From Escherichia coli (GTDB lineage: Bacteria > Pseudomonadota > Gammaproteobacteria > Enterobacterales > Enterobacteriaceae): a stretch of 64,000 nucleotides of DNA. Of this stretch, positions 1 through 64,000 are shown one piece after another (positions within the stretch are counted from its first letter, which is position 1; each line of letters begins with the position of its first letter). The stretch lies in assembly GCF_050920415.1 (NCBI RefSeq), contig NZ_CP169309.1. One strand, given 5' to 3'. Below the pieces are notes generated by a model, which worked only from the letters and a program-made list of their open reading frames with translations, had not been told where the DNA came from and did not search any database. Both the position numbers and the translations under genes were made by a program.

Positions 1-2337
1 GTTCCCCAGTTGGATATCCGGGTGAAAACGGACAAAACCCATTACCAGCCAGGTGAACTGGTCAATGTCGAATTAACCTCGTTGCTGAAAGGTAAACCAG
101 TTTCTGCGCAGTTAACGGTTGGCGTGGTCGATGAAATGATCTACGCACTGCAACCGGAAATCGCGCCAAATATCGGCAAATTTTTCTATCCGCTGGGGCG
201 TAACAATGTGCGTACCAGCTCCAGCCTGTCATTTATCAGCTACGACCAGGCGCTCTCCAGCGAACCTGTTGCGCCTGGCGCGACTAACCGCAGCGAGCGG
301 CGAGTGAAAATGCTGGAACGTCCACGGCGTGAAGAGGTGGATACCGCTGCCTGGATGCCGTCACTCACAACCGATAAACAAGGCAAAGCGTATTTCACGT
401 TCCTGATGCCTGATTCATTAACCCGTTGGCGCATCACCGCGCGTGGGATGAACGGCGACGGGCTGGTAGGGCAGGGGCGTGCTTATTTGCGTTCGGAAAA
501 AAATCTCTACATGAAGTGGAGTATGCCAACGGTATATCGCATGGGTGACAAACCGGCGGCAGGACTGTTTATCTTCAGTCAGCAGGATAACGAACCGGTG
601 GCGCTGGTGACTAAATTTTCAGGCGCTGAGGTGCGTCAGACGCTGACGTTGCATAAAGGGGCGAATTATATTTCGCTGACGCAGAATATTCAGCAATCTG
701 GCTTGTTAAGTGCAGAACTGCAACAAAATGGGCAAGTGCAGGACAGTATTAGCACAAAACTGTCTTTTGTGGATAACAGCTGGCCCATTGAACAGCAGAA
801 AAACGTCATGCTCGGCGGTGGCGATAACGCACTGATGTTGCCCGAGCAGGCGAGCAATATCCGGTTGCAAAGTAGCGAAACGCCGCAGGAGATTTTCCGT
901 AACAATCTTGATGCGTTAGTCGATGAACCGTGGGGTGGCGTGATCAACACCGGTAGCCGTCTGATCCCGCTCAGTCTCGCCTGGCGTTCACTTGCCGATC
1001 ATCAAAGTGCCGCCGCTAACGACATTCGTCAGAGGATTCAGGATAACCGTTTGCGGCTGATGCAACTGGCGGGGCCAGGAGCGCGCTTTACCTGGTGGGG
1101 TGAAGATGGCAATGGCGACGCATTCCTCACGGCATGGGCATGGTACGCCGACTGGCAGGCCAGCCAGGCGCTCGGCGTAACGCAACAACCGGAATACTGG
1201 CAGCATATGCTCGACAGCTACGCGGAGCAGGCGGATAACATGCCGTTATTGCATCGGGCGCTGGTGCTGGCGTGGGCGCAGGAGATGAATCTGCCGTGCA
1301 AAACGTTGTTGAAAGGGTTGGACGAAGCTATCGCCCGGCGCGGAACTAAAACTAAAGATTTCTCTGAGGCAGACACCAGCGATATCAATGACAGTCTGAT
1401 CCTCGATACACCTGAATCTCCACTGGCAGATGCGGTGGCAAACGTCTTAACCATGACGTTGCTGAAAAAAGCGCAGTTGAAGTCCACTGTGATGCCACAG
1501 GTTCAGCAGTATGCGTGGGATAAAGCAGCAAACAGTAACCAGCCGCTGGCGCACACGGTTGTGCTGCTCAATAGCGGAGGCGACACCACCCAGGCTGCCG
1601 CTATTTTAAGTGGTTTAACCGCTGAACAATCCACTATTGAGCGCGCGCTGGCAATGAACTGGCTGGCGAAATATATGGCGACGATGCCTCCGGTTACGTT
1701 ACCTGCTCCTGCGGGCGCATGGGCCAAACATAAGTTAACCGGAGTGGGTGAATACTGGCGTTGGGTTGGTCAGGGCGTGCCGGATATTCTCTCTTTTGGT
1801 GACGAATTACCGCCGCAAAACGTGCAGGTTCGCTGGCGTGAACCGGCAAAAACGGCTCAACAAAGTAACATTCCGGTGACCATTGAACGACAGTTGTATC
1901 GGCTTATCCCGGGTGAAGAAGAGATGAGCTTTACTCTGCAGCCGCTGACCAGCAATGAGATTGACAGCGATGCGCTGTATCTCGATGAAATCACGCTTAC
2001 CAGCGAGCAGGATGCAGTTCTACGCTACGGTCAGGTGGAAGTACCGCTCCCGCCGGGGGCTGACGTTGAGCGGACAACGTGGGGCATTTCGGTCAATAAA
2101 CCCAACGCCGCGAAACAGCAGGGGCAGTTGCTGGAAAAAGCGCGCAATGAAATGGGTGAACTGGCCTATATGGTGCCGGTAAAAGAACTGACGGGAACGG
2201 TCACCTTCCGCCATTTGCTGCGTTTCTCGCAAAAAGGGCAATTCGTTCTGCCTCCTGCTCGTTATGTGCGTTCCTATGCACCTGCACAGCAAAGTGTTGC
2301 GGCAGGGAGCGAATGGACCGGGATGCAGGTGAAATAA
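1..2337 (+). CDS. yfaS: Alpha-2-macroglobulin family protein YfaS, C-terminal 775+ aa (5' end outside window)
   Basis: ORF 10..2337 is in frame from nt 1; position upstream of yfaQ-yfaP-atoB matches the yfaS locus by synteny; product family recalled, not re-derived. Confidence 0.75.
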
Positions 2338-3987
2338 GTGAACTGGCGCAGAATCGTCTGGCTATTAGCGTTGGTTACTCTGCCTACGCTTGCGGAGGAG
2401 ACGCCGTTACAACTGGCGCTGCGGGGCGCGCAGCACGATCAACTGTATCAGCTGTCGTCATCAGGCGTGACCAAAGTCTCGGCATTACCTGACACACTCA
2501 CCACGCCGTTAGGGAGTTTGTGGAAACTGTATGTTTACGCCTGGCTGGAGGATACCCATCAACCAGAGCAGCCCTACCAGTGTCGCGGAAACTCCCCGGA
2601 AGAGGTTTATTGTTGTCAGGCTGGGGAGAGCATAACGCGCGATACCGCGCTGGTACGCTCCTGTGGACTCTATTTTGCGCCGCAACGGTTGCATATTGGT
2701 GCAGATGTTTGGGGGCAATACTGGCAACAGCGTCAGGCACCTGCGTGGTTAGCGTCTCTTCCGACGCTGAAGCCAGAAACCTCGGTAACGGTTAAATCGC
2801 TGCTTGATTCATTAGCGACGTTACCCGCGCAAAACAAAGCTCAGGAAATCTTACTGGATGTGGTGCTGGACGAGGCGAAAATCGGTGTCGCATCCATGCT
2901 CGGTAGTCGGGTAAGGGTAAAAACCTGGAGCTGGTTTGCCGATGATAAACAGGAAATCCGTCAGGGTGGTGTTGCCGGCTGGTTAACGGATGGTACACCG
3001 CTGTGGGTTACTGGCAGTGGCACCAGCAAAACGGTACTGACCCGTTATGCGACGGTGCTTAATCGGGTATTGCCAGTGCCGACGCAAGTTGCCAGTGGGC
3101 AATGTGTAGAGGTGGAGCTGTTTGCCCGTTATCCGCTGAAGAAAATCACGGCGGAAAAGAGTACGACAGCAGTAAAACCCGGCGTACTTAATGGGCGCTA
3201 TCGTGTGACGTTTGCCAATGGTAACCACATTACGTTTGTCAGCCACGGTGAGACGACCTTACTGACAGAAAAGGGCAAACTGAAATTGCAGTCGCATCTT
3301 GATCGTGAAGAGTACGTTGCCAGAGCACTGGATCGCGAGGCGAAAAGTACGCCCCCTGAGGCAGCGAAAGCTATGACCGTGGCGATTCGCACTTTTTTAC
3401 AGCAAAACGCCAATCGGGAAGGCGATTGCCTGACCATCCCTGACAGCAGCGCCACGCAGCGTGTTTCTGCTTCGCCAGCTACCACGGGGGCGCGAATGAT
3501 GACCGCCTGGACGCAGGATCTCATCTATGCGGGCGACCCGGTCCATTATCACGACAGTCGCGCTACCGAAGGGACGCTTTCCTGGCGGCAAGCCACCGCC
3601 CAGGCGGGGCAGGGAGAGCGTTACGACCAGATACTCGCGTTTGCTTATCCCGACAACAGCCTTAGCCGCTGGGGATCGCCACGCTCAACCTGCCAGTTAT
3701 TACCCAAAGCGAAAGCCTGGCTGGCGAAAAAAATGCCGCAGTGGCGGCGTATGTTACAAGGCGAGACGGGGTACAACGAACCAGACGTGTTTGCGGTCTG
3801 TCGTTTAGTCTCAGGTTTCCCCTATACCGATCGGCAGCAGAAACGGCTGTTTATTCGTAACTTCTTTACGCTTCAGGATCGGCTGGATTTAACCCATGAG
3901 TATCTGCACCTGGCCTTTGATGGTTATCCCACCGGGCTTGATGAGAACTATATCGAAACGCTGACCCGACAATTATTAATGGACTAA
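2338..3987 (+). CDS. yfaQ: DUF2300-family protein YfaQ (549 aa), GTG start
   Basis: 549-aa ORF immediately after yfaS stop; length and synteny match yfaQ. Confidence 0.7.
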   Translation: MNWRRIVWLLALVTLPTLAEETPLQLALRGAQHDQLYQLSSSGVTKVSALPDTLTTPLGSLWKLYVYAWLEDTHQPEQPYQCRGNSPEEVYCCQAGESITRDTALVRSCGLYFAPQRLHIGADVWGQYWQQRQAPAWLASLPTLKPETSVTVKSLLDSLATLPAQNKAQEILLDVVLDEAKIGVASMLGSRVRVKTWSWFADDKQEIRQGGVAGWLTDGTPLWVTGSGTSKTVLTRYATVLNRVLPVPTQVASGQCVEVELFARYPLKKITAEKSTTAVKPGVLNGRYRVTFANGNHITFVSHGETTLLTEKGKLKLQSHLDREEYVARALDREAKSTPPEAAKAMTVAIRTFLQQNANREGDCLTIPDSSATQRVSASPATTGARMMTAWTQDLIYAGDPVHYHDSRATEGTLSWRQATAQAGQGERYDQILAFAYPDNSLSRWGSPRSTCQLLPKAKAWLAKKMPQWRRMLQGETGYNEPDVFAVCRLVSGFPYTDRQQKRLFIRNFFTLQDRLDLTHEYLHLAFDGYPTGLDENYIETLTRQLLMD

Positions 3988-3991
3988 TGCT

Positions 3992-4768
3992 ATGCGAAAG
4001 ATTTTTCTTCCGTTGTTACTGGTGGCGCTTTCGCCTGTTGCCCATGGCGAAGGTGTGCAGGAAGTCGAGATTGATGCACCGCTCTCTGGCTGGCATCCGG
4101 CAGAGGGTGAAGATGCCAGTTTTTCACAATCGATCAATTACCCGGCGTCGTCCGTCAACATGGCAGATGATCAAAATATCTCAGCGCAGATCCGCGGCAA
4201 AATAAAGAATTATGCGGCGGCGGGTAAAGTTCAGCAGGGCCGGTTGGTGGTCAACGGTGCCAGTATGCCGCAGAGAATTGAATCCGATGGTTCATTTGCA
4301 CGCCCTTATATTTTCACTGAAGGCAGCAACAGCGTGCAGGTCATCAGCCCAGATGGGCAAAGCCGACAAAAAATGCAGTTTTACTCAACGCCGGGGGCTG
4401 GAGTGATCCGCGCGCGTTTACGGCTGGTTCTCTCGTGGGATACGGACAATACCGACCTCGATCTTCATGTTGTCACGCCGGATGGTGAACACGCCTGGTA
4501 CGGTAACACGGTGCTGAAAAACAGTGGTGCACTGGATATGGATGTCACGACGGGTTACGGACCGGAGATTTTCGCCATGCCAGCGCCAGTTCACGGGCGC
4601 TATCAGGTATATATCAACTACTATGGTGGACGCAGTGAAACGGAATTGACGACCGCCCAACTGACGCTGATCACCGATGAAGGATCGGTTAATGAGAAAC
4701 AGGAAACATTTATTGTACCGATGCGTAATGCTGGCGAACTGACGCTGGTGAAAAGTTTTGACTGGTGA
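3992..4768 (+). CDS. yfaP: DUF2135-family exported protein YfaP (258 aa)
   Basis: 258-aa ORF with N-terminal signal-like segment; synteny between yfaQ and atoB. Confidence 0.7.
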   Translation: MRKIFLPLLLVALSPVAHGEGVQEVEIDAPLSGWHPAEGEDASFSQSINYPASSVNMADDQNISAQIRGKIKNYAAAGKVQQGRLVVNGASMPQRIESDGSFARPYIFTEGSNSVQVISPDGQSRQKMQFYSTPGAGVIRARLRLVLSWDTDNTDLDLHVVTPDGEHAWYGNTVLKNSGALDMDVTTGYGPEIFAMPAPVHGRYQVYINYYGGRSETELTTAQLTLITDEGSVNEKQETFIVPMRNAGELTLVKSFDW

Positions 4769-4801
4769 TTACTGAGGTTATCTTTACTGTCAATGTTCAA
4801 G

Positions 4802-4836
4802 AAAACGCCCGATGACTTTCGCTATCGGGCGTTTTT
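4802..4836. terminator. Bidirectional rho-independent terminator between convergent yfaP and atoB
   Basis: Hairpin aaaacgcccgat...atcgggcgtttt with A/T runs on both sides. Confidence 0.55.
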
Positions 4837-4841
4837 ACATG

Positions 4842-6026
4842 TTAATTCAATCGTTCAATCACCATCGCAATTCCTTGACCGCCGCCAATGCACAACGTTG
4901 CCAGACCCAGCGTTTTATCGCGTGCCTGCATTGCATGTAATAGTGTGACCAGAATACGCGCACCGCTGGCGCCGATAGGATGCCCCAGCGCGATGGCCCC
5001 GCCGTTGACATTCACTTTCTCAGGATCAAAGCCCAGTGTTTTCCCAACGGCAAGGAATTGCGCGGCAAATGCTTCATTGGCTTCGATAAGATCAATGTCT
5101 GCCAGCTGCAGCCCCGCCAGTTGTAACGCTTTTTGCGTGGCAGGCACTGGTCCCATACCCATCAATGCGGGGGGCACGCCGCCGCTGGCATAACTTTTAA
5201 TACGTGCCAGGGGATTCAGGCCTGCTGCCAGCGCCGCGGATTCTTCCATAATCACCAGAGCGGCAGCACCGTCGTTAATACCTGACGCGTTCCCGGCGGT
5301 GACAGTACCTGCTTTATCGAAGGCCGGACGCAATGCAGCCAGAGCTTCTGTAGTAGAATCTGGTTTCGGGAATTCGTCTTGACTGAAGACGAGGGTTTTC
5401 TTCCGGGTGACAACATTTACCGGGACGATTTCGGCTGTAAAAGCACCGGACTCAATTGCGGCAACCGCTTTACGCTGTGAATGTAGCGCCAGTTCATCCT
5501 GCATTTCGCGGGTAATCCCGTACTCCTTAGCCACGTTTTCGGCGGTAATTCCCATATGATAACCATGGGTGGCGCACATCAGGCCATCGCGCAGGATTAC
5601 GTCATAAACCTGTCCGTCTCCCAGACGATAACCCGATCGCGCTTTTGCATCGAGTAAGTAGGGCGCTAAACTCATATTTTCCATACCCCCCGCCACAATG
5701 CTCTGCGCCTGACCTGCCTGAATTGCCTGGGCGGCAAGCGCCACGCTTTTCAGACCCGAACCACACACCTTATTGACCGTGAATCCGCACACCGTTTCGG
5801 CCAGTCCGCTTTTTAACAGTGCCTGACGCGCCGGATTTTGCCCCAGCCCGGCTTGCAACACGTTACCCATAATCACTTCATCGATATGTTGTGAATCGAT
5901 TTTTGCGCGTTCAATAGCGGCCTGAATTACTGTTGCTCCCAGATCGATGGCGCTGGTGGAGGCGAGTGAACCATTAAAACTACCGATGGCAGTACGTACC
6001 GCACTGACGATGACACAATTTTTCAT
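4842..6026 (-). CDS. atoB: Acetyl-CoA acetyltransferase (thiolase II)
   Basis: 394-aa ORF; thiolase sequence recognised ([17 protein letters not shown]...). Confidence 0.95.
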
Positions 6027-6056
6027 TTTATATTCCTTCTGTCTGTAAAGTTGCCG

Positions 6057-7379
6057 TCAGAACAGCGTTAAACCAATGACGAAAATGACGCCGGAGAAGA
6101 GCAGGGCAGTGATGCAATAGCCCATGATGTCGCGGACACCGAGTCCGGCGATTGCCAGTGCTGGCAGCGCCCAGAACGGTTGTGCCATGTTCATCCATTG
6201 CTCGCCGTAGGCGATCGCCATTACCGATTTACCGAGATCGGCTCCCAGCGCCTGGGCTGCGGGTATCACGAAAGGTCCCTGAATAACCCAGTGACCGCCG
6301 CCAGACGGAACGGCGAAGTTAATCAGTGCAGAACTAAAGAAGGTCATTACCGGGAAGGTGTCTTTGTTCGCAACATTGATGAAGAATTCAGTAATGAGTC
6401 CGCCCAGACCGGAGTGCTCCATCATCAGTTGGATCCCGGCGTAGAAGGGGAATTGCACCAGAATACCGGCGGTACTGCGTGCTGCCGCGCTGATAGCACG
6501 CATATAAGCCATTGGCGTTTTATGTAGCAGCAGACCCGCAATCATAAACATCAGGTTGACGGTATTGATGGTGATGTTGAAGCCATGTTCGCTGAAGTAC
6601 ATCGCCAGGTAAGCGATACCGAGTGCGCCGATGATCAACGTCAGGATGCGACTTTCCTCCAGTCGCTCGGATGGTGGGGCATCTTTCGGTAGCTGCTTCT
6701 GAAAATCAGCCTCTTCCATGAGTAGTTTCGGATCGATACTCACCACGTCGGAGGGTTTTGGCATCATCATGCGGGTAATAAATGGCATCACCACAATCAA
6801 TGCCACAGTGATGAAAATGTTAAAACCACTGAACAGAGTATCGCCCACCGGGATAAGCCCGGCGATATGCTCAACCGGATTGCCCGGTGTGGCAGCCAAC
6901 AGAGGCATTGAACCAGAGAAACCGCCACCCCAGGTAAGAAAACCAATGTAGGCGCAGGCAATGAGCAACGGATAATCAGAACCGGGTACTCGCCGGGCGA
7001 CTTCACGGGCGAACATTGCTCCGACAACCAGACCAAATCCCCAGTTGATGACACAAGCGACTGAACCGAAGAAAGTGACCAGCATGACGCCCTGTACGGG
7101 CGTCTTTGCGGCGGAAGCGGCAGTACGCAGCAAGCTTTTCACCGGAGCAGAGCTGGCAAGGGCATGACCGGTAACGATGATAAGCGCCATCTGCATACCG
7201 AACGCCAGCAAGTTCCAGAAACCGTCCCCCCACATTTTCACCATGCTGATCGGCGTTTGTGGTGTTAACCAAAGCGCGATCACGAACGTTAGCAATGTCA
7301 GCAACATGGCAAAGATCAGTGGATCGGGAAGCCACCGGCTGACAAAACGCGTCATAAAACGCGAAATGCGACCAATCAT
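6057..7379 (-). CDS. atoE: Short-chain fatty acid transporter
   Basis: 440-aa polytopic membrane ORF within the ato operon. Confidence 0.9.
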   Translation of the reverse strand: MIGRISRFMTRFVSRWLPDPLIFAMLLTLLTFVIALWLTPQTPISMVKMWGDGFWNLLAFGMQMALIIVTGHALASSAPVKSLLRTAASAAKTPVQGVMLVTFFGSVACVINWGFGLVVGAMFAREVARRVPGSDYPLLIACAYIGFLTWGGGFSGSMPLLAATPGNPVEHIAGLIPVGDTLFSGFNIFITVALIVVMPFITRMMMPKPSDVVSIDPKLLMEEADFQKQLPKDAPPSERLEESRILTLIIGALGIAYLAMYFSEHGFNITINTVNLMFMIAGLLLHKTPMAYMRAISAAARSTAGILVQFPFYAGIQLMMEHSGLGGLITEFFINVANKDTFPVMTFFSSALINFAVPSGGGHWVIQGPFVIPAAQALGADLGKSVMAIAYGEQWMNMAQPFWALPALAIAGLGVRDIMGYCITALLFSGVIFVIGLTLF

Positions 7380-8026
7380 AAATCACCCCGCTGCGTATTC
7401 AGATCGGCGGCGACTTCAAACTGAGCTTCGGTTTTGGCACGCACGGTGGCTAAATCACACCCGTCGGCAATTTCGGTGAGCCACATTTTGCCGTCAATGA
7501 AACGAAAGACTGCCAGTTCAGTGACCAGCATATGCACCGCGTGTTGCGCAGTGAGCGGCATTGTGCAGCGGCGCAAAATTTTTGCTGAACCATCTTTGGC
7601 GCAATGTTCCATGGCAATGATCACTTTGCGTGCCCCGGTCACCAGATCCATCGCGCCACCCATACCGGGCACCATTTTTCCAGGCACTACCCAGTTCGCG
7701 AGGTTGGCTTCTTCGTCTACCTGCAAACCACCGAGTACGCAGGCATCAATATGACCACCACGAATCAGCGCAAACGACATTGCGCTGTCGAACATCGCTG
7801 CGCCGGGTAAAATGCCGCATGGTTGCCCGCCAGCGTTCACCAGATCTGGATGCGCTGTAGTGACTGGGCCTAAACCGAGGAAGCCATTTTCCGATTGCAG
7901 AGTGATATGAATATCCTCCGGTAAATAATTGGCGACCATTGTGGGTAAACCGATCCCTAAGTTAACGATGTCACCATCACGAAGCTCTTGCGCCACACGG
8001 CGTGCAATACGTTGTTTCGCATCCAT
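7376..8026 (-). CDS. atoA: Acetate CoA-transferase subunit beta
   Basis: 216-aa ORF, overlapping stop/start with atoE and atoD. Confidence 0.9.
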   Translation of the reverse strand: MDAKQRIARRVAQELRDGDIVNLGIGLPTMVANYLPEDIHITLQSENGFLGLGPVTTAHPDLVNAGGQPCGILPGAAMFDSAMSFALIRGGHIDACVLGGLQVDEEANLANWVVPGKMVPGMGGAMDLVTGARKVIIAMEHCAKDGSAKILRRCTMPLTAQHAVHMLVTELAVFRFIDGKMWLTEIADGCDLATVRAKTEAQFEVAADLNTQRGDL

Positions 8027-8688
8027 TATTTGCTCTCCTGTGAAACGATGATGTGGTCGATAACGGCACCAGGGGTGACAATATGGTCAGGTTGCAGTTC
8101 GCCGGTTTCGACCAGTTCATCTGGCTCCACCAGCGTGATATCAGCCGCAAGGGCAATCAGGGGGTTAAAGTTGCGGGCGCTAAGTTGGTAGGTCAGGTTG
8201 CCAAGTGTGTCGCAACGATGGGCGCGAATGAGCGCCAGGTCGGCGCGCAGTGGACGTTCAAGCAGCCAGGTTTTACCGTCGAGTGTCAGCGTCTGTTTGC
8301 CTTCCTCTACGACGGTGCCGACACCAGTTGGCGTGAGAAAACCACCAAGTCCAGCTCCACCACAGCGAATTTGCTCAATCAATGTACCTTGCGGTACGAG
8401 AACGACCTCCATTTCGCCAGAAATCATGCGCCGTCCGGTTTCCGGGTTGGTGCCGATATGTGAAGCAATTACTTTGCGGACTCGACCATTGACGATGAGC
8501 GGACCGATGCCGGTATCAACAAACGCGGTATCATTGGCTATCAATGTCAGGTCGCGAACACCAGATTCCAGTAATGCTTCCACCAGGCGGGATGGAGTGC
8601 CAATTCCCATAAATCCGCCCACCATGATGGTCATGCCGTCACGAAAGAAGCTGGAGGCGTCTTGTAATGTCATCAATTTTGTTTTCAT
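8026..8688 (-). CDS. atoD: Acetate CoA-transferase subunit alpha
   Basis: 220-aa ORF, first gene of atoDAEB. Confidence 0.9.
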
Positions 8689-8733
8689 TATTTATCCCTC
8701 TTGCATACACCGTTGTGGGTACAGTCAGGGAAT

Positions 8734-8749
8734 AGCAAGGGGAGTGCCA
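8734..8749 (-). promoter_or_regulatory. Sigma-54 (-24/-12) promoter of atoDAEB
   Basis: Minus strand reads TGGCAC-N5-TTGCT about 45 nt upstream of atoD start. Confidence 0.6.
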
Positions 8750-8830
8750 GAATGAAAATGTTTGATATTGTTTTTTAACTTATTGAATAGTAAAGAATAA
8801 ATAAGGTGGGGATTAAGAGGTTGAATGAAC

Positions 8831-8872
8831 GGCTATGCAGAAATTTGCGCACTGTGCAAATTTCTGCATAGC
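8831..8872. promoter_or_regulatory. AtoC enhancer: near-perfect 42-bp inverted repeat
   Basis: gctatgcagaaatttgcgcac/tgtgcaaatttctgcatagc palindrome upstream of the sigma-54 promoter. Confidence 0.6.
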
Positions 8873-8883
8873 AAGTTTTGGCG

Positions 8884-10269
8884 TTATACATCCGCCGGAT
8901 CGATACCGTATTCCTGGAGTTTATACATCAATGCACGGCGACTGATGCCCAGCATTAAAGCAGTGCGGGTTCGGTTTCCTTCTTGTTGTTCCAGCACTTC
9001 CATAATGATGCGTTTTTCGACGCGTTTAATTTCCTCTTTTAAATTACGCTCACCGACAGGGGCTGTTTTTGCTTCACCAGCACTACAGACTGGCTGACGA
9101 ATCTGCGGCGGAAGATCCTCAGAAAAAATGATCGGGCCTGAATTCATCACGACGGCGCGTTCAATAACGTTGGAAAGCTCTCGAATATTTCCCGGCCATG
9201 ACCATGCGGTAAGCAGTGACATTGCCATCGGATCGATGTCGATAATATCGCGCTGATTCTCACTACTGAATTTTTGCAAAAAGTGATTAGCTAACAGGGA
9301 AATATCTTCCCGGCGATCGCGCAGAGGCGGCAGTATTAAATGAATAACGTTAAGGCGATAAAAGAGATCTTCACGGAATGTGCCTTCTTTCACCATTGCC
9401 TGCAAGTCGCGGTTGGTGGCAGCAATGATGCGGATATCAACTTTTATGGTCTGATGGCCGCCAATCCGTTCAAATTCCCGTTCCTGCAGAATGCGTAGTA
9501 ATTTGGCTTGCAGTACCAGCGGCATTTCGCCAATTTCGTCGAGGAGCAGAGTACCTTCGTTGGCACGTTCAAATAATCCCTGACGCAAGGTTTGTGCACC
9601 AGTAAATGCGCCTTTTTCATGACCAAACAGTTCACTTTCGAGCAACGATTCCGGCAGTGCCGCGCAGTTGACTTTAATGAACGGCCCCTTTGCCCGCCGC
9701 GAATTGTAGTGAATCGCTCTGGCAATCAACTCTTTCCCGGTGCCGCTTTCACCGCTAATCAAGACGCTGGCCTGAGAAAGGGCAATTTTGGCGGTGTCTT
9801 TGCAGATGTCCATCATCGCCGGGCTGTTGGTGAGAATGTGCCCCCATTGCCAGCTGGTGCTAAGTGCCTGGTGCAGATGACGGATCTCTTTTTTCATTGA
9901 CTGGAGTTGTAAAGCGCGCTGAACGATTAAATTCAACTCATCGAGATCAAACGGTTTGATAACATAGTCGAAGGCTCCGCAGCGTAGTGCTTCGACGGCG
10001 GTTTCCACTTCAGCATAGGCCGTCATCAGAATAACGGGTGTCCGTGTCTCATGGCTGCGCATCTCCTTTAGTGCCTTGATGCCGTCCATCTCTGGCATGC
10101 GGATATCCATCAACACCACGTCAGGGTGAATATCGGCAAACAGGTGTAATGCTGTGCGCCCGTTGTTCGCACAATGTGTTTCGAATCCTTGAAGTGCAAA
10201 AGCGGTGCTCAGCATACGGCGAACATTATCTTCATCATCCACAATAAGGATGCGATTAATAGCAGTCAT
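8884..10269 (-). CDS. atoC: Sigma-54-dependent response regulator AtoC
   Basis: 461-aa ORF: receiver domain, AAA+ Walker A GESGTGKE, C-terminal HTH. Confidence 0.95.
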   Translation of the reverse strand: MTAINRILIVDDEDNVRRMLSTAFALQGFETHCANNGRTALHLFADIHPDVVLMDIRMPEMDGIKALKEMRSHETRTPVILMTAYAEVETAVEALRCGAFDYVIKPFDLDELNLIVQRALQLQSMKKEIRHLHQALSTSWQWGHILTNSPAMMDICKDTAKIALSQASVLISGESGTGKELIARAIHYNSRRAKGPFIKVNCAALPESLLESELFGHEKGAFTGAQTLRQGLFERANEGTLLLDEIGEMPLVLQAKLLRILQEREFERIGGHQTIKVDIRIIAATNRDLQAMVKEGTFREDLFYRLNVIHLILPPLRDRREDISLLANHFLQKFSSENQRDIIDIDPMAMSLLTAWSWPGNIRELSNVIERAVVMNSGPIIFSEDLPPQIRQPVCSAGEAKTAPVGERNLKEEIKRVEKRIIMEVLEQQEGNRTRTALMLGISRRALMYKLQEYGIDPADV

Positions 10270-12092
10270 ACAGTCTGATTTCCCTGCGGGTTGATCGGTA
10301 AAATAAGCGTGAAGGTTGCGCCGTAGCCCGGCAAACTGGCGACGCGAATATCACCCTGATGGGCATTAATGATGCGTTGACTTAACGCCAGACCAAGCCC
10401 GGTTCCTGAGGCTTTGGTAGTGAAAAAGGGATCGAAGATCTTTTTTTGCAGCGAGAGATCAATGCCACTGCCGTTGTCCTCTATCGAAATGGCCTGTTGT
10501 GAGTCGCTATACTGCCAGGTTCGAATGCGAATTTTCCCTCGTGCACTGATAGCCTGGACGGCATTGATCAGGATATTCAGTAGTACCTGTTTGAGCAGTT
10601 CACGATCGGCGCTAATCGGGCTTAATTCATTATCCAGTTCGCTTATGAAGTCGACCCGCGCTTGTACGCCGGCGGTTTGTACCAGTACCAGAGTTTCTTC
10701 AACCAATGCATTGAGGCTGACTTGTTGCCATTGACTGTGGCGTGGGCGTGAAAATTCGAGCAATTGCTGAATAACTTTGTTAATTGAATCGATTTCTTTG
10801 AGTACTACGGACAGATATTCCTGATGTATTGGGTCACTGGTTTGTTGGCGCAAGATCTGTACATAACCACGAATAGCCGTTAACGGATTACGTACTTCAT
10901 GCGCCACGCCAGCCATCAGCTCACCCAGTGTGGCGAGGCGTTCAGCTTGCGCCATGCGGCGTTGGGTTTCTTTGCGGGCAGTTAAATCAGAGAAAATCAC
11001 CAAAGCACCAATCATTTCACCATGCGTATTATGAATACGACTGGTAGTGACACTGAGTTCAATGGTGCGCTCACGGCCTGGAAAACTGATCTCCAGCGCC
11101 ACATGTTCGGTGCCATGTTCCAGCGTATCCAGTACTGGACTGTAGAACGGAGTATTGTCGAACAACATGGAGTAAGGCTGCCCTACCAATTCATGACGTT
11201 GATAGCCAGTGATGACTTCTGCTGCCGGGTTCATGGTGGTTACATCACCCTGGCGGTCAATGGCAATGACGCCATCGGCAGCGTTTTCAATAATCAGATC
11301 GTTAAGTGTTCGCGTTTCACGCAGTGCCTGGGCGAGGTTGTTGACACTCTGACTAATTTGCCCCATTTCACCGGGCAATTGTGGTAATCGAGTGGGAATA
11401 TTTTGCGCCAGAGTCGCGAGACCATCGGTGATGATATCTATATTGGCGCTCAGGCGACGGGAGAAAAGGACAATCAACAGCAGGCTTATCAGCAAACCGG
11501 CGGTGAGCACAATGATAATCCTCACATCCATTTTCCAGGCCTGGCGGCGAATATCTTCGGTTAATTCATTGGCCCAGATATAGCCGAGGATTTCACCATT
11601 ACGCTCAATGGGGATCATTGAATTCAAAATATCGCCGCGCACCTGCCTGCCTGAATAAATCAAAGGAGTATTTGTACGCATGACTTCGCGACCAGGGTGA
11701 TCTGCGGCAATAGTAACGCCCACATTATTCTGATACAGCGCTGAAGGCGCGTAAGTGATTATCGCATCCAGCGTTTTGTTGTAATAACCAGCGCCTATGC
11801 CAGGAAAGGCGTGAGTGATATTTTCAGTAATGGGAGCAAGTTCTGCATTCAGTGCGTGGATTCGCTCCTCACGTGGTAAGTCGTTGTAGAGATCGTAGCG
11901 ATCGCCTAGCGCCTGATTAAGCAGGTTGACCACGGCAGAAAGTTTTTTCTCTTTTTCAGATAAGACTGCTGAACGTCCTTCCGTTTCTACGATATAACCA
12001 ATAGTAAGCGTTGGGACAATGACCATCAGGATTGCCATCAGGATCATTTGATTGCGTAAGCGGCGTGGATAAATCCACTTCATATAATGCAT
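10266..12092 (-). CDS. atoS: Sensor histidine kinase AtoS
   Basis: ORF 10266..12104; likely start at MHYMKWIYP; PAS and HisKA/HATPase motifs; overlaps atoC start. Confidence 0.9.
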   Translation of the reverse strand: MHYMKWIYPRRLRNQMILMAILMVIVPTLTIGYIVETEGRSAVLSEKEKKLSAVVNLLNQALGDRYDLYNDLPREERIHALNAELAPITENITHAFPGIGAGYYNKTLDAIITYAPSALYQNNVGVTIAADHPGREVMRTNTPLIYSGRQVRGDILNSMIPIERNGEILGYIWANELTEDIRRQAWKMDVRIIIVLTAGLLISLLLIVLFSRRLSANIDIITDGLATLAQNIPTRLPQLPGEMGQISQSVNNLAQALRETRTLNDLIIENAADGVIAIDRQGDVTTMNPAAEVITGYQRHELVGQPYSMLFDNTPFYSPVLDTLEHGTEHVALEISFPGRERTIELSVTTSRIHNTHGEMIGALVIFSDLTARKETQRRMAQAERLATLGELMAGVAHEVRNPLTAIRGYVQILRQQTSDPIHQEYLSVVLKEIDSINKVIQQLLEFSRPRHSQWQQVSLNALVEETLVLVQTAGVQARVDFISELDNELSPISADRELLKQVLLNILINAVQAISARGKIRIRTWQYSDSQQAISIEDNGSGIDLSLQKKIFDPFFTTKASGTGLGLALSQRIINAHQGDIRVASLPGYGATFTLILPINPQGNQTV

Positions 12093-12258
12093 GCTGAATC
12101 CCACTAGTCTTGTCCGGTATATGACGATTATCAGAGGTTAAGGTGATGATTTCTCGGCGGTGTATCATATTCCAGAGAAGAGAGAACATTGCGGTAACAC
12201 GCTTTTACCGCTACCTTAACCACACTCCATCGGTCACCTGAGGCGGAGCTTCGCCCCT

Positions 12259-15108
12259 TTGAAATACCTTGCTTCTTTTCGTACAACCCTGAAAGCCTCG
12301 CGCTACATGTTCAGAGCATTGGCGTTAGTGCTCTGGCTGTTGATTGCTTTTTCATCCGTTTTTTACATCGTTAATGCGTTGCATCAGCGAGAATCGGAAA
12401 TTCGTCAGGAATTTAATCTGAGTTCCGATCAGGCTCAGCGCTTTATTCAACGCACCTCTGATGTGATGAAAGAGCTGAAGTACATAGCTGAAAATCGCTT
12501 ATCGGCAGAAAACGGTGTGCTTTCGCCGCGTGGACGAGAAACGCAGGCAGATGTGCCTGTGTTTGAACCACTGTTTGCCGACTCCGATTGTTCCGCAATG
12601 AGTAACACCTGGCGAGGTTCTCTGGAGTCATTGGCGTGGTTTATGCGCTACTGGCGCGATAATTTCTCTGCGGCTTACGATCTCAACCGGGTATTTTTAA
12701 TCGGCAGCGATAACCTCTGCATGGCCAATTTCGGTCTACGTGATATGCCAGTGGAACGCGATACCGCATTGAAAGCTTTGCATGAACGCATCAATAAATA
12801 TCGAAATGCACCACAAGATGATAGCGGCAGTAACCTCTACTGGATCAGCGAAGGTCCGCGCCCTGGCGTCGGGTATTTTTACGCCTTGACGCCAGTTTAT
12901 CTGGCGAACCGGTTGCAGGCGCTTTTGGGTGTCGAGCAGACCATCAGGATGGAGAACTTCTTCTTACCTGGTACGTTGCCGATGGGGGTAACCATTCTTG
13001 ATGAAAATGGTCATACCCTGATTTCGCTTACCGGACCGGAAAGCAAGATTAAGAGCGATCCTCGCTGGATGCAGGAACGTTCCTGGTTTGGCTATACGGA
13101 AGGGTTCAGGGAACTGGTGCTGAAGAAAAACCTGCCACCTTCATCGTTAAGCATCGTCTATTCGGTGCCGGTTGATAAGGTGCTGGAGCGCATTCGCATG
13201 TTGATCCTTAACGCGATTTTACTGAATGTGCTTGCCGGAGCCGCGTTGTTTACTCTCGCACGGATGTACGAGCGGCGTATATTCATTCCTGCGGAAAGCG
13301 ACGCCCTGCGACTGGAAGAGCACGAGCAGTTTAATCGCAAGATTGTCGCTTCCGCGCCAGTGGGTATCTGCATTTTGCGTACCGCTGATGGCGTTAATAT
13401 TTTAAGTAACGAACTTGCGCATACCTATCTCAATATGCTTACGCATGAGGATCGCCAACGACTGACGCAAATTATCTGTGGTCAGCAGGTCAATTTTGTT
13501 GATGTCCTGACCAGCAACAATACCAATCTGCAAATCAGCTTCGTCCATTCGCGCTATCGTAATGAAAACGTCGCCATTTGTGTGCTGGTGGATGTTTCTT
13601 CGCGCGTGAAGATGGAAGAGTCGTTGCAGGAGATGGCACAAGCAGCGGAACAGGCGAGCCAGTCAAAATCGATGTTCCTTGCCACCGTCAGTCATGAGCT
13701 GCGAACGCCGCTATATGGCATTATCGGTAACCTGGATCTTTTGCAAACCAAAGAGTTACCGAAAGGCGTCGATCGTCTGGTGACGGCAATGAACAACTCT
13801 TCCAGCCTGTTGTTGAAAATTATCAGCGATATTCTCGACTTCTCGAAGATTGAATCGGAACAGTTGAAGATCGAACCGCGTGAGTTTTCACCGCGTGAAG
13901 TGATGAACCACATCACCGCCAACTATTTGCCGCTGGTGGTACGCAAGCAGCTAGGCTTGTACTGCTTTATTGAACCGGATGTGCCAGTGGCCTTAAATGG
14001 CGACCCAATGCGTTTACAGCAGGTCATCTCCAACCTGTTGAGTAACGCCATAAAATTCACCGATACCGGCTGTATAGTTCTGCATGTTCGAGCTGATGGC
14101 GATTATCTCTCTATCCGCGTTCGCGATACCGGCGTAGGGATTCCGGCGAAAGAAGTGGTGCGCTTGTTTGATCCCTTCTTCCAGGTCGGAACGGGCGTAC
14201 AGCGAAACTTCCAGGGGACCGGTCTGGGTCTGGCGATTTGTGAAAAACTGATCAGCATGATGGACGGCGATATCTCGGTAGATTCAGAACCGGGAATGGG
14301 CAGCCAGTTTACCGTGCGTATTCCGTTGTACGGCGCTCAGTACCCGCAGAAAAAAGGCGTGGAAGGGTTGAGTGGTAAACGCTGCTGGCTGGCGGTCCGC
14401 AATGCGTCGCTCTGTCAGTTCCTGGAAACCAGTTTGCAGCGCAGCGGCATAGTCGTTACAACATACGAAGGGCAGGAACCGACTCCCGAAGATGTGTTAA
14501 TCACTGACGAGGTAGTGAGCAAAAAATGGCAGGGTAGAGCGGTAGTGACCTTCTGTCGTCGCCATATTGGTATTCCGCTGGAGAAAGCGCCAGGGGAGTG
14601 GGTACACAGTGTGGCTGCACCGCATGAGCTACCGGCATTGTTGGCGCGTATTTATTTGATCGAGATAGAGAGCGATGATCCTGCTAACGCTCTGCCGTCG
14701 ACGGACAAAGCGGTCAGCGATAACGACGATATGATGATTCTGGTCGTGGATGATCATCCGATTAACCGGCGTCTGCTGGCAGATCAGTTGGGATCGCTGG
14801 GCTATCAATGTAAAACCGCGAATGATGGCGTCGATGCGCTTAATGTACTTAGCAAGAATCATATTGATATCGTGCTTAGCGACGTCAACATGCCAAATAT
14901 GGATGGTTACCGCTTGACGCAACGCATTCGTCAGTTGGGGCTGACGTTGCCGGTAATCGGAGTAACTGCTAATGCGCTGGCTGAAGAGAAGCAGCGGTGT
15001 CTGGAGTCCGGTATGGACAGCTGCCTGTCGAAGCCGGTAACGCTGGATGTGATAAAACAGACACTGACGGTATATGCCGAGAGGGTTCGGAAATCGCGGG
15101 AATCGTAG
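12259..15108 (+). CDS. rcsC: Hybrid sensor kinase RcsC
   Basis: 949-aa ORF with TM segments, HisKA/HATPase and C-terminal receiver domain. Confidence 0.95.
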   Translation: MKYLASFRTTLKASRYMFRALALVLWLLIAFSSVFYIVNALHQRESEIRQEFNLSSDQAQRFIQRTSDVMKELKYIAENRLSAENGVLSPRGRETQADVPVFEPLFADSDCSAMSNTWRGSLESLAWFMRYWRDNFSAAYDLNRVFLIGSDNLCMANFGLRDMPVERDTALKALHERINKYRNAPQDDSGSNLYWISEGPRPGVGYFYALTPVYLANRLQALLGVEQTIRMENFFLPGTLPMGVTILDENGHTLISLTGPESKIKSDPRWMQERSWFGYTEGFRELVLKKNLPPSSLSIVYSVPVDKVLERIRMLILNAILLNVLAGAALFTLARMYERRIFIPAESDALRLEEHEQFNRKIVASAPVGICILRTADGVNILSNELAHTYLNMLTHEDRQRLTQIICGQQVNFVDVLTSNNTNLQISFVHSRYRNENVAICVLVDVSSRVKMEESLQEMAQAAEQASQSKSMFLATVSHELRTPLYGIIGNLDLLQTKELPKGVDRLVTAMNNSSSLLLKIISDILDFSKIESEQLKIEPREFSPREVMNHITANYLPLVVRKQLGLYCFIEPDVPVALNGDPMRLQQVISNLLSNAIKFTDTGCIVLHVRADGDYLSIRVRDTGVGIPAKEVVRLFDPFFQVGTGVQRNFQGTGLGLAICEKLISMMDGDISVDSEPGMGSQFTVRIPLYGAQYPQKKGVEGLSGKRCWLAVRNASLCQFLETSLQRSGIVVTTYEGQEPTPEDVLITDEVVSKKWQGRAVVTFCRRHIGIPLEKAPGEWVHSVAAPHELPALLARIYLIEIESDDPANALPSTDKAVSDNDDMMILVVDDHPINRRLLADQLGSLGYQCKTANDGVDALNVLSKNHIDIVLSDVNMPNMDGYRLTQRIRQLGLTLPVIGVTANALAEEKQRCLESGMDSCLSKPVTLDVIKQTLTVYAERVRKSRES

Positions 15109-15114
15109 GCTTAT

Positions 15115-15300
<186 letters not shown>

Positions 15301-15306
15301 AGATGA

Positions 15307-15957
15307 TTAGTCTTTATCTGCCGGACTTAAGGTCACAGAAGAGAGATAATTCAGCAGAGCAATATCGTTCTCGACACCCAGCTTCATCATCGCAGATTTC
15401 TTCTGGCTACTGATGGTTTTGATACTGCGGTTCAGCTTTTTAGCGATCTCGGTCACCAGGAAGCCTTCCGCAAACAGGCGCAGAACTTCACTCTCTTTTG
15501 GCGAGAGACGCTTGTCACCATAACCGCCAGCACTGATTTTTTCTAACAGGCGAGAAACGCTTTCCGGGGTAAATTTCTTCCCTTTCTGCAGCGCGGCGAG
15601 AGCTTTCGGCAGATCGGTCGGTGCACCTTGTTTCAGCACGATCCCTTCGATATCCAGATCCAATACCGCACTAAGAATCGCCGGGTTGTTGTTCATGGTC
15701 AGAACGATGATCGACAGGCTTGGGAAATGGCGCTTGATGTACTTGATTAAGGTAATTCCATCGCCGTACTTATCGCCAGGCATGGAGAGATCGGTAATCA
15801 ACACATGCGCATCCAGTTTCGGCAGGTTGTTGATCAGTGCTGTAGAGTCTTCAAATTCGCCGACAACATTCACCCACTCAATTTGCTCAAGTGATTTGCG
15901 AATACCGAACAAGACTATCGGATGGTCATCGGCAATAATTACGTTCATATTGTTCAT
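15307..15957 (-). CDS. rcsB: Response regulator RcsB
   Basis: ORF 15307..16002; start placed at MNNMNVIIADDHP (216 aa); receiver plus LuxR-type HTH. Confidence 0.95.
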   Translation of the reverse strand: MNNMNVIIADDHPIVLFGIRKSLEQIEWVNVVGEFEDSTALINNLPKLDAHVLITDLSMPGDKYGDGITLIKYIKRHFPSLSIIVLTMNNNPAILSAVLDLDIEGIVLKQGAPTDLPKALAALQKGKKFTPESVSRLLEKISAGGYGDKRLSPKESEVLRLFAEGFLVTEIAKKLNRSIKTISSQKKSAMMKLGVENDIALLNYLSSVTLSPADKD

Positions 15958-15973
15958 GTAATAGGCTACCTTG

Positions 15974-18646
15974 CTACAGCAAGCTCTTGACATAACTGTC
16001 AATGTCGCTGATGTATTTTTCTATTCCTGGAACATCCTTCTCACGAATCAGATGTTCCAGCGTTTCACATAACTGCTTGCCGGGTACCAGATTTAGCATG
16101 GCAAATACGCCTTTAAGACGATGAGCCGTTTGGGCTAACGCAGCAAAGTCACTGGTTGCTGCTTCAGTATACAGCCTCTTAACATCATCCGGTACTGTGT
16201 CTACAAAGAGCGCATAATAGCCGCTGGCATGGAGTTGCGCATTTTCATCTCCGCCCAGAGGCGATTCTGTCACCTCTTCCTGCGCCAGTTGCACTTCAAT
16301 TAATTGTAAGACCGCTTCCTGCATAGCGTTGCTCATATTGAAGTTGACGCACAATTGACCAGGCCCAATTTCCCGTACGCCAGACTCATCATCGCTTAAA
16401 AGCAAGCCAGAGGCAGTAAGATTAGACGGATTATCCGTTAAAAAGATATCATAATCTTGACTAATTAATCTTTCATCGGGTGTGATACAGGTTGCACCCC
16501 AATTTTCTAACTGGCGAGTGACAATATTCCGAATTTCTGCCGAAGTAACATCCACCATTATGCAGACATCATCCAGTAATCGTTCTTCTTCCTCTTCAAC
16601 TTCCGGGTCAGCTGCGAGCATTTTGATATGCACAGAGTAGCGTGTACCAAGCCCATCCCGCGTTTTGATGTTTAAATGACCGCCCAGTTTACGCGCCAGT
16701 TGATCGCTCAACCAGAATGCCAGCGGGTCGGCCTTGCCATAGCGATCGTTTTGGGTCCGGTTGATAAACGGGAAGTGCAAATTATCCATTTCATGAATGC
16801 TTACGCCTTCTCCGGTGTCCAGAATGCGGAACGTCAGGCGGTCTTCGGAGGACTCATCCTGATCAACCTCAAGGGTGATTTTTCCCAATTGCGTTGAGGT
16901 CACGGCATATTGCATCAGTAGTAGCAAAATACGTCGTAAGGCATCGCGATCGCCGCGGCGCATATCGTGTGCTTTCAGATGATTGTTAATCAGCAGTTGC
17001 AGACCTTTACGCTTGATGGCAGGCAATACTGAAGGCACAACTTCATCAATCAAATCCTGCACGGAGAACAGCTCCGTCTCACTTTTCCAGCTATCGTCCG
17101 CAAGCATATTCGCTAACTGTATTTCATCGACCAGCCGCACCAGCACATCTGCCTGATTCGCCAGTTGTTTGCCTTCCGGGGCGTTGAGTTTAGCCGCGCT
17201 CTCCGCCAGGGACTGTGCGGGTTCTTTCAGCGCATCGCCAATGTTTTTCATAAAGGTCATCCGCCCCTGCTGGTTTTTCTCATACAGACGCTGCGCCTGC
17301 TTGAGTTTCTTGTTTACCAGCACTTCGCGATCCTGATCGCGAATAATGAAAATTTGTGTGCGCGGCGCAACCTGGCTGCGGAACATGCGGATCTCATACA
17401 GCTCGTTATTGATCGTCGCCTGAATAATCCCCTGATGCTGTTCCGCCATGGTGGTGATGTTTTGCAGATTTAAATGCGGCAGCAGGTGATCGGCAATTTT
17501 GTTACTTATGACCGTGCGGTTCGATTCCTGATCGTGAACCAGCAGGCCGAGCGGCAGCAGTGAGACTATCTCTTCATTAATTGCCCGTAAAATGCGCAAT
17601 TCGTTATTGACCGCCGTGCTGGGGACGCTTTCTGTACTGCGGCTGGAGAAATGGCGGAATGTGGTATAGCCAAATAACGCCAGCGCCAGCAAACCGATGT
17701 TCAGCAGCAGTGGCAGCAGAATGTTTTGCAACGTATCCAGCAATAAGGTGCCATAAGGAACCTGCCAGACCAGGCGCATATCGGTAGAGTTGAGTGCCGA
17801 GGAGATTTCAATCTTCGTACTGTTAAAGTGGATACTGACGCTATCCGTCCCTTCTTTCTCATTTTCATTGTTTCCCGTTGCCGTCGCGTCTGGCTCAAGG
17901 CGGAAACTGTCCAGCGGCATACCCGGTGGGATCAAATCATTAATCGGCAGATCAAAAGCAACGACCGTTGCCAGATGTCCCGGCTGGTTGAACGTGGTAC
18001 GCAAGGTAAAGTAATGACCGTTCTGCCAGGCCAGGCGGCGCAGGTTAGAAAAACTTTCGCGTTCATCGAGCGCGTTGGCCTGTTGCAACATCTCTGCGCG
18101 ACGTGAATCAACAATGTCGCTGACGGTCGATTCTTTAAATCCGGAGGTGAGATCTTTGAGGGGCAGGGTCGAGATCAGTACCAGACTGTTATCCTGACCA
18201 TTCAGGTAATACATCGACCACGGTACATTTTCTGCGCCCCACAATGTGTCCAGATAGGTGGACATCCGTTGAGTCATCTCAAGCGTTGAGTTGTCGTGAG
18301 AGCCAAAGATTAACGCTTCCGTTTTGCGGCGTGGTTTTTCCAGATAGTAGACATCCTGTTTCAGGCGCGTCTCTTGTAAACCTTCGCCGGAGGAGGGGGA
18401 GGTCGTCGCGGCAATGTTGTCGTAGATCTGCCAGGTCACGTAACGCCAGGTATCGACGCGCTTTTGGATTGCGTGGGTAATGTCGACAATCTGGTAACTT
18501 TTATCTTTCAGCCAGGCGTTAACGGCGCTTTGCACCATTACACCCATCGTCACCAGTAACACAATGATCAACAGTAAAAAGAAGCGGGTAATGCTCCCCG
18601 GTAGGAGTGAAAAGCGGGTCGTGGCCGTTGTCTCTTTCTGACGCAT
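15974..18646 (-). CDS. rcsD: Phosphotransfer protein RcsD (YojN)
   Basis: 890-aa ORF upstream of rcsB on the same strand; C-terminal HPt-like region. Confidence 0.9.
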   Translation of the reverse strand: MRQKETTATTRFSLLPGSITRFFLLLIIVLLVTMGVMVQSAVNAWLKDKSYQIVDITHAIQKRVDTWRYVTWQIYDNIAATTSPSSGEGLQETRLKQDVYYLEKPRRKTEALIFGSHDNSTLEMTQRMSTYLDTLWGAENVPWSMYYLNGQDNSLVLISTLPLKDLTSGFKESTVSDIVDSRRAEMLQQANALDERESFSNLRRLAWQNGHYFTLRTTFNQPGHLATVVAFDLPINDLIPPGMPLDSFRLEPDATATGNNENEKEGTDSVSIHFNSTKIEISSALNSTDMRLVWQVPYGTLLLDTLQNILLPLLLNIGLLALALFGYTTFRHFSSRSTESVPSTAVNNELRILRAINEEIVSLLPLGLLVHDQESNRTVISNKIADHLLPHLNLQNITTMAEQHQGIIQATINNELYEIRMFRSQVAPRTQIFIIRDQDREVLVNKKLKQAQRLYEKNQQGRMTFMKNIGDALKEPAQSLAESAAKLNAPEGKQLANQADVLVRLVDEIQLANMLADDSWKSETELFSVQDLIDEVVPSVLPAIKRKGLQLLINNHLKAHDMRRGDRDALRRILLLLMQYAVTSTQLGKITLEVDQDESSEDRLTFRILDTGEGVSIHEMDNLHFPFINRTQNDRYGKADPLAFWLSDQLARKLGGHLNIKTRDGLGTRYSVHIKMLAADPEVEEEEERLLDDVCIMVDVTSAEIRNIVTRQLENWGATCITPDERLISQDYDIFLTDNPSNLTASGLLLSDDESGVREIGPGQLCVNFNMSNAMQEAVLQLIEVQLAQEEVTESPLGGDENAQLHASGYYALFVDTVPDDVKRLYTEAATSDFAALAQTAHRLKGVFAMLNLVPGKQLCETLEHLIREKDVPGIEKYISDIDSYVKSLL

Positions 18647-18957
18647 TCGTGTTTATGACCTGTTAAAACTTCGCGAAGTGATAGGGCAGTATAAAGGGTA
18701 CAGTGTGAAATTCCAGACTCTTACCTGATTGATGATTCTCTATTCTCCCGTGATATTTATCATCCTGCATTGGGGGAAATAGATGTACAAGTGCCATTTT
18801 GCTGTACAAATAACCTACAAAAAGCCTAACGAAATTAATTGCAAATAAACGAAGATTGCTGGAAATTATGCTGATGTTAATTATTTGTGAAATAGTTAAC
18901 AAGCGTTATAGTTTTTCTGTGGTAGCACAGAATAATGAAAAGTGTGTAAAGAAGGGT

Positions 18958-19051
18958 AAAAAAAAACCGGATGCGAGGCATCCGGTTGAAATAGGGGTAA
19001 ACAGACATTCAGAAATGAATGACGGTAATAAATAAAGTTAATGATGATAGC
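18958..19051 (-). ncRNA. micF: micF antisense sRNA
   Basis: Reverse complement matches the micF sequence as I recall it (GCTATCATCATTAACTTT...CCGGATGCCTCGCATCCGGTTTTTTTT); divergent from ompC. Confidence 0.8.
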
Positions 19052-19370
19052 GGGAGATATTCTAGTTGCGAGTGAAGGTTTTGTTTTGACATTCAGTGCT
19101 GTCAAATACTTAAGAATAAGTTATTGATTTTAACCTTGAATTATTATTGCTTGATGTTAGGTGCTTATTTCGCCATTCCGCAATAATCTTAAAAAGTTCC
19201 CTTGTATTTACATTCTGAAACATCTATAGCGATAAATGAAACATCTTAAAAGTTTTAGTATCATATTCGTGTTGGATTATTCTGCATTTTTGGGGAGAAT
19301 GGACTTGCCGACTGATTAATGAGGGTTAATCAGTATGCAGTGGCATAAAAAAGCAAATAAAGGCATATAA

Positions 19371-20489
<1,119 letters not shown>

Positions 20490-20507
20490 TCTCGATTGAT
20501 ATCGAAC

Positions 20508-20530
20508 AAAGGGCCTGCGGGCCCTTTTTT
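20508..20530 (+). terminator. ompC rho-independent terminator
   Basis: gggcctgcgggccc hairpin followed by tttttt. Confidence 0.7.
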
Positions 20531-20600
20531 CATTGTTTTCAGCGTACAAACACAGTTTTTTGGTGTACTCTTGCGACCGTTCGCATGAGGATAATCACGT

Positions 20601-21656
20601 ATGGAAATAAGCTTTACCCGCGTGGCACTGCTGGCTGCCGCGCTCTTCTTTGTTGGTTGCGATCAAAAACCACAACCCGCCAAAACCCACGCTATTGAAG
20701 TTACCGTTCTCGAAGGCAAAACCATGGGTACCTTCTGGCGTGCCAGCATTCCGGGCATTGACGCCAAACGCAGTGCCGAACTTAAAGAAAAGATTCAGAC
20801 CCAGCTGGACGCCGACGATCAGCTGCTTTCGACCTATAAAAAAGATTCCGCGCTGATGCGATTTAACGACTCGCAAAGTTTATCGCCGTGGCCGGTAAGT
20901 GAAGCGATGGCCGATATCGTCACCACCTCGCTGCGCATTGGCGCAAGGACCGATGGTGCGATGGATATAACCGTCGGGCCGCTGGTGAATCTGTGGGGCT
21001 TTGGCCCGGAACAACAGCCGGTTCAAATTCCCAGCCAGGAACAAATTGATGCGATGAAAGCCAAAACCGGCTTACAGCACCTGACGGTCATTAATCAGTC
21101 GCATCAGCAATATCTGCAAAAAGACCTGCCGGATTTATATGTCGATCTCTCCACCGTCGGCGAAGGCTATGCGGCGGATCATCTGGCACGCTTGATGGAG
21201 CAGGAAGGGATTTCCCGCTATCTGGTGTCGGTGGGCGGCGCGCTGAACAGCCGTGGTATGAACGCTGAAGGCCAGCCGTGGCGGGTAGCGATTCAAAAAC
21301 CGACCGATCAGGAAAATGCGGTTCAGGCCGTGGTGGATATCAACGGTCATGGCATTAGCACCTCTGGCAGCTACCGTAACTATTACGAACTGGACGGCAA
21401 ACGTCTTTCTCATGTTATCGATCCGCAAACCGGGCGTCCCATCGAACACAATCTGGTATCCGTAACGGTGATTGCTCCGACGGCGCAGGAAGCCGATGCC
21501 TGGGATACTGGCTTAATGGTACTGGGGCCGGAGAAAGCCAAAGAGGTTGTTCGCCGGGAAGGGCTGGCGGTTTACATGATCACCAAAGAAGGCGATAGCT
21601 TTAAAACCTGGATGTCACCACAGTTTAAAAGCTTCCTTGTCAGCGAAAAAAATTAA
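20601..21656 (+). CDS. apbE: FAD:protein FMN transferase (lipoprotein ApbE/Ftp)
   Basis: 351-aa ORF with lipoprotein signal (LFFVGC); ApbE family. Confidence 0.85.
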   Translation: MEISFTRVALLAAALFFVGCDQKPQPAKTHAIEVTVLEGKTMGTFWRASIPGIDAKRSAELKEKIQTQLDADDQLLSTYKKDSALMRFNDSQSLSPWPVSEAMADIVTTSLRIGARTDGAMDITVGPLVNLWGFGPEQQPVQIPSQEQIDAMKAKTGLQHLTVINQSHQQYLQKDLPDLYVDLSTVGEGYAADHLARLMEQEGISRYLVSVGGALNSRGMNAEGQPWRVAIQKPTDQENAVQAVVDINGHGISTSGSYRNYYELDGKRLSHVIDPQTGRPIEHNLVSVTVIAPTAQEADAWDTGLMVLGPEKAKEVVRREGLAVYMITKEGDSFKTWMSPQFKSFLVSEKN

Positions 21657-21729
21657 AGCGCAAGATTGTTGGTTTTTGTGCGATGGTGACCGGGCAGACT
21701 AAAGGCTATCCTTAACCTGGGAGCTGATT

Positions 21730-22794
21730 ATGAAAAACGCCACATGCTTAACTGACGATCAACGCTGGCAATCTGTCTTAGCCCGCGACCCGAACGCCGA
21801 CGGCGAATTCGTTTTCGCCGTGCGCACCACGGGTATCTTTTGCCGTCCGTCTTGCCGAGCCAGACATGCCTTGCGGGAAAATGTCTCCTTCTACGCAAAT
21901 GCCAGCGAGGCACTCGCCGCCGGATTTCGCCCCTGCAAACGTTGTCAGCCAGACAAAGCCAATCCCCGGCAACATCGCCTTGATAAAATTACCCACGCCT
22001 GCCGACTGCTGGAACAGGAAACGCCTGTAACGCTGGAAGCCTTAGCCGACCAGGTGGCGATGAGTCCGTTCCATCTGCATCGGTTGTTTAAAGCGACTAC
22101 CGGAATGACGCCTAAAGCCTGGCAACAGGCCTGGCGCGCTCGCCGTTTGCGTGAATCGCTGGCGAAAGGGGAGAGCGTGACGACGTCTATTCTTAACGCC
22201 GGATTCCCCGACAGCAGCAGTTACTACCGCAAAGCTGACGAAACGCTGGGCATGACGGCTAAACAATTCCGTCATGGTGGCGAAAATCTGGCGGTGCGTT
22301 ACGCGCTGGCTGATTGTGAGCTGGGCCGTTGCCTGGTGGCAGAAAGCGAGCGGGGGATTTGCGCGATATTGCTGGGCGATGATGACGCGACGCTAATCAG
22401 CGAGTTGCAGCAGATGTTTCCCGCTGCCGACAACGCGCCTGCCGATCTGCCGTTTCAGCAACATGTGCGTGAAGTGATCGCCAGCCTCAATCAACGCGAT
22501 ACGCCGCTGACGTTACCGCTGGACATTCGCGGCACTGCTTTTCAGCAACAAGTCTGGCAGGCACTGCGCACGATACCTTGTGGTGAAACCGTCAGTTATC
22601 AGCAACTGGCGAACGCCATCGGCAAACCGAAAGCGGTACGGGCCGTTGCCAGCGCCTGTGCAGCCAACAAGCTCGCTATCGTAATACCCTGTCATCGGGT
22701 AGTCCGTGGTGATGGCACACTTTCCGGTTACCGCTGGGGCGTGTCGCGCAAAGCGCAACTGCTGCGCCGTGAAGCTGAAAATGAGGAGAGGTAA
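21730..22794 (+). CDS. ada: Bifunctional regulator/O6-methylguanine-DNA methyltransferase Ada
   Basis: 354-aa ORF; N-terminal Cys cluster, C-terminal PCHRV active site. Confidence 0.9.
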   Translation: MKNATCLTDDQRWQSVLARDPNADGEFVFAVRTTGIFCRPSCRARHALRENVSFYANASEALAAGFRPCKRCQPDKANPRQHRLDKITHACRLLEQETPVTLEALADQVAMSPFHLHRLFKATTGMTPKAWQQAWRARRLRESLAKGESVTTSILNAGFPDSSSYYRKADETLGMTAKQFRHGGENLAVRYALADCELGRCLVAESERGICAILLGDDDATLISELQQMFPAADNAPADLPFQQHVREVIASLNQRDTPLTLPLDIRGTAFQQQVWQALRTIPCGETVSYQQLANAIGKPKAVRAVASACAANKLAIVIPCHRVVRGDGTLSGYRWGVSRKAQLLRREAENEER

Positions 22795-23444
22795 TGTTGG
22801 ATCTGTTTGCCGATGCTGAACCGTGGCAAGAACCACTGGCGGCTGGAGCGGTGATTTTGCACCGTTTTGCTTTTAACGCTGCGGAGCAACTGATCCGCGA
22901 TATTAATAACGTTGCCAGCCAGTCGCCGTTTCGCCAGATGGTCACTCCAGGCGGATATACCATGTCGGTGGCGATGACCAACTGTGGGCATCTGGGCTGG
23001 ACGACCAATCGGCAAGGTTATCTCTATTCGCCCATTGATCCGCAAACAAATAAACCGTGGCCCGCCATGCCGCAGAGTTTTCATAATTTATGTCAACGTG
23101 CGGCTACGGCGGCGGGCTATCCAGATTTCAAGCCAGATGCTTGTCTTATCAACCGCTACGCTCCTGGCGCGAAACTGTCGCTGCATCAGGATAAAGACGA
23201 ACCGGATCTGCGCGCGCCGATTGTTTCTGTTTCTCTGGGCTTACCCGCGATTTTTCAATTTGGCGGCCTGAAACGAAATGATCCGCTAAAAAGATTGTTG
23301 TTGGAACATGGCGATGTGGTGGTATGGGGCGGTGAATCGCGGCTGTTTTATCACGGTATTCAACCGTTGAAAGCGGGGTTTCATCCACTCACCACTGACT
23401 GCCGCTACAACCTGACATTCCGTCAGGCAGGTAAAAAAGAATAA
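22794..23444 (+). CDS. alkB: Alpha-ketoglutarate-dependent dioxygenase AlkB
   Basis: 216-aa ORF overlapping the ada stop; 2OG-Fe(II) oxygenase motifs. Confidence 0.9.
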   Translation: MLDLFADAEPWQEPLAAGAVILHRFAFNAAEQLIRDINNVASQSPFRQMVTPGGYTMSVAMTNCGHLGWTTNRQGYLYSPIDPQTNKPWPAMPQSFHNLCQRAATAAGYPDFKPDACLINRYAPGAKLSLHQDKDEPDLRAPIVSVSLGLPAIFQFGGLKRNDPLKRLLLEHGDVVVWGGESRLFYHGIQPLKAGFHPLTTDCRYNLTFRQAGKKE

Positions 23445-23519
23445 AAATAAGAATTATTATTGCTGTGCGCGCGAAGATGTTTAAACTGCGGGCTGTAATT
23501 CATTGTCCGGGTTTTCTGC

Positions 23520-25163
23520 ATGGAACTTCTTGTACTTGTCTGGCGGCAGTATCGCTGGCCATTTATCAGTGTGATGGCGCTAAGCCTCGCCAGTGCGGCA
23601 TTAGGCATTGGCTTAATTGCTTTTATCAATCAGCGCCTTATCGAAACGGCGGATACCAGTCTGCTGGTATTGCCGGAGTTTCTCGGTTTATTGCTGCTGC
23701 TAATGGCGGTGACGCTAGGTTCGCAACTGGCGCTCACCACTCTGGGGCATCATTTCGTTTACCGACTGCGTAGCGAATTTATCAAGCGGATTCTGGATAC
23801 TCACGTCGAGCGTATCGAACAACTCGGTAGCGCCTCGTTGCTGGCGGGGTTAACCAGCGATGTGCGCAATATCACTATTGCGTTTGTTCGTCTGCCAGAA
23901 CTGGTGCAGGGGATCATTCTCACTATCGGTTCGGCGGCGTATCTGTGGATGCTGTCGGGCAAGATGTTGCTGGTAACGGCTATCTGGATGGCGGTCACCA
24001 TCTGGGGCGGTTTTGTACTGGTGGCGCGGGTTTACAAACATATGGCGACCCTGCGTGAAACCGAAGACAAGCTGTACACGGATTTTCAAACTGTACTCGA
24101 AGGGCGCAAAGAGCTGACTCTTAACCGTGAACGCGCCGAGTATGTGTTTAACAACCTCTACATTCCTGATGCGCAAGAGTATCGCCATCATATCATCCGC
24201 GCAGACACCTTCCATCTTAGTGCTGTGAACTGGTCAAACATCATGATGCTGGGCGCAATCGGCCTGGTGTTCTGGATGGCGAACAGTCTCGGTTGGGCTG
24301 ATACCAACGTTGCCGCGACCTATTCGCTAACGCTGTTATTCCTGCGTACGCCGCTGCTTTCGGCGGTTGGCGCATTACCGACGCTGCTGACGGCGCAGGT
24401 AGCGTTTAACAAGCTGAATAAATTCGCGCTCGCACCTTTCAAAGCTGAGTTTCCGCGTCCGCAGACGTTTCCCAACTGGCAAACGCTGGAGCTGCGCAAT
24501 GTTACGTTTGCTTATCAGGATAACGCGTTTTCCGTTGGGCCGATTAACCTCACCATTAAACGTGGCGAACTGCTGTTTCTGATTGGCGGCAACGGTAGCG
24601 GAAAATCGACACTGGCCATGTTGCTGACGGGCTTGTATCAACCACAAAGCGGCGAAATTTTGCTGGATGGCAAACCTGTCAGCGGCGAACAACCGGAAGA
24701 TTATCGCAAACTGTTTTCGGCAGTGTTTACCGATGTCTGGTTGTTTGATCAACTGCTGGGGCCGGAGGGTCAACCCGCTAACCCGCAACTGGTTGAGAAG
24801 TGGCTGGCGCAGCTGAAAATGGCTCATAAGCTTGAGTTAAGCAACGGGCGTATTGTTAACCTGAAGTTATCAAAAGGGCAGAAAAAACGCGTCGCGCTGT
24901 TGCTGGCGCTGGCAGAAGAACGCGATATTATCCTGTTGGATGAATGGGCGGCGGATCAGGACCCACACTTCCGTCGTGAGTTTTATCAGGTGCTGCTGCC
25001 GCTGATGCAGGAGATGGGTAAAACGATTTTCGCCATCAGTCATGATGATCATTACTTTATCCACGCTGACCGCCTGCTGGAAATGCGCAACGGGCTACTT
25101 AGCGAGCTGACAGGCGAAGAGCGCGATGCTGCTTCGCGTGATGCCGTTGCCCGGACGGCATAA
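23520..25163 (+). CDS. yojI: ABC transporter (fused permease/ATPase) YojI
   Basis: 547-aa ORF; TM domain then Walker [10 protein letters not shown] and Walker B ILLDEW. Confidence 0.85.
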
Positions 25164-25368
25164 TATTTCGACGCTGACCTGGCGGACTGCTGCCGCCAGG
25201 TCAATATTCTAAAAAACCCTTCGTTTCTAATAACCCTATAATTAATCAACGAAATTATAATGTTTCTAAAATTAGAATATAATTTATAAACATTATTTAA
25301 ATGTTGTTACTTAAGTGTTACCGTTGATGCCGCGCAAATCTCACCTGCAATAAAGCGACTAAAAGTAA

Positions 25369-27027
<1,659 letters not shown>

Positions 27028-27034
27028 TGATGTG

Positions 27035-27280
27035 CCACATCCGGCATGTTATGCCGGATGTGGCGTATGCTGATAAGACGCGCCAGCGTCGCATCAGTCA
27101 ACCGGCTTGGGCGTTAGATGTCGGATGCGGCGTGACCGCCTTATCCGACCTACGGGGTGGAGCACTTCACAGCGGTGTAGGCCTGATAAGACGCGCCAGC
27201 GTCGCATCAGGCAACCGGCTCGGGCGTTGGATGTCGGATGCGGCGTGACCGCCTTATCCGACCTACGGGGTGCCGCACTT
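27035..27280. repeat. REP/BIME cluster between convergent mqo and eco
   Basis: Two ~100-bp near-identical units (ctgataagacgcgccagcgtcgcatcag...gatgtcggatgcggcgtgaccgccttatccgacctacggggtg). Confidence 0.65.
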
Positions 27281-27289
27281 CACGGCAGT

Positions 27290-27778
27290 TTAGCGGACTA
27301 CCGCGTTGTCAATTTTCTCTTCCGCCTTCCAGATGCGGTATTTCACATCTACATTGTCTGGCGTATACACCACGATAGGCAGCTTGCTGTTGTAACGCAG
27401 CATTCCGGCATCGCCCAGATACGCGGTGACAAATTTCTTCTCTTTCTTGCCATCCGGGCAGGCCATCATCGTGGAAACCGGCGAGCTAACTTTATCAAAG
27501 ACGTAATAATCATAGCCCCAGCCTTCCAGCGTTTTGCTTTCCAGCTTCCCGCCGAGACGATGCAAATTGCAATCGACTTCCAGCGTCTGACCGATTAACA
27601 GTTCTACTTTCAGGGTAGATTCATCTTCTTGCGGGGTTAACTGAATCACCTGACGCTTCATGCCTTTTTCAGCTTGCGGATAAGGCGCGATTTTTTCCAG
27701 TGGCTGGACGCTCTCTGCCGCCCAGGCGGAAGTGGTAGCGAAAGCGGCAAACAATACTGCAGGTAGAATGGTCTTCAT
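27290..27778 (-). CDS. eco: Ecotin (serine protease inhibitor)
   Basis: 162-aa ORF with signal peptide; ecotin sequence recognised. Confidence 0.9.
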
Positions 27779-28184
27779 TGTTGTATTCCCTTCGTCATTT
27801 ATAGGTTTTCACCGATGATGTCGCTGAAGGTTAACATATTCATCAGATTTATTAATTTGCTTTATGAATAACTAAAAGAACATTCAGACAATTTTACCTT
27901 CTCTTTTAGTGTTAAATTCTGAGGAGTGGTAAAGCCTTGAGAAATATCTCTGGCGAATTAATCGCTATATAAATATGTTTATAACCATTTGAAATGTGAG
28001 CAAAAGCCCGTTTTTGCCACGCTTCCCGCCACTCTTTTGATCCTGCTACAGGTTTTACCTCGATCGGGGTATGCATCTTTGACACATCCTTTAATATCTT
28101 AGCGGCTATAAAAATGGCTTATTAATTATGCGGTTTATTTGGTCGCTCTCAATTTTCAGAGCGTATTAATGATGGAAGGTCAAT

Positions 28185-28679
28185 GTGAAGATTGATGCAT
28201 CCCGTCGGGGCATACTCACTGGTCGCTGGCGCAAAGCCAGTAACGGTATCCGTCCGCCCTGGTCCGGTGATGAATCTCATTTTCTGACCCATTGCACCCG
28301 CTGTGACGCCTGTATTAATGCTTGTGAAAACAACATTCTGCAACGCGGCGCGGGGGGCTATCCGAGCGTTAATTTCAAAAATAACGAGTGCAGCTTCTGT
28401 TATGCCTGCGCGCAAGCTTGCCCCGAATCGCTATTTTCTCCGCGCCACACCAGGGCCTGGGATTTGCAGTTCACCATTGGGGACGCGTGCCTGGCGTATC
28501 AGTCAGTTGAATGCCGCCGCTGTCAGGATAGCTGTGAGCCAATGGCAATTATCTTTCGCCCGACGCTCTCCGGGATCTACCAGCCGCAACTTAATAGCCA
28601 ACTTTGCAACGGATGTGGTGCATGTGCAGCCAGCTGTCCGGTATCAGCCATAACTGCGGAGTATCTCCATGCACACTAA
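28185..28679 (+). CDS. napF: Ferredoxin-type protein NapF
   Basis: 164-aa ORF with multiple CxxCxxCxxxCP motifs. Confidence 0.85.
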   Translation: MKIDASRRGILTGRWRKASNGIRPPWSGDESHFLTHCTRCDACINACENNILQRGAGGYPSVNFKNNECSFCYACAQACPESLFSPRHTRAWDLQFTIGDACLAYQSVECRRCQDSCEPMAIIFRPTLSGIYQPQLNSQLCNGCGACAASCPVSAITAEYLHAH

Positions 28680-28932
28680 CTGGCAAGTTTGCAGCCTGGT
28701 CGTGCAGGCCAAAAGCGAACGAATTTCAGACATCAGCACCCAACTGAACGCCTTTCCCGGCTGTGAAGTCGCTGTCAGCGACGCGCCGAGCGGTCAGTTG
28801 ATTGTGGTGGTGGAAGCAGAAGACAGCGAAACGCTGATCCAAACCATTGAGTCAGTACGCAACGTAGAGGGCGTGCTGGCGGTGTCGCTGGTTTATCACC
28901 AGCAGGAAGAGCAAGGTGAGGAAACACCATGA
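28669..28932 (+). CDS. napD: NapA chaperone NapD
   Basis: 87-aa ORF between napF and napA. Confidence 0.85.
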
Positions 28933-31415
28933 AACTCAGTCGTCGTAGCTTTATGAAAGCTAACGCCGTTGCGGCCGCTGCGGCGGCTGCCGGTCTCAGC
29001 GTGCCGGGCGTTGCCCGCGCCGTTGTTGGTCAGCAGGAAGCCATTAAATGGGATAAAGCACCATGCCGTTTCTGCGGTACTGGTTGTGGCGTTCTGGTCG
29101 GAACGCAGCAGGGGCGTGTGGTGGCCTGTCAGGGCGACCCGGACGCACCGGTTAACCGTGGTCTGAACTGCATTAAGGGCTATTTCCTGCCCAAAATCAT
29201 GTACGGTAAAGACCGTTTGACGCAGCCGCTGCTGCGTATGAAAAACGGTAAATATGACAAAGAAGGCGAATTTACCCCAATCACCTGGGATCAGGCCTTC
29301 GATGTGATGGAAGAGAAATTCAAAACCGCCCTGAAAGAAAAAGGGCCGGAATCGATCGGTATGTTCGGTTCTGGTCAGTGGACTATCTGGGAAGGTTATG
29401 CCGCGTCCAAGCTGTTCAAAGCGGGCTTCCGTTCGAACAACATCGACCCGAACGCGCGTCACTGTATGGCGTCGGCAGTAGTTGGCTTTATGCGTACCTT
29501 TGGTATGGATGAGCCGATGGGCTGCTATGACGACATCGAGCAGGCTGACGCGTTTGTGCTGTGGGGCGCTAACATGGCGGAGATGCACCCGATTCTCTGG
29601 TCGCGCATCACCAACCGTCGTCTCTCTAACCAGAACGTCACCGTGGCGGTGCTTTCTACCTACCAGCATCGTAGCTTCGAGCTGGCGGATAACGGCATCA
29701 TCTTTACGCCACAGTCTGACCTGGTGATCCTGAACTACATCGCCAACTATATCATTCAAAACAACGCGATAAATCAGGACTTCTTTAGCAAACACGTTAA
29801 CCTGCGCAAAGGGGCGACGGACATCGGCTACGGTTTACGTCCGACCCATCCGCTGGAAAAAGCAGCGAAGAATCCAGGTTCTGACGCTTCCGAACCGATG
29901 AGCTTTGAAGATTACAAAGCCTTCGTTGCTGAGTATACGCTGGAAAAAACCGCTGAAATGACCGGCGTGCCGAAAGACCAGTTAGAACAACTGGCGCAGC
30001 TGTATGCCGATCCGAACAAGAAAGTCATCTCCTACTGGACGATGGGCTTCAACCAGCATACCCGTGGTGTGTGGGCCAACAACCTGGTCTACAACCTGCA
30101 CCTGCTGACTGGCAAAATTTCTCAGCCGGGTTGCGGTCCGTTCTCCCTGACCGGGCAGCCTTCCGCGTGTGGTACTGCGCGAGAAGTGGGCACCTTTGCT
30201 CACCGTCTGCCTGCGGACATGGTGGTGACCAATGAGAAACACCGTGATATCTGCGAGAAGAAGTGGAATATCCCGAGCGGCACCATTCCGGCGAAAATCG
30301 GCCTGCACGCGGTGGCACAGGACCGTGCGCTGAAAGACGGCAAACTGAATGTTTACTGGACCATGTGTACCAATAACATGCAGGCCGGACCAAACATTAA
30401 TGAAGAGCGTATGCCGGGCTGGCGCGATCCGCGCAACTTTATCATCGTTTCCGATCCGTATCCGACGGTCAGTGCGCTGGCAGCGGACTTGATCCTGCCG
30501 ACCGCAATGTGGGTAGAAAAAGAGGGTGCTTACGGTAACGCCGAACGCCGTACTCAATTCTGGCGTCAGCAGGTACAGGCACCGGGCGAAGCGAAATCGG
30601 ATCTCTGGCAGTTAGTTCAGTTCTCCCGCCGCTTCAAAACTGAAGAAGTGTGGCCGGAAGAATTGCTGGCGAAGAAACCGGAACTGCGTGGCAAAACGCT
30701 GTATGAGGTTCTGTATGCCACCCCGGAAGTGAGCAAATTCCCGGTATCCGAACTGGCAGAAGATCAGTTGAACGATGAATCCCGCGAGCTGGGCTTCTAT
30801 CTGCAAAAAGGGCTGTTCGAAGAGTATGCATGGTTTGGTCGCGGTCACGGTCACGATCTCGCGCCGTTCGATGACTACCACAAAGCGCGCGGTCTGCGCT
30901 GGCCGGTGGTTAACGGTAAAGAAACGCAGTGGCGTTATAGCGAAGGTAACGACCCGTACGTGAAAGCGGGTGAAGGCTACAAGTTCTACGGTAAACCGGA
31001 TGGCAAAGCGGTGATCTTCGCACTGCCGTTCGAACCGGCGGCGGAAGCACCGGATGAAGAGTACGATCTGTGGCTCTCTACCGGGCGTGTCCTGGAGCAC
31101 TGGCACACCGGCAGTATGACTCGCCGTGTACCGGAACTGCACCGTGCCTTCCCGGAAGCGGTCCTGTTTATTCATCCGCTGGATGCGAAAGCGCGCGATC
31201 TGCGTCGTGGCGACAAAGTGAAAGTGGTTTCTCGCCGTGGCGAAGTGATCTCGATTGTTGAAACGCGCGGTCGTAACCGTCCGCCGCAGGGCCTGGTGTA
31301 TATGCCGTTCTTCGACGCCGCACAGCTGGTTAACAAACTGACGCTGGATGCGACCGATCCGCTCTCGAAAGAGACGGACTTCAAGAAGTGTGCGGTCAAA
31401 CTGGAGAAGGTGTAA
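28929..31415 (+). CDS. napA: Periplasmic nitrate reductase catalytic subunit NapA
   Basis: 828-aa ORF with Tat signal (SRRSFMK) and molybdopterin oxidoreductase sequence. Confidence 0.95.
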
Positions 31416-31421
31416 GCCATT

Positions 31422-32117
31422 ATGTCCCGGTCAGCGAAACCTCAAAATGGTCGCCGCCGCTTTCTGCGCGATGTCGTTCGCACAGCTGGCGGGCTGGCTG
31501 CCGTGGGTGTGGCGCTGGGGTTACAACAGCAAACCGCACGCGCATCTGGTGTGCGGTTGCGCCCGCCCGGAGCCATAAACGAGAACGCCTTTGCCAGTGC
31601 CTGTGTACGTTGCGGTCAGTGTGTTCAGGCTTGCCCTTACGACACCTTAAAACTGGCGACACTGGCCTCTGGCCTGTCGGCAGGTACGCCGTACTTTGTC
31701 GCGCGGGATATTCCTTGCGAAATGTGTGAGGACATTCCGTGCGCCAAAGTGTGCCCGAGCGGTGCGCTGGATCGAGAGATCGAATCGATCGACGACGCGC
31801 GGATGGGGCTGGCGGTGCTGGTGGATCAGGAGAACTGCCTCAACTTTCAGGGGCTGCGCTGCGATGTTTGCTATCGCGAATGCCCGAAAATTGATGAGGC
31901 AATCACCCTGGAGCTGGAGCGTAACACGCGTACCGGTAAGCACGCCCGTTTTCTGCCGACGGTTCACAGCGACGCCTGTACCGGCTGCGGTAAGTGCGAA
32001 AAAGTGTGCGTGCTGGAACAACCCGCAATCAAGGTGTTACCGCTGTCACTGGCGAAAGGGGAGTTAGGTCACCATTACCGCTTCGGCTGGCTGGAGGGGA
32101 ACAATGGCAAATCGTAA
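31422..32117 (+). CDS. napG: Ferredoxin-type protein NapG
   Basis: 231-aa ORF with Tat-like signal and 4Fe-4S motifs. Confidence 0.9.
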
Positions 32118-32967
32118 ACGTGACGCCGGGCGCGAGGCGCTGGAGAAAAAAGGCTGGTGGCGCAGTCACCGTTGGCTGGTGTTGCGTCGCCTTTGTCAGT
32201 TCTTCGTGCTGGGGATGTTTTTGAGCGGTCCGTGGTTTGGTGTGTGGATCTTGCACGGCAACTACAGCAGTAGCCTGTTATTCGACACCGTTCCACTGAC
32301 CGATCCGCTGATGACGTTGCAAAGTCTTGCCAGCGGTCATCTGCCTGCCACGGTGGCGCTGACCGGTGCGGTGATTATCACCGTGCTCTACGCCCTGGCA
32401 GGAAAGCGATTATTTTGCAGCTGGGTCTGCCCGCTGAACCCGATTACCGACTTAGCAAATTGGTTACGCAGACGATTTGACCTCAATCAGTCTGCGACGA
32501 TCCCTCGCCACATTCGCTACGTGCTGTTGGTGATCATTCTGGTGGGATCGGCCTTAACTGGCACGCTCATCTGGGAATGGATCAACCCCGTTTCCCTGAT
32601 GGGGCGCAGCCTGGTAATGGGATTCGGCAGCGGCGCGCTGCTTATTCTCGCGCTGTTTTTATTTGATCTACTGGTCGTTGAACACGGCTGGTGCGGGCAC
32701 ATTTGTCCGGTTGGCGCGCTGTATGGCGTGTTGGGTAGCAAAGGTGTGATTACCGTTGCGGCCACCGATCGGCAGAAATGTAACCGCTGTATGGATTGTT
32801 TTCATGTTTGCCCGGAACCGCATGTGCTACGTGCCCCGGTGCTGGATGAACAAAGCCCGGTGCAGGTCACCAGCCGCGATTGCATGACGTGCGGTCGCTG
32901 CGTGGATGTCTGTTCTGAGGATGTATTTACAATAACTACACGATGGAGTTCGGGAGCGAAATCATGA
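32104..32967 (+). CDS. napH: Membrane ferredoxin-type protein NapH
   Basis: 287-aa ORF with TM segments and C-terminal Cys clusters. Confidence 0.9.
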
Positions 32968-33413
32968 AAAGCCATGACCTGAAGAAAGCGCTGTGTCAAT
33001 GGACGGCGATGCTGGCCCTGGTGGTAAGCGGCGCGGTTTGGGCGGCTAATGGCGTCGATTTTAGCCAGTCGCCGGAAGTATCCGGGACGCAGGAAGGGGC
33101 CATTCGGATGCCAAAAGAGCAGGATCGGATGCCGCTGAACTATGTGAATCAGCCGCCAATGATCCCGCATAGCGTTGAAGGTTATCAGGTAACGGCCAAT
33201 ACCAACCGCTGCTTGCAGTGCCACGGTGTCGAAAGCTATCGCACCACTGGCGCGCCGCGCATTAGTCCTACTCACTTTATGGACAGCGACGGCAAAGTGG
33301 GCGCAGAAGTGGCTCCGCGTCGTTATTTCTGTCTGCAATGTCACGTACCGCAGGCCGATACCGCGCCAATCGTGGGGAATACCTTTACCCCATCAAAAGG
33401 TTACGGGAAATAA
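32964..33413 (+). CDS. napB: Diheme cytochrome c NapB
   Basis: ORF 32943..33413; start placed at MKSHDLKK; two CxxCH motifs. Confidence 0.9.
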   Translation: MKSHDLKKALCQWTAMLALVVSGAVWAANGVDFSQSPEVSGTQEGAIRMPKEQDRMPLNYVNQPPMIPHSVEGYQVTANTNRCLQCHGVESYRTTGAPRISPTHFMDSDGKVGAEVAPRRYFCLQCHVPQADTAPIVGNTFTPSKGYGK

Positions 33414-33422
33414 GAGGTTATT

Positions 33423-34025
33423 ATGGGAAATTCTGACCGTAAGCCTGGTCTGATTAAGCGCCTGTGGAAATGGTGGCGTACCCCCAGCCGTCTGGCGCTA
33501 GGGACGCTGCTGTTGATCGGTTTTGTCGGCGGCATCGTTTTCTGGGGCGGCTTTAACACCGGGATGGAAAAAGCCAATACCGAAGAGTTCTGCATTAGCT
33601 GCCACGAAATGCGTAACACGGTGTATCAGGAATACATGGATTCCGTGCACTACAACAACCGTAGCGGCGTCCGTGCGACCTGTCCGGATTGTCACGTTCC
33701 GCACGAGTTTGTGCCGAAGATGATACGCAAGCTCAAAGCAAGTAAAGAGCTGTATGGTAAAATTTTTGGCGTTATTGACACGCCGCAGAAATTTGAAGCT
33801 CATCGCCTGACGATGGCACAGAATGAGTGGCGGCGCATGAAGGACAATAACTCGCAGGAGTGTCGTAACTGTCACAACTTCGAGTATATGGATACAACCG
33901 CCCAGAAATCAGTTGCCGCTAAGATGCACGACCAGGCGGTGAAAGATGGGCAAACCTGTATTGATTGCCATAAAGGGATAGCGCACAAGCTGCCCGATAT
34001 GCGTGAAGTCGAGCCAGGTTTTTAA
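33423..34025 (+). CDS. napC: Tetraheme cytochrome c NapC
   Basis: 200-aa ORF with N-terminal TM anchor and four CxxCH motifs. Confidence 0.9.
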   Translation: MGNSDRKPGLIKRLWKWWRTPSRLALGTLLLIGFVGGIVFWGGFNTGMEKANTEEFCISCHEMRNTVYQEYMDSVHYNNRSGVRATCPDCHVPHEFVPKMIRKLKASKELYGKIFGVIDTPQKFEAHRLTMAQNEWRRMKDNNSQECRNCHNFEYMDTTAQKSVAAKMHDQAVKDGQTCIDCHKGIAHKLPDMREVEPGF

Positions 34026-34037
34026 CAGGGTTATTGC

Positions 34038-34661
34038 GTGGGTATGCTTGAAGCCAGAGAGTTACTTTGCGAGCGGGATGAACGAACCTTATTTAGTGGT
34101 TTGTCATTTACGCTGAACGCAGGCGAGTGGGTACAAATCACCGGTAGCAACGGCGCGGGGAAGACAACGCTTCTCCGTTTGCTGACGGGGTTGTCTCGCC
34201 CTGACGCAGGCGAGGTTCTCTGGCAAGGGCAGCCCTTGCATCAGGTACGCGACAGCTACCATCAAAACCTGTTATGGATAGGCCATCAGCCGGGGATCAA
34301 AACCCGGCTGACGGCGTTAGAAAATCTGCACTTTTATCATCGCGATGGCGATACCGCACAATGTCTGGAAGCCCTGGCGCAGGCCGGGCTTGCCGGATTC
34401 GAAGATATTCCGGTAAATCAACTTTCTGCCGGGCAACAACGCCGCGTCGCTTTAGCGCGTCTGTGGCTGACCCGTGCCACGTTATGGATACTCGACGAGC
34501 CTTTTACCGCGATTGACGTTAACGGCGTCGATCGTCTGACCCAGCGTATGGCGCAGCATACGGAGCAGGGGGGGACTGTGATTCTGACTACCCACCAGCC
34601 GCTCAACGTTACTGAAAGTAAAATCCGCCGCATTTCACTGACGAAAACGAGGGCCGAATAA
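34038..34661 (+). CDS. ccmA: Heme exporter ATPase CcmA
   Basis: 207-aa ORF with Walker [10 protein letters not shown]. Confidence 0.9.
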
Positions 34662-35320
34662 TGTTCTGGCGAATTTTCCGTCTTGAACTGCGCGTGGCGT
34701 TTCGTCATAGCGCCGAAATCGCTAACCCGCTGTGGTTCTTCCTGATTGTTATTACCCTTTTTCCGCTCAGTATCGGTCCGGAGCCGCAACTGCTGGCGCG
34801 TATTGCCCCTGGCATTATCTGGGTTGCCGCGCTGCTTTCATCCTTGCTGGCACTGGAACGACTGTTCCGTGACGATTTGCAGGACGGCAGTCTTGAACAA
34901 TTGATGTTGTTGCCGTTACCCTTGCCCGCCGTTGTGCTGGCGAAGGTGATGGCGCACTGGATGGTAACCGGTCTGCCGTTACTCATCCTTTCGCCTCTGG
35001 TAGCAATGCTACTGGGAATGGATGTTTATGGCTGGCAAGTGATGGCGCTGACGCTGCTGCTGGGAACCCCAACGCTTGGTTTTCTCGGTGCACCGGGCGT
35101 GGCGCTGACAGTGGGACTTAAACGCGGTGGTGTGCTGCTCAGCATACTGGTGTTACCGCTGACTATCCCATTACTCATCTTTGCCACCGCCGCGATGGAC
35201 GCGGCTTCGATGCATTTGCCCGTTGACGGGTATCTGGCAATTTTAGGCGCGTTGCTGGCAGGCACCGCGACATTAAGTCCTTTTGCGACGGCGGCAGCGT
35301 TACGAATCAGCATTCAATAA
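34661..35320 (+). CDS. ccmB: Heme exporter permease CcmB
   Basis: 219-aa polytopic membrane ORF. Confidence 0.9.
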   Translation: MFWRIFRLELRVAFRHSAEIANPLWFFLIVITLFPLSIGPEPQLLARIAPGIIWVAALLSSLLALERLFRDDLQDGSLEQLMLLPLPLPAVVLAKVMAHWMVTGLPLLILSPLVAMLLGMDVYGWQVMALTLLLGTPTLGFLGAPGVALTVGLKRGGVLLSILVLPLTIPLLIFATAAMDAASMHLPVDGYLAILGALLAGTATLSPFATAAALRISIQ

Positions 35321-35361
35321 CGCTGGATTACTGATTTTTGTTCGAGTCTGGTATCGAAACT

Positions 35362-36099
35362 ATGTGGAAAACACTGCATCAACTGGCGATCCCACCACGG
35401 CTGTATCAAATCTGTGGCTGGTTTATACCGTGGCTGGCAATTGCCAGTGTGGTCGTGCTTACCGTCGGCTGGGTCTGGGGATTCGGCTTTGCTCCGGCTG
35501 ATTATCAGCAGGGAAATAGCTATCGCATTATCTACCTGCATGTGCCTACGGCGATCTGGTCGATGGGCATTTATGCATCAATGGCGGTGGCGGCGTTTAT
35601 TGGCCTTGTCTGGCAGATGAAAATGGCTAACCTGGCGGTCGCGGCGATGGCTCCCATTGGTGCCGTGTTTACCTTTATTGCCCTTGTCACCGGCTCTGCA
35701 TGGGGAAAACCGATGTGGGGCACCTGGTGGGTATGGGACGCACGTCTGACTTCTGAACTGGTGCTGCTGTTTCTGTATGTTGGTGTGATTGCCCTGTGGC
35801 ACGCCTTCGACGACCGCCGTCTGGCGGGCCGAGCGGCAGGTATTCTGGTGCTGATTGGCGTGGTGAACCTGCCGATTATTCATTACTCCGTGGAGTGGTG
35901 GAACACCCTGCATCAGGGATCAACGCGGATGCAGCAAAGTATCGATCCGGCGATGCGTTCGCCGCTGCGCTGGTCGATTTTTGGCTTCCTGCTGCTGTCT
36001 GCCACGCTGACGCTGATGCGGATGCGTAATTTAATTTTGCTGATGGAAAAACGCCGTCCGTGGGTGAGTGAACTGATACTGAAAAGAGGCCGTAAATGA
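35362..36099 (+). CDS. ccmC: Heme exporter protein CcmC
   Basis: ORF 35338..36099; start placed at MWKTLHQL; WGxxWxWD tryptophan-rich motif. Confidence 0.9.
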   Translation: MWKTLHQLAIPPRLYQICGWFIPWLAIASVVVLTVGWVWGFGFAPADYQQGNSYRIIYLHVPTAIWSMGIYASMAVAAFIGLVWQMKMANLAVAAMAPIGAVFTFIALVTGSAWGKPMWGTWWVWDARLTSELVLLFLYVGVIALWHAFDDRRLAGRAAGILVLIGVVNLPIIHYSVEWWNTLHQGSTRMQQSIDPAMRSPLRWSIFGFLLLSATLTLMRMRNLILLMEKRRPWVSELILKRGRK

Positions 36100-36305
36100 C
36101 CCCTGCATTTGCTTCCTGGAATGAATTTTTCGCAATGGGCGGTTACGCCTTTTTTGTCTGGCTGGCGGTGGTGATGACCGTTATTCCGCTGGTGGTTTTG
36201 GTCGTGCACTCCGTGTTGCAGCATCGCGCAATTCTGCGTGGCGTGGCGCAACAGCGGGCGCGTGAGGCGCGTTTACGTGCTGCGCAACAGCAGGAGGCTG
36301 CATGA
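36096..36305 (+). CDS. ccmD: Heme exporter protein CcmD
   Basis: 69-aa single-TM ORF overlapping ccmC/ccmE. Confidence 0.85.
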
Positions 36306-36781
36306 ATATTCGCCGTAAAAACCGTTTGTGGATTGCCTGTGCCGTGCTGGCGGGGCTGGCGCTGACTATCGGCCTGGTATTGTATGCGCTGCGCTCGAAT
36401 ATCGATCTTTTTTATACGCCGGGGGAAATTCTCTACGGCAAGCGTGAAACTCAACAGATGCCGGAAGTCGGTCAGCGTCTGCGCGTTGGCGGGATGGTAA
36501 TGCCGGGTAGCGTGCAGCGCGATCCCAATTCGCTAAAAGTAACGTTCACTATTTACGACGCTGAAGGTTCAGTAGATGTCTCTTACGAAGGCATTTTGCC
36601 GGATCTGTTCCGTGAAGGGCAGGGCGTTGTGGTGCAGGGCGAACTGGAAAAAGGCAATCATATCCTTGCGAAAGAAGTACTGGCGAAACACGATGAAAAC
36701 TACACGCCGCCAGAAGTCGAGAAAGCGATGGAAGCTAATCACCGTCGCCCGACGAGTGTTTATAAGGGCCCAGCATCATGA
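36302..36781 (+). CDS. ccmE: Heme chaperone CcmE
   Basis: 159-aa ORF with N-terminal TM anchor. Confidence 0.9.
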
Positions 36782-38721
36782 TGCCAGAAATTGGTAACGG
36801 ACTGCTGTGCCTGGCGCTAGGAATTGCGCTGTTGCTGTCCGTGTATCCGCTATGGGGCGTGGCGCGCGGGGATGCGCGCATGATGGCTTCTTCGCGCTTG
36901 TTTGCCTGGCTGCTATTTATGTCTGTGGCTGGCGCATTTCTGGTGCTGGTCAATGCTTTCGTGGTGAATGACTTTACTGTCACCTATGTTGCCAGCAACT
37001 CCAATACCCAGCTTCCGGTGTGGTATCGCGTGGCGGCAACCTGGGGTGCGCATGAAGGCTCGCTACTGCTGTGGGTGCTGCTGATGAGCGGCTGGACCTT
37101 TGCGGTGGCGATTTTTAGTCAGCGTATTCCGCTGGATATTGTGGCCCGTGTACTGGCGATAATGGGGATGGTCAGTGTCGGCTTTTTGCTGTTCATTCTC
37201 TTTACCTCTAACCCGTTCTCACGCACGTTGCCAAACTTCCCGATTGAAGGGCGCGATCTTAACCCGCTGTTGCAGGATCCAGGGCTGATCTTCCACCCGC
37301 CCCTGCTCTATATGGGGTACGTCGGTTTCTCGGTGGCGTTTGCTTTTGCCATTGCTTCTTTGCTGAGTGGTCGTCTGGACAGCACTTACGCACGCTTTAC
37401 CCGTCCGTGGACGTTGGCCGCGTGGATTTTCCTGACGCTCGGCATTGTGCTCGGTTCCGCATGGGCCTATTACGAACTCGGCTGGGGCGGCTGGTGGTTC
37501 TGGGATCCGGTAGAAAACGCCTCGTTTATGCCGTGGTTGGTGGGTACTGCGCTGATGCACTCGCTAGCGGTCACTGAACAACGCGCCAGCTTCAAAGCGT
37601 GGACATTACTGCTGGCAATCAGTGCCTTCTCGTTGTGTCTGTTGGGGACTTTCCTCGTGCGTTCCGGCGTGCTGGTATCGGTACACGCGTTTGCGTCTGA
37701 TCCGGCGCGCGGTATGTTTATCCTCGCTTTTATGGTGCTGGTGATTGGCGGTTCGCTGCTGCTGTTTGCCGCGCGTGGACACAAAGTTCGCTCACGCGTA
37801 AACAATGCGCTGTGGTCGCGGGAATCTCTGCTGTTAGCGAACAACGTTTTGCTGGTCGCCGCAATGCTGGTGGTATTGCTGGGGACGCTGCTGCCGCTGG
37901 TGCACAAGCAACTGGGACTGGGCAGCATTTCGATTGGCGAACCGTTCTTCAACACCATGTTTACCTGGCTGATGGTGCCGTTTGCGCTACTGCTGGGTGT
38001 CGGTCCTCTGGTGCGCTGGGGGCGCGATCGCCCACGTAAAATCCGCAATTTATTGATTATCGCCTTCATCTCTACGCTGGTGCTGTCTCTGCTGTTGCCG
38101 TGGCTGTTCGAAAGCAAAGTTGTGGCGATGACGGTGCTCGGCCTGGCAATGGCCTGCTGGATTGCGGTGCTGGCAATTGCGGAAGCTGCGCTGCGTATTT
38201 CACGCGGCACGAAAACCACCTTTAGTTATTGGGGCATGGTGGCGGCTCACCTGGGGCTGGCGGTAACAATTGTTGGTATTGCCTTTAGCCAGAACTATAG
38301 CGTTGAGCGTGATGTGCGCATGAAGTCCGGTGATAGCGTCGATATTCATGAATATCGCTTCACCTTCCGTGATGTCAAAGAAGTGACTGGTCCGAACTGG
38401 CGTGGCGGTGTGGCGACTATCGGCGTAACGCGAGAGGGTAAACCGGAAACGGTGCTGTATGCGGAAAAACGTTATTACAACACTGCCGGGTCGATGATGA
38501 CCGAAGCGGCGATTGACGGTGGCATCACGCGTGACCTGTACGCAGCGCTCGGTGAAGAGTTGGAAAACGGCGCGTGGGCTGTGCGTCTTTACTACAAACC
38601 GTTTGTTCGCTGGATTTGGGCGGGCGGGCTGATGATGGCGTTGGGCGGGCTGCTGTGCCTGTTTGATCCTCGCTATCGTAAGCGCGTGAACCCGCAGAAA
38701 ACTGCGCCGGAGGCTGTATGA
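36778..38721 (+). CDS. ccmF: Cytochrome c-type biogenesis heme lyase CcmF
   Basis: 647-aa polytopic membrane ORF. Confidence 0.9.
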
Positions 38722-39275
38722 AGCGCAACGTATTGTTAATTCCTTTGATTATCTTCCTGGCGATTGCCGCGGCGTTGCTGTGGCAGCTGGCACGTAATGC
38801 CGAAGGGGATGATCCGACCAATCTGGAATCGGCGCTCATTGGCAAGCCGGTGCCAAAGTTTCGCCTCGAATCACTGGACAATCCGGGGCAGTTTTATCAG
38901 GCGGATGTGCTGACTCAGGGCAAACCAGTGCTGCTTAACGTCTGGGCGACCTGGTGTCCGACCTGCCGTGCGGAACATCAATATCTGAATCAGCTTTCTG
39001 CGCAGGGCATCCGCGTGGTCGGCATGAACTATAAAGACGATCGCCAGAAGGCAATCAACTGGCTGAAGGAGCTGGGCAATCCTTACGCGTTAAGCCTGTT
39101 TGATGGCGACGGCATGTTAGGGCTGGATCTCGGTGTCTATGGCGCGCCAGAAACGTTCCTCATCGACGGCAACGGCATCATTCGCTATCGCCATGCGGGT
39201 GATCTCAATCCCCGCGTCTGGGAAGAAGAGATCAAGCCGTTGTGGGAGAAATACAGTAAGGAGGCCGCACAATGA
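38718..39275 (+). CDS. ccmG: Thiol:disulfide interchange protein CcmG/DsbE
   Basis: 185-aa ORF with WCPTC thioredoxin motif. Confidence 0.9.
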   Translation: MKRNVLLIPLIIFLAIAAALLWQLARNAEGDDPTNLESALIGKPVPKFRLESLDNPGQFYQADVLTQGKPVLLNVWATWCPTCRAEHQYLNQLSAQGIRVVGMNYKDDRQKAINWLKELGNPYALSLFDGDGMLGLDLGVYGAPETFLIDGNGIIRYRHAGDLNPRVWEEEIKPLWEKYSKEAAQ

Positions 39276-40324
39276 GGTTTTTATTGGGCGTGCTGATGCT
39301 GATGATCTCCGGCTCAGCGCTGGCGACCATCGACGTGTTGCAGTTTAAAGATGAAGCACAGGAACAACAGTTTCGTCAGCTTACTGAAGAACTGCGCTGC
39401 CCGAAATGCCAGAATAACAGCATTGCCGATTCCAACTCGATGATTGCCACCGACCTGCGCCAGAAAGTGTACGAACTGATGCAGGAAGGTAAAAGTAAGA
39501 AAGAGATTGTCGATTATATGGTGGCGCGCTATGGCAACTTCGTCACTTACGATCCGCCGTTAACGCCGCTGACCGTTCTGCTGTGGGTGCTACCGGTAGT
39601 CGCTATTGGCATTGGCGGTTGGGTTATTTACTCCCGCTCGCGGCGTCGGGTACGCGTGGTGCAGGAAGAGTTTCCTGAACAAAGCGTGCCGGAAGGTAAG
39701 CGTGCCGGATATGTTGTTTATCTGCCGGGTATTGTGGTGGCGTTAATTGTGGCTGGCGTCAGCTACTACCAGACCGGCAATTATCAGCAGGTGAAAATTT
39801 GGCAGCAGGCCACGGCTCAGGCGCCGGCGTTATTGGACAGGGCGCTGGATCCGAAAGCTGAGCCGCTCAACGAAGAAGAGATGTCCCGCCTTGCGCTGGG
39901 GATGCGTACTCAACTGCAAAAAAATCCGGGAGATATAGAAGGCTGGATTATGTTGGGCCGCGTTGGCATGGCGCTGGGTAACGCCAGTATTGCCACCGAT
40001 GCATACGCCACTGCGTATCGCCTCGATCCGAAGAACAGCGATGCTGCACTGGGATACGCTGAAGCGTTGACACGTTCATCTGATCCCAACGACAACCGCC
40101 TGGGTGGTGAACTGCTACGCCAGTTGGTGAGAACGGACCATAGCAATATCCGTGTGTTAAGCATGTATGCGTTTAATGCCTTTGAGCAGCAGCGATTTGG
40201 CGAAGCCGTTGCCGCGTGGGAGATGATGTTGAAACTCTTACCTGCCAACGATACTCGCCGTGCGGTGATTGAACGCAGTATCGCGCAGGCGATGCAACAT
40301 TTATCACCACAGGAGAGTAAATAA
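39272..40324 (+). CDS. ccmH: Cytochrome c-type biogenesis protein CcmH
   Basis: 350-aa ORF; N-terminal CPKC motif, C-terminal TPR-like region. Confidence 0.9.
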   Translation: MRFLLGVLMLMISGSALATIDVLQFKDEAQEQQFRQLTEELRCPKCQNNSIADSNSMIATDLRQKVYELMQEGKSKKEIVDYMVARYGNFVTYDPPLTPLTVLLWVLPVVAIGIGGWVIYSRSRRRVRVVQEEFPEQSVPEGKRAGYVVYLPGIVVALIVAGVSYYQTGNYQQVKIWQQATAQAPALLDRALDPKAEPLNEEEMSRLALGMRTQLQKNPGDIEGWIMLGRVGMALGNASIATDAYATAYRLDPKNSDAALGYAEALTRSSDPNDNRLGGELLRQLVRTDHSNIRVLSMYAFNAFEQQRFGEAVAAWEMMLKLLPANDTRRAVIERSIAQAMQHLSPQESK

Positions 40325-40383
40325 GAACAAGCCCGATGGTGATGCCATCGGGCCAGACTGATGGCAAAGTGCGCTTTGTTTAT

Positions 40384-40417
40384 GCCAGATGCGGCGTAAA
40401 CGCCTTATTCAGCCTAC
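40384..40417 (+). repeat. REP element flanking the IS
   Basis: gccagatgcggcgtaaacgccttattcagcctac. Confidence 0.5.
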
Positions 40418-40512
40418 AAAATCGTGCGAACTCAATACATTGCTCGATCCGCGTAGATACTGTTATGGCCTGCAAGTTTTTTTCTACCCTGGTTTCCCAG
40501 ATTGCAGGCATG

Positions 40513-41745
<1,233 letters not shown>

Positions 41746-41815
41746 CGTAGCGCATCAGGCAGTTTTGCGTTTGTCATCAATATCAGCCCGAGGGTAAATC
41801 CATCGGGCTATTTTT

Positions 41816-42463
41816 TTATTGTGCCCCACGTTGTTGCAGGAACAGAATGGTGGCCGCCACGCGTGAGCGGACATTGAGTTTACGCAGCAGATTGCGAATG
41901 TGTACTTTTACTGTCTGCTCGGAAATATTCAACACCGCGGCAATCTGTTTATTTGACAGTCCCTGTGCCAGCTCGTGCAGAACATCCAGCTCGCGCTCCG
42001 TCAGCACGCTGAAGGGATCTTCTTCCGCGCCAAACATTTCACGTTCACGTAAGTACTGATTGACGCGTTCGCTAAAGACTTTGCTGCCTTTCGCTCCGGC
42101 ACGAATCGCTTCCAGCAACACTTCCGGGTCGCTGTCTTTCAACAGATAACCGTCTGCGCCTGCGTCTATCAGCGCAAAGACATCGCTGGAGGCATCTGAT
42201 ACGGTCAGGATAATAATTTGCGCGGTAACGCCATCCCTGCGCAAGGCATTGAGGGTATCCAGGCCACTCATACCTTTCATATTGAGATCCAGCAAGATCA
42301 CGTCGATATCCAGTCTATTCGCCAGATCGATAGCACTTGCGCCGTCGCCCGCTTCGGCGACCACTTCAAAGCCAGGATCAAGTTCCAGTAACTGACGAAC
42401 ACCGCGTCGCATAAGTGGATGATCATCCACAATCATCACCTGAAAAGGCGTTGCTTCAGGCAT
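41816..42463 (-). CDS. narP: Nitrate/nitrite response regulator NarP
   Basis: ORF 41816..42493; start placed at MPEATPFQVMIVDDHP; receiver plus LuxR HTH. Confidence 0.9.
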   Translation of the reverse strand: MPEATPFQVMIVDDHPLMRRGVRQLLELDPGFEVVAEAGDGASAIDLANRLDIDVILLDLNMKGMSGLDTLNALRRDGVTAQIIILTVSDASSDVFALIDAGADGYLLKDSDPEVLLEAIRAGAKGSKVFSERVNQYLREREMFGAEEDPFSVLTERELDVLHELAQGLSNKQIAAVLNISEQTVKVHIRNLLRKLNVRSRVAATILFLQQRGAQ

Positions 42464-42781
42464 AGTAGTCTCCTGAGGTTTTATTAGAATCATTATGTTT
42501 GAGCGTAGCGTTGGAAACGCTACCAGGCGCGTGAATGTTACCCCATTTTATGTATGGACATGTAGTGAAAAGTACAGCTCAGTAGTTCACCCTCGCATCA
42601 TTTTCATTATAAATATGGAATTTTGCATCAACTTCCCATCAAGAAAAACAACTAAAAAATCAATCACAATACATGTGCATTTCTTTAAACAGTTTTTAAA
42701 AACTGACTCCGGGTATGGCGCTATGGGTATTTTCAGTACCCAATGCTTTTACAGCAATTAATTTCATAGGATGAAAGATTA

Positions 42782-45376
42782 ATGCATCACTCTGGTTCTG
42801 TTTCTCTTTGTCGTTCCGCAATATCTGTTCTGGTGGCTACAGCGTTATATTCTCCCATAGCATTGGCATCAACTGTTGAGTATGGAACGACTGTTGATGG
42901 TGTTGTCCTGGAAAAAGATATCCAGCTGGTTTATGGGACCGCAAATAATACGAAAATCACTCCCAGCGGAGAACAGCATATAAAAGAATGTGGTGTAAGT
43001 AATAATGCTGAAATAAACGGAGGGTATCAGTACATTGAAGCATATGGCTCAGCAGAATACTCAGTATTAAATGATGGTTATCAAATTGTTCAATTGGGTG
43101 GTGCAGCAAACCAAACTACCATCAATAATGGTGTGTTACAGGTTTATGGAGCTGCTAATGAAGCCACTATTAAAGGCGGGCGCTTACTCGTTGAAACCGA
43201 AGGCATTGCCATCTTCGCCGTTATCGAAAAGGGAGGACTACTGGAGGTTAAAGATGGCGGATTGGCATTTGCGGTAGATCAAAAAGCAGGCGGTGCAATC
43301 AAAACAACCACGCGGGTTATGGAGGTATTCGGAACAAATCGTCTCGGTCAGTTTGATATCAAAGATGGGGTTGCTAACAATATGCTGTTGGAAAACGGCG
43401 GAAGTTTGCGGGTTGAAGAGAATGACTTCGCTTATAATACCACTGTGGATAGTGGTGGTTTACTGGAGGTTATGGATGGCGGGACTGCAACTGGCGTTGA
43501 CAAAAAAGCAGGCGGAAAATTAATTGTTTCAACGAATGCGCTGGAAGTGAGTGGTACAAACAGTAAAGGCCAATTTAGCATAAAAGATGGCGTGTCTAAA
43601 AATTATGAACTAGATGACGGTTCCGGGCTAATTGTTATGGAGGGCACTCAGGCAATTGACACTATCCTTGATGAGCATGCAACCATGCAATCGTTGGGAA
43701 GAGATACTGGTACGAGAGTGCAGGCACATGCAGTTTATGATCTTGGTCGGTCAGTGCAGAATGGAAGCATAAAATATTCCTCAAATGCTATATCTGAAAA
43801 TATGGTTATCGATAATGGTCGCGCTAATGTCTGGACTGGCACAATGGTTAACGTAACAGTCAGAGGAAATGAGGGCATTATTGATGCAATGGCGCTGGAA
43901 TTAAATTTTTATACACCGGCTACATTATTAGGTGACGTGGTGGTTTCTGATGGTGCATCTTTAAGAACGCATGGCGCAGTGGATACCAGTAAAGCAGATG
44001 TTTCTATCGAAGAGAGTTTTTGGGCTATTATTGCCGATATCAATAATATAAACCAAAACACCCGTCTCAATTTAGCAAACCTGGTGATGTCAGACGGAAC
44101 TGTCGTTATGATGGCTGAGCCAGTGACTCGTTCATCTGTGACGGCAAGTGCGGAAAATTTCACTACATTGACCACTAATACCCTGTCGGGAAACGGCAAT
44201 TTTTATATGCGCACCGATATGGCCAATCACCAGAGCGATCAGCTTAACGTCACCGATCAGGCAACAGGTAATTTCAAAATCTTCGTTACGGACACCGGTG
44301 CCAGCCCGGCAGCAGGAGATAGCCTTACACTGGTAACAACGGGCGGCGGTGATGCTGCATTTACCTTGGGCAATGCCGGAGGCGTTGTTGATATCGGTAC
44401 GTATGAATATATCTTGCAAGATAATGGCAACCATAGCTGGAGTCTGGCAGAGAATCGCACGCAAATAACTCCTTCAACCACTGATGTGTTGAATATGGCG
44501 GCAGCACAACCGCTGGTATTTGATGCAGAACTGGATACCGTACGTGAGCGTCTTGGTAGCGTAAAAGGCGTTAATTACGATACGGCGATGTGGAGTTCGG
44601 CAATTAACACCCGCAACAACGTAACCACTGATGCGGGAGCTGGCTTTGAGCAAACATTGACGGGGCTGACGCTCGGTATCGATAGCCGTTTCTCCCGTGA
44701 AGAAAGCAGCACAATTCGTGGCTTATTCTTTGGTTACTCTCATTCTGATATTGGTTTTGATCGCGGCGGTAAAGGCAATGTCGATAGCTATACCCTGGGG
44801 GCTTATGCCGGTTGGGAGCATCAGAACGGTGCCTATGTTGATGGGGTGGTGAAAGTTGACCGTTTTTCCAACACCATCCATGGCAAGATGAGTAATGGGG
44901 CAACAGCGTTTGGCGATTACAATAGTAACGGCGCGGGTGCTCATGTCGAGAGCGGGTTCCGTTGGGGGGAGGGGTTGTGGAATGTAAGGCCTTATCTGTC
45001 CTTTACCGGCTTTACCACTGATGGTCAGGACTATACGTTATCAAATGGTATGCGAGCGGATGTGGGAAATACCCGCATATTACGCGCTGAAGCGGGAACG
45101 GCGGTAAGCTATCACATGGACCTGCAAAACGGTACGACGCTGGAACCCTGGCTGAAAGCCGCCGTGCGTCAGGAATACGCCGATTCTAACCAGGTGAATG
45201 TTAATGACGACGGCAAATTTAATAATGACGTGGCTGGAACCCGTGGCGTTTATCAGGCTGGGATAAGGTCATCGTTTACCCCGACGTTAAGCGGTCATTT
45301 GTCAGTCAGCTATGGCAATGGCGCGGGGGTAGAATCACCGTGGAATACCCAGGCGGGTGTGGTCTGGACGTTCTGA
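42782..45376 (+). CDS. yejO: Autotransporter YejO, apparently intact (864 aa)
   Basis: 864-aa ORF with signal peptide, repetitive passenger region and C-terminal beta-barrel ending ...VVWTF. Confidence 0.8.
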   Translation: MHHSGSVSLCRSAISVLVATALYSPIALASTVEYGTTVDGVVLEKDIQLVYGTANNTKITPSGEQHIKECGVSNNAEINGGYQYIEAYGSAEYSVLNDGYQIVQLGGAANQTTINNGVLQVYGAANEATIKGGRLLVETEGIAIFAVIEKGGLLEVKDGGLAFAVDQKAGGAIKTTTRVMEVFGTNRLGQFDIKDGVANNMLLENGGSLRVEENDFAYNTTVDSGGLLEVMDGGTATGVDKKAGGKLIVSTNALEVSGTNSKGQFSIKDGVSKNYELDDGSGLIVMEGTQAIDTILDEHATMQSLGRDTGTRVQAHAVYDLGRSVQNGSIKYSSNAISENMVIDNGRANVWTGTMVNVTVRGNEGIIDAMALELNFYTPATLLGDVVVSDGASLRTHGAVDTSKADVSIEESFWAIIADINNINQNTRLNLANLVMSDGTVVMMAEPVTRSSVTASAENFTTLTTNTLSGNGNFYMRTDMANHQSDQLNVTDQATGNFKIFVTDTGASPAAGDSLTLVTTGGGDAAFTLGNAGGVVDIGTYEYILQDNGNHSWSLAENRTQITPSTTDVLNMAAAQPLVFDAELDTVRERLGSVKGVNYDTAMWSSAINTRNNVTTDAGAGFEQTLTGLTLGIDSRFSREESSTIRGLFFGYSHSDIGFDRGGKGNVDSYTLGAYAGWEHQNGAYVDGVVKVDRFSNTIHGKMSNGATAFGDYNSNGAGAHVESGFRWGEGLWNVRPYLSFTGFTTDGQDYTLSNGMRADVGNTRILRAEAGTAVSYHMDLQNGTTLEPWLKAAVRQEYADSNQVNVNDDGKFNNDVAGTRGVYQAGIRSSFTPTLSGHLSVSYGNGAGVESPWNTQAGVVWTF

Positions 45377-45440
45377 TAACAGAAAATAAACAGGCCGTAA
45401 TGTGTCGCGGTCTGTTTATCAAATTAATCGCAGATATAAA

Positions 45441-45470
45441 AAAAACCAACCGCAATAGGTTGGTTTTTCT
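45441..45470. terminator. Bidirectional terminator at the island/yejO junction
   Basis: aaaaaaccaaccgcaataggttggtttttct: hairpin with A/T runs on both sides. Confidence 0.55.
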
Positions 45471-45493
45471 TGGGATTTTTGGTCGCACGAGAG
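45471..45493. repeat. Distal att direct repeat of the proL island
   Basis: tgggatttttggtcgcacgagag resembles tgggcgatttggtcggcacgagag at the tRNA 3' end (56281..56304). Confidence 0.55.
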
Positions 45494-45660
45494 TAGTTTA
45501 ATTGAGTGTATAACTAAATGATTTTAAATAATATTCTTTATTCAACTTTTAAATCGTATAACCAAACGTATAACTAAAATAATTTGCTGAAAAAGTGTAC
45601 AATTTCAGCAATAATTGCCCTAGCGACTATCATCCTGCTCCCCGGATTTTTTCCGGTTAA

Positions 45661-45897
45661 ATGTTAATCAGGCTGCTGGGCTTTGCCTGTTCGGTAGGTG
45701 TAATGATTATCGTAATACTTTTCCCCCAATGGGGTAAAAGCATCAACCGTAACGGAAGTCGTTATGGTTGCCTTGATGATCTGCGTGGTCATTATGACCA
45801 TTCAGCCAATGACCTTAATCAGAGCTTTTCGCTAAAAATGACGTTGGCCACTCGTCCGAAAAGCACAAAATCCCATCGATTTTTAATTAACGGTTAA
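45661..45897 (+). CDS. Hypothetical small membrane protein (78 aa)
   Basis: ORF with hydrophobic N-terminal segment (LLGFACSVGVMIIVILF); no convincing RBS. Confidence 0.25.
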   Translation: MLIRLLGFACSVGVMIIVILFPQWGKSINRNGSRYGCLDDLRGHYDHSANDLNQSFSLKMTLATRPKSTKSHRFLING

Positions 45898-46035
45898 ACC
45901 GTCTTTTTGTCACGTCGTGTCACTGGTTGTCACTCTCCGTCACGATCTCCGATAGCCTGGCTGCAAATTAAACTACGAAAATTTCGTAGTTCTGACTTCT
46001 TTCAGATAGTCGGTTGCCTGGTTACACGAAAAAAA

Positions 46036-46407
46036 TTACTTCCTGCGTTTATCCCGCTTTGTATGTCCGTGCTGAATGCCCCGCAGTGGATCTTCTTTTT
46101 TCAGGTCGATCCCCATGTCCGTTAGTGTTTTTGTGGCGGCGGTTCTTATGGCACAAATCAGGTCTCTTTCCGGTTCCCGGGTTATGGTTGCCTTCCGGAT
46201 ACATGCCGTTCGTCGTTCCGTTACATACTGACGCGCTTCATCACTTGCCGCCTGTTTCAGTAACTCACCCCAGCGATTAGCCGCCCGTCGCCATAAACCT
46301 TTCGCTTCCAGTTCTTCCGCTTTGTCATCATGCACCATAAGCATAATCCCATTGATACCTGTTAAATCTGAATGGTTGGTTTCCGTTCTTTTGATAATTT
46401 CCCTCAT
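46036..46407 (-). CDS. Hypothetical protein, possibly PerC-family transcriptional activator-like
   Basis: 123-aa ORF with LEAKGLWRRAANRWGELL motif reminiscent of PerC-type activators; start may be an internal Met. Confidence 0.4.
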   Translation of the reverse strand: MREIIKRTETNHSDLTGINGIMLMVHDDKAEELEAKGLWRRAANRWGELLKQAASDEARQYVTERRTACIRKATITREPERDLICAIRTAATKTLTDMGIDLKKEDPLRGIQHGHTKRDKRRK

Positions 46408-46450
46408 AGCTTATTGTATGACAGTACTGTCCCACAATAAGGAATCACAC

Positions 46451-46750
46451 ATGAGAATGACCAGGCACAAAAAACAGATTCTTGAACTTTACAAACCTGA
46501 GTATCGCGATTGGGTGCGGGTGGAGGCCGGAGATCCGCCTTTTGATGTTCGTGGTGTGACAGTGCTGCTCTATGGTTCCGAATATCAGCGATATCACATA
46601 GAGGCAACCCGACGAACGTTAAACGCTATGGTAAATGATGGGATCCTGTACCGCGTGAAAGTGCGCGAACCCCGCTTTGATGTGCGTATCGGTAGCGATG
46701 GCGCTCACTGTACGGTAATCCGGTACGGGCTGGGTAAATCAGATGATTAA
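46451..46750 (+). CDS. Hypothetical protein (99 aa)
   Basis: Start chosen at ATG 46451 preceded by AAGGA RBS (ORF track extends upstream to 46322); no recognisable domain. Confidence 0.45.
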   Translation: MRMTRHKKQILELYKPEYRDWVRVEAGDPPFDVRGVTVLLYGSEYQRYHIEATRRTLNAMVNDGILYRVKVREPRFDVRIGSDGAHCTVIRYGLGKSDD

Positions 46751-46873
46751 ATCACCAGAATGTAAATTTACATTCTGCCAGCCACCAGCTACAGAACGCA
46801 AATTTGCACTTTGCTGAAATATTAACGGGTTAGGCCAGAGTGCAAATTTGCATTATGCTTTAACTTCAGCAAG

Positions 46874-47155
46874 TTACCGCCGTAACCGCTCCGGCTTCTT
46901 CCACTGGTACGTTATTTTGGCTTTTTCCCTGTACGTCTGTATCCGGCGACGGTAGGCCAGCATTTCAAGAACGCGGATCCGTATGTCGCGCATATCCGCA
47001 TCATTAAGCTGGATACCATCACGGTGCATCACCTCAGCAACCACACGAACATAATTTTCTGCGGTCACGCTGTCCGGCTGCGTGGCCTGTTCGTCAGCCT
47101 GCTGGTTGATTCCGGCGACGCGGCGGATTAATCGCAGTAGTTCGGTTTCTGTCAT
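46874..47155 (-). CDS. Hypothetical protein (93 aa)
   Basis: ORF just downstream of the capsid-gene terminator; no recognisable domain. Confidence 0.4.
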   Translation of the reverse strand: MTETELLRLIRRVAGINQQADEQATQPDSVTAENYVRVVAEVMHRDGIQLNDADMRDIRIRVLEMLAYRRRIQTYREKAKITYQWKKPERLRR

Positions 47156-47315
47156 TGTGCCCCCATCGCGCTGGTTAAGAAAACAAGCTCAGATTTTTTG
47201 TAAAGAATCTGTCACGCTAAAAGATGTCGAACAAAAAACAACCTTCTCCATCATCTTTTTTGCATCGATTACATTAAAAACAACAGGTTACATACATGAT
47301 GATGATGACGATAAA

Positions 47316-47412
47316 ATCACAAAAATGCGCTTTTTTCCGCGCCCGCCCGCCCCGTGTTCATACCCACCCCACCAGGAGGACCCGCAAAAAAGGCGGCTGG
47401 TGCCGCCTTGTT
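47316..47412 (-). repeat. Repeated non-coding element, copy A: terminator hairpin plus GC box
   Basis: Shares a ~38-bp near-identical core (aaaaatgcgc(t/c)tttttccgcgcccgcccgccccgtg) and similar downstream architecture with copy B. Confidence 0.6.
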
Positions 47413-47413
47413 G

Positions 47414-49303
47414 TCATAGTGAATCGGTACCGCCTGATTTGACCATACCGCGATAATCCAGAGCGGCCACACCAGCATCAATACGGACTTTCCAGGCCAC
47501 ACCGTCAACGATGAAACCTTCCTGCTGTTCAAGGTAAGGCTCGTCATTGCCATCAAGATAAGCCACCTCGATTGTGTCCGTTCCCTGTGCGGAAAGCATG
47601 TACCATTGTTTTTCGCTGATATCATCAAGGCGGGGATCGACGATAATATCCAGTAGTTTGTGATACGGGTTAAAGATCCCGCTGTTTTTATCTGCCCCGA
47701 AAGGTGCGGTTGAGTTAATCATCTGCAACGCGCGATCTTCCAGTGCTGCCGGAACTAAAAGGAATTTAGGCGCAATATTCAGCACTTCGCCATTTTTGTC
47801 CTTCTGTGTGCGCATCAGGTGACGTGCTGCACTAAGTCCCGGTGTTGTCAGTCCTGCTTCAATCAGGTTGCTGTGTTTTTTGTCAAACAGCGCTATTCCA
47901 TCAGAAAGTTTTACGTTGCCTGTAAGCACCAGATTAACCAGATTTCCCACCGTTCTTGATGCTGCACGGCCCATAGCCATTGGCACCGTTGATAACTGAT
48001 CAAGGTCATCATTGATTATCGCCTGGCGGGTAATGCTGAAAATATTCCCGTAAGTAGCCAGCGCGATGGGTTCACCGCGATCGCTGGTGGTGATGTATTT
48101 ATATTCTGCCCCTTCCGGCACTTTGTTTAACGTAGAGAAACCATTCAGACCAACGCGGCGGGCTTCACGAAAGTTTGAAAGGGAACCTTTTTTCGTCCAC
48201 TGGCGGAATGTTTCGCCGCTGTGCTCCCAGCCTGCAAGCACTGATTTTTCAGCACCACCAGCAAGGATATCGGTAAAATCGCTGCTGCTGTGGTTGAATG
48301 CCGCGTTTACTATCTGCGAGCGTGTTCCGTAGCTGCCCGTGCTTATACCACGATGGGTTAATGATGCCTGTGCCATATCGAAAAGGCTCATCATGGCGTA
48401 AGGATTACCGCGTTCGGCCCGTTCGTGACCAAGACGCGCATTAAGCCCCTGGCGCATTGCATCGCCGGTTATGTTGCCGTTATCCGTGTACGCGTAGTAA
48501 AGATTTGCGGGGGTGGTTTTATTTGTTGGCGTTGATTCTTTACCCATAGCGAGTAAAAGGCGTTCGCGTGCATTCTCAACGCTACATTCTGAATCAGCAA
48601 GACAACTTATAGCCAGGTCGTTATATCTTCCGTTGAACGTGCCAAACAATTCACGGATGCCGTTAAGTCGTTCCTGTTCGCCACTGCCAGTTTTCTGGCT
48701 GATCATGCTTTTAATTTTTTCCGGCATATTTGAAAAATCTCCGATTCGTTTTGATTCAATTCGGGCCATTGCTGTAATCGCGGGTATAACCTCATCTGCG
48801 AAGCCGTTAGCCTTACACTCATTGCCATCCATCCAGGTTTCCGCCTCCATCATGGCGGTGATTTCCTGTTTGCTCCTGCCCGTTCTTCCGGCGTAGGTTT
48901 CAGCCATCGTGTCGCCCAGCTTGTCCATCAGGTCAGCAAAGCGGCGAACGTCGCCCGACACTCCGGCAGTAACACCACGGGGGGCATGTATCATCATCAT
49001 TGCGTTTTCAGGCATAACGATGTGATCGCCACACATGGCAATAAACGAGGCCATAGAAGCCGCCATGCCTTCAATGTGTACAATTTTCTTTGCCGGATGA
49101 TTTTTCAGGGCGTTATAGATAGCCAGCCCTTCAAAGATGTCGCCACCAGGTGAATGGATGCGAAGATGGATTTCAGACGCATTACCACACGCGTTGATCT
49201 CGTCAGTAAGTGCCGATGCTTTTACACCGTACCCGCCGATCTCGTCATAAATGCGCACATAGACAACATCTGCCATAGCCTTAATGGAAAACCATGTTTT
49301 CAT
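47414..49303 (-). CDS. Prohead protease (ClpP/S14-like) fused to a capsid-like C-terminal domain
   Basis: 629-aa ORF: N-terminal ~180 aa has ClpP-like motifs (GMAASMAS, MMIHAP); C-terminal ~350 aa reads as an HK97-fold major capsid protein, assigned by impression only. Confidence 0.75.
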   Translation of the reverse strand: MKTWFSIKAMADVVYVRIYDEIGGYGVKASALTDEINACGNASEIHLRIHSPGGDIFEGLAIYNALKNHPAKKIVHIEGMAASMASFIAMCGDHIVMPENAMMMIHAPRGVTAGVSGDVRRFADLMDKLGDTMAETYAGRTGRSKQEITAMMEAETWMDGNECKANGFADEVIPAITAMARIESKRIGDFSNMPEKIKSMISQKTGSGEQERLNGIRELFGTFNGRYNDLAISCLADSECSVENARERLLLAMGKESTPTNKTTPANLYYAYTDNGNITGDAMRQGLNARLGHERAERGNPYAMMSLFDMAQASLTHRGISTGSYGTRSQIVNAAFNHSSSDFTDILAGGAEKSVLAGWEHSGETFRQWTKKGSLSNFREARRVGLNGFSTLNKVPEGAEYKYITTSDRGEPIALATYGNIFSITRQAIINDDLDQLSTVPMAMGRAASRTVGNLVNLVLTGNVKLSDGIALFDKKHSNLIEAGLTTPGLSAARHLMRTQKDKNGEVLNIAPKFLLVPAALEDRALQMINSTAPFGADKNSGIFNPYHKLLDIIVDPRLDDISEKQWYMLSAQGTDTIEVAYLDGNDEPYLEQQEGFIVDGVAWKVRIDAGVAALDYRGMVKSGGTDSL

Positions 49304-49494
49304 AGCCAGGCTCCTAACGTTGCCCTGTACCAGTATTCAACCGCGCTGCGTGTGATTTGTCCTTTCGTGGGTACCGGCATACCCGGGTGATTGTCTTTGA
49401 TGAACTGCTGATAGCGTTCGATCTTCTCCATAGTTCCGGCGTCTATGTGTACCGTGGCACTTTTATCCGGCTTTCTGGTGTTGTTCTCTGGCAT
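49300..49494 (-). CDS. Hypothetical small protein coupled to the protease-capsid gene
   Basis: ORF 49300..49527; internal ATG at 49494 has a strong GGAGG RBS; stop overlaps capsid ATG (ATGA). Confidence 0.45.
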   Translation of the reverse strand: MPENNTRKPDKSATVHIDAGTMEKIERYQQFIKDNHPGMPVPTKGQITRSAVEYWYRATLGAWL

Positions 49495-49854
49495 AAATCC
49501 GCCTCCGTTTTGATTAACGGGCATCATTATTGATCGATAAAAGTAATAGATAAATCATTTTCTACCTGAAAATTAGATTATATTTTTTCTGATTATTCTC
49601 AGAGAGGCAAAGCCATTGACGCATTTTTGCTATTGAAGCAATATTAAGACTCGTCATCCTGGCGATAAAAACTCCTTTGTCGTGTAAAAGCGCCTCCGGT
49701 AACAGCAATCGAGGGCGCTTTTTTTTGCGCCTGTTTTTTTGTAAATGTTTTCGGGAACGCTCCAGTGATGAACAAAAAACAACCTGATTCGACACTAAAA
49801 ATTTTTATTCCTCAATATATCAATAACTTATAGTGGTGGTGATGGTGCCATAAA

Positions 49855-49952
49855 AATCAAAAAATGCGCCTTTTTCCGCGCCCGCCCGCCCCGTGGACAG
49901 GCCCACCAAGCCAGGAGTACCTACAAAAAAGCCGGATTGCTCCGGCTGTGTG
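49855..49952 (-). repeat. Repeated non-coding element, copy B
   Basis: See copy A; hairpin gccggattgctccggc plus GC box. Confidence 0.6.
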
Positions 49953-49965
49953 CTCACTTCTTCGG

Positions 49966-50217
49966 TTATTCTCCAGCGCTTTTAACGTTGATGGTTGTAA
50001 CCTGTTCCGCTTCGGCAATCTCCCATTCTGTCAGCGTGGCAAAGTTTGCCGCCGCTGTGGTCATGAATGCGCTTATCAGGTCGGGATGTGCTTTCGCGTA
50101 TCCTTCCCCCGTGTTGCGGTCGATGATTTTTATCGCCACTCTCAGCCAGTGCTCTGTAAGGTCAATGGCGCGGTTATGCTGCTTCTTCTGATTATTAAGT
50201 TTTCCTGATGTGCGCAT
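49966..50217 (-). CDS. Hypothetical protein (83 aa)
   Basis: ORF between the iteron array and repeat copy B; G-rich RBS-like sequence upstream. Confidence 0.4.
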   Translation of the reverse strand: MRTSGKLNNQKKQHNRAIDLTEHWLRVAIKIIDRNTGEGYAKAHPDLISAFMTTAAANFATLTEWEIAEAEQVTTINVKSAGE

Positions 50218-50249
50218 TTTTATTTTTACCCCCTCGTTTAAAAAGTTTT

Positions 50250-50500
50250 GAGTTGTGCCTCCCCTTGTCTACCTTATCTACCTTACTGGCCACCATGCCA
50301 GTAATGGCGCGGCTTTCAGTGGGGTAGAGTGCTTTTATCCACTATCTACCCCGTATCTACCTCCCTGTCTGATTCAGGTAAAATCAGGTAGAGAGGGTAG
50401 ATAGTAGGTAGACAGTAAAAAAAGGCTGTCTACCCAAGTTAATGTACTGAATTAAATGTATTTTTCTTTACTCAGGTAGACAGGGTAGACAGCCATTGCA
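50250..50500. repeat. Iteron array, putative replication origin
   Basis: At least 11 copies of GGTAGA/TCTACC in both orientations within ~250 bp, just 3' of the replication gene. Confidence 0.55.
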
Positions 50501-50505
50501 ACAAA

Positions 50506-52254
50506 TTATAAAAACGCGTCGCAATCGTCTGTTGTTATTGCGTTAGTCTGCGTTACTCCTTTAACTTTCCGCGTAATATATTCATGTCCGTAAACTTTCG
50601 CGGCTGGCTTCATAGCCTTGCCAAAGTCATTTACGTTTAGCGGTTTGCTCCTGCCTGCGTACGCCATAAACGCCAGATAGACGCGGTAAAGGCTGTTTCT
50701 GGTCGTGTACTTCACTGAATCGCCACCGCCGCCCATCATCAGGCCGCGTGCTTCCTCCAGAAAATTCAGGAACTGGCAAAACTCAATAACCGGATCCGTC
50801 TGTTGCTTTATTGCCAGTGCTTCATCACCGTCACGCTGTTCAATGAGTAAAGCCCGTGCCTTTTCAGGGTCGGCAAAGTTCGCCAGCAAGCGGCGGATAA
50901 TGACAGGGATTTCAGCCGCGATCTTTTCCGGTAGCTCCCTGTCTTTTTCTGCCTCGCTTACGATGTTATCGAACCGGAATATCACCCGACGACGTGCCAC
51001 ACCTCCGGCCCGTTCGGTGAATATCATCGGATTGTTATTGGTTGCCAGCACCACCGCCCTGATTACCGCCGTAAAACGCTTTTCATATTTCGGGTTAATT
51101 TCCACGGGGTCGCCGCCCGTGATTTTCTTGATGCCCGTTCCTTCGCCTGTATATTTCTGCTGGTCTGCCAGGACGATAAGACGACTCCCGACAACCTGCG
51201 CACGCCCACCAGCATCATCAAGCGATGTCATTTCAGCGCTTACCGTGTTTTGTTTCCCTGCCAGAAGGCTGGCTATGTGTGTGAATGTACTTTTACCGCT
51301 CCCGCCGTCTCCGGTGGCCTCAATAAACATCTGCCAGTCGTACCGGTTCGCCATAATCATGTACAGCGCGGCACATATACGCATCATCTTGCTCGGGTCT
51401 TTTCCGGCTGCGTGCTCAAGCCATTTATGAAAGTTTGGCGCGTTATCGCGGATGTTCTCCCCGGGTGCTGGTGGCGTGTACTCAATGCCGTTGTGCGTGG
51501 TGATCCAGTTCTCCGGCGTGTGCGGGGAAAATTCCCCCGTTTTCAGGTCAAGCGCACCATTGGCGAACGGCAGCAAATCGCCGGACGGCTCGCCCATTGG
51601 TTCGGCAATAACTTTTAACGCTTCCACGGCGTTATTGATTACGCGCTTGCTGAAAGTGGCCCTGTGCTCTGAATAGATAGCCACCATTTCGCGGCTCAGC
51701 TCCATTGTGCTGACCGGACACCATACCCCGCCGCGCCATACGTGAACGATTTCACTTTCAGGATGCACACAAACGCCATCAAAGCGCTCGGCAAGCAGCT
51801 GCGCGCGCTCACTGTCTGCCATTTGTGCCAGTTGCGTATTTTTCTGCTCCGGCATGGTAAGCCCTGCGGCAATATTTTCACGCTCAGCATTCAGATAGCG
51901 CCGCCAGTTTTCACACTTCTGGACGTGCATTCCTTCGGGGTAAAAATTTGCGTCCTGAATATCTGCCGCCGCCAGCTTCTGACCAATCTTTTTGGTCTCC
52001 ACCAAATCCAGTTCTCCGGCCTGGTACAGCCTTACGCGCTTTTTCCCATCCGGAACAATTTTCAGTGCATCAAGTTCGGCAAGCTGATTTGGCCCAAGCC
52101 ACACAGGCGGCACATTATCGCCGGATGCGGGGCCATCCTGCTCCTGCCATTGTTTCGCGTGCGACCAGGCATCACTACCCGCGAAAATAATTACCTCTGT
52201 GTCTTTGTGTTTTATTCCGCGTGGCTGTTTTTTTACGTTCGGTGCCAGTTTCAT
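50506..52254 (-). CDS. Replication protein: NTPase/helicase-like with Walker A motif (primase-helicase-like)
   Basis: 582-aa ORF with Walker A GDGGSGKST and a putative Walker B (LIVLAD); SF3/D5/P4-alpha-type assignment is by impression. Confidence 0.75.
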   Translation of the reverse strand: MKLAPNVKKQPRGIKHKDTEVIIFAGSDAWSHAKQWQEQDGPASGDNVPPVWLGPNQLAELDALKIVPDGKKRVRLYQAGELDLVETKKIGQKLAAADIQDANFYPEGMHVQKCENWRRYLNAERENIAAGLTMPEQKNTQLAQMADSERAQLLAERFDGVCVHPESEIVHVWRGGVWCPVSTMELSREMVAIYSEHRATFSKRVINNAVEALKVIAEPMGEPSGDLLPFANGALDLKTGEFSPHTPENWITTHNGIEYTPPAPGENIRDNAPNFHKWLEHAAGKDPSKMMRICAALYMIMANRYDWQMFIEATGDGGSGKSTFTHIASLLAGKQNTVSAEMTSLDDAGGRAQVVGSRLIVLADQQKYTGEGTGIKKITGGDPVEINPKYEKRFTAVIRAVVLATNNNPMIFTERAGGVARRRVIFRFDNIVSEAEKDRELPEKIAAEIPVIIRRLLANFADPEKARALLIEQRDGDEALAIKQQTDPVIEFCQFLNFLEEARGLMMGGGGDSVKYTTRNSLYRVYLAFMAYAGRSKPLNVNDFGKAMKPAAKVYGHEYITRKVKGVTQTNAITTDDCDAFL

Positions 52255-52550
52255 TTTTTACCCCTGAATACGTTAAGCATCTTTTTTATTTCCTGAATAT
52301 TGGCGCGTGCTTTCTCCCTGCTGGTTGGTTTACTGCGGGGCGCTGCCTGTACCAGAGAAAAATCACGCCGAAACTGATAAACAGGCATCACGCAATCATA
52401 TTCGTAGCCTTCACGACGGTAGGTGATGCGCCGTTCTGCCACGCCTTTAATCGTTACCATGCCGCCATATTTATCGCGGTAAATATCGCCGCGCGTAAAT
52501 TTAGGGTGAGTGTTGCCACTAGCAGTTAAGCCAGAAATTTTCTTTTTCAT
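52251..52550 (-). CDS. Hypothetical protein (99 aa), coupled to the replication gene
   Basis: Stop overlaps replication-gene start; basic protein. Confidence 0.45.
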   Translation of the reverse strand: MKKKISGLTASGNTHPKFTRGDIYRDKYGGMVTIKGVAERRITYRREGYEYDCVMPVYQFRRDFSLVQAAPRSKPTSREKARANIQEIKKMLNVFRGKK

Positions 52551-52566
52551 GGTTTTTATTCCGCGT

Positions 52567-52782
52567 TTATTTTTTATCGTGAATTTCGATCGCTTTATTT
52601 AATTCGGTGATTACCGTATCGAGTAATGAAATAAACGCACCAGCAAGATTAGATTCACGTTCACCTTCCGGCGCATCACTTAAACCATCAAGCCAGATAA
52701 GCAATATTTGCCGCAAGCATTCACTGTTAGTCAGTGCGTTTTCTGCATGGCTCATTAATTTAAAATAACGGTCATCATGCAT
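52567..52782 (-). CDS. Hypothetical protein (~71 aa)
   Basis: ORF 52567..52827; internal ATG at 52782 has AAGGGG RBS and sits 2 nt after the upstream gene's stop. Confidence 0.4.
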   Translation of the reverse strand: MHDDRYFKLMSHAENALTNSECLRQILLIWLDGLSDAPEGERESNLAGAFISLLDTVITELNKAIEIHDKK

Positions 52783-53011
52783 GGTGCGCCCCTTGAATAT
52801 CTGCGGTAAGAATTTTGCCTGCCTCATTCAGCGCCATATCAGCACTAAGTTGCATAACCGCCAGCGAATGAGGAACGAAAGCCCCTGCATATTCTGTTTC
52901 ACTGGTGGCGTGCTTATGCGCCATGTCAGCAATAACAGAAATATCAATAAGCGCATCCATCAGCGTTTTGATGGCTTCGGCGGCTGCGTCCGGACGGGGG
53001 TTATTGCACAT
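52775..53011 (-). CDS. Hypothetical protein (78 aa), first gene of the replication operon
   Basis: Strong GGAGG RBS 6-7 nt upstream of ATG; faces the divergent operator region. Confidence 0.45.
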   Translation of the reverse strand: MCNNPRPDAAAEAIKTLMDALIDISVIADMAHKHATSETEYAGAFVPHSLAVMQLSADMALNEAGKILTADIQGAHHA

Positions 53012-53289
53012 GGCGCACCTCCTGACGAATACGGGCGGCGAATACCATCACGCAGCCAGCCGGGGATTGCTGGCGGGCTTCCTGTTCGCTGGTGGCCTCG
53101 ATGGTAATCACGCGCGGTTGTGCCGTGCTCAGGGCGATAAAACGCCAGATGTATTTATTCAGGTTGTGCGAATCCCGCCCTTGCGGGTGTGTGGTATGAT
53201 TTCTCATAGCTGCCTCGATACTCTTTCTATCGTTGGTGGTTAGACGCCCTGCATGTGTGCCACCACTGCGGGGCGTTGCGTTTTTTGAT

Positions 53290-53347
53290 GCACACGTGTT
53301 AAGGTGTACACCTACAAAGCAAAAACATAACGCCATAGGTGTACACA
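53290..53347. promoter_or_regulatory. Operator cluster in the divergent control region
   Basis: Palindromes ACACGTGT (53293), GGTGTACACC (53303..53312) and AGGTGTACAC (53338..53346, overlapping the RBS of the plus-strand gene). Confidence 0.5.
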
Positions 53348-53541
53348 TGTCAACAGTTATTAAGCGCGATAAAAAACAAAAAGGCACAGGAAAGACCCCA
53401 CCGTTCCATATGCGTATAGTTCCTGAATTGAAGGAGCAGTTTGATAACGAAGCCAGTAACGATGGAGTAAGTCTTGCCAACTGGCTTAAAGAGTTGGGGC
53501 GCGCCGAACTAAAGCGACGCGGCATTGAACCTAAAGGCTGA
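53347..53541 (+). CDS. Small DNA-binding regulator, putative ribbon-helix-helix (64 aa)
   Basis: ATG with AGGTG RBS; HMRIVPELKEQF strand-like then helical DGVSLANWLKELGRAEL suggests RHH (assigned by impression); divergent from the replication operon. Confidence 0.45.
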   Translation: MSTVIKRDKKQKGTGKTPPFHMRIVPELKEQFDNEASNDGVSLANWLKELGRAELKRRGIEPKG

Positions 53542-53544
53542 TGT

Positions 53545-53664
53545 ATGACCGATAACAAACTTTCTCTAACAGAGAATAAACCATCAGGCTTCTTACCAAG
53601 AAAAATCCTTGATGAGATCAAACGCCGCCAGCGTAAAAAATCCAAAGGAGCAGACACGGAATAG
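53545..53664 (+). CDS. Hypothetical basic peptide (39 aa)
   Basis: Short ORF 3 nt after the upstream stop; below the ORF-track length cutoff. Confidence 0.2.
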   Translation: MTDNKLSLTENKPSGFLPRKILDEIKRRQRKKSKGADTE

Positions 53665-53667
53665 CTT

Positions 53668-53832
53668 ATGCAACAAATACCATACTGGCTTGGCTCTCTG
53701 TTTGTATTTGCATTTCTCATGAAATATTGCATTAGCAATGAACTTGTCGGTAATGAAAGTGCATGCGCGAGCGCTGAAAAAAATATTCCACTTCTCGTAT
53801 ATGAAAACGAAAGCCCTGTGAACCGCAATTGA
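53668..53832 (+). CDS. Hypothetical small membrane peptide (54 aa)
   Basis: ATG 3 nt after the upstream stop; hydrophobic N-terminus (YWLGSLFVFAFLM) then polar tail. Confidence 0.25.
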   Translation: MQQIPYWLGSLFVFAFLMKYCISNELVGNESACASAEKNIPLLVYENESPVNRN

Positions 53833-54108
53833 GCGAAATTTAATGAATTCACTCTTTGCCCACCAGCCGCAAATGTGGCATTGTTGGCGATGCTCATGCG
53901 TTGGGGATAACGTGTAGCTTGTGTCGAAGGGCCATCGTGACAGGTGGCCTTTTCTTTACCTGTTATCTGGCAATTGTGGCGCTTCGTCACACGGTTGATA
54001 TAATTCCCCTGCACTGATCCATTTTTTTCGCAGCAGGTTAATTGTTCGCAAGGGCGCTCCGGCAACGGGGCGCTTTTTGTTATGTTCATCACGTTACGCC
54101 TCACACCA

Positions 54109-54315
54109 TTACGCAGCCGTTCCGCGCGCTTCTTCCTCGCGCTCTTTCAGCCAGGCCAGCACTTCATCTTCATACCAGCCAACACGACGCAGACCGATTT
54201 TGAAGCCTTTCGGAAATTTTCCGGCGTTGATCATGTCCTGTAGCGAACTGTCTGCCTTGATGCGCAGAATATTTTTTACTTCCTGACGGGTAAGAATTTT
54301 TCTGATTGTTTCCAC
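54109..54315 (-). CDS. alpA: AlpA-family transcriptional regulator/excisionase-like protein (GTG start)
   Basis: 68-aa ORF with MerR-like HTH (LTRQEVKNILRIKADSSLQDMINAGKFPKGFKIG...); typical neighbour of P4-type integrases. Confidence 0.8.
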   Translation of the reverse strand: METIRKILTRQEVKNILRIKADSSLQDMINAGKFPKGFKIGLRRVGWYEDEVLAWLKEREEEARGTAA

Positions 54316-54384
54316 TATGTTTTACCTCGTTAATCCGGCGTATTCCGGTGATAAATACGGTAAAACAGGGCAGGGCGGGAAAAA

Positions 54385-54420
54385 CAGTACCCACCGTTTT
54401 AAAACGGTACCCACTGTTTT
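54385..54420. promoter_or_regulatory. Putative operator upstream of alpA
   Basis: acaGTACCCACcgtttt aaaacgGTACCCACtgtttt: motif repeated 20 bp apart around a central palindrome. Confidence 0.4.
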
Positions 54421-54485
54421 TTATCTTATTGATTACGCTTTTCTTTCTGCAAAAAAATAGCGACCGCAAGGGGCCGCTATTGTGA

Positions 54486-54728
54486 TTACCGTTTCCACTT
54501 CTTAGGTCGCCCACCGCATTTAAGGCTGGTGGGCCTCAGCACCTTGTCGATGCTTTCAGCCAGATTTTTCGATGCGCCACGCGAGCGCAAAAAACTGACT
54601 ACCTCGTGTTTTGTGGGGGCAGTTGATTTGTCTTCCGGATCGTACGTTGACCAGAATTCACGATTTGCCATTAAGGCCAACTGAAGGCCTTCACCATAGG
54701 CAGGGGATACCTTTTCATTGAAAAACAC
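54486..54728 (-). CDS. Hypothetical protein (80 aa) between integrase and alpA
   Basis: ORF followed by a hairpin/T-run near 54455..54480. Confidence 0.3.
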   Translation of the reverse strand: MFFNEKVSPAYGEGLQLALMANREFWSTYDPEDKSTAPTKHEVVSFLRSRGASKNLAESIDKVLRPTSLKCGGRPKKWKR

Positions 54729-54829
54729 TCGGATAACTCCTTGAATTTCAAGAGTCGGGTCTCTCTGTATATGGTGATTATACGATGGTTTAGCATGGTT
54801 TGCATCGCTTTTACTGGTTTTTTGTACAG

Positions 54830-56071
54830 TTATACGGCACGGATACCCCTTTTACCACTGGCTATGGTCACTCCGGTTGCTGCGGCCTCTACAAATTCCC
54901 CCCACCAGCGCATAAGCACCACGCGCTTTTCCAGGTAGTTACTTCGGTTATATGCTCGCCTTACCTCGTTCGTGTCCACGTGTGCGAGTGCGGCCTCGAT
55001 TACGTCCGGCTCGAATCCTTCCTCGTTCGCTGCTGTGCTGAATATGGCGCGTAATCCATGAGACACCAGCACGCCAGCGAATCCCATTCGCCGCAATGCT
55101 GCGTTGGCGGTCTGGCTGTTCATAGGCTGCCGTGGGTCTTTCAGGCTAGGGAAAACGTGCTCGCGGTGGTGGCTGATTGGCTTCATGGCCTCCAGTACCG
55201 CCATAGCCTGACTACAAAGCGGGATAACGTGATCACGCCGCATCTTCATGCGTCCGGCGGGGATCGTCCATTGTTGCGCGTCCATGTCGATTTCTTCCCA
55301 GCGTGCTGACGATGCTTCAACCGGACGGGTTACAGTCAGTAGCTGCCATTCAATCAGTAATCTGGTCTGCCGTTCTGTTGCTGATACGGATAAAGCCTGC
55401 ATAAGCTCCGGCAACTGTTCGGGGCGGATTGTTGGCATATGTTTTTTTACAGGGGAGGGGAACGCCTTACGCACATTCATAGCCGGATTGGCATCAATCA
55501 GCCCACTGTTGGCGGCGTAATCCATTACCTCATTAACGCGCTGTAAAACCCGCTTGAGTGTTTCCAGGTTGCCGCGCTCCTTGATGGGTGTAAGCACCTC
55601 AACGAACCTTCGGGCAGTGAGGGTATCTATTGGCGTGTTGCCGATGAACGGGAATACATATTTATCCAGCGAACGCCAGATGTCTTTAATCGTGTTGGGG
55701 GCCAGATTCTGGCTGATTTTCACCTGGTACCATGCCGCCGCCACATTTTCGAACGTGTTCCCTTGTCTTCGGGCCTCTGCCTCTCGTTTTTTCTTCTCAT
55801 GGTCCTGCGGGTCAGTTCCGGCACTGATTAACGTCCTGTACTCGCTACGGCGTTTTCTGGCATCAGCCAGGGAAACATCTTCAAGAGATCCAAAACTCAG
55901 CAATATTCTTTTTTTGTCCGATGGTCGGTAGTAGGAAAATCGCCAGAGTTTTGATCCGGACGGTTTTACCAGGAGAAAAAGCCCACCGCCGTCCTGTAGG
56001 GTGTACTCCTTTTGCGCTGGTCTGGCTGCTTTGATCTGCACTGTGGTTAATGGGGGTGTTTTTCTCGCCAT
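54830..56071 (-). CDS. int: Tyrosine site-specific integrase (P4-type)
   Basis: ORF 54830..56089; start placed at MARKTPPLTT; N-terminal arm-binding-like domain and catalytic HGLR...LAH...Y. Confidence 0.9.
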   Translation of the reverse strand: MARKTPPLTTVQIKAARPAQKEYTLQDGGGLFLLVKPSGSKLWRFSYYRPSDKKRILLSFGSLEDVSLADARKRRSEYRTLISAGTDPQDHEKKKREAEARRQGNTFENVAAAWYQVKISQNLAPNTIKDIWRSLDKYVFPFIGNTPIDTLTARRFVEVLTPIKERGNLETLKRVLQRVNEVMDYAANSGLIDANPAMNVRKAFPSPVKKHMPTIRPEQLPELMQALSVSATERQTRLLIEWQLLTVTRPVEASSARWEEIDMDAQQWTIPAGRMKMRRDHVIPLCSQAMAVLEAMKPISHHREHVFPSLKDPRQPMNSQTANAALRRMGFAGVLVSHGLRAIFSTAANEEGFEPDVIEAALAHVDTNEVRRAYNRSNYLEKRVVLMRWWGEFVEAAATGVTIASGKRGIRAV

Positions 56072-56099
56072 ATGTCTATGATTCCACACGAAAAAACAG

Positions 56100-64000: not shown

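Follow-up and report, generated by a model that had tools for sequence, protein, structure and literature searches.

Three small genes ahead of the replicase in a phage satellite of Escherichia coli, and the place of RgdR among them

What is the function of three small, tightly packed genes that lie between the operator region and the replicase gene of a phage satellite? The question is raised by a stretch of Escherichia coli DNA of 64,000 nucleotides (here called the window), in which ORFs of 78, 71 and 99 codons follow one another on the minus strand. A preliminary description had listed them as co-transcribed, without a recognisable domain, and as possible candidates for helper interaction, derepression or anti-restriction. 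All three ORFs are present. They probably form the middle of an early operon on the replication side of an EcCI-type PICI, with the third gene being rgdR and the other two encoding acidic hairpins.

The island and its early operon

The three genes lie within a chromosomal island that is an EcCI-type PICI (a phage satellite) of the int-alpA-pri-ori type. It has int, AlpA, a replicase gene of the P4/D5 type with iterons immediately behind its 3' end, and att-like repeats. The features are as follows.

45555-56170: whole island, about 10.6 kb, with att-like direct repeats at its ends (45555-45590 and 56135-56170)
54830-56089, minus strand: tyrosine integrase, adjoining tRNA-Pro (56293-56366)
54109-54315, minus strand: AlpA-family HTH regulator (Pfam PF05930, 33.3 bits, cut-off 21)
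53347-53541, plus strand: small Arc/RHH-like gene, 64 aa, divergent and facing the operon promoter
53324-53353, minus strand: sigma-70-like promoter of the operon, TTGACA-18 nt-TATGTT, matching the consensus at 10 of 12 positions
53302-53311 and 53337-53346: operator-like sequence AGGTGTACAC in two copies set 35 bp apart, with the -10 hexamer between them
53001-53207, minus strand: first gene of the unit, coding for a basic Icd-like protein of 68 aa (NCBIfam NF033153, 1.5e-19)
52775-53011, minus strand: ORF78, 78 aa, acidic (pI 5.0), predicted two-helix protein (phrog_5146, 1e-37), with Shine-Dalgarno sequence AGGAGG
52567-52782, minus strand: ORF71, 71 aa, acidic (pI 4.8), predicted two-helix protein, family F1 (phrog_2196, 1.3e-22)
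52251-52550, minus strand: ORF99, by sequence an RgdR orthologue, 99 aa, basic (pI 10.4), DUF4222, its stop overlapping the replicase ATG
50506-52254, minus strand: replicase, 582 aa, with a shared N-terminal domain of about 135 aa, D5_N, DUF5906 and a Pox_D5 C-terminal domain
50268-50489: putative origin, in which TCTACC iterons (11 copies, in both orientations) flank an AT-rich stretch

The att-like repeats are 83% identical and 10,580 bp apart, and the island is flanked by tRNA-Pro and yejM on one side and by the core genes yejO and narP on the other. As in a Gram-negative PICI, the integrase gene is terminal, the att site is specific, the size falls within about 10-15 kb, an AlpA-family regulator lies downstream of int, and pri/rep is followed directly by an origin with two sets of iterons around an AT-rich region. 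The layout of the putative origin agrees with that of the Gram-negative PICI origins (PMC6092414). Transcription is largely unidirectional, the minus strand carrying int, alpA, the icd-like gene, the small ORFs, pri and a capsid fusion gene. The divergent 64-aa protein has a weak match to an Arc-like repressor PHROG (2.8e-5), and in related islands a YlcI/YnfO family gene occupies the same position.

The layout agrees with that described for EcCICFT073 (Fillol-Salom et al. 2018), in which int, alpA and an opposite-strand small gene are followed by icd-like, small ORFs, DUF4222, pri and an iteron origin, all read in one direction. Identity to the homologues in that island is 97% for the Icd-like protein and 91% for the replicase, but no more than 39% for ORF78 and 37% for ORF71; between icd-like and rgdR the window has two genes and CFT073 four. 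The island in the window is shorter than EcCICFT073 and carries a ClpP-protease/capsid fusion gene, and it has no annotated SSB gene, unlike CFT073, Sakai Sp7 and E. coli 85.0412. Experimental evidence for helper-phage-dependent induction, replication and high-frequency transfer comes only from two relatives, EcCICFT073 and EcCIEDL933 (PMC6092414; bioRxiv 10.1101/2022.09.08.507074), and AlpA activates PICI genes (PMC6092414). By analogy with these two islands, the AlpA described here would switch the operon on upon induction of a helper phage.

The operon runs from the promoter and operator-like repeats through icd-like, orf78, orf71, rgdR and the replicase to the iteron origin. Its promoter is the sole minus-strand match to a sigma-70-like site within 49800-54900, and its -35 hexamer shares bases with the start codon (ATG) of the divergent RHH gene. 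Exact GGTGTACAC sites occur nowhere else in the 64 kb than in the two operator-like copies. No minus-strand terminator-like site was found between the operon promoter and 49947. The setting bears out the first description: the genes are co-oriented and coupled, with a promoter-like site upstream and no terminator-like site on the same strand between them, and they lie between operator-like repeats and the replicase of a phage satellite. The details of the junctions needed correction. The unit includes a fourth small gene, the Icd-like one, whose end shares 11 nt with the beginning of ORF78. There are overlaps of 8 nt between ORF78 and ORF71 and of 4 nt (ATGA) between ORF99 and the replicase, and the gap between ORF71 and ORF99 is 16 nt and not 2. 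With stops and starts that overlap or lie this close, the small proteins and the replicase are probably translated in a coupled manner. A 367-aa open frame that runs in the Icd-like frame (53001-54104) is spurious. An Rfam scan of 44000-57000 for an antisense RNA of the C4/CI type, such as P1 and P4 have, beside the Icd-like gene returned only the tRNA and noise.

The three ORFs are real coding genes under purifying selection. In the annotated frame pN/pS is 0.31 for ORF78, 0.31-0.41 for the ORF71 family and 0.33 for ORF99, and in the two off-frames it is about 0.8-2.2; the window's own rare ORF71 allele is without a meaningful frame control, since it is represented by only two distinct DNA sequences. 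Homologues number 209 for ORF78 and 377 for ORF99, with conserved lengths, and RefSeq PGAP calls the same three CDSs in the 100% identical record of E. coli OkiPb01679. It is therefore hardly credible that any of the ORFs is a chance reading frame or a decayed pseudogene. Such a view has in its favour the loss of the last four codons of ORF71 in the window through a 1-nt deletion in an A-run, the marking of the upstream Icd-like gene as partial by PGAP, and the rarity of this exact combination of ORF78, ORF71 and ORF99 alleles, just 24 of 5426 genomes covering at least 80% of the region. Against it stand the frame-specific selection, the conserved lengths, the hundreds of homologues, the strong PHROG and Pfam matches, and the good Shine-Dalgarno sequences ahead of ORF78 and ORF71. 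An 86-aa version of ORF71 starting at 52827 was rejected, as it has no Shine-Dalgarno sequence and the N-termini of its homologues lend it no support.

RgdR and its coupling to the replicase

The literature mostly treats RgdR as a regulator of type III secretion in EHEC that is carried by a prophage. On its sequence, ORF99 is the orthologue of this protein (ECs1581). Far from having no recognisable domain, it carries DUF4222 (PF13973) at residues 16-68 with 85.6 bits (cut-off 27; E 1.6e-24). It aligns without gaps over all 99 residues with ECs1581 (86% identity) and with C1493 of EcCICFT073 (77%). Residues 67-99 are identical to those of ECs1581, while A10, K27 and R45 are as in C1493 and ED1a and unlike ECs1581. 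The protein keeps the RGD motif (R20-G21-D22), K35 and R61, and of these the RGD motif and K35 matter for the activity of RgdR (PMC3378721). In EHEC O157:H7, where rgdR lies in O-island 51 (CP-933C, the cf-PICI EcCIEDL933), it occupies the same slot, overlapping the start of the replicase, and so does C1493 in EcCICFT073.

In EHEC, RgdR binds DNA without sequence specificity, activates LEE1 and type III secretion, and represses motility; strains deleted for rgdR or OI-51 show less type III secretion, adhere less and colonise ruminants less well (PMC3378721). These phenotypes could mean that RgdR is cargo of the 'moron' type, selected for the regulation of LEE and motility in the host, with its neighbours as unrelated passengers, and it is consistent with this that PICIs also carry PerC-family LEE regulators, of which there is one in this island (46036-46338). 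The distribution of the family argues otherwise. RgdR homologues are found in 1261 of 5426 complete E. coli genomes (about a quarter), including LEE-negative UPEC, commensal and Nissle strains (PMC3378721 and our genome count), and DUF4222 relatives only 29-46% identical sit in other int-AlpA islands, from metagenome contigs. The RGD motif itself is specific to the lineage, the consensus of DUF4222 being xGD. Moreover, the slot is fixed, translationally coupled and inside a life-cycle operon rather than at the ends of the island where accessory genes lie. Selection for host regulation is thus quite improbable as the reason for this gene.

The constancy of the slot was seen in two sets of loci. 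All 77 IMG/VR loci have an RgdR of 99 aa whose stop codon and the ATG of the following gene overlap as ATGA. The products of that next gene range from 466 to 714 aa and have unrelated C-terminal parts, and the RefSeq names for the next gene vary between primase, RepA helicase, DUF927 and P4-family primase. In four distant DUF4222 genes (again 29-46% identical) the same 4-nt overlap with the next gene is present; that gene is a replicase (of the DUF927 or D5_N type) in three, and is cut off in the fourth. One DUF4222 protein is fused to a primase zinc ribbon.

Such coupling raises the possibility that RgdR, and perhaps ORF71, are dedicated replication accessories, which would either bind to the origin or serve to load the replicase or modulate it, acting through the replicase's shared N-terminal domain. 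The overlap across all of these loci fits this, as does the DNA binding of RgdR, and the N-terminal 135 aa or so of the replicase are common to otherwise unrelated replicases downstream of DUF4222. In the window, both RgdR and this N-terminal domain are nearer to the Sakai versions, although the C-terminal part of the replicase is 99% identical to that of CFT073. Several observations make this reading doubtful nonetheless. Since a cloned pri-ori segment of EcCICFT073 maintains a plasmid, replicating on its own (PMC6092414, a paper that is silent on rgdR in the clone), RgdR is probably not essential for replication. The element vB_KppS-Ant has the shared N-terminal domain without DUF4222, and, conversely, one DUF4222 gene lies in a lambdoid early operon and precedes a Phage_ASH/pRha gene rather than a replicase. 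Co-variation among ORF71, RgdR and the replicase gave correlations of 0.08-0.37 that decay with physical distance, as linkage predicts, and there is thus no signal of a specific partnership. Homology to known replication accessory proteins, which the preliminary description had named as a reason to abandon its view, was searched for in Pfam, NCBIfam and the PDB: for helicase loaders, initiators and SSB, none of the three ORFs has a Pfam or NCBIfam match, and sequence and profile searches of the PDB returned nothing with E <0.1 for any of the three proteins.

The RgdR model points to an SH3/Tudor-like barrel followed by a basic C-terminal helix. Compared with predicted structures of viral proteins, it matched only uncharacterised and DUF1653-like small proteins. 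Bacterial Tudor- or KOW-like contacts to RNA polymerase that may be set beside the model are those of the UvrD/PcrA C-terminal domain, the CarD RID and the Spt5/NusG KOW.

Returning to RgdR as a member of the satellite's own early operon, the modelled barrel and basic helix, together with the overlap of the gene with the replicase start, suggest that its native job is most likely that of an accessory that binds DNA or contacts RNA polymerase in the early expression or replication of the satellite. Its effects on the virulence genes of the host would then be cross-talk. A bolder version, which we regard as rather less than an even bet and indeed somewhat unlikely, is that DUF4222/RgdR is a universal, replicase-coupled Tudor-like factor of AlpA-type satellites, acting for example by contact with RNA polymerase or against nucleoid silencing of the satellite's DNA; the LEE and motility effects would be by-products, and the hairpin of the ORF71 family would be a specificity module directed at helper or host proteins.

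The two acidic proteins

Profile and structure searches gave no informative homologue for ORF78 or ORF71. The two PHROG families to which these belong are of unknown function, and neither protein has a Pfam family above threshold. The structures of the two proteins were predicted together, as a chimera joined by a linker, and the model, which is of low confidence (pLDDT 60.9), has two long helices for each, in a helix-loop-helix arrangement. Foldseek with this model found only designed or ferritin-like four-helix bundles, with E >0.01. Tentatively, ORF78 and ORF71 may be acidic two-helix hairpins that bind other proteins, rather than DNA-binding proteins or enzymes.

Both are variable. In 72 of the 77 loci the gene immediately before rgdR belongs to the ORF71 family, as it does in 14 of 14 loci that carry the window's allele; yet the family falls into about four allele groups that are mutually only 17-40% identical. 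The ORF78 family is an optional cassette gene, with a conserved N-terminus followed by at least four internal allele types. The alleles of both are shuffled independently of the type of replicase. The small ORF families are not diverged paralogues of each other, the probabilities from hhalign among F0a, F0b, F1, F2 and F6 being <2%; the only related pair is F4 and F5.

Allelic hypervariability of this kind is compatible with a role in interaction with the helper or host, and it is what would be expected of specificity determinants. It could therefore be proposed that ORF78 and ORF71 are effectors directed at the helper or at defence, being derepressors like P4 epsilon, or agents of helper interference or anti-restriction. 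Both are small and acidic, and almost absent from true phage genomes: tblastn against 50,697 phage genomes gave no match for ORF78, and the single match for ORF71 lies in a cf-PICI that had been deposited as a phage. Their position is also analogous to that of epsilon in the left operon of P4 (cI region, epsilon, ORF151, ORF106, alpha), which is likewise early and has small genes before the primase-helicase. The likeness extends to the replicase, which shares 40% identity with P4 alpha in its C-terminal part and whose DUF5906 part is the P4-family primase C-terminal region in NCBIfam, and to AlpA, which is distantly related to P4 Vis.

It does not extend to the small proteins. None of ORF78, ORF71 and RgdR has homology to P4 epsilon, ORF151 or ORF106. 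The Derepression family (PF25738) matches none of the three, while P4 epsilon itself is found with 9.2e-51; between ORF78 or ORF71 and epsilon, hhalign gives at most 1.0% and BLASTP is not significant. (ORF151 was considered as a cryptic DUF4222 protein on a weak BLASTP match, E 0.028, and rejected: it has no Pfam match, and hhalign gives 6.7%.) PADLOC defence models match none of the small ORFs and, as no Pfam family reaches threshold, no Pfam anti-restriction family fits ORF78 or ORF71, so that the derepression or anti-restriction function first suggested finds no match in any of these resources.

Three further points go against an effector role. Known PICI interference genes sit 3' of the replicase. 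Within alleles, pN/pS is 0.3-0.4, which indicates purifying and not diversifying selection. Finally, P4 derepresses its helper, whereas a PICI is induced by it. The helper switches Gram-negative PICIs on through AlpA, these elements responding to helper induction and not the reverse (PMC6092414), and a helper-derepression function in the style of P4 is therefore not to be expected. We consider it unlikely that ORF78 and ORF71 are effectors of this type.

Significance for PICI-type satellites

The arrangement of the three genes is ordinary for PICI-type elements, with nothing that is categorically new. What it does provide is a context for RgdR: in PICI-type satellites rgdR has a fixed place in the replication operon, where its translational coupling to the replicase persists between replicases of unrelated type and also in distant islands (29-46% identity), and its probable purpose is reframed by this. 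The ORF78 and ORF71 hairpins mark a compact, variable cassette region, and are reasonable candidates for the contacts between helper and satellite in Gram-negative PICIs.

The island and its early operon

ORF78, ORF71 and ORF99, the last being an orthologue of the regulator RgdR, lie in a 10.6-kb island bordered by att-like direct repeats at 45555-45590 and 56135-56170, 10,580 bp apart, with the sequence CGTATAAC[C/T]AAACGTATAACTAAAA. The island is flanked by tRNA-Pro/yejM on one side and yejO/narP on the other, and the tRNA-side repeat lies outside the tRNA gene, about 120 bp away from its 3' end. It is a phage-inducible chromosomal island (PICI), having the architecture of Gram-negative PICIs (PMC6092414) and resembling the characterised E. 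coli island EcCICFT073, with 97% identity for the Icd-like protein and 91% for the replicase. The listed genes are all on the minus strand, except for a plus-strand Arc/RHH-like gene.

Features of the island, read on the minus strand from the tRNA-Pro end towards lower window coordinates
minus strand, tyrosine integrase
minus strand, AlpA-family regulator (PF05930)
53347-53541, plus strand, divergent Arc/RHH-like gene
53353-53324, minus strand (operon strand), sigma-70-like site (TTGACA, 18 nt, TATGTT), a sequence match
53001-53207, minus strand, Icd-like gene (NCBIfam NF033153, 1.5e-19), first gene of the operon
52775-53011, minus strand, ORF78, operon
52567-52782, minus strand, ORF71, operon
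52251-52550, minus strand, ORF99 (rgdR), operon
50506-52254, minus strand, replicase gene (582 aa), operon
directly 3' of the replicase gene, eleven TCTACC iterons with an AT-rich stretch
minus strand, two small genes
47414-49303, minus strand, ClpP-protease/major-capsid fusion gene
46036-46338, minus strand, PerC-family regulator

Judged from their sequence, the genes form an operon-like unit. Adjacent genes share 11 nt between the Icd-like gene and the start of ORF78 and 8 nt between ORF78 and ORF71; a 16-nt gap separates ORF71 from ORF99, and the ORF99 stop overlaps the replicase ATG by 4 nt (ATGA); the 2-nt gap in the preliminary description was inaccurate. The three small genes it described are all present, but the unit holds four, with the Icd-like gene upstream. 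The 71-aa start of ORF71 is preceded by AAGGGG; an alternative 86-aa start at 52827 is without a Shine-Dalgarno sequence and conflicts with the N-termini of homologues. No terminator-like site was found on the operon strand downstream of the promoter-like site before 49947. The -35 hexamer of this site shares nucleotides with the ATG of the divergent RHH-like gene, and the only two exact copies of GGTGTACAC in the window, 35 bp apart and each holding the palindrome GTGTACAC, lie either side of its -10. The region 53302-53353 looks like a compact switch region.

All three ORFs are genuine genes. E. coli OkiPb01679 carries a 100% identical sequence in which PGAP calls the same three CDSs. In the annotated frame, pN/pS among related loci is 0.31 for ORF78, 0.33 for ORF99, and 0.41 and 0.31 for the two large allele groups of the ORF71 family, with about 0.8-2.2 in both off-frames; for the window's own rare ORF71 allele the ratio is uninformative, there being just two distinct DNA sequences. 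Homologues of ORF78 (n=209) and ORF99 (n=377) are nearly all from Escherichia and Shigella, and the window's ORF71 allele is rarer (8 clusters).

Several further features of the island can be recorded here. The Icd-like frame is open for 367 codons upstream from a GTG (53001-54104, minus strand), antisense across the RHH gene, and PGAP flags the gene as 'partial, missing N-terminus'. The long ORF appears to be spurious; the 68-aa product that begins at an ATG can be aligned with the 66-aa protein of CFT073, their first 64 residues being 97% identical. The capsid gene product is a ClpP-like prohead protease joined to a major capsid protein, and the 10.6-kb island encodes no portal or terminase. 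A 98-nt direct repeat (79% identical; 47311-47408 and 49850-49947) lies just 3' of the capsid fusion gene and of an 83-aa ORF, both on the minus strand. Both copies end with a GC-rich hairpin; that of the second copy, the one covered by the terminator scan, is scored as terminator-like. PerC homologues of other PICIs activate or repress LEE, the type III secretion locus.

RgdR and its coupling to the replicase

ORF99 matches Pfam DUF4222 with 85.6 bits (cut-off 27), so the earlier statement that none of the three products has a recognisable domain was wrong. Along its full 99 residues it shares 86% identity with ECs1581, the RgdR of EHEC O157:H7 Sakai Sp7/OI-51; with C1493 of CFT073 the figure is 77%. 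The RGD at 20-22, K35 and R61 are kept, and residues 67-99 are exactly those of ECs1581. By sequence, ORF99 is thus the RgdR orthologue. ECs1581 activates LEE1 and type III secretion and represses motility, it binds DNA without specificity, and its activity is modulated by residue 20 and neighbouring residues (Flockhart et al., PMC3378721). Across DUF4222 just xGD is conserved, most often as PGD, and the RGD motif is therefore lineage-specific.

Gene neighbourhoods were compared in the window, the Sakai and CFT073 islands, and 77 IMG/VR loci (of 80 fetched) with a close RgdR homologue and an upstream Icd-like gene. RgdR and the start of the replicase are always coupled: in 77/77 IMG/VR loci the protein is 99 aa long and its stop codon overlaps an ATG of the gene that follows. 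The products of that gene have 582/584, 466-469 or 710-714 aa, with a common N-terminal part of about 135 aa (median identity 66%) and unrelated C-terminal parts (median identity 21%), and their RefSeq labels vary by genome (primase, RepA helicase, DUF927, P4-family primase). Among six distant DUF4222 representatives (29-46% identical), the overlap with the following gene is 4 nt in four; for three of the four, that gene encodes a replicase (DUF927 or D5_N) within an int-AlpA/HTH_17 island, and for the fourth it is incomplete. In the fifth the overlap is 8 nt, with a gene of 230 aa. The sixth (79 aa, locus L097 4001-5079) is an exception to replicase coupling, lying in the early-right operon of a lambdoid prophage (CI-like, Cro, YdaT, further genes), where the gene directly after it is a Phage_ASH/pRha gene and not a replicase. 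The replicase N-terminal domain is also found beside DUF4222 in distant satellites (44-47% identity), and one DUF4222 representative is fused to a primase zinc ribbon.

The window's replicase is itself chimeric. Its N-terminal domain corresponds to phrog_2850, has no Pfam family, and is shared by replicases whose remainder is otherwise unrelated (D5_N/SF3, DUF927, RepA-type; loci L002, L003, L086, L089, L099). This domain is nearer to that of Sakai (77%), and the remainder is 99% identical to that of CFT073. No Pfam catalytic primase domain (Toprim, zinc-ribbon or PriCT-type) was matched in the 582-aa 'primase'. Directly 3' of the gene, 11 of the window's 30 TCTACC hexamers lie within 50268-50489, in both orientations around the AT-rich stretch, and this is likely to be the island's iteron origin.

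AlphaFold2, with a 50-sequence alignment, predicts for RgdR a basic, disordered N-terminus, then five strands and a short helix forming an SH3/Tudor-like barrel (pLDDT >90 at residues 21-70), with a further helix after it at 78-96; TraI and eukaryotic Tudor domains are named in connection with the model. Because of this predicted fold, its pI of 10.4 and the published non-specific DNA binding, RgdR would fit a small nucleic-acid- or polymerase-associated adaptor, although the fold alone is not proof. A role strictly in replication is weakened, because the EcCICFT073 pri-ori clone replicates autonomously (PMC6092414), because 'phage vB_KppS-Ant', a cf-PICI deposited as a phage, has an ORF71 homologue directly before its replicase and no DUF4222, and because the co-variation seen reflects linkage alone.

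ORF78 and ORF71 as a variable cassette

The ORFs between the Icd-like gene and rgdR were clustered in the 77 loci. ORF78 and ORF71 behave as a variable cassette. The ORF71 family, which includes ECs1580 and a 77-aa CFT073 gene, is directly upstream of RgdR in 72 of 77 loci, usually with a 5-nt gap. It comprises about four allele groups with 17-40% mutual identity, each pairing with several replicase types, and its Spearman correlation is 0.08-0.20 with the replicase and 0.35 with RgdR. Another 14 loci carry members of the window's group (93-100% identity), and the DUF4222 genes that follow in those loci are just 44-76% identical to the window's. The normal form of this allele is 75 aa long (...HDKKINAE) with a 5-nt gap (13-14 other loci). 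In the window one A is missing from an A-run (52551-52575), giving an early TAA, hence the 4-residue truncation of ORF71 and the unusual 16-nt gap before rgdR.

The ORF78 family is optional, being present in roughly two thirds of loci, and has a conserved N-terminus (MCNxxxPDAAA..LMxALIDI) with at least four differing central and C-terminal allele types. Other families fill the same slot, where CFT073 carries four genes, and no relation among the cassette families was detectable. ORF71 (pI 4.8) and ORF78 (pI 5.0) are both acidic, and each is predicted by AlphaFold2, at low confidence (pLDDT 60.9), to form two long helices; fold and profile searches with them were uninformative. True phage genomes essentially lack both, the single match being vB_KppS-Ant. 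Several genomes (proteins P0086, P0091, P0106 and further loci) carry an in-frame fusion of ORF78 with the cassette gene that follows (MRDDRFNSLKQEF...), whose products, 126-154 aa long, match the 154-position phrog_2512 profile; these fusions may be genuine, or indel artefacts at overlapping junctions.

Possible roles of the operon

The suggestion that the small genes serve helper derepression or anti-restriction found no support in homology. None of the three proteins matches the Derepression family PF25738 in Pfam, they are unrelated to P4 epsilon (a helper-derepression protein), ORF151 and ORF106, and PADLOC gave no match for them. Nor does derepression fit PICI biology. In EcCICFT073, a helper phage induces AlpA, which activates the downstream genes (PMC6092414), and by analogy AlpA and the helper would control the present operon. 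RgdR probably acts natively in satellite early expression or replication, its host effects being cross-talk. ORF78 and ORF71 would act through binding other proteins, and a helper- or host-directed role for these hairpin proteins is possible.

Overall, the early operon is well formed and ordinary, and the satellite type to which it belongs is known; it contains one already characterised regulator, RgdR, and two members of existing families of unknown function. What is modestly interesting is the coupling of RgdR/DUF4222 to satellite replicases, together with its predicted Tudor-like fold.

Follow-up and report, generated by a model that had tools for sequence, protein, structure and literature searches.

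A large proportion of Enterobacterales genomes harbour Gram-negative PICIs or related satellites. The best comparisons for the locus described here come from four immunity or maintenance systems. The immI region of phage P22 contains two ribbon-helix-helix (RHH) repressors, Arc and Mnt, palindromic operators between the opposed and overlapping promoters P_ant and P_mnt, and the antisense RNA sar; one of the promoters serves a gene that is detrimental to lysogeny, and the cis-antisense RNA, about 70-80 nt long, covers the ribosome-binding site (RBS) of the operon. In the immI region of phages P1 and P7 (c4 - icd - ant), the first cistron is of the Icd type, the genes downstream need its translation, and a small RNA blocks its start. 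C4 RNA is of the same sense, is processed and acts in trans. The Rfam family C4 is used for detecting such RNAs (PMC10111431), and the immunity region of P4 consists of a vis/alpA homologue, eta with the nested kil, the internal promoter PLE and the CI RNA (PMC10111431). In Gram-positive PICIs (SaPIs), the master repressors Stl and Rpr are encoded divergently from the excision/replication module and keep the island quiescent (PMC6092414). Gram-negative PICIs have been described as activated by AlpA and without a known repressor, and it was stated to be unclear whether they possess a maintenance repressor at all (PMC6092414).

Here we analyse an island in a 64-kb stretch of Escherichia coli DNA (the window), and suggest, with a probability of about 0.62, that the region between its alpA gene and its replication operon is the immunity (maintenance) switch of a PICI/P4-type island, in which an RHH repressor acting on two operators is combined with an antisense-RNA layer. 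The region resembles P22 immI in having an RHH repressor with Arc as its best structural match, palindromic operators at opposed promoters and a predicted cis-antisense RNA. It differs in having one repressor instead of two, a 12-bp palindrome present twice where the Arc operator measures 21 bp, an operon of Icd-like and satellite replication genes instead of an antirepressor operon, and a candidate antisense RNA that would target the first cistron. As in P1 and P7, an Icd-type gene is the first translated cistron and a small RNA, here a candidate, lies at its translation start; in contrast to those phages, the island has no C4 or IsrK match, its candidate RNA would be read from the other strand, and it has a predicted protein repressor. 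The likeness to P4 is one of gene order: an alpA homologue is followed directly by a long open reading frame (ORF) that remains open, has a predicted promoter inside it and a short killing or division-inhibiting product nested at its end, and is followed by the primase gene. However, this long ORF shows no sequence similarity to P4 and is only a positional analogue of eta with the nested kil; in place of the CI RNA, the island is predicted to use a protein repressor, operators and an opposite-strand RNA within the long ORF, and it lacks annotated psu, delta and sid. The repressor gene is divergent from the replication module, as is that of Stl, but Stl is a large HTH protein relieved by helper-phage proteins, whereas the island protein is an RHH protein of 64 residues with no obvious partner-binding domain. 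Finally, its C-terminal RHH module resembles that of the HicB antitoxins (Pfam PF05534), without the N-terminal HicB fold, a HicA toxin gene or a conserved downstream partner. The coordinates of all features are given in Table 1.

Table 1. Features of the island and of its immunity region (positions are those of the window; +, plus strand; -, minus strand;., no strand assigned)
Feature	Position	Strand	Basis or description
Island	~45480-56304		Integrase adjoins tRNA-Pro; imperfect direct repeat at ends
68-aa Icd-like gene, first cistron of leftward operon	53001-53207	-	NCBIfam NF033153 (E 1.5e-19); PHROG 6196 (E 2.3e-46); PGAP
367-codon stop-free frame	53001-54104	-	Lies opposite the entire plus-strand module; its last part is the Icd-like protein
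Putative antisense-RNA promoter	53192-53200	+	Extended -10 TGgTATGAT inside Icd-like codons 3-5; proposed from sequence
Candidate cis-antisense RNA, ~80 nt	53207-53287	+	Two hairpins (SL1 and SL2), then T-run; covariation and strand bias
SL1	53207-53242	+	Spans complement of Icd-like start codon and RBS
SL2 and T-run	53243-53277 (SL2); 53281-53286 (T-run)	+	Second stem-loop of candidate antisense RNA
Rightward promoter P_R (inferred)	53276-53305	+	-35 TTGCGT 53276-53281; 18-bp spacer; extended -10 TGtTAAGGT 53297-53305
Operator O1	53302-53313	.	Perfect 12-bp palindrome AGGTGTACACCT; overlaps -10/+1 of rightward promoter
Leftward promoter P_L (predicted)	53324-53353	-	-35 TTGACA 53353-53348; 18-bp spacer with O2; -10 TATGTT 53329-53324
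Operator O2	53336-53346	.	TAGGTGTACAC; in leftward-promoter spacer; ends right before ATG 53347
64-aa RHH (Arc-like) regulator gene	53347-53541	+	PHROG 228, part of Pfam HicB, AF2, Foldseek
39-aa ORF	53545-53664	+	Open frame; probably not an independent gene
54-aa ORF	53668-53832	+	Open frame with hydrophobic N-terminus; orphan, probably not a gene
Terminator-like hairpin	53924-53955	+	3' of plus-strand unit; GGCCATCGTGACAGGTGGCC then TTTTCT; weak terminator-type Rfam alignment
Strong intrinsic-terminator-like site	54050-54077	+	12-bp stem and T-run; closes plus-strand unit before alpA
AlpA-family HTH regulator/excisionase gene	54109-54315	-	PHROG 66 and 2790; PGAP annotation; upstream of long ORF

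Island context and leftward operon

The window carries a PICI/P4-type satellite island of about 10.8 kb, integrated at tRNA-Pro (proL), with the copies of its imperfect att repeat at 45480 and 56290. Between yejO and the tRNA gene lie genes for an integrase, AlpA, the Icd-like protein, DUF4222, a primase, a prohead protease/capsid fusion and PerC. An integrase at an att site, an AlpA-type HTH protein, DUF4222 together with a primase, and a single protease/capsid fusion constitute the gene content of a PICI, for which we applied the Gram-negative definition of a size of about 10-20 kb with an incomplete set of virion genes. The annotation of the identical RefSeq island lists no psu, delta or sid, and no relaxase, oriT or partition ATPase is annotated in the island.

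The first gene of the leftward operon belongs to NF033153 (host cell division inhibitor Icd-like) and is also present in the PGAP annotation of an identical genome. It has a Shine-Dalgarno sequence, GAGG, 7 nt upstream of its start, and its 3' end overlaps the next gene (ATG 53011) by 11 nt. The order of the operon is the Icd-like gene, small overlapping genes, DUF4222 and primase, and its cistrons overlap by 4-11 nt. A previous reading from the sequence alone (the sequence-only reading) began this operon at the strong GGAGG of the gene starting at 53011. That RBS (53019-53023, minus strand) does serve the gene, but it lies inside the Icd-like gene, and the gene it serves is the second cistron. 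The same reading assigned some 335 bp to the intergenic region; because the Icd-like gene fills the left part of this interval, the control region is reduced to the 139 bp (53208-53346) between the Icd-like gene and the RHH gene.

The RHH regulator and its operators

The 64-aa protein is a ribbon-helix-helix (Arc-like) protein according to sequence families and structure prediction. It consists of a basic N-terminal tail (residues 1-21), a beta-strand at about residues 19-25 (FHMRIVP) and two helices (26-38 and 43-57). It matches the Arc-like repressors of PHROG 228 (E 7.8e-6), and its match to Pfam HicB (PF05534) covers only the RHH DNA-binding part (residues 20-48, i-E 0.012). The AF2 model of the monomer (pLDDT 78 overall, 83-92 across residues 21-60) shows two helices after an extended segment, and the top Foldseek matches of this model are all RHH proteins, led by P22 Arc (probability 1.0, TM 0.85 on the target), to which the sequence identity is a marginal 25% across 44-48 aligned columns. 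The sequence-only reading had proposed an RHH-like gene at this place, with a fold prediction as its check; PHROG, Pfam, AF2 and Foldseek agree that the gene is real and that it has this fold. An NCBIfam match to the conjugal regulator TraJ is weak (E 9.6e-4, well under the cut-off).

Differences from locus L004 at the three codon positions of the gene (8, 3 and 24) show a third-position bias, which extends to the N-terminal tail. In 23 loci, synonymous changes make up the largest fraction in the sense frame (0.515 versus 0.418), which contains no stops, against seven in the antisense frame; in these comparisons, purifying selection on the regulator ORF is confined to the sense frame. At least 214 of 5426 complete E. 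coli genomes, O157:H7 among them, carry the RHH module, and the gene has few matches in the phage collection. In sister islands, YlcI/YnfO-type modules occupy the equivalent position and are interchangeable with the RHH module; a literature search on YlcI/YnfO returned nothing relevant.

Exact copies of AGGTGTACAC occur in the 64-kb window only at the O1 and O2 sites, and the repeated palindrome noticed from the sequence is real, including its overlap with the regulator's RBS: O2 is at the same time the Shine-Dalgarno region (AGGTG) of the RHH gene. The two operators are 35 bp apart from centre to centre, which is a non-integral number of helical turns, and the position of O1 is conserved in more than 20 loci. 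The 23 Enterobacterales loci compared represent about 12 genera; in each locus, O1 and O2 have a common core, and this core follows the residue after the conserved Phe of the RHH beta-strand, in a covariation whose statistics overstate independence since the loci are phylogenetically related. Where this residue is H the core is GTGTACAC; for R it is GTGACCAC or GTGGTCAC, for K GTGGCCAC, for Q GTACGTAC or GTGTGTAC, for S GTATGGAC and for N GTATAGAC. Because both operator copies covary with one beta-strand residue, there is strong evidence that the RHH protein and O1/O2 form a cognate repressor-operator pair, and the covariation suggests base-specific recognition of the operator by residues of the N-terminal beta-strand. 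The fold evidence and this covariation across genera uphold the core of the original proposal, a divergent switch in which a small RHH regulator acts on repeated palindromes. A further palindrome listed with them, ACACGTGT at 53292-53299, was rejected as an operator: it occurs once where about one occurrence is expected by chance, its palindromy is not kept in relatives, and its right half is part of the conserved extended -10 element.

Predicted promoters and the candidate antisense RNA

P_L is the sole sigma-70-like site found between 52700 and 54400, and would start transcription at about 53317. Its -35 hexamer, TTGACA, is the reverse complement of codons 1-3 of the RHH gene and is invariant in 20/20 loci, with TAnnnT 17-19 bp further on. 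P_R would start at about 53312, facing P_L and some 5 bp from its start; within its -10 region TA..GT is conserved, and the preceding TG is present in most loci.

The hairpin and T-run recognized earlier are real, consisting of a stem-loop followed by a T-run (SL2 in Table 1); what had been missed is that there are two hairpins and on which strand the structure lies. The candidate RNA has a minimum free energy of -35.4 kcal/mol (z -4.68, 0/200 shuffles). With a hand-defined structure and a tighter alignment, which is consistent only for SL1 and the inner half of SL2, 87.6% of the paired cells in 23 loci can pair, compared with 28-57% when the structure is slid along the alignment; in 11 pairs both partners have changed, and these values were attained by 0/500 shuffles. 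As the loci are related by descent, these covariation figures too overstate independence. RNAalifold run on the raw MAFFT alignment gave no consensus structure, because the loops were misaligned. The ratio of G·U to A·C in SL1 is 40:12 when read on the plus strand, and at one particular pair 21/23 loci have G·U; these plus-strand G·U pairs place the RNA structure on the plus strand. The plus strand also folds better than the minus strand in 20/20 and 21/21 loci in two comparisons (mean -23.0 versus -15.8 kcal/mol). The hairpins are thus likely to represent an antisense RNA of about 80 nt, transcribed from the plus strand over the start site of the Icd-like gene, a cis-encoded kind of RNA exemplified by P22 sar and IS10 RNA-OUT.

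In about 16 of 21 loci SL2 has a T-run behind it; since it is weak or absent in about 4-5 of the 21 and in the YlcI-type modules, SL2 may not always terminate transcription. Sister islands with a YlcI/YnfO-type regulator and palindromes of their own have a hairpin with plus-strand G·U pairs at the equivalent place. For the putative promoter of the RNA no convincing -35 element was found. Most loci retain its TAnnnT at a distance of 4 or 10 nt ahead of the minus-strand start codon, though the residues encoded there differ; part of this conservation could be at the protein level, because the site lies in coding sequence.

The long minus-strand frame, alternative readings and the proposed switch

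Opposite the whole plus-strand module runs a long stop-free frame, which may start at GTG 54104, 4 nt after the alpA stop codon, or at ATG 54089, with GAGG 9 nt upstream. In its 234 codons outside the RHH gene there are no stops, compared with about 10 expected (P<5e-5); in this frame, real genes here have 3.2 antisense stops per 100 codons, and antisense stops are depleted inside RHH genes. Loci L003 and L026 have no stop in the corresponding gap, and L027 and L030 almost none; about half of the loci have an interrupted antisense frame. The first 280 residues of the frame match no Pfam or PHROG family, PHROGs matching the Icd-like end only, and amino-acid constraint was detected neither in these residues nor, by the codon-position test, in the right flank of the frame. 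A tblastn search of the phage collection with the long ORF did not have P4 among its matches. Tentatively, as a reading that we rate as less likely than not, the repressor gene (of the RHH type here and of the YlcI/YnfO type in sister islands), the operators and the antisense RNA may be embedded on the opposite strand of a long translated ORF in which translation itself, and not the amino-acid sequence, is selected, with ribosomes coupled to alpA preventing termination and allowing read-through. Leftward transcription induced by a helper would in this way cross the immunity module and reach the replication genes, in the manner of P4 eta/kil. If so, a protein repressor would be encoded antisense within a translated ORF, a true antisense overlapping gene pair unlike P4, and the 39- and 54-aa ORFs would be by-products of the long minus-strand frame.

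The two ORFs behind the regulator were originally seen as a small membrane effector, of the toxin or exclusion kind, joined to a repressor. Read as a type II toxin-antitoxin or exclusion module, the region would have the RHH protein as antitoxin and autorepressor and the 54-aa peptide, with or without the 39-aa one, as toxin or exclusion effector. The source (NCBI) name of the homologues, 'toxin-antitoxin system HicB family antitoxin', the weak Pfam HicB match, the tight spacing of the three ORFs in one frame, the hydrophobic N-terminus of the 54-aa ORF and the small membrane-like ORFs 3' of the regulator in some relatives are all in keeping with this. However, the HicB match is limited to the DNA-binding part, the N-terminal (partial RNase H-like) toxin-binding domain of HicB is absent from the 64-aa protein in Pfam and NCBIfam searches, and family searches found no hicA beside its gene. 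Both open frames exist, but they have no signatures of genes: there is no third-position bias in either, in contrast to the regulator (the 54-aa ORF has 3, 5 and 6, and 10, 7 and 10, differences by codon position), and neither has a match in NCBIfam, PHROGs or PADLOC, as is also true of the cargo ORFs of related loci in PADLOC. The cassette is found in 6/5426 complete E. coli genomes, a homologue search of 5.8 billion proteins with the 54-aa ORF returned its own cluster only, and in most of 20 related loci nothing is conserved 3' of the regulator, where the content is variable or absent. The last 24 residues of the 39-aa ORF match the C-terminal tail of YlcI/YnfO-family regulators (BLASTP, 54% identity over 24 aa, E 4e-7), and the ORF shares an identical 20-nt stretch (53614-53633) with YlcI/YnfO-type genes; it looks like a fragment of such a gene. 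Most likely, the 39- and 54-aa ORFs are not functional genes, and, because they lack a coding signature, are rare in E. coli and are absent from most related loci, we consider a toxin-antitoxin module very improbable. The RHH protein might instead be an activator, or might assist as an accessory DNA-binding protein in, for instance, excision, partition or transfer, like TraJ, ParG or Omega, rather than repress the replication operon. RHH proteins have many roles, and the weak TraJ match points the same way, but both binding sites coincide exactly with promoter elements (the spacer of a consensus promoter and a -10/+1 region) and the annotated island has none of the transfer or partition functions sought, so that this role appears improbable.

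Two other readings concern the strand. The hairpins could form the leader of the leftward, minus-strand transcript, as a same-sense immunity RNA or attenuator like P4 CI/seqA or P1 C4. In P4 and P1, the RNAs upstream of kil/eta or icd are processed and of the same sense, and the minus-strand leader of the window does fold below its shuffles (z -2.31); C4 and IsrK (Rfam) have moreover been reported in several Gram-negative PICIs (PMC10111431). Against this, Rfam searches at the hairpins gave no match, including C4 and IsrK, either at the gathering threshold in the window or at E<=10 in 52900-54200 on both strands, the G·U pairs of the plus strand would become C·A mismatches on the minus strand, and the plus strand folds better in every locus; a same-sense leader is accordingly rated as unlikely. 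It has also to be considered that the long minus-strand ORF is the real gene and the 64-aa ORF its antisense by-product, since the minus frame is significantly stop-free and PGAP, in O157:H7, leaves the RHH ORF unannotated and calls the antisense ORF (a 247-aa protein) instead. The 64-aa ORF, however, has independent family and fold support, its sense frame is the one with the higher synonymous fraction and without stops, its beta-strand covaries with the operators, and the opposing frame is interrupted in about half of the loci and has no family match over its first 280 residues, which makes a by-product extremely improbable.

We therefore return to the immunity switch as the preferred reading. 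Because O2 lies in the P_L spacer and O1 over the -10/+1 region of P_R, binding of the RHH protein to O2 would silence the Icd-like gene and the DUF4222/primase replication operon, a toxic and replicative unit, and binding to O1 would make the repressor autoregulatory. With their starts about 5 bp apart and directed at one another, the two promoters are expected to be mutually exclusive. The plus-strand RNA would be initiated inside the Icd-like gene, SL1 being complementary to the start codon and RBS and SL2 acting as terminator, and would block translation of the first cistron and, through coupling, of the cistrons behind it. We infer the binding, the direction of regulation and the transcript ends in this scheme; repression might be lifted by a helper-phage product or by read-through driven from alpA.

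The RHH protein is thus a candidate for the repressor so far unidentified in Gram-negative PICIs, and the module offers for these islands a concrete repressor/operator pair with predicted promoters. The link between the operator core and a single residue of the beta-strand could account for the division of co-resident islands into immunity groups, and is directly usable for RHH engineering. A conserved antisense RNA that is absent from Rfam, together with a stop-free ORF on the opposite strand, suggests a layered switch, which would join the logic of P22 immI, P1 immI and P4 eta/kil.

The island and its switch

The region around the 64-aa ribbon-helix-helix (RHH) gene is, on well-supported grounds, the immunity switch of a satellite island, composed of an RHH repressor, two cognate operators (O1 and O2) and face-to-face predicted promoters, and a conserved candidate antisense RNA is, with moderate support, a further part of it. 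It resembles, as a variant, the known kinds P22 immI, P1 immI and P4 eta/kil. The finding of the sequence-only reading is real and exceeds what was seen then, but half of its interpretation, the effector module, fails.

The window is chromosomal E. coli DNA that includes micF, yejM and tRNA-Pro(GGG) (56290-56366), and an island of ~10.8 kb lies between yejO and the tRNA gene. All core genes of the island are on the minus strand (Table), and the protease/capsid fusion is its sole virion gene. The layout is that of Gram-negative satellites of the phage-inducible chromosomal island (PICI) type, with an integration zone containing AlpA, a dynamic zone, a replication zone and a late zone (PMC10111431; PMC11773190). 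A PerC regulator is likewise present in EcCIMP1-type PICIs, which repress the LEE island (PMC11773190). At 45480 the tRNA-Pro 3' end recurs imperfectly (TGGTCG-CACGAGAG) and marks the far island end; the copies at the two ends are direct repeats that do not match perfectly, TGGTCGCACGAGAG (45480-45493) versus TGGTCGGCACGAGAG (56290-56304). Because these copies differ by one base, the att site is suggested to be old or decaying. Strain OkiPb01679 holds an identical island copy. Rfam also recognized REP-type naRNA4 elements at 15221-15297 and 27068-27263 and MicF at 18959-19052, which belong to the ordinary chromosome and have no connection with the switch.

Coordinates of features of the island and its switch, and of related loci and sister islands (L numbers)
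Feature	Coordinates	Strand	Remarks
Integrase	54830-56089	-	then a small ORF
AlpA-type HTH gene	54109-54315	-	
54-aa ORF	53668-53832	+	
39-aa ORF	53545-53664	+	
RHH regulator gene	53347-53541	+	64 aa
O2	53336-53346		palindrome TAGGTGTACAC
O1	53302-53313		palindrome AGGTGTACACCT
P_L (predicted)	53353-53348 (-35)	-	TTGACA, 18-bp spacer containing O2, -10 TATGTT
P_R (predicted)	53297-53305 (extended -10)	+	TTGCGT, 18 bp, conserved TGtTAAGGT; O1 overlaps -10
Icd-like gene	53001-53207	-	68 aa; NF033153, E 1.5e-19
Two small overlapping genes, then DUF4222		-	between Icd-like gene and primase
Primase	50506-52254	-	
ClpP-like prohead protease/major-capsid fusion	47414-49303	-	629 aa
PerC-family regulator	~46036-46407	-	island gene
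YlcI/YnfO regulator modules	L003 3300-3470; L026 2200-2366; L028 2500-2665; L029 2500-2668		
Cargo after regulator	L002 3650-4180; L004 6196-6348; L006 602-832; L013 5215-6402; L018 5235-6741; L031 1827-2552; L032 1796-2152		
Long open frame	L003 3271-4465; L026 2167-3028; L027 1619-3070; L030 1501-2244		

Probable repressor, operators and predicted facing promoters

The 64-aa protein had been called RHH-like, and its fold agrees: the AlphaFold model (25 homologues) has an extended segment and then two helices (26-38 and 43-57), and the PDB structures closest to it are P22 Arc and further RHH proteins. The protein has a PHROG 228 match ('Arc-like repressor', E 7.8e-6), and a weak Pfam match to the RHH part of HicB is why its homologues are named 'HicB family antitoxin'. 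Differences between loci are concentrated at third codon positions (e.g. [8,3,24]), likewise in the basic N-terminal tail, and in 23 loci the sense frame has the top synonymous fraction among all six frames and 0 stops. At ≥80% query coverage the module occurs in at least 214 of 5426 complete E. coli genomes, including O157:H7, where the RHH gene is unannotated.

The repeated palindrome reported near the regulator is genuine, and exact AGGTGTACAC has no copy in the 64 kb beyond O1 and O2. However, the other palindrome claimed, ACACGTGT, has 1 copy versus one expected by chance and is unconserved. The gap of ~335 bp described earlier overlooked the Icd-like gene; with that gene counted, 139 bp remain non-coding, and the GGAGG near 53020, although present, serves as RBS for the second cistron.

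Comparison of 20 loci in Enterobacterales (about 12 genera), plus E. coli variants, revealed that the layout upstream of the RHH gene is kept almost gap-free. O1 and O2 carry one common core per locus, and this core varies between loci, following the beta-strand residue directly C-terminal to the conserved Phe of the RHH protein: FH with GTGTACAC, FR with GTGACCAC / GTGGTCAC, FK with GTGGCCAC, FQ with GTACGTAC or GTGTGTAC, FS with GTATGGAC, and FN with GTATAGAC. Judged from these alignments, such tracking is the signature expected of a cognate RHH-operator pair.

The sole sigma-70-like site found in the region is P_L, the predicted leftward promoter. Its -35 is the reverse complement of RHH codons 1-3, and TTGACA is invariant in 20 of 20 loci, those with TTG or CTG start codons included, with TAnnnT 17-19 bp further. 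The inferred starts of P_R, the predicted promoter of the RHH gene (~53312, rightward), and of P_L (~53317, leftward) point at each other, so that the two promoters should be mutually exclusive. A near-consensus P_L in front of the Icd-like gene and replication operon would have to be repressed while the island is quiescent, for which O2 would be ideally positioned.

A candidate antisense RNA

The hairpin and T-run seen previously are confirmed at 53243-53277 and 53281-53286. The hairpin is the second (SL2) of two stem-loops that precede the T-run on the plus strand of 53207-53287 (81 nt; -35.4 kcal/mol, z -4.68), one structure accounting for 52% of the ensemble. In the first stem-loop (SL1), the segment complementary to the Icd-like RBS and start codon (UAGCUGCC) pairs with conserved GGUGGUUA, and the inner stem is CGAUA/UAUCG. 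In a 23-locus alignment, paired cells amount to 87.6%, versus 28-57% with partners slid; both sides have changed in 11 of 19 pairs, and 0 of 500 shuffles reached the observed values. On the plus strand SL1 has 40 G·U versus 12 A·C; one pair is G·U in 21 of 23 loci, and the mean fold is -23.0 kcal/mol compared with -15.8 on the minus strand, the plus strand being better in every locus. A TAnnnT preceding the minus-strand start codon by 4 or 10 nt is kept (TGgTATGAT, 53192-53200, in the window), the encoded residues differing. No -35 was found for the putative antisense-RNA promoter, the T-run after SL2 is poor in some loci, and Rfam gave no match for the hairpin RNA, C4 and IsrK included. Based on the fold, the pair covariation, the plus-strand G·U bias and the conserved TAnnnT, we propose a cis-antisense RNA of ~80 nt that covers the site where translation of the first leftward cistron begins. 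Such an RNA would block this start, and because the cistrons behind the Icd-like gene overlap by 4-11 nt, it should also depress the later ones.

Exchangeable modules and the opposite-strand frame

The two small ORFs after the regulator had been interpreted as completing a module of repressor plus small membrane effector. This reading, like a toxin/antitoxin one, is unsupported, because the 39/54-aa cassette occurs in only 6 of 5426 genomes, the 54-aa ORF has no relatives outside its own cluster, differences between variants are even over codon positions ([3,5,6], [10,7,10], [9,6,10]), family and defence searches of both ORFs gave no match, and most related loci have nothing conserved downstream of the regulator. 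The slot carries unrelated cargo across islands: several small membrane-like ORFs, proteins of 176, 242, 267 and 395 aa, and a SWIM zinc-finger protein. PADLOC matched 0 of 8 cargo ORFs (L002, L004, L006, L013, L018 and L028). The slot may be a hotspot for accessory or defence genes.

Recombination has made the region a mosaic. At its C-terminus, the 39-aa ORF matches the tail of YlcI/YnfO regulators over 24 residues, and an identical 20-nt stretch, GAGATCAAACGCCGCCAGCG (53614-53633, encoding EIKRRQR), is common to this ORF, its L027 homologue (2568) and the L003 YlcI-type regulator gene (3602), while L026 contains fused remnants of the RHH C-terminus and the 39-aa ORF family tail (2695-2745). 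Such short repeats shared among these genes look like recombination joints. In sister islands a YlcI/YnfO-family regulator (NF041551) takes the RHH gene's position, with its own distinct repeated palindromes (TGGATTCCA, GTGTTGAACAC or TGTATATACA) and a hairpin with plus-strand G·U pairs, again after shared GGTGGTTAG, exactly after which the break-point between the two module types lies. Since the window's SL2 sequence is also found in front of YlcI/YnfO regulators, the hairpin, the operators and the regulator are exchanged by recombination as independent modules.

One minus-strand frame is free of stops from 54104 to the end of the Icd-like gene at 53001 (367 codons), with starts at GTG 54104, 4 nt past the alpA stop, and at ATG 54089, with GAGG upstream. 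It runs antisense through terminators, both small ORFs, the RHH gene, the operators and the RNA. Outside the RHH gene it has 0 stops versus about 10 expected (P<5e-5); the equivalent antisense frame of the window's real genes has 3.2 per 100 codons. The alpA-to-Icd gap is wholly stop-free in two YlcI-type islands (398 and 287 codons), nearly so in two more, and broken where large cargo genes are inserted. Antisense stops are also depleted inside RHH genes, with none in 14 of 23 non-independent loci versus 6-7 expected. Before the Icd-like domain, the frame showed no amino-acid constraint and no family match, and no P4 similarity was found. PGAP makes 'incomplete Icd-like/Ash family' pseudogenes from pieces of it and, in O157:H7, calls it a 247-aa protein, leaving out the RHH gene. 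In Providencia (L004/L005, 5655-6431), a 258-aa minus-strand ORF overlaps the upstream AntA-family stop by 1 nt, and its end encloses the first leftward gene, so the nested long-ORF layout is found again in a second genus, behind another upstream gene.

The start of P4 eta is coupled to an alpA homologue, and eta holds a constitutive promoter and nested kil, its translation preventing termination (PMC10111431). The long frame is its positional equivalent, with an opposite-strand protein as the probable repressor here in place of the CI RNA of P4. The switch sits within an opposite-strand ORF that is kept open, and we hypothesize a P4 eta-like role for this ORF, which is possible but less likely than not. 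The existence of a maintenance repressor in Gram-negative PICIs has been called unclear (PMC6092414), and the RHH protein is a candidate for such a repressor.

Follow-up and report, generated by a model that had tools for sequence, protein, structure and literature searches.

Upstream of alpA, in a satellite island of Escherichia coli, lies a pair of 20-bp units that we read, on balance and with little more than even confidence, as an operator for a regulator of alpA other than AlpA itself. From the sequence, we infer binding by a protein, one other than AlpA, and dependence of the alpA promoter on an activator; the most likely role of the site would then be either to let a helper-phage or host factor activate from upstream or to serve an island repressor as its operator. 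Coordinates refer to the window, i.e., the whole 64-kb stretch of DNA that was analyzed.

On the + strand, positions 54381–54420 read AAAACAGTACCCACCGTTTT AAAACGGTACCCACTGTTTT, and on the alpA (−) strand the same 40 bp read AAAACAGTGGGTACCGTTTT followed by AAAACGGTGGGTACTGTTTT, two 20-bp units in head-to-tail tandem that are identical at 18 of 20 positions (Table 1). All 40 bp form a near-palindrome, the centers of the units are two helical turns apart, and the site can alternatively be described as four ACNGT pentamers with 9/11/9 bp spacing and A/T-tract flanks, all on one face of the helix. The pair is located 66–105 nt 5′ of the alpA GTG start and 3′ of a strong intrinsic terminator. An earlier note on this DNA, which had singled out a tandem motif at 54385–54420, gave the + strand letters (acaGTACCCACcgttttaaaacgGTACCCACtgtttt) and the distances of 70 and 105 nt to the alpA GTG at 54315 correctly for those coordinates, and the full feature is slightly longer (54381–54420). 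When the 64-kb window was searched with AAAACNGTACCCACNGTTTT, allowing at most three mismatches, only the two unit positions were returned where 0.04 matches were expected, and none of 100 shuffled windows contained two or more matches. The bare 8-mer GTACCCAC occurs seven times in the window against 1.07 expected; the five copies outside the paired site, one of which (at 49367) falls inside the ORF 49300–49527, have no flanking sequence in common and are treated here as unrelated.

Table 1. Position of the paired site and of the surrounding island features in the window
Feature	Coordinates	Strand	Description
Ori iterons	50266–50491		Nine GGTAGAYA copies beside the primase gene
Primase	50506..52254		Annotated as DNA primase family protein
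Arc-like ORF	53347–53541		Convergent; phrog_228
alpA	54109..54315	−	68 aa; GTG start; SD GAGG at 54324–54327
SD-proximal repeat pair	54331..54350	−	CACCGGAATA CGCCGGATTA; 10-bp phased; just 5′ of the Shine-Dalgarno sequence
Conserved block	54353..54364	−	TTTACCGTATTT; contains ACCGTaTTT
Operator-like unit 2	54381..54400	−	AAAACGGT-GGGT-ACTGTTTT; core, nearly invariant unit
Junction palindrome	54393..54408	strand-neutral	ACCGTTTTAAAACGGT; perfect, 16 bp; at the unit 1/unit 2 boundary
Operator-like unit 1	54401..54420	−	AAAACAGT-GGGT-ACCGTTTT; 8-4-8 inverted repeat; less constrained unit
Intrinsic terminator	54456..54481	−	10 pairs, 5 GC, T7 run; closes the int-small ORF transcript
Small ORF	54486..54728	−	76–80 aa; C-terminal end GGRPKKW[KR]; between int and the motif
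Tyrosine integrase (int)	54830..56089	−	Arm-DNA-bind_3, Phage_int_M, Phage_integrase
Second attL-side pair	56179..56198	−	CACCGAACAT CACCGGATTT; adjoins Int arm-type sites
attL-side array	56253..56282	−	CACCGGATAT CACCGGAAAG CACCGAATAA; 10-bp phased; adjoins the 3′ end of tRNA-Pro
tRNA-Pro(GGG)	56290..56366	−	Integration target

Relatives of the locus were collected in three sets, namely four islands found with BLAST that are 75–79% identical overall, 49 IMG/VR contigs found by pattern, and 69 loci found through AlpA protein homology and hence independently of the motif. From these sets, 31 distinct upstream variants were taken with an anchor outside the motif, the block TTTACCGTATTT. Among the 31 variants, which correspond to about three to four related lineages so that counts of invariant columns overstate the number of independent observations, 17 of the 20 columns of unit 2 are invariant, compared with 3 of 30 in the flank between terminator and unit 1, 3 of 16 in the spacer from unit 2 to TTTACC, and 5 of 16 in the SD region. 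The contrast between unit 2 and its flanks is large despite the few lineages. Variation in unit 2 is limited to G/T at position 9, G/A at position 10, and T/A at position 12. In unit 1, positions 1–4, 8, 13, 14, and 16–19 are invariant (one deletion variant excepted) and positions 6, 9–12, and 20 vary, with positions 9–12 taking the six forms GGGT, GAGT, GGAT, GTAT, TCTA, and TATA. The arms are kept in clades that are 75–79% identical overall and whose flanks have diverged to about 50%.

The conserved information in each unit is thus AAAACNGT-N4-ACNGTTTT, an 8-4-8 inverted repeat. Its arms are conserved, the spacer is free in unit 1, and both units stand above the flanks in conservation, a pattern proper to operators of the dimer type, and the variable positions (6, 9–12, 15, and 20) are those that would be expected to stay uncontacted in an 8-4-8 dimer site. 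The earlier note, in proposing a control site for alpA, had stressed the GTACCCAC core. The proposal itself is supported by a clear phylogenetic footprint in the sole intergenic space that could hold the alpA promoter, but the core is not the conserved determinant: it varies freely in unit 1 (positions 9–12) and is only partly fixed in unit 2, whereas the arms AAAACNGT and ACNGTTTT are invariant. In clade B, the center of the palindrome is GTTTAAAAAC. The center of unit 2 reads GTG[G/A]G[T/A]AC and is more constrained than that of unit 1; within it, G9 and G11 are asymmetric and break the dyad (G11 is invariant, position 9 counts as G/T in the columns), and a simple symmetric-dimer model does not account for this asymmetry.

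Both units are kept in 49 of the 53 loci of the family. In these 49, out of the 69 loci collected through AlpA homology, exactly 67 bp separate the motif from the start codon, except for 77 bp in one locus whose 10-bp repeat is in triplicate through a 10-bp duplication. Unit 1 is precisely deleted in L105 and L116, and its left arm is degenerate in L122 and L127 and likewise in the separately retrieved L139; unit 2 is never lost among the collected variants. Since natural one-unit variants exist, two units are not obligatory.

The island that carries the site is a PICI-type satellite of about 10.6–10.8 kb between its att repeats, inserted at the 3′ end of tRNA-Pro(GGG) downstream of yejM; the 731 bp of the window that were queried are 100% identical to E. 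coli 08-00022. On the − strand, the order is int, small ORF, terminator, motif, alpA, Arc-like ORF, Icd-like gene, DUF4222 gene, and primase, followed by nine GGTAGAYA iterons, a protease-capsid fusion, and PerC. The capsid gene is an HK97-type fusion of a ClpP-like protease with the major capsid protein, and neither tail nor lysis genes are annotated in the island. The att core repeat and the Int arm-type repeats TTAGTTATACG occur at both island ends. The hallmarks of Gram-negative PICIs are therefore present, i.e., int next to the att site at one end and, further downstream, alpA reading the same way, a primase followed by an iteron origin, and a size of about 10–15 kb with capsid genes and without tail or lysis genes, and the layout matches the four-zone organization described for these elements (PMC10111431). 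Across the island, the tRNA was the only Rfam match at the gathering score, with C4/CI-type RNA absent, and no CI/Cro-type gene is annotated.

Helper-phage-dependent induction, replication, and packaging are known for the relatives EcCICFT073 and EcCIMP1 (PMC6092414, PMC11773190). EcCICFT073, at 1377930–1388700 of the CFT073 genome, has the same layout (int, alpA, Icd-like/YlcI zone, DUF4222, primase, ori, PerC, and capsid genes), its alpA likewise follows int in the same orientation, and several proteins of its pre-primase zone recur without change in the ATCC 25922 variant of the studied island. However, the two Int proteins are just 25% identical and the AlpA match spans only 25 residues, and the studied island is a mosaic relative of EcCICFT073. 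The int-alpA spacer of EcCICFT073 contains no AAAACNGT-N4-ACNGTTTT units and holds 10-bp-phased GRAACAAC/GACACAAY direct repeats and a GGTGTACTGTTTTTTTATACAC segment instead. There, induction is switched at the alpA promoter, on which AlpA and the helper phage both act as activators (PMC6092414).

The gene downstream of the site is indeed alpA, as had been noted earlier: its product matches PF05930 above the cut-off (E=4.5e-8), belongs to phrog_66 (excisionase/transcriptional regulator), and is related to PDB entry 8c3t of the AlpA family (E=3.8e-5). The hairpin upstream of the site, previously taken to end the integrase transcript, is a good intrinsic terminator, but it closes the small ORF that follows int rather than int directly; clade B has a terminator of different sequence at the equivalent place. 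RefSeq annotates just the C-terminal 61 aa of the small ORF, which is restricted to E. coli and has the conservation pattern of a real protein. A structural model of its product has three helices and a basic GGRPKKW tail (pLDDT 77.5); no Pfam, PHROG, or PADLOC family and no PDB sequence relative were found for it, and Foldseek returned only E>2.

The space from the terminator to alpA is the only room for a promoter of alpA's own, and it lacks a recognizable constitutive one. On the alpA strand, a scan for the sigma-70 consensus gave no sites, and the best scores with a sigma-70 weight matrix were 4.8–7.0 across all clades against shuffle medians of 7.1–7.5. The missing sigma-70 promoter fits an alpA promoter that requires a factor, and the lack of a constitutive promoter fits the behavior of the relatives, in which alpA is silent until a helper phage is induced (PMC6092414, PMC11773190). 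Between the paired site and the SD-proximal repeats, the block TTTACCGTATTT is a possible fifth half-site or a possible part of the promoter; its invariance in the 31 variants arises by construction, as it served as the anchor, and the BLAST-collected alignment shows no variation in it either.

A second, separate element is formed by CRCCGGAWWW direct repeats, which are common to the alpA SD and attL on the same strand and with the same 10-bp phasing. The SD-proximal copies are invariant at 14 of 19 columns in the 31 variants, a count subject to the same few lineages; strain O91 RM7190 has three copies of the SD-proximal repeat, and the attL-side array of clade B consists of three perfect CACCGGA copies. 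AlpA/Xis-type winged-helix proteins typically use direct repeats phased at about 10 bp, and excisionase-type proteins use phased direct repeats on an att arm. Because phased direct repeats on an att arm suit excisionase-type proteins, we read the CRCCGGAWWW repeats as probable AlpA/RDF boxes. EcCICFT073 has its own repeat in an analogous layout, with GRAACAAC upstream and downstream of int and GACACAAY beside the alpA SD. The earlier note had extended its proposal from alpA control to excision; this step goes beyond the site itself, and AlpA of EcCICFT073 did not control int (PMC6092414). The repeats that look linked to excision and AlpA are the CRCCGGAWWW element at attL and the alpA SD.

Among 5426 complete E. 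coli genomes, 372 carry the 51-bp segment with the motif, in every case at the same unannotated intergenic spot, and 441 carry alpA together with its upstream segment. O157:H7, O111, Nissle 1917-type strains, and ATCC 25922 are among the carriers of the island family, which make up about 7% of complete E. coli genomes. A BLAST search of the site against 50,697 phage genomes gave no significant match, and scans of IMG/VR for either the two-unit pattern or the unit-2 consensus matched only satellite-sized contigs of the same island family. With a relaxed two-unit pattern, genome contigs gave no matches in Enterobacterales and seven in non-enterobacterial genomes. The element thus appears restricted to a single island lineage of E. 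coli, and with no phage genome and no viral contig from outside the island family among its carriers, these searches lend no support to a helper regulator that would bind this operator at home as well.

Sixteen related islands, with Int 68–80% and AlpA 65–73% identical to those of the studied island, all lack the paired motif. The SD-proximal CCGG-N-CCGG element is kept in 11 of these 16, as CCGGAAT-N3-CCGG(T)AT in eight islands and as the CCGGACAA variant in three, and is absent from five loci (L096, L097, L125, L126, and L017 from Salmonella). Several of the motif-less islands carry something else instead: a long hairpin, ACTTCCA repeats, ACCTACCAA repeats, or AAAACTTCCA in seven to eight copies. 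The orphan ORF that precedes each of these alternative arrays or hairpins, between int and alpA, differs from case to case, a hint that cassettes of orphan ORF and repeat array are exchanged among sister islands at this position.

These islands bear on the reading in which the paired site is AlpA's own autoregulatory site, with AlpA binding both units and activating or, like P4 Vis, repressing its own promoter. AlpA does activate PalpA in EcCICFT073 (PMC6092414), the motif immediately precedes alpA, all 53 motif-bearing islands encode AlpA, and clades A and B, both of which have the arms, differ little in the AlpA HTH region. Nevertheless, the motif does not co-vary with the AlpA allele: nearly the same recognition helix occurs in islands without any trace of the motif (SDSAFQDMINAG in the motif-less P0026 versus ADSSLQDMINAG in the studied island), and the motif-less islands mostly keep the proximal CCGGAAT-N3-CCGG element. 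The 10-bp-phased repeats expected of such a protein are found at the SD, at attL, and in EcCICFT073, and the paired site holds no CCGGA. Autoregulation through the paired units is accordingly unlikely in our view, and since islands with 65–73% identical AlpA lack the motif while mostly retaining the SD-proximal element, AlpA is probably not the binder.

Which other protein might bind is constrained mainly by linkage. The int gene, the small ORF, and alpA are found in 53 of 53 motif-bearing contigs, and the Icd-like protein in 52 of 53. As int, small ORF, motif, and alpA form one linked block in all 53 contigs, co-occurrence cannot separate AlpA, the small ORF, and Int as binder. The small ORF is a candidate by linkage only, and it is the only island-encoded candidate besides AlpA, Int, and the Icd-like protein. 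The Arc-like ORF was discarded, being detected in just 19 of the 53 motif-bearing islands. For the small ORF, the searches for a family, a PDB relative, or a fold match speak neither for nor against a DNA-binding protein.

Readings that dispense with a dedicated regulator fare worse than autoregulation. A structural promoter element (a UP-element, a module of A-tract curvature, or, for a divergent antisense promoter, its −35 and spacer) would explain the phased A/T tracts (AAAAA...TTTTAAAA...TTTTT) and the opposite-strand candidate TTTAAA-17-TATATT, which scores 10.3 in clade B. That score, however, lies inside the shuffle distribution, the antisense −10 is not conserved (TATCTC in most clade A variants, TATCGT in clade C), and neither a UP-element nor curvature demands the invariant G/C bases C5, G7, C14, G16, G9, and G11, and we consider this explanation improbable.

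Slightly less credible still is a role in RNA or single-stranded DNA, with the palindrome acting as a second, weak terminator or, within a leader whose transcription begins upstream, as an attenuator hairpin. The 59-nt RNA can fold as one long hairpin of −16.6 kcal/mol, and its inner 7-pair stem was scored as terminator-like in the scan; yet the z-score is −1.85 and 8 of 200 shuffles fold equally well. The stems are AU-rich and the U-run lies inside the stem, followed by CCCGCCC without a U-tract, which is not the form of an intrinsic terminator. Position 6 of unit 1 and position 15 of unit 2, as well as position 15 of unit 1 and position 6 of unit 2, change without compensation, turning would-be A-U pairs into G-U and then U-U and a C-G pair into A-G. 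The one-unit variants destroy the long hairpin and yet persist, and a strong terminator already exists 35 nt upstream. We therefore rejected a terminator or attenuator on the grounds of weak energetics and the lack of compensatory changes.

That the pair has no function, having arisen when a 20-bp segment was recently duplicated in tandem and then traveled with the island, is very hard to credit: slippage does make tandem repeats and copy number does vary (one unit in L105/L116), but the arms are conserved across clades with flanks diverged to about 50%, both units are retained in 49 of 53 loci, and duplication alone leaves the inverted repeat within each unit unexplained.

Known sites were also compared with the region 54316–54485. 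A LexA box was rejected, with no match even to CTG-N10-CAG (the junction reads CCGT-N6-ACGG); induction of alpA in EcCICFT073 is SOS-independent (PMC6092414). The P2 Ogr/P4 delta site TGT-N12-ACA, whose dyad is placed some 55 bp ahead of the start, had no match in the same interval, and a replication iteron was dismissed because the GGTAGAYA repeat of the island ori is absent from the region upstream of alpA. Consensus searches of 54316–54485 likewise gave no P2 Cox box (TTAAA[GC]NCA) and no IHF, CRP, FNR, DnaA, sigma-54, or P4 iteron site. The paired element thus matched none of the known sites that were checked.

The operator reading can be set beside several described systems. In P4, the late promoter PLL drives vis, a homologue of alpA, and is switched by the helper. 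PLL is likewise placed before the satellite's alpA-type gene and is positively controlled by helper functions (PMC10111431), and the studied island shares P4/P1-like features, namely the DNA primase family protein and the Icd-like gene. It differs from P4 in that the Ogr/delta site and the Cox box are absent and in having no sid, psu, or delta. Adjacent palindromes with conserved outer arms and free centers, as seen here, are also found in the lambda OR1-OR2 and the Arc, Mnt, and MetJ operators, to which dimers bind cooperatively; the likeness to lambda and RHH operators is one of architecture only, given an island without an annotated CI/Cro-type gene. Should alpA be repressed via the site by the product of the small ORF or of another island gene until a helper protein steps in, the SaPI Stl repressor-operator of Gram-positive PICIs would be the functional analogue, but the stl-str arrangement is divergent, unlike that of the studied island, and the small ORF has no HTH or recognizable fold. 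Gram-negative PICIs have no known repressor (PMC6092414). An analogy with AlpA of Pseudomonas aeruginosa was set aside, as only the name is shared: that protein is a Q-like antiterminator of >140 aa that uses a single 6-bp GGGACG between −35 and −10 (PMC9371919), compared with a 68-aa PF05930 protein and a different site here. A tandem dyad operator in the switch region of a mobile element is a familiar kind of site; the PICI papers from 2018, 2023, and 2025 that were consulted describe neither the sequence element itself nor any operator within PalpA.

Under the operator reading, a two-fold symmetric regulator would occupy unit 2, aided cooperatively by unit 1, either as one dimer per unit or as RHH-type dimers on the four ACNGT pentamers. 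The occupied site would set the activity of the otherwise silent alpA promoter of this PICI-type satellite, and the pair would represent a lineage-specific input module of the alpA switch, separate from the CRCCGGAWWW repeats. AlpA, once made, may act via the SD-proximal and attL repeats in autoregulation and excision and, by analogy with EcCICFT073, would turn on the island cycle. In EcCICFT073, AlpA turns on the cycle of the island without controlling int (PMC6092414).

AlpA is the helper-induced master activator of Gram-negative PICIs, and the papers from 2018, 2023, and 2025 that were consulted define no inducer and no cis-elements for the alpA promoter of these islands. The island family described here offers a compact and sharply delimited 40-bp candidate input site together with separate candidate AlpA/RDF boxes. 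The 40-mer could be used as bait for the regulator in pull-down or one-hybrid assays, and the natural one-unit variants could lend themselves to tests of cooperativity. More speculatively, and with a probability that we put well short of even, the paired operator may be the entry point of the induction signal in this Gram-negative PICI family, in either of two possible forms: a docking site for the long-sought factor, from the helper phage or the host, by which alpA is turned on, or a lineage-specific repressor-operator module with the linked orphan protein of 76–80 aa. The latter, if true, would be the Gram-negative counterpart of the SaPI Stl system that has been thought missing. If the operator is such an entry point, the repeat arrays and orphan ORFs of the sister islands would be exchangeable “sensor” cassettes that set helper specificity, and a swapping of “ORF + repeat array” cassettes among these islands would suggest how satellites change the helper to which they respond.

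Direct repeats of the form CRCCGRAWWW, phased at 10 bp, occur both next to alpA and in the attL arm of the island, and they are probably AlpA/excisionase boxes. The alpA-proximal repeats are kept in the form CCGGAAT-N3-CCGG(T)AT in half of the 16 related islands without the distal motif of two tandem 20-bp operator-like units, and as the variant CCGGACAA in three more. The experimentally studied relative EcCICFT073 has the same layout with repeats of its own, GRAACAAC/GACACAAY (17830-17870, 19187-19251 and 19443-19490 of locus L148).

Features of the island and of its sister islands (window positions unless a locus is named)
Feature	Position	Strand or orientation	Location
CRCCGRAWWW direct repeats, 10-bp phased	54331-54350	-	adjoin alpA Shine-Dalgarno sequence
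CRCCGRAWWW direct repeats, 10-bp phased, 3 copies	56253-56282	-	attL arm, directly after tRNA-Pro
CRCCGRAWWW direct repeats, 10-bp phased, 2 copies	56179-56198	-	attL arm
Orphan 76-80 aa ORF	54486-54728	-	between int and terminator
Nine GGTAGAYA iterons	50266-50491	both	directly 3' of primase gene
Integrase arm-type repeats (TTAGTTATACG, doubled)	56135-56170, 45555-45590, 45495-45530		both island ends
att core ctcgtgc(c)gacca	tRNA 3' end and about 45484-45496
Differing alpA-upstream features of sister islands	L017 2700-2960; L096; L125; L126; L015 2860-2900		upstream of alpA

Two IMG/VR contigs (L105 and L116) are natural variants of the motif and carry an exact 20-bp deletion upstream of alpA that leaves one operator unit (AAAACGGTGGGAACTGTTTTT). 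A third island clade (L139) has a degenerate left arm in unit 1 (AAAAGGGT), and directly upstream of its motif lie three P4-type iterons (A/T)GTTCACC (1790-1822), the sequence bound by the P4 alpha protein. The int-alpA spacer of EcCICFT073 (L148 19270-19310) contains GGTGTACTGTTTTTTTATACAC, which is similar to the right-hand part of unit 2, one half of that unit (GGTGGGTACTGTTTTT), and is one base off the LexA-box-like CTGT-N8-ACAG, with ACAC in place.

Elsewhere in the island, the GGTAGAYA iteron array is expected to be the PICI replication origin. Two 98-nt repeats that are 79% identical (47311-47408 and 49850-49947), each directly following an intrinsic terminator on the - strand, contain GGGGCGGGCGGGCGCGG and then a run of A residues and GCGCATTTTT(T)G(T)GATTTT(T)AT, and may represent twin regulated, possibly late, promoter regions. 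Two exact or near-exact copies of the 10-bp palindrome GGTGTACACC lie at about 53300-53346, between an Arc-like ORF (53347-53541, +) and an Icd-like gene (53252..53001, -) that are divergently oriented, and are likely to form an operator pair for this immunity-type region. When positions 45500-54100 were compared with the record of E. coli 08-00022 (NZ_CP013662), the coordinate offset was 43099 at alpA and about 43365 at the capsid gene; thus, either the window and the record differ by about 266 bp of indel between these genes or the window comes from a closely related strain.

The orphan ORF upstream of the motif was found in E. coli only, with 59-69% identity between island clades, and its RefSeq annotation covers only the last 61 codons, while conservation reaches further upstream (GLQLALM). 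Family and fold searches gave no match; the structure model predicts three helices and a basic GGRPKKW tail. Sister islands with related Int and AlpA, from Salmonella and IMG/VR contigs, have very different features at the motif's position upstream of alpA, namely seven to eight copies of AAAACTTCCA, repeats of ACCTACCAA or of ACTTCCA, or a long hairpin ACCGTGAGGG...CCCTCACGGT. Each of these is preceded by its own, distinct orphan ORF (240-251 aa), which suggests that the ORF-plus-repeat units are exchangeable cassettes.
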